From positions 1-20,343 of the forward strand of contig PFAI01000003.1 of the NCBI GenBank assembly GCA_002763225.1: DNA of 20,343 nt. Reading direction: 5' to 3'. How positions within the stretch are numbered: the stretch's first letter is position 1; each line of letters starts with the position of its first letter. This DNA comes from Candidatus Diapherotrites archaeon CG10_big_fil_rev_8_21_14_0_10_31_34 (lineage in GTDB: Archaea; Iainarchaeota; Iainarchaeia; Iainarchaeales; 1-14-0-10-31-34). The notes beneath the pieces are model-generated. The model had not been told where the DNA came from. It made no database searches and was given only the letters and a program-made list of their open reading frames with translations. A program made the position numbers and the translations under genes. Positions 1 to 20,343 of this stretch are shown here, piece after piece.

Positions 1-2
1 GT

Positions 3-281
3 ATTGAAGAATCAGGATTAAAAGGAAAACCCAAATCAATTGAATCGATTTTAGTTCATGACGTAAATTTATTGGATGAAATAAGTTCTATTGGATTGAT
101 TAAAGAATCAGTTTTATTTAATCAAAAAAAGATTTCTTTGAAACAGTTTTTGAATGAACTTAAAACCAAGTCAATTTTGTTTAATCAGGCTTTTTTTTCT
201 GTTAAAGCAAAAAAAGAAGCAGAAAAAGGAATTTCTCTTTTTGTTTCTTTTGTCGAATCCCTTGAAAATAATCTAAAATGA
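3..281 (+). CDS. C-terminal part of an HD-domain (metal-dependent phosphohydrolase-like) protein, 5'-truncated by the window edge
   Basis: Frame is open from base 3: IEESGLKGKPKSIESILVHDVNLLDEISSIGLIK. This resembles the HD-family C-terminal 'P.tlEa.iv.DAD.LD.lGaiG' segment, degenerate here. TGA at 279-281. Confidence 0.6.
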   Translation: MEESGLKGKPKSIESILVHDVNLLDEISSIGLIKESVLFNQKKISLKQFLNELKTKSILFNQAFFSVKAKKEAEKGISLFVSFVESLENNLK

Positions 282-2564
282 GTTAGTTTTCTTTTTTCTT
301 ATAAGAATATAGCTTACTGCAATTATTGCTGTTATAATTCCTGTGATTCCTGTTTCAGGCAAACTAACATCTCTTATTTGAGTTATAGTAAAAACAGTTC
401 TTCTATTGTTATTGTAAAGGTATTTGTTTGTTTCAGGGTGCTCAGAATAAAGAGGATCTAAAGGGTCAACTATTACATCAGCATAAATATAATATATTTT
501 GTATTCAGGCAAATCAACGGCATAAGATTGAATGAATTCTTTTATTGGTTCAACTGGATTCCCCTGAACATTCTTTGGAATCACTTGAGTTATTGGAGTA
601 AAACTCTTAACAACAGTTCCTTCTTTGTCGGTTATTTCAAAAGTCAAGGTTGCCTTAACGTCTTCTTCTATCTGGTTTAAGACAAAAGCGCTGAAGTTAA
701 TTGTTTCGCCTTTTTTTGGTGATATTGGTTCTGCCCTGATATCAAACAATGAAAGAACATCTCCATAATAAACATTTATTTGGCATGTATCTGTTCTTAC
801 TTTTCCTTTATTGTCTTTTACCTGTAATGTTACAGTTTTTTGACCGTATTCTTTAAAATAATGAGAGATGTCTTTTGTTGTGTTCCAAGGAGTATTATAA
901 TTTACTCCGTCTGAGTCATCCCAATCCCATCTTACTTGCAAGTTTTCTGTTGGGGTCTGGTCATCTGAACTGTATTTTGCAGTGAATTCAAATCTTGTTT
1001 GAAAGTCTCCTTCTATTGGGTTTGCTTTGCACCATGCTTTTGGGGGGGCATTTGGGCCTGGCCTGGAAGAACAGTTATCACTCCAGTAAACCATCCAAAT
1101 CTGTTCTTTTCCGCTTGTGCCAAGTTTTTGTCCCCATGCAATATAAGGGTTTCCTTGAAAATTCAATCTAATATTTGGATATAAAGCATCTTGTATCTCT
1201 GAAAGATTTTCTGGCCAGACAGGGTTTCCTAATTCTTTCCATGCGTTGCTTTCAGAATCCCATTCTTTGTAATAAATTCTTTTTTTGTTAGAAGGCGCAG
1301 GCATTGTTTCAGCCCAAACAATTTTTGGGTTTGCATCCTTGTCAACTGCAATTGAAGGATATAATGAGTCTTTTTCGCTGTTGCTAATGTTTGCTTGTGT
1401 GGGAGTTCCTCCGGCAGGTTTTGTATTCCAGTTTCCGCTATCAAGCATTTTATAATAAATTTCTGTGTTGCTTGCAATTGTTTTTGATTCATAACTAACA
1501 TGAAGTCCTGCATCATTATCTGCAACACTAAAAGGATGGCTTGATTTTTGCTGGTCAACTTGATCTGGTGTGCTCCAAGTTGTTGAGTTGCCAACATCTT
1601 TTTGTGTGTGAACCAGTTTTTCGTCTGCTTTATTTTTCCATAAAATATGAATTGTATCCGGTGCGCAGGTTCCGCAGTCGCCACAGCAACTGGATGCAGT
1701 TTCACCTGGGTTGCATCCTGCTGCAATATTTTCGCAGACTCCATTACCACACACTCCATAACAAGGATCAGGAACTACTTCAAATTTAATTACACCTATT
1801 TTTTGCATTAAAGCTGAAAGTCTCATATCAATTGGTTTGCTTGGAACATTAGGTACTTTTTTTTTGTCTATAGTAATATAAATCGGATTAATTCTTCCTG
1901 TTCCTGTTTCATTTGCAGTTTCTCCTATGATTTCTGGGCTTTTCCACCCTGAACCATAATTTACTGTATAATAAACTTTTCTTGTTCCTCCACTTTCATA
2001 AAAAAATATTGTGTGAGGATGGCCATCTGAGTCAAGTGCAATAAAAGGAAATTTTGCGTTGTTTTTTGTTACAGAATTTAATTCATCTAATGAAATTGGC
2101 GCACTCCAGGGCTGACCAAATCCTTCTGAATGAGAATAATAAACTTTCAGTCCTGTTGAAGAATCAGTGCTCCAAACTAAATGCATTTCTCCGTTTCTTA
2201 TGTCAATTGCAAGAATTGGATTGTTTGCTTTGTCGGTTTCTGTTTCACTGCTTATCATTACAGGCGGATTCCATTTAGTTCCATTCCAGTAAGTGAAAAA
2301 AATTCTTGTCCAATTGCTTCCTGTTTTTTGGCCAACATAAGTAATATATGGAACGTCTTCAAACACTACAATTGAAGGGCTTTCACTCCAATTGTTTGGT
2401 TGGTCGTAATCAGGTATTAATAAATCTACTGTAATGTCTGGTTTATGATCTGGTCTTAGAGGGCTTGCAGGACACCATTCAGCACTAACATTTGAAACAA
2501 AAACAATTACTGCAAGAAAAACAAGTAAACCAAAAATTTTCTTTTTGTTTTCTTTCATCTTCAT
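273..2564 (-). CDS. Secreted, C-terminally anchored surface protein: signal peptide, ~7-blade beta-propeller with a Cys-rich insert, PKD domain, Ig/CARDB-like domain, LPETG-TM-RKKK tail
   Basis: N-terminal KKK plus hydrophobic stretch ending VSA|E. Seven repeats of 'P.ia.d..g..hi.w'. PKD-like 'NAPPKA...FEFTAKYSSDD...VRWDWDD...G.KTVTLQVKD'. Many N-X-S/T sequons. Ends VSLPETGITGIITAIIAVSYILIRKKK. Confidence 0.85.
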   Translation of the reverse strand: MKMKENKKKIFGLLVFLAVIVFVSNVSAEWCPASPLRPDHKPDITVDLLIPDYDQPNNWSESPSIVVFEDVPYITYVGQKTGSNWTRIFFTYWNGTKWNPPVMISSETETDKANNPILAIDIRNGEMHLVWSTDSSTGLKVYYSHSEGFGQPWSAPISLDELNSVTKNNAKFPFIALDSDGHPHTIFFYESGGTRKVYYTVNYGSGWKSPEIIGETANETGTGRINPIYITIDKKKVPNVPSKPIDMRLSALMQKIGVIKFEVVPDPCYGVCGNGVCENIAAGCNPGETASSCCGDCGTCAPDTIHILWKNKADEKLVHTQKDVGNSTTWSTPDQVDQQKSSHPFSVADNDAGLHVSYESKTIASNTEIYYKMLDSGNWNTKPAGGTPTQANISNSEKDSLYPSIAVDKDANPKIVWAETMPAPSNKKRIYYKEWDSESNAWKELGNPVWPENLSEIQDALYPNIRLNFQGNPYIAWGQKLGTSGKEQIWMVYWSDNCSSRPGPNAPPKAWCKANPIEGDFQTRFEFTAKYSSDDQTPTENLQVRWDWDDSDGVNYNTPWNTTKDISHYFKEYGQKTVTLQVKDNKGKVRTDTCQINVYYGDVLSLFDIRAEPISPKKGETINFSAFVLNQIEEDVKATLTFEITDKEGTVVKSFTPITQVIPKNVQGNPVEPIKEFIQSYAVDLPEYKIYYIYADVIVDPLDPLYSEHPETNKYLYNNNRRTVFTITQIRDVSLPETGITGIITAIIAVSYILIRKKKTNSF

Positions 2565-2672
2565 TAATTATAATTATAGTTATTTATAATTGTTTTGTAT
2601 TTTCTTTTTCATGCAGTTTTTTTTTAAAAGTTGTCATTAACTCTTTAAACCTTTTCAACCAATTCTTTTTCT

Positions 2673-4889
2673 ATGATTAATCTGTCTAATCCCCAAAAAA
2701 AAATAGTGGAATTAAGAGTTTATGATACTGACCCAAGTCATGTTGGAAGAGGAATAATTACTTTAGATAGGCAATCCAAAGAACATTTAGGGGTTACTTC
2801 TGGGGATATAGTTGAATTAGAGGCAAACAAGAAAACTGCTGCAATAATCTGGCCTGCAAAATCAACTGACGAAGGGCAAGGCATTATTAGAATGGATTCT
2901 TTAATCAGACATTCTTGTGGAGCATCTTTAGGAGAAAAAGTTAAAGTCTCTAAAGCAGTTTATAGTGAAGCAAAAAAAGTCACTTTGGCGCCAACACAAG
3001 AAGTTAGAATTATTGCTTCTGGTTATGACAGAATTCTAAAAAAAAGTTTTATTGGTCGTCCATTAAATAAAGGAGATAATGTCTGGATTTCAGTTTTTGG
3101 TTCAGGTTTTATTTATACTGTTGTAGACACTAATCCAAAAGGGATAGTTAAAGTAAATGATTCAACTCAATTTGTTTTAAGAGAAGAACCTGCAAAAGAA
3201 GCCTTGCAAGGAGTCCCAAGCATTACTTATGATGCTGTAGGAGGCTTGGATGAACAAGTAAGAAAAGTAAGGGAAATGATTGAACTGCCTTTGCTTCATC
3301 CTGAATTATTCACTAAACTGGGAATTAATCCTCCTAAAGGAGTTTTATTGCATGGCCCTCCTGGAACAGGAAAAACTTTGCTGGCAAAAGCAGTTGCAAA
3401 TGAAACTCAGGCTCATTTTATTTCTGTTTCTGCTCCAAGCATTATGAGCAAGTTTGTCGGGGAAGCAGAAGAAAGAATAAGACAAATTTTTAAGGACGCA
3501 GAAGAAAATTCGCCTAGCATTATTTTTATTGATGAAATTGATTCTATTGCTCCAAAAAGAGAAGAAGTAATCGGAGAAGTTGAAAGAAGAGTTGTAGCTC
3601 AATTACTTTCTGCAATGGATGGAATGGAAGCAAGAGGAAATGTAATTGTTATTGCAGCAACAAACAGAGTTAATTCTTTAGATGAAGCTTTAAGACGCCC
3701 TGGAAGATTTGACAGGGAAATCGAAATTGGTGTTCCAGATAAAAAAGGAAGAAAAAACATTTTGCAGATTCATACAAGAGGAATGCCTTTAACCCCTAAA
3801 GAAAAACTCAATGGAGTTGATTTAGATGCACTTGCAAATAAAACTCATGGTTTTGTCGGAGCAGATTTGGAGGCATTAGCAAAAGAAAGTGCAATGAAAG
3901 CCTTGAGAAGATATCTTCCTGACATTAATTTAGAAGATGAAAAAATTGATGCAAAACTTTTAGAAAAAATGGAAGTAAACAAACAAGATTTTGAGGATGC
4001 TTTAAAAGAAGCCCAGCCTTCTGCTTTAAGAGAAGTTTTGGTTGAAGTTCCAAATGTTAAATGGGAAGACATTGGTTCTTTAGAAGAAATAAAAGAAGAA
4101 TTAAAACAAGTAGTTGACTGTCCTTTAAAGCATAAAGAAGCATTTGACAAAATGGGAATAACTGCGCCTAGAGGGGTCTTTTTATATGGTGCTCCTGGAA
4201 CAGGAAAAACTCTTTTAGCTAAGGCAGTTGCAACTGAATCAGGTAAAAATTTTATTTCAATTAAAGGTCCTGAACTAATATCTAAATGGGTTGGAGAAAC
4301 AGAAAGGGGAATAAGAAAAATTTTTAAGAAAGCAAGACAAGTTTCTCCTGTAATAGTTTTTTTTGATGAAATTGATTCTTTGGCAAGTTCGAGCAGGGAT
4401 GGTTTTGAATCTGGCACTCAATCAGTTACTAGAAGTGCACTAAATCAGTTACTAACTGAATTAGATGGAATAGAAGAATTAAAGGATGTTATTTTTATTG
4501 CTGCAACTAACAGACCTGATTTAATTGATTCAAGTTTATTAAGGCCAGGAAGAATTGATAAAATGATTTTGGTTCCTGCTCCAGATGAAAAAGCAAGAAA
4601 AGAAATATTTAAAATTCATTTAAAAAAGATTCCAAAGGAAAAAGAAGTAAATATTGAAGAACTCGCAAAAAAAACTGAGGGATTTAGCGGAGCAGACATT
4701 GAAGGTCTGGTTAGAGAAACTGTTTTGATTGCTTTAAAAGAAAGTAATATGGAAAAGAATAATATTAGAATGAAACACTTTGAACAAGCATTAAAGAAAA
4801 CTAAACCTTCAATTTCAAAAGAAACAATTGAAGCATACGAAGAATTCTCAGAACATTACTCTGTTTTTAAGCCAAGCTATGTTGAGTGA
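2673..4889 (+). CDS. cdc48: CDC48/VCP (VAT) family AAA+ ATPase
   Basis: N-domain plus two AAA modules: GPPGTGKT / IIFIDEID / [11 protein letters not shown] and GAPGTGKT / VFFDEID / [12 protein letters not shown]-like TTTAAA at 2644-2649. Confidence 0.97.
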
Positions 4890-4916
4890 ATTTAAGTTAA
4901 ACTATTTTGACTAATT

Positions 4917-5624
4917 TTAGAAAAACCAGCCGTACATGACTAATCTCAAAGAAAAATACCAGTAAGCAAGTGGAATAAATAAGATCCCCCAAACTATTGG
5001 ATTCCATTCCATAACTTTTTTTCCATCTAAAATCCAAAAAGGTAATAAATTAAAGCCTGCTAAAAAGAAATTAATTGAATAACCTAAATAACAAATTAAA
5101 GTAGCAACAAATTGGAAATTTGTTAATGAAGGTACAACAGTAAAAAATAAACCCAAAAAAATCAATCCTAAACTAATGTTAATTACTACTCCTGCAACAG
5201 AAATTAATCCTAGTTCATTCATTCCGTTTTTTTTGTATTCAGGATATTCTTTATCCCATCTGGTTTGTTCTTCCCAGCTTTTTTTTTGTTTTTTTGCTCC
5301 AATATAAACTGCTCCTGGTGCAGCAAAAATTGCTCCAACAAGAGCCGCAGCACCTAAAGCAAGTTTTAATCCAAAATCCCATTTTCTGAATTCAGCATGA
5401 TAATTAAAATGCCTTGCAACATTTCTATGCCCTAATTCATGTAAAATAAATGATGTTCCTAAAACAAAAAAGGAAATTGGAAGCATTATAATAAAAGTTA
5501 AAAAATTTGGAAGAAACCCCAAAGCAATTATTCCTAACAAGTTAAACCCGCTGAGCGCTAAAGCAAAAGCTATACTTAAAACAGCCCAGGATATTGCAAT
5601 ATCTTTTGTCTCTCTTGAAACCAT
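4917..5624 (-). CDS. M50 family (site-2 protease) intramembrane zinc metalloprotease
   Basis: HELGH zinc motif in a hydrophobic segment, APGAV motif, FNLLPFWILDG third-ligand motif, several TM helices. Confidence 0.93.
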   Translation of the reverse strand: MVSRETKDIAISWAVLSIAFALALSGFNLLGIIALGFLPNFLTFIIMLPISFFVLGTSFILHELGHRNVARHFNYHAEFRKWDFGLKLALGAAALVGAIFAAPGAVYIGAKKQKKSWEEQTRWDKEYPEYKKNGMNELGLISVAGVVINISLGLIFLGLFFTVVPSLTNFQFVATLICYLGYSINFFLAGFNLLPFWILDGKKVMEWNPIVWGILFIPLAYWYFSLRLVMYGWFF

Positions 5625-5702
5625 TTAAAACACAAAATTAGATTTTATAGATAACTTAACCAAGTAAAGCAATAAAACCATTTGCATTTGATTAGTTTTT
5701 TT

Positions 5703-5732
5703 CGTTGATTAACGTGAGAAATTCTTTTTATT
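5703..5732 (+). promoter_or_regulatory. Promoter of the + strand pilin operon: pseudo-palindrome CGTTGATTAACG (5703-5714), BRE-like GAAA, TATA-like TTTTTATT (5725-5732)
   Basis: Box lies at -52..-41 and TATA at -30..-23 from ATG 5755. The same layout occurs upstream of ATG 9113. Confidence 0.6.
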
Positions 5733-5754
5733 TCTTTCCAAAGCCTTTTCAGGT

Positions 5755-5922
5755 ATGGAAAATAAAGCTCAAGTGTCAGTTGAACTAATTGTATTGCTTG
5801 CAGCAGTGGTTGCAGTTGCATTAGTTCTTGTCAGCCAGCTGCAAAAAACAGGAACAAAAGGAGCAGAAGTAATAGACAAAAAAACAGAAAAAATCTTTGA
5901 TGAAATCAGTGACATTAAATGA
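5755..5922 (+). CDS. 55-aa class III signal peptide protein (minimal type IV pilin-like), absent from the ORF track
   Basis: Translated by hand: MENKA|QVSVELIVLLAAVVAVALVLVSQLQKTGTKGAEVIDKKTEKIFDEISDIK*. It has a KA|Q cleavage site, a QXSXEXXXL motif and a 20-aa hydrophobic helix. ATGA overlap with the next gene at 5919-5922. Confidence 0.9.
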   Translation: MENKAQVSVELIVLLAAVVAVALVLVSQLQKTGTKGAEVIDKKTEKIFDEISDIK

Positions 5923-6338
5923 AATCAAAAGGACAAGTGTCTTTGGAATTAATTTTAGTAATGTCAGTTTTTTTCTCTGTATTGCTTTTATTTATTCCTT
6001 TAATTTCAAAAACATTTTTTTTAGGGAGTTATGTTTTGGATGTTTCAAGAGCAAAATCTTTTTCTGATTCACTTGAAATTTCAGTAAGAGAACTGAATTC
6101 AATGAGCAAAGATTCAAAAATAACTTTAACTGCAAATCCTTTGCTTGAATGGAAAATAAAGTCAGAAGAACAACAAACAACAATAACTGTTTTACTGAAA
6201 AAATATGCTAAAGAAAAGCCTTTTACTTCAAACACATTTAATTTAATTCCTTTTTCTGAACTTGAAATAACCAAAAAAACAGTTTTTGTTTTAACTAAAA
6301 CAGATAAAGGGGTTTTAGCTGAAATTCAAAAAGCTTAA
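5919..6338 (+). CDS. Class III signal peptide protein (type IV pilin-like, 139 aa)
   Basis: MKSKG|QVSLELILVMSVFFSVLLLFIPLI, with E at +5 and a hydrophobic helix. Confidence 0.88.
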   Translation: MKSKGQVSLELILVMSVFFSVLLLFIPLISKTFFLGSYVLDVSRAKSFSDSLEISVRELNSMSKDSKITLTANPLLEWKIKSEEQQTTITVLLKKYAKEKPFTSNTFNLIPFSELEITKKTVFVLTKTDKGVLAEIQKA

Positions 6339-6362
6339 ATTTTAAAACCAAGCAATTCTATT

Positions 6363-7445
6363 ATGACAGTTTTATTAGATGGCTTTGATATTGGAAGAAT
6401 TACATTTGATTTTTTTCAAGGATCAGAAATAAATTTTTTTTCCATGCCTAGAGAAAAACCTTTTTTGAATTCTTCAAGATATTGTTTTCCTTATCCTTTT
6501 TATCCTTTTATTAATTTTGTTTTTTACCCAAAAAAATTCCTTGAAAAAAACAACATAAACTTGATTTACTCTTTCAAGGTTTTTCCTTTAAATAAACTTC
6601 CATGGATTGCAGATGTAGAAGAAATTCATTACATTAATGCTTTTTGCACCAGATTTCCAAATTCAATGAACTCTATTGGGTTAAGTTTAATTAAAAAAGG
6701 ATTAAAATCAGATTACTGCAAAAAAATAGTTTGTTTAAGTGAGTATTCAAAAAAAACAGTGGAATCATTTGGGGGAAAAAAGTTAGCCGAAAAAACAATT
6801 GTGTCTTTCCCTATATCAAAACCAGTTAAATCAAAAAACAAAAAACAAAAAGAAAAAATTTCACTGCTTTTTGTTGCAACTAACCCGAATTACAAGGGAA
6901 CAGAATTTGTTTTTTCTGCCTTTAATGAACTAACTAAAAAATATGATGTTGAATTAAACTGTTTCGGGAATTTTCCTGAAGAAACAATTAAACAGTTTCC
7001 TGAAATAAATTTTAATTTGGTTTCGTCAACTGAATTCAAAGAAAAAGTTTTGCCTAACCAAGACATTCTTTTAATGCCTTCTTTAATGGAGTCATTTGGT
7101 TTTACTGCATTACAGGCTTTATCTAATTCAATTCCAGTTATCTCTTCTGATATAATGGCTTTGCCTGAAATAAACCATGAAAACAAAACAGGTTTTTTAA
7201 TTAAATTTCCTGAATGGTATCATAAAAAACTTTTTTTTAATCCATTTCTTTTTTCCAGAGAATCAGTTAAATTAAATAAAAAAGAAATAATCAGTCAGTT
7301 AATAGAAAAAACTTCTTTGTTAATTGAAGATTCTTCTCTAAGAAAACAGTTTGGGAGAAACGGCTTAAGTGAAGTTGAAAAAGGAAAGTTTTCAGTTAAG
7401 TTCAAGCAAAAACAAATGAAAGAATTGTTTGGTGAATTAACTTAA
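6363..7445 (+). CDS. Glycosyltransferase family 4 (GT-B fold)
   Basis: LLFVA....KG motif, DILLMPSLMESFGFTALQALSNSIPVISSD, 'EINHENKTGFLI', 'LRKQFGRNG...FS'. Confidence 0.92.
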   Translation: MTVLLDGFDIGRITFDFFQGSEINFFSMPREKPFLNSSRYCFPYPFYPFINFVFYPKKFLEKNNINLIYSFKVFPLNKLPWIADVEEIHYINAFCTRFPNSMNSIGLSLIKKGLKSDYCKKIVCLSEYSKKTVESFGGKKLAEKTIVSFPISKPVKSKNKKQKEKISLLFVATNPNYKGTEFVFSAFNELTKKYDVELNCFGNFPEETIKQFPEINFNLVSSTEFKEKVLPNQDILLMPSLMESFGFTALQALSNSIPVISSDIMALPEINHENKTGFLIKFPEWYHKKLFFNPFLFSRESVKLNKKEIISQLIEKTSLLIEDSSLRKQFGRNGLSEVEKGKFSVKFKQKQMKELFGELT

Positions 7446-7801
7446 ATAAAAACTTTAACTGAAATTTCTTTTACTTGCTCTTTTTCAAAATAAAATCCAT
7501 TGGTTTTCAGTTCATTTAATCCTTTTTCTCCGTTAATTTCAATTTTTTTTTCTTTAACTATAATTTCTCCTTTTTGAAAAAGAAACATTTTTTTGAAATC
7601 TTCTTTCATTTCTTTTTCATCAAATTTTTTTGTTTTAATCCAGACTTTAATTAAATCATTTTCTTTTTGCAAAACATAAATTTTTTCTAAATCAGCTGAG
7701 TTTTTTTCAATTGGAACAGAAATAACTGCAATTAAAATCATTAAACTGATTAAAGCCTCTAAAGTGAAATTAAATCCTTTTTCTTTAATTGCATGAGACA
7801 A
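7442..7801 (-). CDS. Class III signal peptide-like (pilin-like) protein; TTG start could be 7810, 7804 or 7801
   Basis: KEKG|FNFTLEALISLMILIAVISV. GGAG at 7814-7811 upstream of the TTG codons. Overlaps the upstream gene. Its stop shares TTAA 7442-7445 with the convergent GT4 stop. Confidence 0.75.
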   Translation of the reverse strand: MSHAIKEKGFNFTLEALISLMILIAVISVPIEKNSADLEKIYVLQKENDLIKVWIKTKKFDEKEMKEDFKKMFLFQKGEIIVKEKKIEINGEKGLNELKTNGFYFEKEQVKEISVKVFI

Positions 7802-8234
7802 CAAAAACAACTCCTGTTTCTCCTGTTTGATGAATTAAAACAAATCTTCTTGCTTCAAAACAATCTGCTTTTTTTTCTCCAACAACTATCAGTTTTTCTC
7901 CTGCTGACTCAATTCTGATTTGCTTTAATTTTTCCGGAAAATTCTTTTCGTTTAATTTTTCAGCTAAACTTAAATCAATTACATTTTCTTCTATTCTTTT
8001 TTTTTCAGGGTTATAAAAAGCAATTCCTTTTTCTGGTTCCAGCTCATTACAATTTTTTATCAGCGAGTCTGCAAAAAACAAGGCTTTTGATTTCAAGTAA
8101 TTTAATTCTTTTTCTTTTTCTTCTGTTATTATCTGGTTTAATGAATTAAACATTAAATAAATCATAAATAATAAGACAAACAATGAAATCATTGTGTCTG
8201 ATTCAATTATTCCTTTACTTGTAATGTTCTTCAA
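7785..8234 (-). CDS. Class III signal peptide-like (pilin-like) protein, 149 aa
   Basis: SKG|IIESDTMISLFVLLFMIYLMF with an acidic residue at +5. Single N-terminal TM. Overlaps both neighbours. Confidence 0.75.
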   Translation of the reverse strand: MKNITSKGIIESDTMISLFVLLFMIYLMFNSLNQIITEEKEKELNYLKSKALFFADSLIKNCNELEPEKGIAFYNPEKKRIEENVIDLSLAEKLNEKNFPEKLKQIRIESAGEKLIVVGEKKADCFEARRFVLIHQTGETGVVFVVSCN

Positions 8235-8553
8235 CCCCTATTCCAATTCCTTTATTTGAATTAGTGATATTTTCTGTTAAAGTTTTTTCTTCTGCTTTTT
8301 CTTTTCCTTTAATGCTTTTTATTTTTCCTTCTTCAAAAAAACAGTTTTCTTCTAATTTGATTTCTTCCCCTGAATTAGAGTAAATTGAATCTGCAATCAA
8401 AAAACATCTTGAAACACTTGATTTGGCCGAAAAAAGTTCTTTTTTTTCTTCCATTTTTTCATTTGCGTTTGAAAGAGAATTAATTAGCAATCCAATTAAT
8501 GCAAGGTATACAAGCAAAAAAATTATTGCTTCAAAATTAATTATTCCTTTTAT
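8215..8553 (-). CDS. Class III signal peptide (pilin-like) protein; probable non-canonical ATA start at 8553 (track start is TTG 8517)
   Basis: In-frame upstream of 8517 the sequence reads ATA AAA GGA ATA ATT AAT TTT GAA GCA, giving (M)KG|IINFEAIIFLLVYLALIGLLI with E at +5. GGTGA lies 4 nt upstream of the ATA. Confidence 0.75.
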   Translation of the reverse strand: MKGIINFEAIIFLLVYLALIGLLINSLSNANEKMEEKKELFSAKSSVSRCFLIADSIYSNSGEEIKLEENCFFEEGKIKSIKGKEKAEEKTLTENITNSNKGIGIGVEEHYK

Positions 8554-9113
8554 TAAATCACCCTGAAAGCAATTAATTTTACTGTATAATTAACCGGAAT
8601 AAAGAATTTGCTTTTTGACTGGTTTTCTGTTATTTCTGCTCCAACCAGATTGTTTTTGTTTATTCCTCCGGTAAAATGAAATTCCACTAAAAAAATTTTT
8701 TCTTCTAATTTGATTACAATTGTTTTACTGTTTTCTTCAATGAATTCTTTTGTTATTTCTTTTCCTGTTATTTTAATTTTTTTGTATTCTTTGTTTGAGT
8801 TGATTTCTTTAACAAAAATTTCTTTTGCTTCTGTTTCAGAAAACACTTTAATCAGTTTTTCTGAAATTTTTTGGTTAATTTTTTTTCCTTCAGTTGAACC
8901 AAACAAAATTTCGTTTGAAATTGTTTCTTCTATAACTGAATCGACTGCATTTTCCAGTAAGTTTCTTTTAAAAGAAGTGTTTTCTATTTCAATTAATTCT
9001 GCTTCAGTTAAATTTTTCTTTGAATTAAACTCTCCGATTGAATAAACCAGATTAAAATAAATTAAAATAAAAATTAAAACCAGAACAAAACTCATTAAGC
9101 CTTTGTTTTTCAT
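8553..9113 (-). CDS. Class III signal peptide-like (pilin-like) protein, 186 aa; first gene of the - strand cluster
   Basis: MKNKG|LMSFVLVLIFILIYFNLVY (no acidic +5). Four N-X-S/T sequons: NLT, NTS, NQS, NYT. Confidence 0.72.
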   Translation of the reverse strand: MKNKGLMSFVLVLIFILIYFNLVYSIGEFNSKKNLTEAELIEIENTSFKRNLLENAVDSVIEETISNEILFGSTEGKKINQKISEKLIKVFSETEAKEIFVKEINSNKEYKKIKITGKEITKEFIEENSKTIVIKLEEKIFLVEFHFTGGINKNNLVGAEITENQSKSKFFIPVNYTVKLIAFRVI

Positions 9114-9135
9114 TCCAGAATTCTGTCTGAATTAA

Positions 9136-9165
9136 ATTAAATAGTTTTTCTAACGTTGATTGCCG
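9136..9165 (-). promoter_or_regulatory. Promoter of the - strand pilin-like operon: box CGGCAATCAACG (9165-9154), BRE-like GAAAAA, TATA TATTTAAT (9143-9136)
   Basis: Box at -52..-41 and TATA at -30..-23 from ATG 9113, the same spacing as the promoter at 5703-5732. Confidence 0.6.
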
Positions 9166-9167
9166 AA

Positions 9168-10151
9168 TTAATCTGTTTTAAACAAAGAGTCTGCAACTAA
9201 ACCAATTTTGATGTTTTTTAATTCTTTTGTCTGTAAAACTGAATTTCCGTTTATCTGGATTTCTTTTTCTGTTTTAACTGTAATTCCGTATTCTTCTGAA
9301 ATCCATGCTTTGACTTTTTGTTCATTGAAAGTGTATTCAATTATTCTTGTATTTAATCCATTAATCACTTCTTTTCCTATTTCTTTTAGTTCTGGATCAT
9401 TTAATGCCTGTTCTGTTGTTTTTTGGATTCCTGCAGGATCCTCAGTAACTGAAGGAATTGCATCTACAATAACTCCTAAACTTGTTTCTCCTTCTTTTGA
9501 ATAACTTCCATAATAAAACAGATTGTCTCCATCAAAAATCTGCACTACTTTATTTTCTTGTGTTCCTGTTTCAGTTCTGTATTTTCCGTTTTTTAAATAA
9601 TACTTTGAAGTTGTTGTATCTCCATTTGTTTGTTCAACTAAATCAAATTCAATGTTAGTTAACTCTTTTGATTTTCCCAGGATTTCCTGAATTGATTCTG
9701 TTGTTCTTTTATCTTCTTCTTTTTGTGCTCCTGAAATCAGTTCAGCATACTGGTTGTCATTAAAAGAAGTTTTTTCCGGTGCGCTCATTCCAGAGTTCAT
9801 TACTAAATTTGTTCCAAAAATAATGTAAACCAAAAATAAACAGCCTATTATTGTTGCACTCAATAAAATCATTATATTATGGCTTTCCGGTTCACTTAAT
9901 TTTTTTCCTTTTCTTGTGAGAGAATAGTATTTCCATTTTCTTCCTTCATCTTGTTGTTTAATTAAATCTGAATTAACCAGCAGTTCTAAATGCTGTTTTA
10001 TGGTTGGAGAACTCATTTTTAATTTGCTTGATAACTCGCTTAAAGTATAATTTCTTTCATTTAACAGCTTAATTATTTCTATTCTGGTGTCTGAACTCAA
10101 TGCTTTGAACTCTTCTTTCCCTATAGTTAATTCATCGGTTAATTCGGTCAT
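9168..10151 (-). CDS. Membrane-anchored ArsR-type wHTH transcriptional regulator with a C-terminal extracytoplasmic LolA/RseB-like domain
   Basis: FKALSSDTRIEIIKLL...TLSELS...TIKQHLELLVNSDLI...RKWKYYSLT (ArsR wHTH). TM IMILLSATIIGCLFLVYIIFG. Then KYYLKNGKYRTE...IFDGD...IGKEVING...KAWISEEYGITVK...LKNIKIG.VADSLF, a LolA-superfamily pattern. Confidence 0.85.
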   Translation of the reverse strand: MTELTDELTIGKEEFKALSSDTRIEIIKLLNERNYTLSELSSKLKMSSPTIKQHLELLVNSDLIKQQDEGRKWKYYSLTRKGKKLSEPESHNIMILLSATIIGCLFLVYIIFGTNLVMNSGMSAPEKTSFNDNQYAELISGAQKEEDKRTTESIQEILGKSKELTNIEFDLVEQTNGDTTTSKYYLKNGKYRTETGTQENKVVQIFDGDNLFYYGSYSKEGETSLGVIVDAIPSVTEDPAGIQKTTEQALNDPELKEIGKEVINGLNTRIIEYTFNEQKVKAWISEEYGITVKTEKEIQINGNSVLQTKELKNIKIGLVADSLFKTD

Positions 10152-10236
10152 TATTCATAAATTCGGTTTCAAGCACTTTAAATAGCTTTCATTTTGGTTA
10201 GGAAAAACATTTATTTACTTTAACTGTATGGTGTTT

Positions 10237-11121
10237 ATGCTTTGGGTTATTTTTGCTGTTCTGGCTGCATTTCTTTTTGCGACAGCAAACATTATTGACA
10301 AATTTTTGATGTCTAACTGGATTGATAAACCAATAATTCCAATGCTTATTTTAGGGTTAATTTCTGTTCCAACAGTTTTATTTTTTTATTTTTTTTACGG
10401 GTTTATGTCTCTTTCTTTTTTTAATTTGTTTTTGGCTTTGCTTGCAGGAGCATTTTTTGGTTTTTCAAATTTGTTGTATTTCAAAATAATTAAAATGCAG
10501 GATATTTCTGTTGTAATTCCCTTGTTTTATTTTGAGCCATTGGTTGTGCTGATTATTGCGTTTATTTTTCTTGGAGAAGCCTTTACTTTTTCTACTTATT
10601 TAGGGATTTTTCTTCTGGTTTCCGGTGCAGTTTTGGTTTCCTTAAATGCCAGAATTAAATTTTATTCAGCAAAATTTCTGGTTTTATTGTTTGTTTCAAT
10701 TCTTTTTTATTCGGTTGAAACTGTTATTGTAAAATATTTGCTTGAGTTTGCAGATTTCTGGACTGTTTTTTCTTTCGGCAGGATTGGAATGCTTTTAGTT
10801 TTAATTCCGTTTTATTTTATTTATTTTAAGAATTTAAAAGAATTGTTTGCACCGCATAATAGGAAAATTCTTGCAGTTATTTCTTTAAGTGAAGTGCTTG
10901 GTTTAACAGGATATTTTTCTTTTACTGTTGCTTTGTCTTTTGGTTTTGTTTCACTTGTAAGCGCTCTTGTTGCAGTACAGCCTTTTTTTGTCTTGTTTTT
11001 TGCTGTTTTGCTGAGTTTTTTTTGGCCGTCAGTTTTAAGAGAAAACACAAATCTAAAAACAATTGCATTAAAATTTATTGCAATTTTTTTAATGTTTGCA
11101 GGAGCAGTCCTTATAATCTGA
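10237..11121 (+). CDS. EamA / drug-metabolite transporter (DMT) family permease; alternative start 10228
   Basis: Two 5-TM repeats: 'LWVIFAVLAAFLFA...IDKFL', 'ISVVIPL...P.....AFIFLGE', 'VSLVSALVAVQPFFV...LRE'. BRE/TATA GGAAAAAC-ATTTATTT at 10201-10216 favours ATG 10237. Confidence 0.92.
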   Translation: MLWVIFAVLAAFLFATANIIDKFLMSNWIDKPIIPMLILGLISVPTVLFFYFFYGFMSLSFFNLFLALLAGAFFGFSNLLYFKIIKMQDISVVIPLFYFEPLVVLIIAFIFLGEAFTFSTYLGIFLLVSGAVLVSLNARIKFYSAKFLVLLFVSILFYSVETVIVKYLLEFADFWTVFSFGRIGMLLVLIPFYFIYFKNLKELFAPHNRKILAVISLSEVLGLTGYFSFTVALSFGFVSLVSALVAVQPFFVLFFAVLLSFFWPSVLRENTNLKTIALKFIAIFLMFAGAVLII

Positions 11122-11169
11122 ATTTTTTCCAATAAAAAAAGTTAAATACTTTTGCCGTGTAAATGGATT

Positions 11170-12492
11170 ATGGCGTTTTATTTTTCCAAGGCATTAATGT
11201 TGTTTTTCAGGACATTTTCTTTTGTTTTTGCAAGATTAATCATTAATGTTTATTTTGTATTGTTTTCCATGCTAATTGCTTTAGCTTTTATTTTAGCACC
11301 TTCTTTTTTGAATTTAGCCAGTCCTGCAGACACTGCTTTTTTGATTGCAGGATTACTTGTTTTTCTGCTTTACTGGCATCTTTTCAGAAAAATGTTTTTG
11401 TATGTTTTAAGGTCTTCCGGGGTAGTAGTTATTTCAGAGTATGTTTTCGGAAGAACTGTTCCTGTTTCAAAACAAAATTCTTTTGGATTTAATTTAATTA
11501 AAAAAAAGTTTTCTTCCCTTAAAAACTTCAGGGAATTTGAAGACAAATCAAAAAAAGTTATTGGAAGAATTTACGGAGTATTAGGTTTTGTTGCATTTAT
11601 TCCAAATGTAACTCAGGCAATTTCTTCTGCAGTTCTTTCATATGTTTTTGCAGACAACAAAGTTGAATCAAATACTTCTTTAAGAGACGGCTTAATTTTG
11701 TTTTATCAAAAAAAAAACAGGATTTTATTTGAAGTTTTTGCAATGCAGATTTTTTCTTACATTATATTCTTTTTATCTTATCTTATTTTGTTTATTGCTT
11801 TAAGCCCGGTAACTTCAATTTTAGTTTATCCGTTTGATTTGATTTCTTTTGTAATGATTTTTTTGATTTTACTGCTGTTTTATTCGTCTTTTGTTTCTCA
11901 TTTTCTTATCTGCTGGCAAAGCATTTATTTTATTGAAATGATTAGAAACGATGTTGCATCAAAAAAAATAAGAAGTTTATTGGAAAAACGTTCAAAAGAT
12001 TTCAATGAAATTTCAGCTAAATCAAAAGTGTTTATTCCCCTGCAAACCATTACTTCAAGAAATTTAATGTATTCTTTTGATAAAACAGAAAAAGAAAAAA
12101 GAGCGTCTTTGCTGGTTTCATTAGATGGAACAATAAAAGACAAAGATATTTTAGAAGAAGAAACAAAAGGAGGAGAAGCCTTATCCAATCTTGTTTCAAA
12201 AGTAACAGAAATTAAATCCAGTGCAAAAAAAAAGGAAATAAACAAAAAAGAAGAAAAATACAAAGAAAGAATTTTCAAGAAATACAGAAAAGAAAAAGAA
12301 TACAACAGAATCTTTAATTTGCTTTTAGAATTCCTTGGAAGTGAATTAGGGACAAAAAACAAATACCAAATAGTTTACTTGGAAAAAAAAGAAGAAAACT
12401 GGTTTGCAAAAGTTTTAATCAACCAAACTCCTTTTCATTTTAGTTTAGACAAAAACGGAAAAATACTTGATTTTGAAGAACAAGAACAATAA
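11170..12492 (+). CDS. Uncharacterised multi-pass membrane protein with a charged linker and a small C-terminal PepSY-like beta domain
   Basis: Long ORF with about 5 hydrophobic segments, a K/E-rich linker and the terminus 'YQIVYLEKKEENWFAKV....FHFSLDKNGKILD'. First ATG at 11170. Confidence 0.7.
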   Translation: MAFYFSKALMLFFRTFSFVFARLIINVYFVLFSMLIALAFILAPSFLNLASPADTAFLIAGLLVFLLYWHLFRKMFLYVLRSSGVVVISEYVFGRTVPVSKQNSFGFNLIKKKFSSLKNFREFEDKSKKVIGRIYGVLGFVAFIPNVTQAISSAVLSYVFADNKVESNTSLRDGLILFYQKKNRILFEVFAMQIFSYIIFFLSYLILFIALSPVTSILVYPFDLISFVMIFLILLLFYSSFVSHFLICWQSIYFIEMIRNDVASKKIRSLLEKRSKDFNEISAKSKVFIPLQTITSRNLMYSFDKTEKEKRASLLVSLDGTIKDKDILEEETKGGEALSNLVSKVTEIKSSAKKKEINKKEEKYKERIFKKYRKEKEYNRIFNLLLEFLGSELGTKNKYQIVYLEKKEENWFAKVLINQTPFHFSLDKNGKILDFEEQEQ

Positions 12493-12530
12493 TATATTTT
12501 ATATATATTATTTATATACTTAATTTTTTG
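12488..12530. other. Extremely AT-rich, TA-alternating tract upstream of orc1/cdc6 (possible duplex-unwinding element or terminator)
   Basis: 12488-12518 is 31 consecutive A/T bases, in the intergenic region before cdc6. No canonical ORB seen. Confidence 0.3.
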
Positions 12531-12637
12531 GCTAATTGTTTTTTTGATAAAAAAATTGGTGCAAGCATAACACAAACCCGTTTTTTCTTTTGATTCCTAT
12601 TATTTTAATATTTTGTTGGGTGTAATTCTTTTTTGTT

Positions 12638-13762
12638 ATGCCTAATATTTTTTCAAAGAAATCCATTAATGAGATTTTTAAGGATGAAAGAGTGTTGTAT
12701 CCTGAATTTTTGCCTGAAAGGCTTCCTCACAGGGAAAAAGAAATTGAATCCTTGGCTTTTTGTTTTAAGCCTGTTATTTCAGGAAAAAAACCTGTTAATG
12801 CAGTTGTTTTGGGTTCTTCTGGCACAGGCAAAACTGTTTCATCTAAATTTGTTTTATCTCAGTTAGAAGAATTTTCTTCCAGAACAAAAAGCCTTTACAT
12901 TAACTGTTTTGAATTTAACACAAGAAATTCTGTTTTAATCCAGATAGCTAATTTTGTTGGTGCAGCAATTCCCAGAAGAGGCCTTGCAACAGATGAAATT
13001 TATTCTAAAATGCTTGATTATGTTAAAAAATGTAATTTTTCTCCAATAATTATTTTGGATGAAGCCGATCAGTTAGTTTTGAAAGAAGATGGCTCAAAGC
13101 TTTTGTATGATTTATTGAGAATAATTGAATTTGAAAAAATTCATTTTGGATTGATTTTAATTTCCAATAACTTTTTGATTTTATCTAAACTTGATTCAAG
13201 AGTTAAAAGCAGTCTTGCTTCAGAAACAATTGTTTTTGAAAAGTACTCTCCAGGGCAATTAAAAGACATTTTAAATGAAAGAGCTGTTATGGCTTTTTTT
13301 GATTTAGTTTTAGATAAAGATGTAATTAATGTTGCTGCAGCACGTTCAGCTAAACTTGGAGGAGACGCAAGAATTGGAATTGAATCATTGCTTAAGGCAG
13401 GAAGAATAGCAGAAAAAGAAAACTCAAAAAAAGTTTCTCTTTCTCATTTAAAACAAGCTTTTTCTGATATGGATTCTGCGATTTTGTCTAAAACTTTTCC
13501 TTTTCTTTCAGACCAGGAAAAAATATTGTTAAATTTAATTTCTGTTTTTGACGGAGTTTTTTCCGGAGATTTGTTTGAAAAATATTCTAAAACCCAAGAG
13601 CATTTAGAGTTAAGGCAGTTCCGTGCAACTCTTTCAAAGTTTGAATCAATGAATTTGATTTCTGCTCCATTGCTTGACAAAAAACCTAAAGGCAAAAGCC
13701 GTTTTATTTCACTTAAAGTTCCAAAAGATTCTTTAATGAAGTTTGTCAAACAAAAAAATTAA
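12638..13762 (+). CDS. cdc6: Orc1/Cdc6 family replication initiation protein
   Basis: IFKDERVLYPEFLPERLPHREKEI, Walker A GSSGTGKT, YINC, Walker B IIILDEADQL, GDAR sensor-2, C-terminal wHTH. Confidence 0.96.
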   Translation: MPNIFSKKSINEIFKDERVLYPEFLPERLPHREKEIESLAFCFKPVISGKKPVNAVVLGSSGTGKTVSSKFVLSQLEEFSSRTKSLYINCFEFNTRNSVLIQIANFVGAAIPRRGLATDEIYSKMLDYVKKCNFSPIIILDEADQLVLKEDGSKLLYDLLRIIEFEKIHFGLILISNNFLILSKLDSRVKSSLASETIVFEKYSPGQLKDILNERAVMAFFDLVLDKDVINVAAARSAKLGGDARIGIESLLKAGRIAEKENSKKVSLSHLKQAFSDMDSAILSKTFPFLSDQEKILLNLISVFDGVFSGDLFEKYSKTQEHLELRQFRATLSKFESMNLISAPLLDKKPKGKSRFISLKVPKDSLMKFVKQKN

Positions 13763-13839
13763 ACGTGCATTAAATTCATTAATTTTCCAAAAGAAAAGAA
13801 TTAAATACCTCTATTTCTTTTATTTATTCAGGTGATGTG

Positions 13840-14184
13840 ATGATAAAAAAGAAAGCAATTAAATCAAAGCCAGTTAAAACTGTTTTGAATGAAATTCCAT
13901 TTAAACAGCAAATTGAAGCCAAATACAAAATAAGGTCTTTTGAGCTTGCAGATGAAGAAATAGCTTTTAGAATGGTCAAGCTTTATTTTGAAGAAGTAGC
14001 CAGATTAGGATTTAAAAGAACCTTGGATTTGGATGCAATAATTAATGCATATTTTTATTCTCTTGCAAGACTTAAAAGAAAAGACAAGGAAATGGAATTA
14101 ATCAAAAAAAAAGTTTTAAGCGAAGAAGATGATTTATCAAAAGAATCCAAAACTGATTTATTTCCAGAACCAGGAAAAGGTTAA
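13840..14184 (+). CDS. Hypothetical protein (114 aa, predicted helical)
   Basis: Archaeal SD GGTGA (13831-13835) 4 nt before ATG 13840. Plausible codon usage. Oligo-T tract after the stop. Confidence 0.75.
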   Translation: MIKKKAIKSKPVKTVLNEIPFKQQIEAKYKIRSFELADEEIAFRMVKLYFEEVARLGFKRTLDLDAIINAYFYSLARLKRKDKEMELIKKKVLSEEDDLSKESKTDLFPEPGKG

Positions 14185-14188
14185 TCCC

Positions 14189-14204
14189 TTTTTCTCTTTT
14201 TTTT
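14189..14204 (+). terminator. Oligo-T archaeal-type terminator candidate
   Basis: TTTTTCTCTTTTTTTT directly after the stop at 14184, between convergent genes. Confidence 0.45.
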
Positions 14205-15840
14205 ATATTTCTATTTCAATCACTGAAACATTTGTCTCTAATCCAAACTCTTGCATAACTTTTTGATTTATTTCCCCTACAAAACCTTTTTTTCCGTCAG
14301 AGAATTCAATTAAAGCGCTTTTTCCTTCAGCTAAAAAACTTGTTTTTGCTTCTTTTAACTTAACTTTCATTTTTAATTCTCTTGCTATTGCTTCTAAAAT
14401 TGATTTTACTTCATTAAAGTTTGTTTTTGAATGAGTAATTGAAACGCATAATTTCCATTTTTCTTCTACTCCTGTTTCTTTTTCTGAATTTAATTCAATT
14501 GTTCTTCCTACTTCAAAAATTTTTTGAGGATAACTTTTATTCTTGTTTTTGCTTAAAAAATCAAGTGACTCAGGCAGCAATTTTTTCCTGAATATTTCCC
14601 AGTTAGATGAAACAGGATTAGCTATTTCAACAAATTCTTCTTTTAAATTCATTTTCTTCATTTGAGTTTCTTTTGAAGTCAAATGATTTGAAGCAATTTC
14701 CTGCAAGCCAAATCCAATACATAATTCTCTTACTTCTTTTAATTGAGTTGATTTTTCTTCAACACTTCCTAAAGTAAAAACATCAAGTTTTTCCGGTTCA
14801 AACTTGTTGTAATCAAATGCAATAGCAATATCTTCTATTACATCCCATGGATGAATTATGTCTTTTCTGTAATTCCCAAATTCAACAGTTATTTTTTTTC
14901 CTTTGATTTTTCCTTTTAATCTCTTTTTTTCCAGCAGTTTTAATATTTCTTTTCCTGAAAAGTTTGTTCCAAGCAGTTCATTTACTTCGCTTAAATTAAA
15001 AACAATTTTTTCTTTTTTAAATTCAGGGGAAATTAATTTCTTTTTTTCATAATCTAATTCAACTGAATAAATTTTTCCTTTTCTGTCAGCTAAAGCCATG
15101 CACATAATCTTTAACGCAGTGTCAACTAATTTTTGATTAAATCCTGTTACATCAACAAACAAGTTTTTTGTTTGTTCTGTTACTTTTCCTGATGTATCTG
15201 AATTAATTATCGGAGGCATTGATAAAACTTCGTTGTTTTCATCAGCCAATAAAGGAAATTTTTCAAACCCTTCTATGAGCTTTCCGTATTCTTTTCCTTT
15301 TGGATGCTTTATTAAAATTTCTCTTAAGCTCATACTCTCAGAAAAACCTAATGGAATAAATTCCATTGAAGGCTCTGCAGCAAAATACTTTACATTTCCT
15401 TTAACTTTATCCAAATCAAATACTCCTATTGCAACCTGTTCTCTTTTTTTTCCAAAGCTCTGGCAGATTTTTTCCTGCAATTGAATTATCTGTAATAAAA
15501 TTTCTTCAGTTATTTCAATTCCTCTAATTTCTGCATAAGCTGCTTTTGGTCTTATGTCTTTTAAATTTGAATCAATTTTTGCTTTTCTTTTTCCTTTCAA
15601 AACTTTGTATTCTGGAATCCCTTTTTCTTTTCCAATAAAAGCTTTTATTTCTCTGGCAATTCCTTCAACTGACCATAAATCCGGTCTGTTAGTTTCTTTT
15701 ATGTCAATCTTTAATTCATCTTCGTTTATTCCATCTAATTCTCCTTTGACTCCTAACAATACGTCTTCTAATTCTTCTTTTGAAAACTTTTTTCCAACCA
15801 GTAATTCAAAATCTTTTTTTGAGCATTCAATTGTAGGCAT
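14203..15840 (-). CDS. pheT: Phenylalanine--tRNA ligase beta subunit (archaeal type)
   Basis: MPTI start, TNRPDLWSVEGIAR, QLQEKI...GKKR...AIGVFD, VLSMPPIINS, YRKDIIHPWDVIEDIAIA. Confidence 0.97.
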   Translation of the reverse strand: MPTIECSKKDFELLVGKKFSKEELEDVLLGVKGELDGINEDELKIDIKETNRPDLWSVEGIAREIKAFIGKEKGIPEYKVLKGKRKAKIDSNLKDIRPKAAYAEIRGIEITEEILLQIIQLQEKICQSFGKKREQVAIGVFDLDKVKGNVKYFAAEPSMEFIPLGFSESMSLREILIKHPKGKEYGKLIEGFEKFPLLADENNEVLSMPPIINSDTSGKVTEQTKNLFVDVTGFNQKLVDTALKIMCMALADRKGKIYSVELDYEKKKLISPEFKKEKIVFNLSEVNELLGTNFSGKEILKLLEKKRLKGKIKGKKITVEFGNYRKDIIHPWDVIEDIAIAFDYNKFEPEKLDVFTLGSVEEKSTQLKEVRELCIGFGLQEIASNHLTSKETQMKKMNLKEEFVEIANPVSSNWEIFRKKLLPESLDFLSKNKNKSYPQKIFEVGRTIELNSEKETGVEEKWKLCVSITHSKTNFNEVKSILEAIARELKMKVKLKEAKTSFLAEGKSALIEFSDGKKGFVGEINQKVMQEFGLETNVSVIEIEI

Positions 15841-15881
15841 TAAAAATCCATTTCCTTAATTTCTTTGATTAAATTTTTCAT
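15840..15881 (-). CDS. Putative micro-ORF 2 (13 aa, MKNLIKEIKEMDF)
   Basis: Its ATG overlaps the TAA of micro-ORF 1, and its TAA overlaps the pheT ATG (TAATG). Translation is not demonstrated. Confidence 0.45.
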   Translation of the reverse strand: MKNLIKEIKEMDF

Positions 15882-15928
15882 TAAATCCTTTCCTCAAAAA
15901 TTTCTCCAATTAAATTCTTTTTTTTCAT
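15881..15928 (-). CDS. Putative micro-ORF 1 (15 aa, MKKKNLIGEIFEERI)
   Basis: Its ATG overlaps the pheS TAA (TAATG) and its TAA overlaps the next ATG. Translation is not demonstrated. Confidence 0.45.
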   Translation of the reverse strand: MKKKNLIGEIFEERI

Positions 15929-17766
15929 TAAATTCCCTTCCTTAACCAATCCAGATTCTGTGAAAACAATTCTCTTATATCATTTAGTTTAAGCTTGAAC
16001 ATTGCTAATCTGTCCATTCCTAAACCCCAAGCCAAACACTTTTCTTTTATTCCAAGGTTTTCAGTTATTTCTGCCCTGAAAATTCCTGCACCACCGAATT
16101 CAACCCAGCCTAATTCAGGGTGTAATGCATTTAACTGAACTGATGGTTCGGTAAAAGGATAATAGTCAGGCAAAAACTTTACTTTTTCGGCTCCGGCAAT
16201 TTCTACTGCAAATTCTTTTAGCAATCCAAGCAATTTTCTTAAAGTAAAATCTTTTCCAACAACAAATCCTTCCATTTGATTGAATTCAATTAAATGAGTT
16301 GCATCAACTACATCAGGCCTAAAACAACGGGCTAAAGTAAAATATTTTCCAGGAACTTCAATTCCTTTAACCAACTGTCTTGCAGAATGAGCTGTTCCAT
16401 GAGCTGAAGGCATTAACTGTTCAGCAATTTTTTCACTCCACTCATAATTCCAGCCCATGCTTTCAGCTTTTCCCCCGTTTTCATGGGCATTTTTTATTGT
16501 TTCAACAATTTTTTTTTCAGGAAGTTTTCCATGAGTAGGCTTCTTTAATTTGTATGTGTCAGTCCAGGTTCTTGCAGGATGATTTTGTGGCTGAAACAAT
16601 ACATCAAAATTATAGAATTCCTGTACAATCAAAGGGTTTTCCATTTCTTTAAACCCTAATGAAACCAGTTTTTGTTTTATTTCATCAACAAATTTATAGT
16701 AAGGCTGTTTTTTTCCTGGATAAACTTCTTCAACCGGGTCCTGAATATTATAATTTCTTATTATTTTTGCATTCAATAAATTTTCTGAACTTCTTGTTTC
16801 TTTTATTGATTCATTTGCACTAAAACCTTTTTCTGTAATTGAAATAAATTCATTTCCTTTTTCTTTGTGTTTTAAAAATCCTTTTCTAAAACCTAAAAAC
16901 TTCAAAACTTGTTTTTCTTTTTCATTTAAGTTTTTTTCTTCTAATTCTTTTTCCCCTATTTTTTCCAGTATTAATTCTTCTTCAGTTTTTTTCTCTAAAA
17001 ACTCTTTTCCTTTTTCTGTGATTTTAACAGTTAATTCTTTTTCTTTTTTTAATTCAATTAAATCCTTTTTTTTTGCGTTTCCTAAAGCAATATTTATTTC
17101 CTGTTTTGAAATGCTTTTAATTTCTGATAAACTTTTCCAGTTTTCGTTTAACTCTTTTAAAAAGTTTTTTTCCGGCAAACCGTCTTTTACTGCTTTTAAT
17201 CCTTCAATTCCAAGTGAAACAAAAACCTGTTTTTCAATTCTTGCTTTTCCTAATTCTTTTTCATTCAGCCATTGAATTGCTCTTCTGGCTGAATCTAATT
17301 CAATTCCTGTTTTTTCGCTTAATTCCTGAACGCTTAATTCTTTTTTTTCTTCAGCTAAAACCTTTAATGTTTTTCTTTCAATTTCACTTAACTCTGAAAC
17401 AATTTTTTTTGCAGAATCATCCAAGCCAACTGCATTAATTTTCATTTCTTTTTTTCCTTCTTTAATTTCATTTTTTTTAATTTCAATTTTACTTTTTTTT
17501 TCTTGAATTCCTTCTTGAGTTTCTTTTTCCCAAACTTTTGCTTTTCCTTTTTCTAAAATCAATTCAATTTTTCCTTCTGCAGTTAATCTTATTTTCTTTA
17601 ATTCCACTAAATAATCTATTGCAGTGGAAAAAGTCTGGTACATCATTTGTTTTGGAAGCTTTTTCCATAACTCTGTTTTGCTTAATTTTTCTTTTGATTT
17701 CTTAATAGTATTTTCAACCATTGCAATAGTATCTAATCTGGGAGAATGAATGTGTTTTTTATCCAT
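15928..17766 (-). CDS. pheS: Phenylalanine--tRNA ligase alpha subunit with an extra ~107-aa N-terminal extension (wHTH-like domain plus linker)
   Basis: NFDVLFQPQNHPAR, RCFRPDVVDATHLIEFNQMEG, YYPFTEPS, WGLGMDRLAM. First ATG at 17766. An internal ATG at 17445 would give a conventional-length 505-aa protein. Confidence 0.96.
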   Translation of the reverse strand: MDKKHIHSPRLDTIAMVENTIKKSKEKLSKTELWKKLPKQMMYQTFSTAIDYLVELKKIRLTAEGKIELILEKGKAKVWEKETQEGIQEKKSKIEIKKNEIKEGKKEMKINAVGLDDSAKKIVSELSEIERKTLKVLAEEKKELSVQELSEKTGIELDSARRAIQWLNEKELGKARIEKQVFVSLGIEGLKAVKDGLPEKNFLKELNENWKSLSEIKSISKQEINIALGNAKKKDLIELKKEKELTVKITEKGKEFLEKKTEEELILEKIGEKELEEKNLNEKEKQVLKFLGFRKGFLKHKEKGNEFISITEKGFSANESIKETRSSENLLNAKIIRNYNIQDPVEEVYPGKKQPYYKFVDEIKQKLVSLGFKEMENPLIVQEFYNFDVLFQPQNHPARTWTDTYKLKKPTHGKLPEKKIVETIKNAHENGGKAESMGWNYEWSEKIAEQLMPSAHGTAHSARQLVKGIEVPGKYFTLARCFRPDVVDATHLIEFNQMEGFVVGKDFTLRKLLGLLKEFAVEIAGAEKVKFLPDYYPFTEPSVQLNALHPELGWVEFGGAGIFRAEITENLGIKEKCLAWGLGMDRLAMFKLKLNDIRELFSQNLDWLRKGI

Positions 17767-17775
17767 AAAAATCAA

Positions 17776-17813
17776 TTATATAAGTTTATATAATAAGGTT
17801 TATATAACTTTTC
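17776..17813. promoter_or_regulatory. Divergent pheS/nob1 promoter with three TTATATAA palindromes
   Basis: TTATATAA at 17776-17783, 17786-17793 and 17800-17807. The third copy is -29..-22 from the nob1 ATG and is preceded on the - strand by BRE-like GGAAAAG. Confidence 0.65.
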
Positions 17814-17828
17814 CTTCCCTTTCTTTTT

Positions 17829-18203
17829 ATGTCAAATTATGTAATGGATTCAGCTGTAATTTTAAACAACTTTAATTTTTCTTTTGGAGAAGATGTTTAT
17901 TTTACTTCAAACGAAATTTTGGATGAAATAATTGATTTTCGGTCAAAACATTTAGTTGAAATAGGATTAAAGCAAGGCAAAATCAAGGTAAGAGAACCAA
18001 AAAAAGATTCAATTAATTTAATTAAAAAAGCTGCAAATGAATTAAATATCCCTCATAAGCTTTCTTTAGCAGATATTTCTGTTTTAGCTCTTGCATTTGA
18101 ATTAAAGTTTCCTTTGCTCACAGACGACTATCATATCCATAAAGTCTGCTTAAAATTAGATTTAGAATTTGATTCAGTTTTTCGGGAAAAAATTGAAAAA
18201 TAA
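17829..18203 (+). CDS. nob1: Nob1-like PIN-domain ribonuclease lacking the C-terminal zinc ribbon
   Basis: YVMDS, 'TSNEILDEI', LSLADISVLALAFEL and LLTDDY are PIN/Nob1 acidic motifs. The ORF stops at ...REKIEK. Confidence 0.8.
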   Translation: MSNYVMDSAVILNNFNFSFGEDVYFTSNEILDEIIDFRSKHLVEIGLKQGKIKVREPKKDSINLIKKAANELNIPHKLSLADISVLALAFELKFPLLTDDYHIHKVCLKLDLEFDSVFREKIEK

Positions 18204-18207
18204 GTTA

Positions 18208-18696
18208 TTAAATAATTCTTCTTTTTGTTATAGTTTTTTTTGCAGAATTCCTTATGTTTTTTAATACAGGACCATATTTTGTTTTAGGTCTTAATTTAAT
18301 TTTGCTGGATTGCCCGTTTCTTATAGTTACTGTTTTTGCCTGTCTAATTATTTTTATTGCCTGGTTTTTATCGATTTTTCCTAATTGCATTAATTCTTTA
18401 ATTATTTTTTCATCAGTTATCCCTTTTTTTGGATCTCTTGCTTCCACTAATCTTAAAACAGCGGTTTCTCTGGTTTTCCAGTAATCAGTTATTCCTTTTT
18501 TATAAGCTTCTTGTGCTCCTAGATTTTTATAGGCTGCTATTGAACTTAGACTTTTTGCATGCCAATTTTCCATAAAATTTGTTATTGTTAATTTAGCGTT
18601 TTTTCCTTTTTCTTCATTAAATGTTTGAATAAAATCTAACCAGTAAGCGGTTTCAGTGCTCCATTTTTTCCCTGCTCCCTCATATAATTCAAACAT
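18208..18696 (-). CDS. Hypothetical protein (162 aa, very basic C-terminus)
   Basis: ATG-started ORF filling the gap, with its own BRE/TATA upstream. No motif recognised. Confidence 0.7.
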   Translation of the reverse strand: MFELYEGAGKKWSTETAYWLDFIQTFNEEKGKNAKLTITNFMENWHAKSLSSIAAYKNLGAQEAYKKGITDYWKTRETAVLRLVEARDPKKGITDEKIIKELMQLGKIDKNQAIKIIRQAKTVTIRNGQSSKIKLRPKTKYGPVLKNIRNSAKKTITKRRII

Positions 18697-18729
18697 TTTT
18701 TTTCACTTAAACAATTAACTCTATCAAAC

Positions 18730-18745
18730 TATAAAAGTCTTTTCG
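18730..18745 (-). promoter_or_regulatory. Archaeal BRE-TATA promoter for the 162-aa gene
   Basis: The - strand reads CGAAAAGAC-TTTTATA, 34-49 nt upstream of ATG 18696. Confidence 0.55.
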
Positions 18746-18858
18746 TTTCTTCGGCGGGGCAGAAATCCTCTGAATTGAATTTTAAATTGCCTTGAATAAG
18801 CAAATAAACAGGTTTTATGAATCCGGTTTTTGTTTTTTATAAATGATTTTTACAGAGC

Positions 18859-20052
18859 TCATTTCTTCTTAAAAATGATTTCTATTACATCCCTGCTTTT
18901 TAGTTCATGTTCTTTTCCAATCATCTGCTTTGTCTTGACATCTATTGCGCGGATAAATCCTTCCCCTATATCTGTATGAAGCTTGAAAGCAAAATCCAAT
19001 GCAGTTGAACCAGAAGGCAGCAAAAAGCAGTCTGGAAGCGTTCTTCCTTCTGAATCAACCAATCCTTTTACTCCTCCGGGAAAAATCGCAATATATTTTA
19101 GTAAATCAAATACAGCTATATCAAGTATTTCTTGTATTCCTGTGCTTCCAAATTTTTCCAAAACATTTTCTTTAATATAATTTAATCCTTTTTCCTGTTT
19201 TTCATTTAATTCTTTCAATTTAGTGAATTCTTTTTCTCCTGGAAAATACTCTAAGCTTTTGTCTTTTGCTGCTTTCTTTAAAGTTAATTCTGCTACAGCA
19301 GAACAGGCAATAATTATTTTGTCAGGAAACTTTTCCTTTAATTTTTTTAATGCTTTTTCTGAAGAAATATCTGCTTTGTTTGCTGCAATAATAATCGGTT
19401 TGCTTTCCTCTCTGACTTTTGTTGCAAATTCCTGAAAATCTTGTTCATTCCATTCAGAAAAACTTTTTCCCCATAAACCAAGTTTTGACACTGCTTTGTC
19501 TAACTGTAATGCATTTGCTCCGATTCCACTCAAATTTTGTGCCATTAAATTCAGTTTCTTATTTTTTTCGTTTTCTCTTACCTTAGAAAACTTGTTCCAG
19601 TTTTTTTTGATTATCCCTAAAAACCATGCATCAATTTCTTTTTCCAAAAAAAGAATGTCGTTTGCAGGATCATAACTTTCTTTTTCCACTGGTTCTCCTT
19701 TTTCATTAGTGCTTCCGCTTAAATCAATTACATGAATTAATGCATCTGCTTTTCTTAAATCGTCTAAAAACTTGTTTCCTAATCCTTTTCCTTCTGATGC
19801 TCCCGGAACTAACCCTGCTACATCAATTAATTCAACCGGAACAAACCTTATTCCTTTAACACAAGAACCAGTTCTTGGATTGCACTGTACTCCAAATTCT
19901 TTGTCAACGCATTCAACTCTGACAAAACCTGTTCCTTTGTTTGGCTCTATTGTAGTAAAAGGATAATTCTGCATTTCAACATCAATTAAAGTTGAAGCAC
20001 CAAAAAAAGTGCTTTTGCCTGTGTTTGGTTTTCCTACTACGCCTATTTGCAT
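18859..20052 (-). CDS. ychF: Obg-superfamily YchF/Ygr210-like translation-associated GTPase with a C-terminal TGS domain
   Basis: GKPNTGKST, NYPFTTIEPN, DVAGLVPGASEGKGLGNKFL, NKAD, and the TGS motif 'GSTALDFAFKLHTDIGEGF'. First ATG at 20052. Confidence 0.93.
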   Translation of the reverse strand: MQIGVVGKPNTGKSTFFGASTLIDVEMQNYPFTTIEPNKGTGFVRVECVDKEFGVQCNPRTGSCVKGIRFVPVELIDVAGLVPGASEGKGLGNKFLDDLRKADALIHVIDLSGSTNEKGEPVEKESYDPANDILFLEKEIDAWFLGIIKKNWNKFSKVRENEKNKKLNLMAQNLSGIGANALQLDKAVSKLGLWGKSFSEWNEQDFQEFATKVREESKPIIIAANKADISSEKALKKLKEKFPDKIIIACSAVAELTLKKAAKDKSLEYFPGEKEFTKLKELNEKQEKGLNYIKENVLEKFGSTGIQEILDIAVFDLLKYIAIFPGGVKGLVDSEGRTLPDCFLLPSGSTALDFAFKLHTDIGEGFIRAIDVKTKQMIGKEHELKSRDVIEIIFKKK

Positions 20053-20102
20053 GTCAATCAAATGATTTTTTATGCATTAACTTCTTTAATTATATGGAGA
20101 AC

Positions 20103-20343
20103 ATGAGTGAATTATGGACAGATAAATTTTTTCCAAAAAACCTGGAAGAATTTATAGGAAACACTGATTTAGTTCAAAAAGCTCTTTTATGGAGCAAGCA
20201 ATGGAATCAAGGCAATAAACAAAAGCCATTGCTTTTATTCGGTCAGACTGGTTCAGGCAAAACTGCTTTAGCCTATCTTTTAGCTAAAATTAATTCCTGG
20301 AGCATTTTTGAATTAAATGCAAGTGATTTCAGAAACAAGGATT
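20103..20343 (+). CDS. rfcL: Replication factor C large subunit, 5' part (truncated by the window end; not in the ORF track)
   Basis: MSELWTDKFFPKNLEEFIGN...WSKQW...KPLLLFGQTGSGKTALAYLLA....SIFELNASDFR shows RFC box II, Walker A and ELNASD. GGAG upstream. Confidence 0.9.
   Translation, partial: MSELWTDKFFPKNLEEFIGNTDLVQKALLWSKQWNQGNKQKPLLLFGQTGSGKTALAYLLAKINSWSIFELNASDFRNKD

Follow-up and report, generated by a model that had tools for sequence, protein, structure and literature searches.

A palindromic operator, a membrane-anchored regulator and a candidate DNA-uptake pilus regulon in Iainarchaeota

Known DNA-uptake and regulatory systems

The closest described counterpart of the genes considered here is the transformation machinery of Methanococcus maripaludis JJ, made of the Epd pilus (T4F system 1), MMJJ_13020 (OB-fold, one TM helix) and MMJJ_13030 (TctA-like, 11 TM helices) (PMC10133366, PMC3875500, PMC13705601). 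Both the OB/TctA pair and the pilus are reported to be essential for transformation (PMC10133366), and a thermonuclease is the product of another transformation gene. Judged by domains and arrangement, the Iainarchaeota share these traits with this organism: their pilins are of the EppA type (Q+1, E+5), a separate locus encodes an ATPase together with two platform proteins, OB-fold and TctA genes lie side by side, and ComEC is lacking. They differ in that one palindrome here joins scattered parts, whereas the passages of those reports that deal with the machinery describe no shared operator or regulator; thermonuclease and MinD-like genes, for their part, are not known to be boxed here.

On the side of regulation, ArnR and ArnR1 of Sulfolobus acidocaldarius are membrane-bound one-component wHTH proteins involved in the control of type IV filaments (PMC6396743). 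The regulator described below is alike in architecture, being a membrane-bound wHTH protein predicted to control type IV filament genes; it is unlike ArnR, phosphorylation-regulated according to that account, in its ArsR-type wHTH, its low-complexity loop and its targets. MsvR of methanogens, an ArsR-like archaeal wHTH dimer, is described as binding TTCG-N7-9-CGAA, and its own gene is also preceded by such sites (PMC3729527). An ArsR-like wHTH, a site of that type and sites in self-promoters are found again here. MsvR is soluble and redox-controlled, with a V4R sensor, whereas our regulator is membrane-anchored and has other predicted targets. RseA/RseB/RseP, MucA/MucB, SREBP/S2P, and TcpP/TcpH with RseP are pathways of regulator proteolysis. 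The locus resembles the RseA/RseB/RseP and MucA/MucB type through its membrane-anchored regulator, its RseB/LolA-fold domain and an M50 protease in the neighbourhood; it departs from these and from SREBP/S2P in that the LolA-fold domain is fused and rare and is no conserved partner, that the M50 protein is devoid of a PDZ domain, and that no site-1 protease is linked. The relevant part of a 2022 review lists the targets of Haloferax site-2 proteases as unknown (PMC9263693); were a protease link to hold at this locus, it would provide a natural substrate for an archaeal enzyme of this kind.

The locus, its pilins and its operator box

The window, a stretch of 20,343 nucleotides, comes from an Iainarchaeota (DPANN) genome that is 81% complete. 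We give about an even chance to the view that the locus holds the regulator and minor-pilin genes of a dispersed, competence-like DNA-uptake type IV pilus regulon. In such a regulon, a dimeric factor would bind a 16-bp palindrome at a lineage-fixed distance before BRE/TATA and would switch on together the two pilin operons found here, the genes of one pilus ATPase and two TadC platform proteins, that of a large lipoprotein, and an OB-fold/TctA membrane module predicted to bind DNA and bring it into the cell. The regulator would most likely act while tethered, or be turned over by some other protease than its M50 neighbour. Open reading frames and domains agree with the gene content and positions of the original prediction, all its genes being found (Table 1), and synteny among relatives bears out a gene block conserved across the order.

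Table 1. Features of the locus, with positions in the window
Feature	Position	Strand	Remarks
M50 site-2 protease	4917..5624	-	PF02163; short; no PDZ or CBS domain; transcribed away from pilA
Operator box 1	5701..5716		38 nt before pilA ATG, directly upstream of BRE/TATA; 16.8 bits
pilA	5755..5922	+	55-aa class III pilin, EppA-substrate type, KA|QVSVE; PF04021 1.1e-6
pilB	5919..6338	+	139-aa class III pilin, KG|QVSLE; PF04021 weak, E 0.025
GT4 glycosyltransferase	6363..7445	+	PF00534; genus-level passenger
pF	7442..7810	-	minor pilin-like protein; KG|FNFTLE, helix at the N-terminus; start may be off by a few codons
pE	7785..8234	-	minor pilin-like protein; KG|IIESD
pD	8215..8553	-	minor pilin-like protein; ATA start overlaps pC stop
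pC	8553..9113	-	opens the four-gene pilin-like operon; KG|LMSF, +5 not acidic
Operator box 2	9152..9167		38 nt before pC ATG, directly after regulator stop codon; 16.2 bits
Regulator	9168..10151	-	membrane-anchored ArsR-type wHTH; wHTH residues ~10-88, TM ~93-111; PF01022 3.6e-11
LolA/RseB-N-fold domain of regulator	9171..9719	-	residues 145-327; lineage-specific fusion
Degenerate self-promoter box	10198..10213	-	only right half-site CCTAA kept here

Six pilin or pilin-like genes had been proposed, and the two groups fared differently. The products of pilA and pilB stand as class III pilins with the signal K[AG]|QxSxE; Q+1 and E+5 were present in 20/20 pilA and 26/27 pilB rows in which the site was found (out of 23 and 36 rows), so that both have the signal and residues of a T4F system 1 pilin (class III, Q+1, E+5), from which pC to pF deviate. 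The latter display [KR]G followed by a hydrophobic helix, with an acidic residue at +5/+6 in pD, pE and pF and none at either position in pC, and as the Pfam search gave no pilin match for any of the four, they are pilin-like by motif only. Genus relatives begin pD with ATG where this genome has ATA. For pE, a weak NCBIfam ComGE match (E 0.0067) lies below the cut-off, and the Atlas clusters resembling it are archaeal, hypothetical or DUF7287. Two further genes were rejected as conserved parts: GT4, within 8 kb of the M50 gene in 4/43 loci, and EamA, in 1/43.

A promoter box common to both pilin operons was part of the original prediction, and it was recovered as a 16-bp palindrome 38 nt upstream of each ATG, with the core TTCG-N8-CGAA and the fuller consensus TTCG-TYRATYRA-CGAA (16 bp), conserved before pilA and before pC across the order. 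A scoring matrix trained without this genus still recovers both boxes (16.8 and 16.2 bits). With it, 8 of the 974 ATG-started genes of this genome have a site of at least 12 bits at 30-46 nt, whereas 3000 column-scrambled matrices yield 0.24 such genes on average and never more than 5; one housekeeping promoter in 258 scores (at least 10 bits). The spacing of the box varies less within genomes (SD 2.7 nt) than overall (5.1 nt; 108 sites, 38 genomes), and its distance to BRE/TATA, as read from the sequence, is lineage-fixed. Exact-pattern counts across relatives could in many genomes not be told from those of the reversed pattern and were used only to fetch loci, and related genomes enter all counts as non-independent observations. 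Box, conservation, targets and fixed spacing are established at the level of sequence. We found no published description of this operator or regulon.

The membrane regulator and the candidate binders of the box

The regulator unites, as had been proposed, a DNA-binding domain and a TM helix in one chain, in the manner of transmembrane one-component proteins. Its HTH has a weak NCBIfam match to MsvR (6e-6), and homologues exist in 50/60 relatives (E 1e-12 or better). The LolA/RseB fold assigned to its extracellular part is upheld by structure prediction: an AlphaFold2 model of the C-terminal domain (pLDDT 89, 116 rows) gives Z 13.5 against LolA (4mxt) and Z 12.1 against RseB (2v42), its Foldseek and VIA matches being LolA, RseB and MucB, while a single-sequence fold of the whole regulator (pLDDT 36) was unusable. 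The role given to this fold did not survive. It cannot be a conserved sensor, because in 34/43 homologues a low-complexity loop leads into a second, C-terminal TM helix, and the rare fusion was seen, apart from this protein, in G004 and P0010 alone. Here the LolA-fold domain, a recent addition, stands in place of that usual helix, and it may have a tuning role in this one lineage; stand-alone LolA-fold paralogues exist in the genus.

That the neighbouring membrane wHTH protein binds the box appears somewhat probable from promoter sequences and co-occurrence, and these make it the best candidate, as had been surmised. A perfect TTCG-N8-CGAA stands 41-64 nt before the regulator's own gene in 4/7 stand-alone homologues from other lineages (0/258 controls). 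Among the scorable genomes of the main regulator clade, 33/34 have the box; of five scorable genomes in which the search gave no regulator, four showed no box. Activation, rather than repression, is the mode that we moderately favour for the membrane wHTH.

A competing account, which we hold unlikely, would have a separate soluble regulator bind the box, while the membrane wHTH protein would bind only its own TTAG-type site and owe its place to inherited gene order. It draws on the self-site, which differs from the pilin boxes in sequence and spacing: the regulator's own promoter scores as a pilin box in 0/44 Iainarchaeota, being a TTAG variant at another spacing, from which it follows that the specificity of the regulator may have shifted. 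It draws also on two exceptions to co-occurrence, G025, which keeps a linked regulator with no box at five promoters and the lipoprotein, and G028 (83% complete), which has the box while the regulator was not found there; on seven box-positive genomes with only a relocated, divergent regulator; and on the frequency of Lrp-like genes as neighbours. Against it stand the canonical TTCG-N8-CGAA cores that distant homologues carry before their own gene, the hybrid TTCG/CTAA self-site of one relative and the TTAG half-sites present in ATPase boxes. Furthermore, grouping of the relocated G026 regulator with the linked clade was not rejected (p-AU 0.18), a result superseding an earlier 11-row test (p-AU 0.0009) that did not isolate G026. 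The sole alternative binder tried, a 302-aa HTH protein on C25, was rejected, as it occurs in only 20/61 genomes; about 20 other HTH genes are listed in this genome.

The self-site has the full form TTAGG-N6-CCTAA in some relatives and TTCGG-N6-CCGAA in distant homologues. An 18-bp consensus of it has at least 10/12 matches in 9/42 regulator promoters and 1/261 controls, a count that is partly circular because the consensus was picked by eye from the same promoters. Matches of a 16-bp self-site matrix were without intergenic enrichment in this genome (16/89), hence no second regulon was found. In box-negative genomes, the search for replacement motifs gave, among the matches listed, one, only in G037 and G053.

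Dispersed targets and the neighbouring protease

The one-locus system first envisaged is unsupported, because the same box precedes dispersed ATPase, lipoprotein and OB/TctA genes and so marks a genome-wide regulon. In this genome it stands before only one of six pilus ATPases, the one with two TadC genes (C64:2682-5984, PF00437 and two PF00482), that is, a VirB11-type ATPase with two platform genes, as in archaeal T4F system 1. Among relatives, with ATPase, OB and lipoprotein targets all held out of matrix training, the box precedes the ATPase orthologue in 18/30 loci and the OB gene in 19/29 (both at least 10 bits), and the large lipoprotein, of ~1000-1400 residues, in 24/29 (at least 11 bits); Atlas searches yielded no usable name for the latter. 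The OB gene is directly followed by a 10-11-TM gene in 28/30 loci, matching the adjacent single-TM OB-fold and 11-TM TctA genes of the M. maripaludis machinery; the second gene was PF01970 TctA in the three cases checked. TctA matches occur in 55/60 relatives and ComEC in 0/41 genomes. The OB gene was found in 0/6 genomes of this genus, and there the box lies 38-41 nt before TctA in the four genomes fetched.

From these recurring targets we consider DNA uptake the fairly probable output, whether it serves transformation or feeding on DNA. Several observations count against the DNA-uptake regulon as a whole, among them that TctA, the OB protein and a prepilin peptidase (PF01478) were not found in this incomplete genome, that toxin-antitoxin-like genes and others for secreted proteins also have the box in it, and that TctA genes of four outgroup genomes have no box. 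A rival is an envelope regulon, in which an adhesion or host-contact pilus would be made with surface proteins, TctA being a solute transporter. We judge this rather unlikely. In its favour, the targets include the lipoprotein, Yip1, a subtilase, a transglutaminase-like protein and Cys-rich secreted proteins, outgroup regulators have beta-propeller, VIT/vWA and SIMPL secreted proteins as neighbours, and annotation places TctA in a tricarboxylate transporter family. Yet the non-pilus target that recurs most often is a membrane-anchored, nucleic-acid-binding OB-fold protein coupled to TctA, an arrangement genetically required for transformation in a methanogen, and additional pilin and DUF2101 genes often precede the OB/TctA operon, the stretch in G029 also encoding an A24 peptidase (archaeal C-terminal domains). 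The envelope or host-contact output originally put forward is thus unsupported, as the recurring targets point to DNA uptake. A thermonuclease, present in only 13/41 genomes and without a box here, is unsupported as a regulon member.

A 2026 survey (PMC13705601) describes the type IV filament genes of DPANN archaea as dispersed, as for the most part not assignable to any system, and as uncertain to yield working structures. The operator assigns such parts, picking one ATPase and a defined pilin set and tying both to the OB-fold/TctA module. From it one would expect Iainarchaeota to take up DNA under regulation, for gene transfer or nutrition; six pilins and the lipoprotein become new candidate components, and a widespread but unstudied family of membrane regulators gains a precise candidate site on DNA.

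The original prediction also had the M50 enzyme cleave the regulator. Cleavage by this neighbour is improbable in our estimate, and so is the same scheme in full, with DNA uptake as output: a regulator inactive in the membrane would have its loop or LolA domain clipped, M50 would cut TM1, and the freed wHTH would activate the regulon, as with SREBP or RseA. The usual wHTH-TM-loop-TM hairpin of the regulators recalls SREBP and counts for it, as do the small residues kept at 98-100 of TM1, with Gly/Ala at 106, and the presence of regulator and M50 within 10 kb in 27/49 relatives that have both. Linkage is no tighter than for housekeeping neighbours, however: of 43 M50 loci, 28 have the regulator within 8 kb, 28 Cdc6, 28 topA and 40 CDC48. 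M50, matched in 59/60 relatives, persists in genomes in which no regulator turned up, and it was seen at 0/18 stand-alone regulator loci (fetched DNA); this, with the housekeeping-like linkage, leaves cleavage unsupported. The genome has two further M50 genes, three in all. A complex prediction of M50 with the regulator TM segment scored 0.01, controls not being folded, and weighs neither for nor against cleavage. Also in favour of the scheme, a screen in M. maripaludis hit the M50 gene MMJJ_13210 with one transposon insertion (PMC10133366, Table 1); the hit is single, comes without validation in the part of that report describing it, and is tied to the present M50 by family only. Only gene neighbourhood ties the adjacent M50 to the regulon, and it is probably an inherited neighbour.

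Least probable of all is an SREBP-like competence switch, in which a hairpin wHTH released by the neighbouring site-2 protease would activate the DNA-uptake pilus and TctA regulon; if true, it would supply both a natural substrate for such an archaeal protease and a dedicated archaeal competence regulator whose swappable outer domains, here of LolA/RseB fold, set the input. The M50 protein itself has the marks of a site-2 protease, HExxH in a TM helix and an NPDG-like third ligand motif: HELGH and NLLP..LDG are invariant in 33 aligned orthologues (H62, E63, H66, N192, P195, D200 and G201), and its profile matches MJ0392 (3b4r) and SpoIVFB.

The box and its targets

The layout that the original prediction gave for the window, contig C34 of a genome surveyed at 1.04 Mb and 81% completeness, is confirmed by the gene positions (see the table). 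CDC48 and the site-2 protease M50 are convergent, while pilA-pilB-GT4 is divergent from M50 and convergent with the operon pF-pE-pD-pC, itself downstream of the gene of a membrane-anchored ArsR-type wHTH protein, here termed the regulator. The class III signal of pilA and pilB, with Q+1 and E+5, shares the pattern of the M. maripaludis EppA substrates, as described in the accessible part of PMC3875500. pD begins with an ATA (window 8551-8553, minus) that overlaps the stop codon of pC; relatives in the genus have ATG at this place, and the ATA may reflect an uncommon start codon, damage to the gene or a fault in the assembly.

Coordinates of the features discussed (window positions unless a contig of its genome, G000, is named)
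Feature	Position	Strand	Remark
M50 protease	4917-5624	minus	HExxH + NLLP..LDG
pilA-pilB-GT4	5755-7445	plus	class III signal in pilA, pilB
pF-pE-pD-pC	7442-9113	minus	putatively pilin-like, by motif alone
wHTH-TM regulator	9168-10151	minus	predicted C-terminal LolA/RseB-type fold
Boxed toxin-antitoxin-like modules	G000 C22:18651, C3:785, C14:3358, C32:14532, C45:581, C21:38060		
Boxed lipoprotein-like protein	G000 C26:203-3139 (locus L122)		

A palindrome with the consensus TTCG-TYRATYRA-CGAA (the box) is common to the upstream regions of the pC and pilA orthologues, immediately before BRE/TATA. It had been proposed that both pilin operons share a promoter box, and a matrix built from 35 sites in 46 promoters of other genera indeed recovers both window promoters. 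Above 13 bits, the matrix scores 14 sites in the genome, 12 of them outside long genes, against zero in a Markov sequence of 1 Mb; a site of at least 12 bits lies at 30-46 nt from 8 of the 974 ATG-started genes, while scrambled matrices gave a mean of 0.24 genes and never 8 in 3000 trials. Counting training rows, pC is boxed in 22/31 cases plus 3/3 divergent rows, and pilA in 19/23. Among targets that did not serve for training, the box precedes the ATPase orthologue in 18/30 relatives (the 30 best among 61 genomes, where N-terminal extensions caused several starts to be mis-called), the OB-fold gene in 19 of the 29 that were scored (the 30 best among 38 genomes, less one that did not align) and the lipoprotein gene in 24 of the 29 that were scored (the 30 best among 48, less one truncated at the end of its contig), against 1/258 housekeeping control promoters.

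The operator and its regulon are thus real and conserved, and they tell more about the targets than the one-locus system first imagined, which is contradicted by the boxes found elsewhere. In this genome the boxed genes include both pilin operons, a VirB11-type ATPase gene with two TadC genes behind it, a lipoprotein-like protein of 978 aa that matches no Pfam family, Yip1, a small secreted protein, a PIN gene and a DUF5678/aspartyl-protease pair. The box is present on only one of its six pilus ATPases, and on 0/9 other pilin-like genes checked. These six VirB11-type ATPases (contigs C3, C9, C24, C28, C52 and C64), together with many pilin clusters, are carried by a 1-Mb genome, and relatives have 3-7 ATPase matches apiece; several boxed-ATPase orthologues (L161-L190) seem to bear an N-terminal, Cys-rich, ferredoxin-like extension. 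Several toxin-antitoxin-like modules (PIN, DUF5678 with aspartyl protease, HTH-nucleotidyltransferase) are boxed, mostly at 38-45 nt; PIN and GIY-YIG genes in the relative G020 are boxed too. The lipoprotein-like family (about 1000-1400 aa, Cys-rich N-terminus, 48/61 genomes), which has no Pfam or Atlas name, is a candidate new component of pili or DNA uptake.

The distance from box to ATG clusters by lineage around 33, 38 and 42 nt, with an SD of 2.7 within genomes versus 5.1 overall (108 sites in 38 genomes, kin not being independent). Such fixed geometry suits an activator touching the basal machinery; in the 33-nt class, where the box overlaps BRE, a repressor would fit as well. Two relatives (G037 and G053; pilin loci L102 and L116) have neither box nor TctA match, and show another element, AAAATTTTCCCTAG, before the TATA of their pilin operons.

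The literature searched, which covered few subscription papers, contains no description of the operator, the regulator family or a DPANN competence regulon, and the accessible part of PMC4858521 mentions neither DPANN nor Iainarchaeum. DPANN filament genes are scattered and of unclear function according to the available part of PMC13705601, whose supplements S4, S5 and S10 may list these loci.

The probable binder of the box

Membrane-bound regulators of archaeal filaments are already known, as the accessible portions of work on ArnR (PMC6396743) and of a survey (PMC10269533) report. The regulator probably binds the box. Homologues exist in 50/60 relatives (E 1e-12 or better); a box of at least 11 bits stands at a scored promoter in 41 of the 61 genomes and is lacking in 13, each judged on at least two promoters, the other 7 being unscorable. 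In the five scorable genomes without regulator the box is missing from G018, G024, G042 and G058, and present in G028. In a 50-row tree of the regulator, the main clade comprises 35 rows (support 93/88, unstarred). Of its 34 scorable genomes all but G025 carry the box (33/34), and the figure outside the clade is 7/14; placement of the relocated G026 regulator within this clade is compatible with the data (p-AU 0.18).

In other lineages, with record titles including Aenigmarchaeota, Woesearchaeota, Micrarchaeota and Altiarchaeales, 4/7 stand-alone homologues are preceded by a perfect TTCG-N8-CGAA at 41-64 nt from the gene, and one more matches 7 of 8 core positions (controls: 0/258 perfect, 1/258 at 7 of 8), a pattern that points to autoregulation by way of this core. 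MsvR, likewise an ArsR-like archaeal wHTH protein, binds TTCG-N7-9-CGAA (PMC3729527, accessible part). The regulator's own promoter is boxed in 0/44 cases; the Iainarchaeota self-site is a TTAGG-N6-CCTAA variant, or its right half alone, about 12 nt before TATA, and could be either a site that the regulator binds weakly or a sign of shifted specificity. One alternative regulator out of some 20 was tested as binder across genomes, and was rejected.

A small 3-TM gene without Pfam match precedes the regulator in most families (L017:1198-1488 and many relatives), is boxed in 0/24 cases, and remains beside pC where the regulator has relocated; this genus lacks it at that position before the regulator. 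Its product is a possible partner protein. Outgroup regulators adjoin secreted beta-propeller, VIT/vWA and SIMPL proteins. The window's PheS frame (15928-17775, minus) has an N-terminal extension resembling, by eye, a small 94-aa wHTH-like ORF, free-standing in G033 (L140:2124-2408).

Sensor domain and proteolysis

The LolA/RseB fold anticipated for the regulator's extracellular domain is recovered in a predicted model (pLDDT 89, 116-row alignment), which matches LolA 4mxt (Z 13.5, rmsd 3.1, 162 aligned) and RseB 2v42 (Z 12.1, rmsd 3.1, 164 aligned), in agreement with Foldseek. A role as the conserved sensor of the system is not supported: 34/43 regulator homologues have instead a second TM beyond a low-complexity loop, nine having one TM and varied tails, and the fusion was seen in the window, in G004 (two overlapping contig ends) and in the further sequence P0010. 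Elsewhere the domain occurs as a secreted protein on its own, of which the genus has paralogues; hence it is not the conserved input. A second regulator copy at L100 (G057:C7) carries a 987-aa extracellular repeat region, Ig-/cadherin-like by eye, which shows that outer domains can be swapped.

RseA/RseP, TcpP and SREBP are the comparison systems for proteolytic release of a regulator. Cleavage of the regulator by M50 would accord with its hairpin topology, with the small residues of its TM1, and with a single transposon insertion that hit an M50 gene, which may or may not be an orthologue, in an M. maripaludis screen; we nevertheless consider it unlikely, and the claim weaker than first made. 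M50 keeps HExxH and NLLP..LDG in 33/33 aligned rows. Gene order is conserved over the whole block, not specifically between M50 and regulator: within 8 kb of M50 (43 loci) are found CDC48 (40), pilB (35), the neighbours c6 (34) and c0 (33), pE (32), pC (29), and the regulator (28), exactly as often as Cdc6 and topA. Of the 49 relatives that have both, 27 have regulator and M50 at most 10 kb apart and 8 have them on a single contig at a large distance; in the other 14 they are on separate contigs, some of these cases being assembly breaks. Furthermore, M50 is matched in 59/60 relatives, including all ten where no regulator was found (two as fragments), and in 0/18 stand-alone regulator loci in the DNA fetched. 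The box that lies close to M50 belongs to pilA or pC and is shared through divergent orientation; its distance to the start of M50 varies.

DNA uptake as the probable output

In M. maripaludis, transformation needs the pilus and an adjacent pair, OB-fold (1 TM) and TctA (11 TM), as deletion and complementation established (PMC10133366, accessible part); this requirement in methanogens is thus already known. Likewise, the boxed OB-fold protein of the relatives has a single N-terminal TM (PF01336 in 6/6 scanned) and a 10-11-TM gene follows directly in 28/30 loci (TctA family in 3/3 scanned). From this pairing, that requirement and the lack of ComEC (0/41 genomes, ten bacterial controls being positive), we infer that the boxed genes probably form a DNA-uptake regulon. 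TctA is matched in 55/60 relatives, including 5/5 of this genus, where the search for the OB gene gave none and the box directly precedes TctA (4/4). Against this reading, genes are missing from this assembly (no TctA match, at 81% completeness), thermonuclease is patchy (13/41) and unboxed here, and toxin-antitoxin-like and other secreted targets are included. TctA genes have no box in four outgroup genomes, so that the link of the box with pili and TctA seems to be peculiar to this order.

Elsewhere in G000, C36:85-5363 holds a cluster (dxr, ispD, ispF, dxs) resembling, by eye from translations, the bacterial MEP isoprenoid pathway. The TctA match G040:C1:491482-492654 contains six in-frame TAG codons, and TAG occurs in other G040 matches too, a possible case of stop-codon recoding.

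Follow-up and report, generated by a model that had tools for sequence, protein, structure and literature searches.

The two boxes that precede the convergent pilin operons of the window (the whole analysed stretch of 20,343 nucleotides) are probably operators of a near-universal archaeal transcription factor, an XRE-HTH/DRTGG protein, which, judging from sequence comparisons, would co-regulate one predicted DNA-uptake system in most Iainarchaeota (probability about 0.6). Box 1 (CGTTGATTAACG, 5703-5714, + strand), a predicted operator, is followed after 3+7 nt by the TATA-like element TTTTTATT (5725-5732) and, another 22 nt further on, by the ATG at 5755. Box 2 (CGGCAATCAACG, 9165-9154, - strand), situated 2 nt past the stop codon of the neighbouring ArsR-type gene, is arranged in the same way, with TATTTAAT at 9143-9136 and the ATG at 9113. 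Both boxes thus lie 10 nt from TATA and 40 nt from the ATG, reproducing the coordinates and spacing of the original prediction, and the claimed one (box 1) and three (box 2) differences from the perfect palindrome CGTTGATCAACG were counted again. The consensus across sites is CGTCAATTGACG, a 12-base palindrome. In operon 1, the BRE-like GAAATTC and the TATA-like element (5718..5732, +) form a predicted leaderless promoter with a BRE score at the 84th percentile, supported by a genome-wide T/A peak at -30..-24 from the ATG; the counterpart in operon 2 (GAAAAAC and TATA-like element, 9136..9150, -) scores at the 94th percentile. The genome carrying the window (G000; 1.04 Mb, 81% complete) is indeed CpG-poor, with an observed/expected ratio of 0.44, and box 1 is its sole site with at most one mismatch from the perfect palindrome. 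A single extra CGTTGAT half-site had been claimed at 453-459; it exists, but at 513-519, and the TTCWGGW common to both ATGs in the window is not preserved in relatives.

The positioning of the box exceeds chance, since on both strands of G000 a TATA-like 8-mer was found exactly 10 nt downstream of 13 of 234 intergenic CG-N8-CG sites, compared to 0-3 at the other 24 offsets. A genome-wide scan yielded at least 11 bits exactly 40 nt from the ATG in 5/681 promoters where 0.06 were expected, a partly circular result, these sites being among the 12 from G000 used for training the matrix; applied to other genomes, this matrix is independent. Orthologues of operon 1 were preceded by the box in 20/29 loci and those of operon 2 in 24/30 (counts including G000, one too-short locus left out).

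Operon 1 starts with a 55-aa class III signal-peptide pilin (5755..5922, +; PF04021, 28.8 bits, above the cut-off), followed by a pilin-like protein of 139 aa (5919..6338, +) with a weak PF04021 match (E 0.025) and matches in 45 of 61 genomes. The pilin-like head of operon 2 (186 aa, 8553..9113, -) has a basic N-terminus, then a glycine and a hydrophobic stretch; it gave matches in 41/61 genomes and no Pfam family at the cut-off. Three more small genes of this operon (7442..8517, -; starts uncertain) resemble minor pilins by their ORFs and N-termini, and 7785-8234 matched ComGE weakly (E 0.0067). A GT4 glycosyltransferase (6363..7445, +; PF00534) lies between the operons. An M50 peptidase (4917..5624, -; PF02163) is transcribed divergently from operon 1, with box 1 in the intergenic region between the two; its start is 78 nt from the box read on the opposite strand, and it belongs to the locus in 23 of 30 cases. 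Upstream of operon 2, an ArsR-type wHTH protein with a membrane helix is encoded (9168..10151, -; HTH_5, E 3.6e-11).

The box is not a general pilin motif, as the original prediction implied: two of the six class III genes detected in G000 and 1/15 in G023 lie behind it (operons were traced automatically, with some members missed), it was not found at the other pilus systems, and it also precedes isoprenoid genes and one regulator gene in distant archaea. The type IV-like pilus set comprises class III pilins (PF04021), an ATPase and platform proteins, and the box was detected ahead of one pilus ATPase operon (16/30; in G000 on contig C64, PF00437 with two PF00482 platform proteins), ahead of a giant lipoprotein of 1000-1400 aa without detectable Pfam family (24/30) and ahead of a gene pair consisting, in G023, of a single-TM OB-fold gene (PF01336) and a TctA-like gene (PF01970; 15/26). 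Four genus relatives lack the OB gene ahead of TctA, and the box stands directly before TctA in 4/4 genus relatives and in 9/11 further cases. TctA occurs in 54/61 genomes, with no match in the 81% of G000 available; among Thermococci relatives, 19 TctA loci showed no box at promoter position, several of them stopping short of the operon head. According to the parts of PMC10133366 consulted, Methanococcus cannot be transformed without its pili, nor without a single-TM OB-fold gene and one resembling TctA (MMJJ_13020 and MMJJ_13030 in M. maripaludis). An M50 peptidase also turned up in the screen, and a gene of this family borders box 1. By analogy with this system, which likewise combines an OB-fold gene followed by a PF01970 TctA with class III pilins and a pilus ATPase, the TctA pair of the relatives is likely to be a DNA-import channel; orthology of these genes is presumed from family and gene order. 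Unlike the Iainarchaeota set with its box, the Methanococcus system is given no common promoter motif or regulator in those parts of the paper.

The likely binder is encoded on a separate contig from the window (G000:C16:27024-27728; PF01381 (HTH_3), 34.8 bits, cut-off 23). Proteins of this kind, about 230-250 aa in length, are present in Iainarchaeota, Micrarchaeota, Thermococci, Methanosarcina, Thermoplasmata, Korarchaeota, Asgard and Desulfurococcales; the T. kodakarensis protein is BAD85877.1 and that of M. acetivorans AAM07388.1. The XRE protein is presumably COG1709, which shares its spread over the archaeal phyla. Table 2a of PMC1852104 counts the COG1709 'regulator' (PAB0475) as specific to Archaea as a whole, in a passage that names neither site nor targets. 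Because the box precedes the XRE gene itself from DPANN to Thermococcus and Methanosarcina, it is likely to be the site of this protein. The XRE promoter contained the right half-site plus TATA in 28/29 cases, reaching at least 9 bits in 24/29, and was boxed in 25/29 Thermococci relatives, in 10/20 additional cases, in 47 of the 63 non-identical upstream sequences from Methanosarcina-like loci (the other 16 had no box) and in 25 of 80 loci archaea-wide versus 5.5 in shuffles. No box was found at the XRE promoters of Bathyarchaeia and Desulfurococcales despite an alike recognition helix. Family f2, where XRE was found in 0/13 cases, also lacks the box (0/6 promoters), which counts for XRE as binder. 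Judging from the fold and the conserved self-site, the 12-bp palindrome would be bound by XRE as a dimer, though XRE could instead be a target of some other factor. From Iainarchaeota to Thermococcus and Methanosarcina, the box also stands before isoprenoid genes. XRE adjoins HMG-CoA synthase in 30/80 archaeal loci and is divergent from TctA in 3/80; where XRE and the synthase gene are separated, both are boxed (synthase 4/5). HMG-CoA reductase promoters were boxed in 18/30 cases, often in tandem, and five distant reductase genes had no box at promoter position. In this genus, the reductase gave no match in 6/6 genomes, and a tandem box was found on dxs in 5/5 relatives and in G000.

The original prediction had put forward the adjacent ArsR-type protein as a candidate binder, and such a membrane-bound factor might activate the pilus genes in the manner of ArnR or ToxR. 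It is the upstream neighbour of operon 2 in 12/30 loci, and in many others it is no further than about 10 kb from the cluster; moreover, it gave no match in four of the seven genomes without box at the pilus promoters, and two others possess matches that are among the weakest and unlinked. However, its own promoter carried the box in 0/30 cases (best 7.0 bits), it is retained in the box-free family f2, and a close match was missing in 4/5 distant genomes tested, including boxed genomes of Thermococcus, Methanofastidiosum and Theionarchaea. Since the pilus-box-negative genomes also retain boxes at HMG-CoA reductase or XRE, ArsR is improbable as binder, but as it gave no match in four of these seven genomes it may be a co-regulator. 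It is still less probable that the box is a long BRE or a product of chance. The right end (CG, then AAA) resembles the usual BRE, so that scores are inflated there, and the strict pattern was counted less often than a reversed control in most genomes. By contrast, the box stands at 35-49 nt in no more than about 11 of 767 promoters, it is a full palindrome separate from the BRE in the window, and its loss coincides with that of XRE. Binding by the XRE protein hence remains the favoured reading, and from the original claim of co-activation by a dimeric factor a shared, conserved palindromic site next to the BRE and the co-regulation of both operons are retained, not a pilin-general role or ArsR as binder.

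As to the direction of control, activation at the window promoters is plausible. The distance between box and ATG is constant within a genome (SD 0.62 nt versus 3.56 nt overall; 0/5000 shuffles), and in this family the fixed-spacing site lies just ahead of the BRE. XRE might alternatively be a repressor at every target by crowding TFB, with a ligand change de-repressing the pilus and uptake genes. This is rather unlikely: within one genome, all pilus and uptake promoters have moved jointly, giving spacings near 35, 40 or 44-45 nt, with the XRE promoter remaining at 34-38 nt in most cases. Where the spacing is 44-45 nt, about 8 nt separate the end of the box from the BRE. Nevertheless, the BREs of the four pilus-arm promoters of G000 are strong rather than weak (84th-98th percentile by a crude matrix) and in short-spacing families the pilus box covers the BRE, as at the XRE promoter, an arrangement compatible with repression. 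In the favoured reading, XRE would repress its own and the isoprenoid promoters (HMG-CoA reductase/synthase operons; dxs in this genus), where the site covers the BRE and a second one often lies 22 bp upstream, while at the window promoters the lone site, ending 3 nt upstream of the BRE, would permit activation via TFB contact or a helper, possibly the membrane-bound ArsR. The DRTGG-like domain of XRE would carry the signal. Besides both pilin operons, the regulated uptake set would comprise one pilus ATPase together with its two platform proteins, the lipoprotein and the OB-fold/TctA pair. Another alternative is that XRE binds the box but the pilus is used for adhesion or for contact with a host, in which case the regulon would link construction of the envelope (lipid, pilus, lipoprotein) with growth and not with DNA uptake. 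This would agree with the boxes at isoprenoid genes and at pyruvate:ferredoxin oxidoreductase (assigned by its N-terminal sequence alone) and with a lipoprotein of no Pfam family. We regard it as hardly probable, since the OB-fold/TctA pair is boxed itself, its box following those of the pilus promoters from one genome to the next, both in presence and in spacing, and the other pilus systems lack the box.

The archaeal activators TFB-RF1, Ptr2, ArnR and EarA bind at a fixed distance upstream of BRE/TATA, and SurR activates or represses depending on position. The box shares such a fixed site before BRE and TATA but belongs to another family and motif, its spacing differs between lineages by increments of about 5 nt and its BRE is not weak. 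The controller proteins of restriction-modification systems (C.BclI, C.AhdI, C.Esp1396I), with the same HTH fold, and other XRE regulators use short palindromic operators in tandem and activate or repress by position. In bacterial CRP-S/Sxy competence regulons, the site of a metabolic regulator reportedly marks pilus and DNA-import genes as here, although the proteins are unrelated, the basal machinery is archaeal and the link is to isoprenoids instead of sugar. The best reading of the sequences is that an ancient regulator of isoprenoid supply was co-opted in Iainarchaeota for a competence-type pilus. A broader proposal, to which we give somewhat less than even odds, is that the XRE-DRTGG factor controls isoprenoid supply through CGTCAATTGACG from DPANN to Methanosarcina, and that Iainarchaeota rewired it into a regulon dedicated to competence, shifted the operator jointly, by about 5 or 10 bp, at all uptake promoters of a lineage, and re-created it at dxs once the mevalonate route was replaced. 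A literature search by words revealed neither a regulator of archaeal mevalonate flux, to which the box may be a pointer, nor, together with scan look-ups by words or sequence, an earlier report of box or regulon. For a transcription factor that ranks among the most widely conserved in archaea, the analysis provides a specific candidate operator together with its targets, and Thermococcus and Methanosarcina are amenable to work on it. Among the several pilus systems of DPANN, it also singles out the one that probably takes up DNA, and it points to natural competence under regulation in a phylum without cultures. About a dozen sites in G000 lie before toxin-antitoxin-like and other accessory genes, for which the proposed XRE-uptake regulon does not account. 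The lineage-wide shifts in operator spacing amount to a natural experiment on the geometry between regulator and TFB.

Both 12-base palindromic boxes, predicted operators 40 nt before the ATGs of the convergent pilin operons 1 (5755) and 2 (9113), were found by sequence check exactly where the original prediction had placed them, with identical spacing, while the additional half-site assigned to position 453 actually starts at 513. The window is contig C34 of its source genome, G000 (1.04 Mb, 81% complete), for which our own calls gave 1117 genes. A T/A peak at -30..-24 relative to the ATG across these calls makes it likely that a large share of transcripts has no leader and that the 8-mers behind the boxes are TATA boxes. 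Of the 234 intergenic CG-N8-CG sites, 13 have a TATA at a downstream distance of exactly 10 nt, compared to 0-3 at other offsets, and other spacer lengths gave at most five. The box is real, well beyond chance, and its reach is wider than originally proposed.

A matrix trained on 12 G000 sites revealed 20 TATA-anchored matches of at least 11 bits at the box offset, some being two faces of one site, versus 0-5 at other offsets. They include operon 1, a pilus ATPase gene with two platform genes behind it (C64), the gene of a 978-aa lipoprotein (C26), dxs (C36) and accessory genes (PIN, DUF5678 with aspartyl protease, nucleotidyltransferase-HEPN, NYN, YoeB-like and Yip1). Box 2 scored 18.7 and is absent from this list, its TATA lying outside the search pattern. 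A general pilin motif was not obtained, as only two of six detected class III genes of G000 are boxed. Boxes at the family's spacing are frequent before accessory genes, toxin-antitoxin-like ones among them (G000 C22:18599, C45:583, C3:833, C62:7866, C45:20068 and C11:11625; G004 L098, L118 and L119; G001 L123 and L126). At G000:C54:2125-3703 (L002), a promoter cassette in which two TATA-like sites, one per strand, flank the box occurs in three copies before Yip1 and lipoprotein genes, and a similar one lies at C21:37977. A near-perfect box was detected within a likely DNA polymerase gene (C21:41556); no start site was found behind it.

The two convergent pilin operons are retained throughout the order. 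Among the best 30 matches per set from 61 genomes, the box was kept at orthologous promoters of operon 1 in 20/29 and of operon 2 in 24/30 loci, as well as of the pilus ATPase (16/30) and lipoprotein genes (24/30); a few of the ATPase and lipoprotein hits are too distant from the start to be regarded as promoter sites. Outside G000, 96 sites give the consensus CGTCAATTGACG. In seven genomes (G018, G024, G025, G034, G036, G042, G058) every tested pilus or uptake promoter lacked the box. In unboxed pilin genes (G034, G036, G058, G025, G024), the leaderless start is often replaced by a Shine-Dalgarno-like leader. The glycosyltransferase gene between the operons (6363-7445) is likely an insertion, since the operon pair takes up ~3.2 kb in four genus relatives, compared to ~2 kb in both G005 and other families.

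The box-to-ATG distance is ~40 nt in the window's family and ~32-36 or 41-46 nt in others. It is constant inside one genome (within-genome SD 0.62 versus 3.56; 75 sites, 23 partly related and hence non-independent genomes), the lower value being optimistic because sites with longer leaders or unclear starts were dropped (including operon 2 of G006, G007, G020, G033, G047 and G048 and lipoprotein sites of G007, G008, G022, G029 and G044) and ATGs were chosen by hand. In this hand compilation, ATG starts scoring at least 9 were retained, and the ATG at 40 was taken where the script picked an earlier TTG or GTG.

Dimers of an XRE-HTH/DRTGG regulator (XRE; G000:C16:27024-27728) are the predicted box binders, with a probability of about 0.8. 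Its gene lies immediately upstream of HMG-CoA synthase (HMGS) in 30/80 archaea-wide loci and no more than 1.5 kb away in 62/79 Methanosarcina-like loci. Where both genes are apart, a strong box was present at the HMGS promoter in 4/5 cases, preceding the CG of the BRE by 22 bp. HMG-CoA reductase (HMGR) promoters of Iainarchaeota scored at least 9 in 18/30 cases, often with boxes paired 10 nt apart, the nearer one overlapping the BRE; five genomes without pilus boxes still carry the HMGR box. None of six genomes of the window's genus yielded an HMGR match, while MEP-pathway genes are present (in G000 ispD, ispF and dxs at C36:1756-5363, L003), which suggests that the mevalonate route was replaced. 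The same tandem box precedes dxs in G000 and 5/5 relatives, and in G023 also a likely pyruvate:ferredoxin oxidoreductase operon. Thermococcus-group tandem boxes precede small unknown genes (70-80 aa; L637, L641, L632), one divergent from an adenylate-kinase-like and one from an SRP54-like gene. Some Thermococci XRE promoters (L520-L529) have a second half-site directly downstream of TATA.

Motif, positions, conservation and the co-loss of box and XRE are established. Tandem and BRE-overlapping sites would repress isoprenoid genes and XRE itself, while the window's single sites may activate the pilin promoters. Activation is only slightly favoured over repression, since the BREs are strong and the short-spacing families fit repression. 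The membrane-helix ArsR-type protein (9168-10151), originally considered the binder, may be a helper, because its match was found in every listed box-positive genome and was missing from four of the seven pilus-box-negative ones (74-89% complete). No published account of the motif, regulon or regulator function was found in literature with thin coverage of subscription journals.

The boxed pilus probably takes up DNA. In G023 (1.24-Mb single contig, 1.21 Mb scanned) a box also stands before a single-TM OB-fold gene of 120 aa, behind which lies a TctA gene. This pair was boxed in 15 of 26 loci and, in a further set, in 9 of 11. Of the 11 unboxed loci in the first set, three are genus relatives for which scoring had used an incorrect upstream ORF; there the box lies at TctA itself, as it does in 4/4 genus relatives. 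G000 (81% complete) yielded no TctA match, all eight family relatives have one, and the uptake arm was not seen in Thermococci relatives. According to PMC10133366, pili are essential for M. maripaludis transformation, as are one single-TM OB-fold and one TctA-like gene. The TctA match L416 (G005:C2:523748-524866) contains one internal TAA. XRE is divergent from TctA at L358, L393 and L394, two of these loci being named Aenigmarchaeota.

Follow-up and report, generated by a model that had tools for sequence, protein, structure and literature searches.

Two overlapping mini-ORFs tile the pheS–pheT junction of a groundwater archaeon and probably relay ribosomes between the subunit genes

Organization of the pheS–pheT junction

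The window analyzed here, a stretch of 20,343 nucleotides, comes from a groundwater DPANN archaeon with a genome of 1.04 Mb. It carries the genes for both subunits of PheRS, pheS and pheT, together with two mini-ORFs that lie between them, all on the minus strand (Table 1). PheRS requires both subunits in equal amounts, and in the archaeal group to which the host belongs, pheT usually overlaps or closely trails pheS. Here, 87 nt separate the pheS stop codon from the pheT ATG. On its strand, pheS comes first, the upstream neighbor being divergent, and its product matches the Pfam family tRNA-synt_2d (class II core domain F) with an E-value of 8.6e-77 over residues 342-613. As listed, the pheS ORF begins with a TTG at 17775, a likely start being an ATG three codons further in. 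The pheT start at 15840 opens a protein whose N-terminus, MPTIE..., is conserved across all relatives when the starts are aligned.

The original prediction described the spacer as fully tiled by the two mini-ORFs through three TAATG overlaps, which is confirmed by reading the sequence and by translation. TAATG is present at the pheS/mini-ORF 1, the mini-ORF 1/mini-ORF 2 and the mini-ORF 2/pheT junction, so that all three fall under the definition of an overlap-coupled junction, i.e., co-directional frames with a stop/start overlap of 1 or 4 nt. As was also stated, pheT is back in the frame of pheS (15930-15840 = 90), and each mini-ORF contains a single TTT codon, which in mini-ORF 2 is the final sense codon.

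Table 1. Positions in the window of the genes, mini-ORFs and junction boxes that make up the pheS–pheT chain.
Feature	Position	Strand	Description and basis
pheS (PheRS alpha subunit)	15928..17775	-	ORF list, translation, Pfam
pheS stop TAA	15930-15928	-	Overlaps the ATG of mini-ORF 1
Mini-ORF 1	15928..15881	-	15 codons + TAA, MKKKNLIGEIFEERI; translation, chain search
Mini-ORF 2	15881..15840	-	13 codons + TAA, MKNLIKEIKEMDF; translation; tandem duplicate of mini-ORF 1
pheT (PheRS beta subunit)	14203..15840	-	Pfam B1, B3_4, B5 and CLM domains
Junction box 1	15926..15942	-	AGGAAGGGAATTTAATG; last pheS codons, SD-like purine run and TAATG; anti-SD duplex -7.3 kcal/mol
Junction box 2	15879..15894	-	AGGAAAGGATTTAATG; SD-like run and second TAATG; anti-SD duplex -6.0 kcal/mol
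Junction box 3	15838..15856	-	AGGAAATGGATTTTTAATG; SD-like run and third TAATG, including the pheT ATG; anti-SD duplex -5.3 kcal/mol

Overlap junctions are in wide use across the host genome. Long ORFs overlap one another at 65 places (49 by ATGA, 16 by TAATG or TGATG), with a G-rich box upstream of most of them. The stop codon is overlapped by an ATG, as at pheS, in 51 long ORFs; from there, 15 lead directly to an ORF of at least 100 codons and four to one of 41-99 codons, and another 31 enter a mini-ORF without arriving at any long ORF. Two mini-ORFs followed by a long ORF are found only at the pheS–pheT locus in the whole 1.04-Mb genome. When the 87 nt were shuffled, full tiling arose in 2 of 1000 cases if links of -4 to +3 were allowed and in none of 1000 if only overlaps were. 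Nevertheless, tandem duplication of a unit that is 2 mod 3 nucleotides long would be tiled at birth, and tiling alone is thus no proof of selection.

Junction Boxes and Pairing to the 16S rRNA

A similar purine element had been noticed before each junction, an observation that is borne out, as the box AGGAA..GGA..TTTAATG is common to all three. The pattern AGGAA-x(0-2)-GGA-x(0-2)-TTTAATG, taken from the three junction sites themselves, has four matches on both strands of the genome, three of which are at this locus and just one outside it. The first box is also present in relatives without an insert.

The 3′ end of the 16S rRNA in the genus reads GGATCACCTCCT; this anti-SD was taken from five congeners, the 16S rRNA not being assembled in the host genome. 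SD pairing is in use genome-wide: upstream of the first ATG of a long ORF, the median duplex energy is -3.8 kcal/mol, whereas random ATGs have a median of -2.1 kcal/mol. Compared with the latter value, an SD-like motif is present at all three junctions (Table 1), moderate rather than strong.

Origin of the Mini-ORFs by Duplication

The likeness of the two mini-ORFs, claimed earlier from their peptides, holds at the DNA level: they are tandem duplicates, none of 2000 shuffles having reached the score of their alignment (p<0.0005). From the translations, the copies differ by about six substitutions and by three length differences of 6, 3, and 3 nt, in agreement with the earlier claim of frame-preserving indels. 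If there were indifference to frame, three such in-frame differences would be expected with a probability of about (1/3)^3. In four of the five codon pairs that differ between the copies, the residue is altered.

The 105-nt stretch (15838-15942) has no second copy in the genome, other matches being short, of low complexity and at most 44 nt long. The duplication is therefore local rather than mobile, and a mobile element as its source was rejected on this ground. When the fillers between the boxes were locally aligned with the ends of pheS from six genus members, their descent from the pheS 3′ end was not demonstrated (12 tests, p 0.04-0.89, none surviving correction); a global test of filler against the pheS 3′ end gave p 0.02-0.08. 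The sole clear sharing with the pheS 3′ end is the junction box.

The Junction in Related Genomes

Among five other species of the genus, three have a direct TAATG overlap of pheS and pheT, one has abutting genes and one, G004, has a 42-nt insert. Counted by distinct genus-level lineages, the insert is absent in six of eight, with direct overlap in G001, G003, G005, and L035 and abutment in G002 and L034. Family-level outgroups have pheS–pheT gaps of -1, 0, and 2 nt. The chain is known in one species-level lineage, in which all assemblies that carry it are near-identical; the unit number is two in every assembly and contig of that lineage, and G004 has one unit-like insert. These comparisons show the chain to be a derived arrangement, the ancestral junction of the genus probably being a 1-nt TAATG overlap. 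Because congeners have direct overlap or abutment and G004 is off-frame, the chain is young and species-level rather than a conserved device.

The insert of G004 holds one mini-ORF, which lies outside the TAATG frame and terminates 13 nt into pheT, indicating that exact tiling is dispensable for viability. Its peptide, MNASELNRNLERGFNANN, is unlike both mini-ORF peptides of the host, and at the DNA level mini-ORF 2 and the G004 insert share a weak similarity (p 0.027). In an AU test on the PheS C-terminus and PheT, where the genus forms a polytomy, a clade of the host genome (G000) and G004 was not rejected (p 0.163). The original prediction held that direct overlaps or broken frames in relatives, combined with an unchanged pheT output after mutation of mini-ORF starts or stops, would refute a relay. 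The first half of this is what the congeners display.

Inserts are also found between pheS and pheT in other DPANN lineages, with sequences unrelated to the host spacer. In L133, L193, and L194, a single ATG frame is linked to the pheS stop by an ATGA overlap and terminates on the pheT ATG or beside it. A dispersed, hairpin-bearing element, absent from the host genome, is present in L133 and L193. In L012/L197, the pheT start is duplicated. Taken over the distinct pheS–pheT spacers of 20-150 nt, ORF-bridged spacers are more frequent than shuffles predict: in four of 24, ATG frames cover the whole spacer with every link at -4 to +3, where 0.64 were expected (P ~0.003), and in three of 24 they do so by overlaps only, where 0.15 were expected, with the reservations that the criteria were chosen post hoc (three definitions after a looser one), that kin are not independent and that two of the four hits (L133 and L193) share one repeat element. 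The looser criterion, with links of -4 to +10, a last link of -20 to +10 and any start codon, was set aside as too permissive (15 of 24 against 8.55 expected).

A Proposed Ribosome Relay Between pheS and pheT

The arrangement is probably best read as a lineage-specific duplication of a coupling junction, in which the mini-frames are tolerated or kept as they preserve termination-reinitiation over the gap. Most likely, the two tiny frames just hand ribosomes from pheS to pheT. The ancestral junction, a TAATG overlap after an SD-like purine box within the 3′ end of pheS, would have been a standard termination-reinitiation junction. In the host lineage, the cassette of box and TAATG is present three times, with two related short fillers in between, giving rise to the two mini-ORFs. 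A ribosome that ends pheS at the TAA would then restart on the overlapping ATG and translate 15 codons, terminate, restart a second time and read 13 codons, and finally terminate mini-ORF 2 on the pheT ATG, where it would reinitiate. At every junction, the SD-like box would keep the small subunit in place and may also attract some ribosomes de novo. As peptides, the products would have no function; the frames would serve to prevent the 87-nt insertion from uncoupling the beta subunit from the alpha subunit. Selection against uncoupling variants could have left the tiling as a survivor, or could be actively maintaining it.

This reading leans on published coupling experiments. Of the overlapping gene pairs tested by Huber et al. 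(2019, PMC6728339), 13 of 14 are reported as strictly coupled. A second study (2023, PMC10666635) reports that coupling by termination-reinitiation was almost lost in Haloferax volcanii and E. coli once the gap reached about 20 nt, and that the last 15 nt of the upstream frame were enough for it. An untranslated gap of 87 nt should therefore uncouple pheT, and the tiling would rescue it. The relay put forward in the original prediction thus fits the anatomy of the locus, the published experiments and the enrichment of bridged spacers; its weak side is that relatives have no conserved chain.

The locus is a natural experiment, since an insertion expected to abolish coupling is exactly tiled by translatable frames. 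If the relay works, termination-reinitiation can be chained via several mini-frames, and operon junctions could grow by duplication with coupling kept, which would bear on the origin of intercistronic repeats and new small ORFs and on how synthetic coupling elements are designed. If it fails, the locus is a neat scar of in-frame slippage.

Alternative Explanations

The last-mentioned outcome corresponds to a neutral origin, which we regard as rather unlikely: an in-frame slippage duplication would have arisen by luck, pheT would be initiated mainly de novo from its own SD-like box, the mini-ORFs would be incidental or untranslated, and the tiling would be unselected. The restriction of the chain to one lineage, with direct overlap in congeners, agrees with this, as does the tolerance of G004 for a mini-ORF outside the TAATG frame. 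Uncoupled pheT is evidently viable in the order, because many of its lineages place pheT 9-30 nt downstream of pheS with a GGTGA-type box of its own. Tandem duplications of the junction also recur untiled: in L110, both of two repeats have a box of their own and a mini-ORF that lies 14 nt away from the following start. As pheT keeps an SD-like box of ordinary strength for a start (-5.3 kcal/mol; 37% of the first ATGs of long ORFs score equal or better), it could start de novo without a relay. This box is weaker, however, than the ancestral one (-7.3 to -7.6 kcal/mol in congeners with direct overlap), which argues against a move to stronger de novo initiation. Moreover, the copies have accumulated about six substitutions and three length changes, yet both frames, their ATGs and all stops are exact, and every length change is a multiple of three. 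The excess of bridged spacers across lineages is likewise not what a neutral leftover predicts.

A distinctly unlikely extension of the relay is that selection acts on the junction cassette (SD-like box, TAATG and a dozen codons) as a "gear" of variable copy number that sets the PheRS beta:alpha ratio, each extra unit altering the number of ribosomes that reach pheT, and that, in more general terms, small-genome DPANN archaea use mini-ORF relays to rescue insertions into coupled junctions. Relay frames could then also seed new small genes inside operons. The local duplication, the ORF-bridged spacers elsewhere and one family's hairpin-bearing cassette are pointers in this direction.

The sensitivity to Phe-tRNA that the original prediction added to the relay is not supported and is very improbable. 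Ribosomes would stall at TTT when charged tRNA-Phe is scarce, altering arrivals at the pheT start, in an intercistronic analog of the Phe leader of gamma-proteobacterial pheST, for which classical attenuators are reported (PMC1262725). Each frame does have its TTT, and a ribosome stalled at the last sense codon of mini-ORF 2 would cover the pheT ATG. However, Phe makes up 6.0% of the residues of long ORFs, with TTT as its main codon (10829 TTT against 2040 TTC), and one Phe in 15 plus one in 13 residues is background, the probability that both frames have at least one being 0.30. The terminal TTT falls within the run of Ts in the junction box, a run that is also present in G004 with its differing frame. 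Under Phe-tRNA scarcity, ribosomes pausing over the start of pheT would reduce PheRS beta, presumably the wrong sign for homeostasis, and the frames are conserved in no relative and lie between the genes rather than before the operon. The spacer has no structure beyond that of shuffles (181-nt fold, z 0.17; 111 of 200 shuffles fold as well) and no terminator-like site. Rfam gave no credible match for the locus and four related loci; two matches below the gathering score (mir-17 and histone stem-loop) were treated as chance.

It is just as improbable that the frames encode functional micropeptides, e.g., small partners of PheRS. Both are open, with good start contexts and the common pattern MK..NLI.EI, but neither peptide is conserved in relatives: most genus-level lineages lack the insert altogether, the peptide of G004 differs from both copies, the differing codon pairs mostly change the residue, and the composition mirrors a proteome rich in K, E, I, N, and L. 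Finally, a false tandem repeat made by assembly or sequencing, conceivable in an AT-rich, internally repeated region that run X8 covers as two overlapping contigs at a depth of about 3-4, is extremely improbable, as two other metagenome assemblies (L031 and L032) have the identical 87-nt spacer and contigs of four further runs have the same chain; in X5, X6, and X7, a single contig spans all of 15838-15942, with neither differences nor gaps. Of the sequencing runs listed as containing the stretch, none is recorded as RNA.

Comparison With Known Systems

The E. coli pheST attenuator lies ahead of the first gene, contains several Phe codons and uses alternative RNA hairpins that act on transcription. 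The present locus resembles the pheST leader-peptide attenuators of gamma-proteobacteria, as described in PMC1262725, in that small frames, here putatively translated, are tied to a PheRS operon. It differs in the position of its frames between the two genes, in their single Phe each at background level and in having no hairpin; a leader upstream of the first gene, a run of Phe codons and alternative terminator/antiterminator hairpins are all lacking.

The relay reading has closer counterparts in gene pairs coupled by termination-reinitiation through ATGA or TGATG. According to PMC6728339 and PMC10666635, these are likewise co-directional subunit genes of one heteromeric enzyme, and they show both a 1-nt overlap and, in the upstream 3′ end, an SD-like motif, as do all three junctions here. 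Known cases, however, join two real genes directly, whereas 15- and 13-codon frames stand between pheS and pheT, so that three successive reinitiations would be needed.

Mycobacterial interspersed repetitive units (MIRUs) offer a further parallel, the primary paper on them being that of Supply et al. 1997. Both MIRUs and the short ORF that "delivers" a ribosome are reviewed in PMC12548453. As presented there, MIRUs are short units between operon genes, with a small frame overlap-coupled to the next start and little downstream harm, and can occur in tandem. They are also described as dispersed, multi-copy, thought to be mobile and overlapping by -4. The unit described here has no other genomic copy and is thus not dispersed at many loci; it is archaeal, has -1 overlaps and carries a junction box that is a copy of the host gene's 3′ end. 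What it does have in common with MIRUs is a small frame that overlaps the flanking stop and start. By this analogy, the pheS–pheT locus would be a variation on the known principle of the ribosome-delivering short ORF, as in MIRUs.

The pheS-pheT junction

The genes for the alpha and beta subunits of PheRS, pheS and pheT, are separated by a spacer of 87 nt running from the pheS stop to the pheT ATG. pheT is in the pheS frame, because the distance from stop to start is 90 nt. Two mini-ORFs fill this spacer in a chain of three TAATG overlaps, in which each ATG uses the last A of the preceding stop, and an SD-like purine box stands ahead of each TAATG. The original prediction had described this junction exactly throughout; the minus strand and the exact ORF coordinates are added here (see table). 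The class II core match of PheS, a protein of 615 residues, is confined to its C-terminal part, and the K- and E-rich N-terminal half is without Pfam matches at E <= 0.001.

Features of the pheS-pheT junction and of related loci (positions in the window, or in the locus named)
Feature	Position or loci	Strand	Description
pheS	15928..17775	minus	Pfam class II core domain F, residues 342-613, E 8.6e-77; 3' end ...LRKGI-TAA, stop at 15930-15928
PheS N-terminal half	16750-17775	minus	~340 residues, K- and E-rich
mini-ORF 1	15928..15881	minus	encodes MKKKNLIGEIFEERI, then stop; ATG shares last A of pheS stop
mini-ORF 2	15881..15840	minus	encodes MKNLIKEIKEMDF, then stop; ATG shares last A of mini-ORF 1 TAA
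pheT	14203..15840	minus	Pfam B1, B3_4, B5, CLM domains; A of ATG (15840) is last A of mini-ORF 2 TAA
pheT codons 4-5	15826-15831		ATT GAA in MPTIE, holding a -1-frame TGA
Tandem repeats	L110:1130-1258		two units, each with SD-like GTGAT, ATG and 12-codon frame
Loci with pheS-pheT inserts	L010, L016, L019, L036, L040, L049, L052, L053, L055, L056, L062, L064, L072, L073, L173
Element f23	L133:1226-1310 (= L213:1501-1585); L219:1501-1579; L193:1220-1298
Element f23	L214:1501-1575	minus
Element f23	L215, L216, L217, L218, L220

The possibility of an assembly artefact, raised at the outset, is removed by independent data. The identical spacer is present in two further metagenome assemblies (L031, L032), and contigs from another four groundwater runs reproduce it with zero differences (one contig each in X5, X6 and X7, two overlapping contigs in X8). 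The chain is thus real and reproducible.

It is also rare. Throughout the genome (1.04 Mb in 65 contigs, 31% G+C, 81% complete), an ATG overlaps the stop of 51 ORFs that are 100 codons or longer, in the form TAATG or TGATG. Fifteen run directly into another ORF of at least 100 codons and four into one of 41-99 codons, 31 lead to a mini-ORF without reaching a long ORF, and the pheS-pheT locus alone passes through two mini-ORFs to a long ORF. When the 87 nt were shuffled, full tiling arose in 2 of 1000 sequences with all links between -4 and +3, and in none of 1000 with overlaps only. A search of both genome strands for the pattern AGGAA-x(0-2)-GGA-x(0-2)-TTTAATG gave four sites, and three of them are the pheS-pheT junctions; as the pattern was derived from these junctions, its count expresses rarity elsewhere and is no independent test.

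Relatives and origin of the spacer

Relatives carry the names Candidatus Iainarchaeum / Diapherotrites or those of further DPANN archaea. Both genes were found in 28 of 29 relatives. The gap from pheS stop to pheT start is -1 nt (overlap) in 10 of these, 0 nt in three, 1-13 nt in eight and 36-665 nt in seven. Among 80 metagenome loci, 71 have both genes (-1 overlap in 16, a gap of 0-1 nt in 12), and among 80 species-level genome contigs 65 have both within the flank (15 and 9, respectively). Within the genus, relatives outside the species have a direct TAATG overlap (G001, G003, G005, L035) or abutting genes (G002, L034). One congener, G004 (= L033, L125), carries a 42-nt insert with an ATG that overlaps the stop of pheS. 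Having four T where the chain has five, the frame opened there does not meet the second TAATG and runs on to a TGA 13 nt within pheT. Since the genus mostly shows direct overlap or abutment and the gaps in the three outgroups at family level are -1, 0 and 2 nt, the chain is derived at the species level and is no conserved device. The genus forms a polytomy on the PheS C-terminus plus PheT. The AU test (p 0.163) speaks neither for nor against a clade of the window's genome with G004, so that the inserts may have one shared or two separate origins.

The resemblance of the two mini-ORFs, already remarked in the original prediction, is borne out by an alignment score reached by none of 2000 shuffles, and the two are tandem duplicates. 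No second copy of the 105-nt stretch was found in the window's genome, which indicates a local event and rules out a mobile element as the source of the spacer. Box 1 lies within pheS and is unchanged in congeners without an insert, which makes it the ancestral junction, with boxes 2 and 3 as its copies. For the fillers between the boxes, descent from the pheS 3' end was not demonstrable (p 0.04-0.89 in 12 tests).

A probable ribosome relay and alternative readings

The best reading, and probably the correct one, is that of a duplicated coupling junction in which two mini-frames would relay ribosomes. Ribosomes done with pheS would restart at mini-ORF 1, next at mini-ORF 2 and finally at pheT, the small subunit being kept or recruited with help of the boxes and the peptides being by-products. 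Such restarts would leave beta coupled to alpha across the 87-nt insertion. SD-like pairing with the genus 16S 3' end GGATCACCTCCT amounts to -7.3, -6.0 and -5.3 kcal/mol for boxes 1, 2 and 3, the medians being -3.8 for 828 long ORFs at their first ATG and -2.1 for 896 random ATGs. Overlap junctions with G-rich boxes are widespread in the genome (65 listed, 49 of them ATGA and 16 TAATG/TGATG). The spacer is no more structured as RNA than its shuffles (z 0.17), and it has no terminator-like site and no match to an Rfam family. Coupling was reported as strict in 13 of 14 overlapping pairs from Haloferax volcanii and E. coli (PMC6728339), and in another study gaps of ~20 nt almost abolished it and 15 nt from the end of the upstream frame were enough for it (PMC10666635). 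According to a review, some short ORFs serve solely to deliver a ribosome (PMC12548453). Of the relay as originally predicted, the three overlap junctions and their purine boxes stand.

Alternatively, the spacer could be a neutral scar with nothing selecting for its tiling, which we consider unlikely. A duplicated unit of length 2 mod 3 would be tiled at birth, G004 tolerates a shifted frame, pheT retains a box that could support de novo starts, and in many lineages of the order pheT lies 9-30 nt downstream, uncoupled and preceded by a GGTGA box of its own. Against this, the copies, as read from their translations, have diverged by ~6 substitutions and by three length changes (6, 3 and 3 nt), each a multiple of three, and despite this divergence both frames and every start and stop are exact. 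Bridged spacers are moreover commoner in other lineages than shuffles predict. Among 24 distinct pheS-pheT spacers of 20-150 nt, ORFs bridge four with all links between -4 and +3 (0.64 expected, P ~0.003), eight when downstream overlaps up to 14 nt are allowed (2.16 expected), three with overlaps only (0.15 expected) and 15 under a looser criterion (8.55 expected), although these criteria were set post hoc, the counts include L133 and L193, which share one common repeat element, and kin are non-independent.

The suggested sensitivity to Phe-tRNA is not supported. In long ORFs, 6.0% of residues are Phe, and the single Phe in each mini-ORF (1 of 15 and 1 of 13 residues) is at background, the chance of at least one in both being 0.30; the terminal TTT of mini-ORF 2 is explained by the run of T in the junction box. 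A classical pheST attenuator precedes the operon and depends on alternative hairpins and on more than one regulatory codon. The chain has none of these traits, and a pause on the pheT start would cut beta output under Phe-tRNA scarcity, a response in the wrong direction. Such attenuators are reported for pheST of gamma-proteobacteria (PMC1262725).

Other inserts at pheS-pheT

Across the order, insertions recur at the pheS-pheT junction. Inserts of 250-760 nt contain whole small genes, and several begin at the pheS stop (TAATG/TGATG) and reach to within a few nt of the pheT ATG. One insert pair (L036) has a MazE match above the Pfam cut-off and a DUF4258 match just below it. Nucleotidyltransferase-like ORFs, each preceded by a small ORF, are found in L055 and L062, the latter above the DUF6036 and DUF2204 cut-offs, and the ORFs of L049, L053 and L072 have weak HTH matches below cut-off. 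Further duplications of the junction stand at this position in L110 (the tandem repeats of the table) and in L012 and L197. In the 91-nt spacer of L012 and L197, the first 18 nt of pheT are repeated on the pheS stop, yielding a 24-codon frame beginning MPTIES. The TGA in the -1 frame of the conserved MPTIE, which relatives have at the same place, acts as a built-in catch stop near the pheT start: spacer frames in that register stop 13 nt inside pheT, as observed in L003, L010, L012, L016, L022, L060 and L061.

A separate element of 75-85 nt occurs in 6 of the 23 genomes of family f23, the sole carriers among 196 genomes of the order, with 1-4 copies each, and is absent from the window's genome and without an Rfam match. 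It lies immediately upstream of the starts of pheT and of genes resembling, in their first residues only, L24e, S28e, S19e and NDK. In 8 of the 9 copies inspected, its mini-ORF, which has the conserved end HLVNGGVR, stops at a TGA that overlaps the ATG of the gene downstream. The element is predicted to form two hairpins, and 10 of 18 predicted pairs show compensatory changes; the predicted 3' hairpin contains the SD and borders directly on the start. The element looks like a ready-made, MIRU-like coupling cassette of DPANN archaea and independently points to the use of mini-ORF bridges in this group.

Comparison with known systems

A literature search found no paper on pheS/pheT translational coupling, and nothing archaeal was among the matches listed for intergenic repeats with small ORFs. 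The principle is already known; the pheS-pheT instance is unusual and cheap to test. Each junction of the chain fits the definition of termination-reinitiation, as far as sequence alone can tell. Mycobacterial interspersed repetitive units (MIRUs) are described in the review on ribosome-delivering ORFs as repeats that insert at start codons and contain a frame with -4 coupling (PMC12548453). Like them, the chain has tandem units in which each frame overlaps its neighbours. Unlike them, it is archaeal, not dispersed, has -1 instead of -4 overlaps and is made from the host gene's own junction. By analogy, the chain would function like a MIRU, but it is no MIRU.

Follow-up and report, generated by a model that had tools for sequence, protein, structure and literature searches.

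The window, the whole 20,343-nucleotide stretch of DNA that was analysed, encodes on its minus strand the alpha subunit of phenylalanine-tRNA ligase (PheRS) and, probably, the beta subunit; the gene for the alpha subunit, pheS, carries a long N-terminal extension. The features of the locus are the following:

14203..15840, minus strand: pheT, probable PheRS beta subunit of 545 aa, lying downstream of pheS (87 nt) in the same orientation
15928..17766, minus strand: pheS, N-terminally extended PheRS alpha subunit of 612 aa, stop codon included in the coordinates, ATG start (open reading frame and translation)
15928..17400, minus strand: canonical archaeal PheRS-alpha part, made up of the usual N-terminal region of DNA-binding fold (aa 123-335) and the class II catalytic core (aa 336-612)
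17401..17556, minus strand: K/E-rich linker, aa 71-122, whose length and sequence vary
17443..17445, minus strand: Met108, an internal ATG
17557..17748, minus strand: added winged helix (wHTH), aa 7-70, 64 residues (HSPRLDT...GKIELI), supported by the AlphaFold2 model, Foldseek and family homology
17775..17794, unstranded: 20-bp palindrome ATTATATAAACTTATATAAT (minus strand), candidate operator, located 9 nt ahead of the ATG of pheS
17799..17807, minus strand: TATA-like element TTATATAAA, shortly before the palindrome, as seen in the sequence and the alignment
17829..18203, plus strand: divergent PIN-domain gene, 124 aa (PF17146 PIN_6, E 3.5e-14)

The pheS product is an archaeal phenylalanine-tRNA ligase alpha subunit, with matches above the curated cut-offs to PF01409 (tRNA-synt_2d; aa 339-610, E 8.5e-77, 258.4 bits versus 19.8) and to PRK04172, the NCBIfam model of archaeal PheS, positions 3-490 of whose 496 align with residues 125-610 (505.5 bits versus 350). 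Because the latter alignment begins at residue 125, about 122 residues are additional to a full-length archaeal PheRS-alpha. The usual N-terminal wHTH-like region is included in the PRK04172 match, downstream of the extension, and the Pfam scan gave weak HTH_24, TrmB and HTH_11 matches at aa 125-178. Unfused orthologues from sister genera start where the canonical part does, and PheS of the genomes G006-G009 begins at query residues 106-122. The identity of pheT is based on the mutual similarity of the translated open reading frames and on position; pheT and pheS likely form one operon, and their order is identical in G006. The divergent PIN gene shares a 62-bp intergenic region with pheS, and since pheS of G006 has the same divergent neighbour, the wHTH module was inserted between the PIN gene and the old start of pheS. 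Read-through of a neighbouring gene was considered and rejected as the source of the extension: in the sister genera, genes of the family lie elsewhere and the neighbour of pheS is this same PIN gene.

Modelled with AlphaFold2, aa 1-75 (mean pLDDT 79.6) have the winged-helix topology H1-strand-H2-H3-beta-hairpin (H11-23, H30-36, H43-55, E59-61 and E66-69). Among the Foldseek matches listed for the PDB, nearly all are winged helices (Rpa2 WH, MarR, Fur/Zur, IclR and F-93; TM 0.6-0.7), the best at E 9.6e-3 and none at E <= 1e-3. The first-pass annotation had counted 107 in-frame codons before an internal Met at 17445 (codons 1-107, at 17766-17446) and had read them as a wHTH domain, additional to those usual in PheRS-alpha, followed by a K/E-rich linker; the structural matches and the starting point of the PRK04172 alignment confirm this architecture.

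No curated family covers this winged helix. Neither it nor the stand-alone relatives described below scored above cut-off in Pfam or NCBIfam; PADLOC gave no matches and PHROGs only matches at E >= 0.014. A PDB sequence profile search returned one chance match (E 0.69), and the Atlas search unnamed archaeal clusters. The only curated families with any signal were Pfam MC6, MC7 and MC8, the ABC-three-component winged helices, all below the curated cut-off of 27.2 bits: MC6 (PF20293) scored 21.2 bits (E 2.9e-4), MC7 reached E 0.098 for a paralogue, and the nearest named clusters of the Atlas lay at 0.86-0.87. The clusters of those three families are mostly bacterial and occur in another gene context.

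The fusion is present in all six genomes of g1, a genus of tiny uncultured archaea, in open frames of 587-615 aa. Besides the window's protein, 11 fused protein clusters of 573-607 aa exist, which makes 12 fused proteins; searches of three genomes from sister genera did not detect the fusion. The genomes with the fusion are closely related (their proteins being 76-81% identical to that of the window), and the fusion therefore represents one evolutionary event; in the family tree, the fused domains form one clade (100/99). A search for longer proteins yielded no fusion partner other than PheS (12 proteins of 573-612 aa and one 320-aa piece), and the best 150 matches of the exhaustive search were all 70-210 aa long. 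One 415-aa open frame occurs in genome G032.

Long A-runs occur at 17446-17560, where an assembly error or a frameshift might have joined a small upstream gene to pheS. Contigs from three sequencing runs (X1, X2 and X3, one of which may be the source sample) each span 17300-17900 with no gaps and 1-3 substitutions, and contain no frameshift. In addition, the long frame is open in every genome of the genus and the 12 protein clusters all stay in frame despite linkers of differing length, which makes an artefact exceedingly improbable. The run comparison also returned 18-23-nt pieces and one 'joint', which come from other contigs matching low-complexity A-rich stretches and were disregarded.

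The sequence of the added domain is near-invariant across the 12 fused proteins, whereas the linker has a mean pairwise identity of 0.19. The dN/dS of the added domain, 0.13, lies between those of the catalytic core (0.09) and the usual N-terminal region (0.20), and the linker reaches 0.82; the added domain is thus under purifying selection. This strong constraint also bears on the proposal, made in the first-pass annotation, that two starts produce two isoforms; these would be a long one from 17766 and one of normal length, the working synthetase, from the Met at 17445. An in-frame ATG does lie at 17445 in the window, but the other 11 fused proteins do not conserve Met108, and a Met within the 16 residues before ELSEIE, the start of the unfused orthologues, is lacking in all 12. 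Moreover, the conserved TATA-like element and palindrome precede the start at 17766. The proposal is not supported, and we consider two isoforms highly unlikely.

The added domain belongs to an unannotated family of archaeal proteins of 85-100 aa. The first-pass annotation had linked the PRLDT motif to small stand-alone proteins of DPANN archaea, and such proteins do exist: three paralogues are encoded in this genome, 82 matches were found in 32 of 41 related genomes, and 825 clusters were recovered at E <= 1e-3 from 1.84 billion representatives. Among the literature listings and abstracts surveyed, no paper dealt with this archaeal family. In the 41 genomes, 66 of the 76 stand-alone matches are followed, on the same strand and within at most 400 bp, by a RelE/ParE-like gene. 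Because a gene for a RelE/ParE-fold toxin directly follows these copies, the family sits in the antitoxin position; in the window's genome, all three stand-alone genes overlap the toxin-like gene by 4 nt. An origin of the extension from the antitoxin position of RelE/ParE-type pairs was missing from the first-pass annotation.

The partner model (pLDDT 85.6) has a RelE-type fold, and the Foldseek hits listed for it in the PDB are all RelE/ParE/YoeB/HigB-type toxin or toxin-antitoxin entries (best E 2.3e-4). Against curated families, the partner remained just below cut-off, with 25.6 bits versus 27 for YoeB_toxin (1.2e-5) and 22.7 versus 23 for ParE_toxin (1.5e-4); YoeB of the PDB scored 1.6e-3. 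The stand-alone proteins end in a C-terminal tail, W-I-x-N-P-x-L-L..., which is likely the part that binds and neutralises the toxin. In all 12 fused proteins, the variable linker takes the place of this tail, and a toxin-like gene follows none of the six fused pheS genes. Nor did a toxin profile run over three frames in six genomes reveal a convincing relic of a toxin gene in the linker (best 6.7 bits). As a type II antitoxin, the fused domain would thus be without an adjacent toxin gene and without a tail, with a candidate operator palindrome present.

The homology to antitoxin-position proteins and the three RelE/ParE-like toxin genes in this genome nonetheless leave room for a domain that still acts as part of an antitoxin, binding the cell's toxins as a decoy, sink or sensor and thereby linking the activity of the toxins to PheRS or to the transcription of pheS. 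The replacement of the tail and the missing downstream toxin genes argue against such a role, as does genome G002 (94% complete), which keeps the fusion, whereas profile searches at E <= 1 found neither a toxin of the family nor another family member there. We regard this role as quite unlikely. A prediction of the complex between aa 1-107 of PheS and the toxin-like protein of L002 (score 0.00, mark 0.32) speaks neither for nor against binding.

To evaluate the region upstream of pheS, we used a matrix trained on the upstream regions of 35 stand-alone genes from other genomes, with this genus and genome left out. Counted on this training set itself, 30 of the 35 regions have a 20-bp palindrome of at least 15 bits between TTTAAATA and the start codon. 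The order at pheS, from TATA to palindrome to ATG, is the same as in the stand-alone cassettes; the TATA-like element has the form AAATAAAAA in the remaining genomes of the genus, and TTATATAAA may well act as a TATA box. When the 1.04-Mb genome was scanned, three sites stood well clear of all others: the region upstream of pheS ranked first (21.9 bits), followed by the C55 site (21.1) and a stand-alone cassette (19.4), with the next match at 13.1. The other two stand-alone cassettes fell outside the top 25 hits, and since their best upstream windows score as low as 7.4 (L003) and -8.9 (L004), the matrix misses some operators of the family. The genome has a GC content of 30.8%, and the palindrome halves are TATA-like.

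The pheS palindrome is kept in all six genomes of the genus, with both symmetric halves, although part of this conservation may be that of the promoter, because the left half could be a TATA box. It is missing upstream of pheS in G006 and G008, where a whole-genome pattern search also returned no sites. As the family palindrome thus occurs at pheS only in the genus with the fusion, and is the best match genome-wide, the idea of a DNA-binding function gains support that is indirect, though specific.

Exact TTATATAANNTTATATAA sites occur only twice in the genome, once at pheS. The second perfect copy lies beside the gene of another winged-helix regulator. Across the six genomes, 18 of 18 positions of this copy are identical, in contrast to its diverging flanks, and the orthologous locus of sister genera yielded no site. 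In G001-G005, the pattern search recovered two sites in each genome, one of them upstream of pheS, plus two more in G004, and those sites in G007 and G009 that were compared with the family matches lie directly upstream of stand-alone cassettes. G002, in which we found no stand-alone family member, retains both palindromes. In addition, the residue before [YSF]P-R-L-D-T varies with a base of the operator: His accompanies TATATAA in 30 rows and Arg accompanies TATATCA in 7, with one row combining His and one C-type half-site. The PheS head has His and an A-type site. The agreement is perfect in the raw counts, but these rows comprise about three independent changes, too few for significance to be reached: a test of independent pairs found 1 pair on starred branches (p = 1).

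Our preferred reading, to which we assign a probability of roughly 55%, is that the DNA-binding module of an antitoxin and its operator were captured together, so that PheRS would be a DNA binder regulating its own gene. In the ancestor of the genus, a promoter, a palindromic operator and the DNA-binding part of an antitoxin would have been placed in front of pheS and joined to it in frame through the floppy, K/E-rich tether of about 50 residues, the toxin gene and the C-terminal tail of the antitoxin being lost. Since PheRS of archaea forms an (alpha-beta)2 tetramer, the enzyme has two added heads. Most likely, this pair would contact both half-sites of the 20-bp palindrome that separates the TATA-like element from the start codon of pheS. 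As a result, pheS, and probably pheT as well, would be transcriptionally repressed, with negative feedback on the PheRS level. The second identical palindrome is a possible further target. The DNA-binding, bifunctional PheRS suggested in the first-pass annotation is thus supported in part and indirectly, by sequence patterns.

Alternatively, the captured winged helix might serve in contacts with tRNA or other RNA, or in protein docking, and the palindrome would merely be the promoter inherited with the cassette. According to PMC3275996, the N-terminus of archaeal and eukaryotic PheRS-alpha already contains three winged-helix-type, DNA-binding-fold domains (DBD-1/2/3) within a tRNA-binding architecture. 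Because these serve the enzyme and tRNA rather than DNA, a non-DNA role for one more would not be odd. The net charge of the added domain, about +6 as counted from the translation, would suit RNA too, purifying selection is compatible with any function, and the palindrome halves resemble TATA boxes. DBD-1/2/3 are present here at aa 123-335; the added domain is a fourth, set in front of them on a variable tether, and unlike them it is found in one genus only and is kin to stand-alone proteins in the antitoxin position. A tether evolving almost neutrally would, however, be unusual for a precise contact with tRNA. Furthermore, a non-DNA use leaves unexplained the conserved second palindrome, which had no counterpart at the orthologous locus of sister genera, the retention of both symmetric halves at pheS and the match between a His-type head and an A-type site. 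On balance, we find this alternative rather improbable, while acknowledging the points in its favour.

Returning to the captured antitoxin module, we tentatively extend the reading, as a possibility in which we place distinctly less confidence than in self-regulation as such. PheRS might be a synthetase and a sequence-specific transcription factor at once, acquired by capture in one step, with its own operon and the second site as its regulon, and a response to its own state (tRNA-Phe or phenylalanine load), like that of BirA, may exist. If so, translation capacity would be coupled to transcription in a very small genome, and the recognition rule would be readable, His or Arg before PRLDT corresponding to A or C in the half-site.

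Two enzymes offer close parallels. BirA combines biotin protein ligase with the bio repressor, has a winged helix N-terminal to a catalytic domain of class II synthetase-like fold, and binds its palindromic operator as a dimer when its reaction intermediate switches DNA binding on. The domain order is as in the fused PheRS; the enzyme is different, and the coupling to a reaction intermediate is a feature of BirA. The proposed logic and the site geometry, a palindrome at the own promoter, are the same in E. coli AlaRS, which represses its own gene through a palindrome at the transcription start, as described in PMC10485164. Binding has been measured for AlaRS, whereas for PheRS it is predicted from the features described above. 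AlaRS is not known to carry an added winged helix that stems from a mobile gene pair; the domain in PheRS, by comparison, is discrete and recently acquired, and would have arrived together with its operator. A report of PheRS, or of any synthetase, fused to an antitoxin-type domain was not found among the listings and abstracts surveyed.

The stand-alone relatives resemble type II antitoxins such as RelB and YefM in their promoter palindromes and in their position directly upstream of RelE/ParE-fold genes, with the 4-nt overlap; the PheS-fused copy differs from them in having neither toxin gene nor tail. Antitoxins autoregulate through their DNA-binding domain, according to PMC8630535 and PMC2812701; RelB is a ribbon-helix-helix protein (PMC2812701), whereas the family described here is a winged helix. 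Moonlighting of synthetases as regulators has precedents, but the origin of such a function is rarely visible. Here, the source, the captured and the discarded parts and the unfused state of the sister genera can all be read in the genomes, a clear case of a module from a selfish element taken over by an essential housekeeping gene. The comparison also defines a large unannotated winged-helix family in the antitoxin position in DPANN archaea, with a candidate operator consensus and a candidate recognition rule of one residue and one base.

Translation of the pheS open reading frame gave the following features:

15928-17766, minus strand: pheS, 612 aa, ATG start
17766-17446, minus strand: pheS codons 1-107
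17445, minus strand: Met108 of PheS

These coordinates match the first-pass annotation, which had counted 107 codons before an internal Met at 17445. PRK04172, the NCBIfam model of full-length archaeal PheS (496 positions), aligns through its positions 3-490 to residues 125-610 (505.5 bits). The usual N-terminal region, described for archaeal PheRS-alpha as three DNA-binding-fold domains of which two are winged helices (PMC3275996), is therefore complete and ~122 residues are extra; that the added domain comes on top of the usual ones had been proposed. With 9 aligned family members as input, AlphaFold2 modelled residues 1-75 in the topology H1-strand-H2-H3-hairpin (mean pLDDT 79.6), and nearly all PDB matches listed by Foldseek are winged-helix domains (TM 0.6-0.7), none of them reaching E 1e-3 (best 9.6e-3). 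Both agree with the annotation of this segment as a winged helix.

The region 17300-17900 is spanned by contigs of three sequencing runs, one of them perhaps the window's own source, with 0 gaps and 1-3 substitutions. A word-indexed search with residues 1-107 only returned 11 other protein clusters (573-607 aa), all PheS, and in the whole genomes of the genus the domain lies within an open frame of 587-615 aa in 6 of 6 (G000-G005, the window belonging to G000). The fusion thus recurs beyond this assembly. In the alignment of fused proteins, residues 7-66 are nearly invariant, and the K/E-rich linker varies in length and sequence with the frame always kept, so that neither contigs nor homologues reveal the frameshift that had been a concern. 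Contigs, as far as their evidence goes, exclude an assembly artefact, which we regard as scarcely credible. The suggestion of two isoforms from two starts did not hold up: the internal start is not conserved, which makes this reading very improbable. Among the six genomes, the added domain has a pairwise dN/dS of 0.13 and the linker one of 0.82; the values of the usual N-terminal region and the catalytic part are 0.20 and 0.09, respectively. PheRS-alpha of this genus carries an antitoxin-family winged helix as an in-frame fusion under selection. The contigs also differ from the window at 17772, between palindrome and ATG (T>C in runs X2-X4), 17550 (T>C) and 17412 (C>T), which is strain-level variation with no indels.

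In four further genera, three from the same family and a fourth from the same order, PheS is unfused and starts at the equivalent of query residues 106-122. One such protein, from the relative G006, has 503 aa (N-terminus MTLEKVLSELSEIE), and its gene shares with the window a divergent PIN-domain neighbour; therefore, the module was inserted between the PIN gene and the former start of pheS. In a tree of the family, whose deeper branches lack resolution, the fused domains group in a single clade (100/99), consistent with one origin. The neighbouring genes are:

17829-18203, plus strand: PIN_6 domain gene (E 3.5e-14), divergent from pheS, 62 bp apart
18208-18696, minus strand: 162-aa lysine-rich ORF with no family match above cut-off

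The PIN_6 gene and pheS must share a very compact bidirectional promoter region.

The same genome (1.04 Mb, 81% complete) encodes three stand-alone paralogues. They are 90-100 aa long, share 45-51% identity with the fused domain and each overlap a downstream gene (112-117 aa) by 4 nt. Among 41 related genomes, the domain family is present in 32 (82 places) and the downstream-gene profile in 30 (77 places). By coordinates, a same-strand toxin-like gene lies <=400 bp downstream of 66 of 76 stand-alone copies and of 0 of 6 fused copies. The downstream protein falls slightly below the cut-offs for Pfam YoeB_toxin and ParE_toxin, matches YoeB chains in the PDB at E 1.6e-3, and gave a model (pLDDT 85.6) for which all Foldseek matches listed are RelE/ParE/YoeB/HigB-type toxins or toxin-antitoxin entries. 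Gene position and these matches therefore put the family in the place that the antitoxin takes in RelE/ParE-type pairs. Exhaustive searching with HMMER gave 825 clusters at E <= 1e-3, of which 479 also passed E <= 1e-10; the best 150 matches were all 70-210 aa long. Relatives are recorded under Woesearchaeota, Pacearchaeota, Nanoarchaeota, Aenigmatarchaeota and Micrarchaeota. No named family in curated libraries covers the domain, the MC6/MC7 winged helices being nearest, below cut-off.

Stand-alone genes are preceded by a TATA box (TTTAAATA), directly adjoined by a 20-bp palindrome (GTTATATAAGTTTATACAAC type), with the start codon next. The motif ATTATATAA-NN-TTATATAAT, preceded by an A/T-rich TATA-like element, likewise lies 9-18 nt before the pheS ATG in every one of the six genus members, where the remainder of the intergenic region varies; it is absent upstream of pheS in G006 and G008, relatives with unfused PheS. 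A symmetric matrix built from 35 upstream regions of other genomes, with this genus and this genome left out, was scanned across the whole 1.04 Mb:

C34:17775: site upstream of pheS, 21.9 bits, top of the genome
C55:4514: second locus, 21.1 bits
C45:19968: cassette of one stand-alone paralogue, 19.4 bits
Next best site of the genome: 13.1 bits

The other two cassettes were outside the top 25 scores, and the genome contains just two exact copies of the core TTATATAANNTTATATAA.

The second perfect palindrome is outside the window:

G000 C55:4514-4533: TTATATAAATTTATATAA, with orthologous sites in loci L050, L051, L052, L054 and L056

All six genomes of the genus share its 18-bp core without a single difference; between genomes, the left flank retains some conservation and the right none. 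A pattern search allowing up to one mismatch found two sites each in G001, G002, G003 and G005 and four in G004: one upstream of pheS in every genome, the rest aligning to the C55 locus. G006 and G008 have no pattern match genome-wide and no site at the orthologous C55 loci (top matrix scores 4.0 and 1.6), and those matches in the relatives G007 and G009 that were compared with family coordinates are directly upstream of stand-alone cassettes. The palindrome thus marks the pheS promoter and a second locus only in the genus with the fusion. The C55 site lies upstream of a 155-157-aa coiled-coil and winged-helix gene, a VapBC-like pair being sometimes inserted between them; the site may serve the PheRS head (the added winged helix) as a further target, or may be a hot spot for insertion of toxin-antitoxin pairs. 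In G000 this gene is:

C55:3975-4448, minus strand: 157-aa protein (MNNHD...)

Between the ATG of this gene and a TTTTAAATAT box lies a palindrome of a different kind, ATCATGATA-C-TATCATGAT. The gene has orthologues in G006 and G008, and its protein only weak winged-helix matches in Pfam (Penicillinase_R, E 2.6e-4, below the cut-off). It resembles an independent regulator that controls its own gene.

Archaeal PheRS is described as an (alpha-beta)2 tetramer (PMC3275996), so the fused enzyme would carry two heads. These could bind both half-sites across the transcription start region, and binding would repress pheS, with the beta-subunit gene downstream probably repressed too. We favour, at a probability of roughly 0.55, such a PheRS regulating its own synthesis through the palindrome. 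The main rival, a role of the head other than DNA binding with the palindrome as an inherited promoter, is possible and distinctly less probable, being at odds with the conserved second site and the maintained symmetry. That the fused domain binds a toxin is quite unlikely: fused copies have lost the C-terminal tail (W-I-x-N-P-x-L-L...) conserved in stand-alone proteins, and in G002 (94% complete), where both palindromes are present, PheS was the only family member recovered by profile searches at E <= 1, and no toxin was recovered. The logic proposed for PheRS is the same as in antitoxin autoregulation (PMC8630535, PMC2812701) and in E. coli AlaRS (PMC10485164).

In a search of titles and abstracts, neither the fusion of a synthetase to an antitoxin-type domain nor the stand-alone family was the subject of any paper listed. 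We would class the fused PheRS, whose origin is unusually legible, with self-regulating synthetases or enzyme-repressors. BirA resembles it in domain order.

In 38 non-redundant protein-site pairs, the residue preceding [YSF]P-R-L-D-T was compared with the half-site base:

His, TATATAA (A-type): 30 rows
Arg, at least one TATATCA half-site (C-type): 7 rows
His, one C-type half-site: 1 row

One nearly identical protein pair shows exactly this difference, and PheS combines His with an A-type site. The co-variation amounts to ~3 changes on the tree, too few for an independent-pairs test to reach significance; that this residue reads the half-site base is a lead only.

Among family members, P0020, P0021 and P0023 (159-210 aa) have two profile matches each, as tandem double winged helices. 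Further loci are:

G032:C3:311996-312181, plus strand: family match within a 415-aa open frame, possibly another fusion, possibly an artefact of read-through
G032:C3:312264-312545, minus strand: toxin-like match just downstream, on the opposite strand
L002:1955-2493, plus strand: small pair (89-aa gene and 87-aa gene ending ...YRILYMVFEEKQEVRFFFVGNHKQYEKWF) adjoining a stand-alone cassette
L004:1474-1755, plus strand, and a minus-strand copy in L029: divergent subfamily HSPTLNT..., with QVNHNT in the recognition helix

Judged by eye, the L002 pair looks like another RelE/ParE-type pair, so toxin-antitoxin pairs appear to cluster there. The HSPTLNT... subfamily forms its own clade (100/100), and its upstream regions lack the common palindrome and contain other inverted repeats instead; its DNA specificity is probably different.
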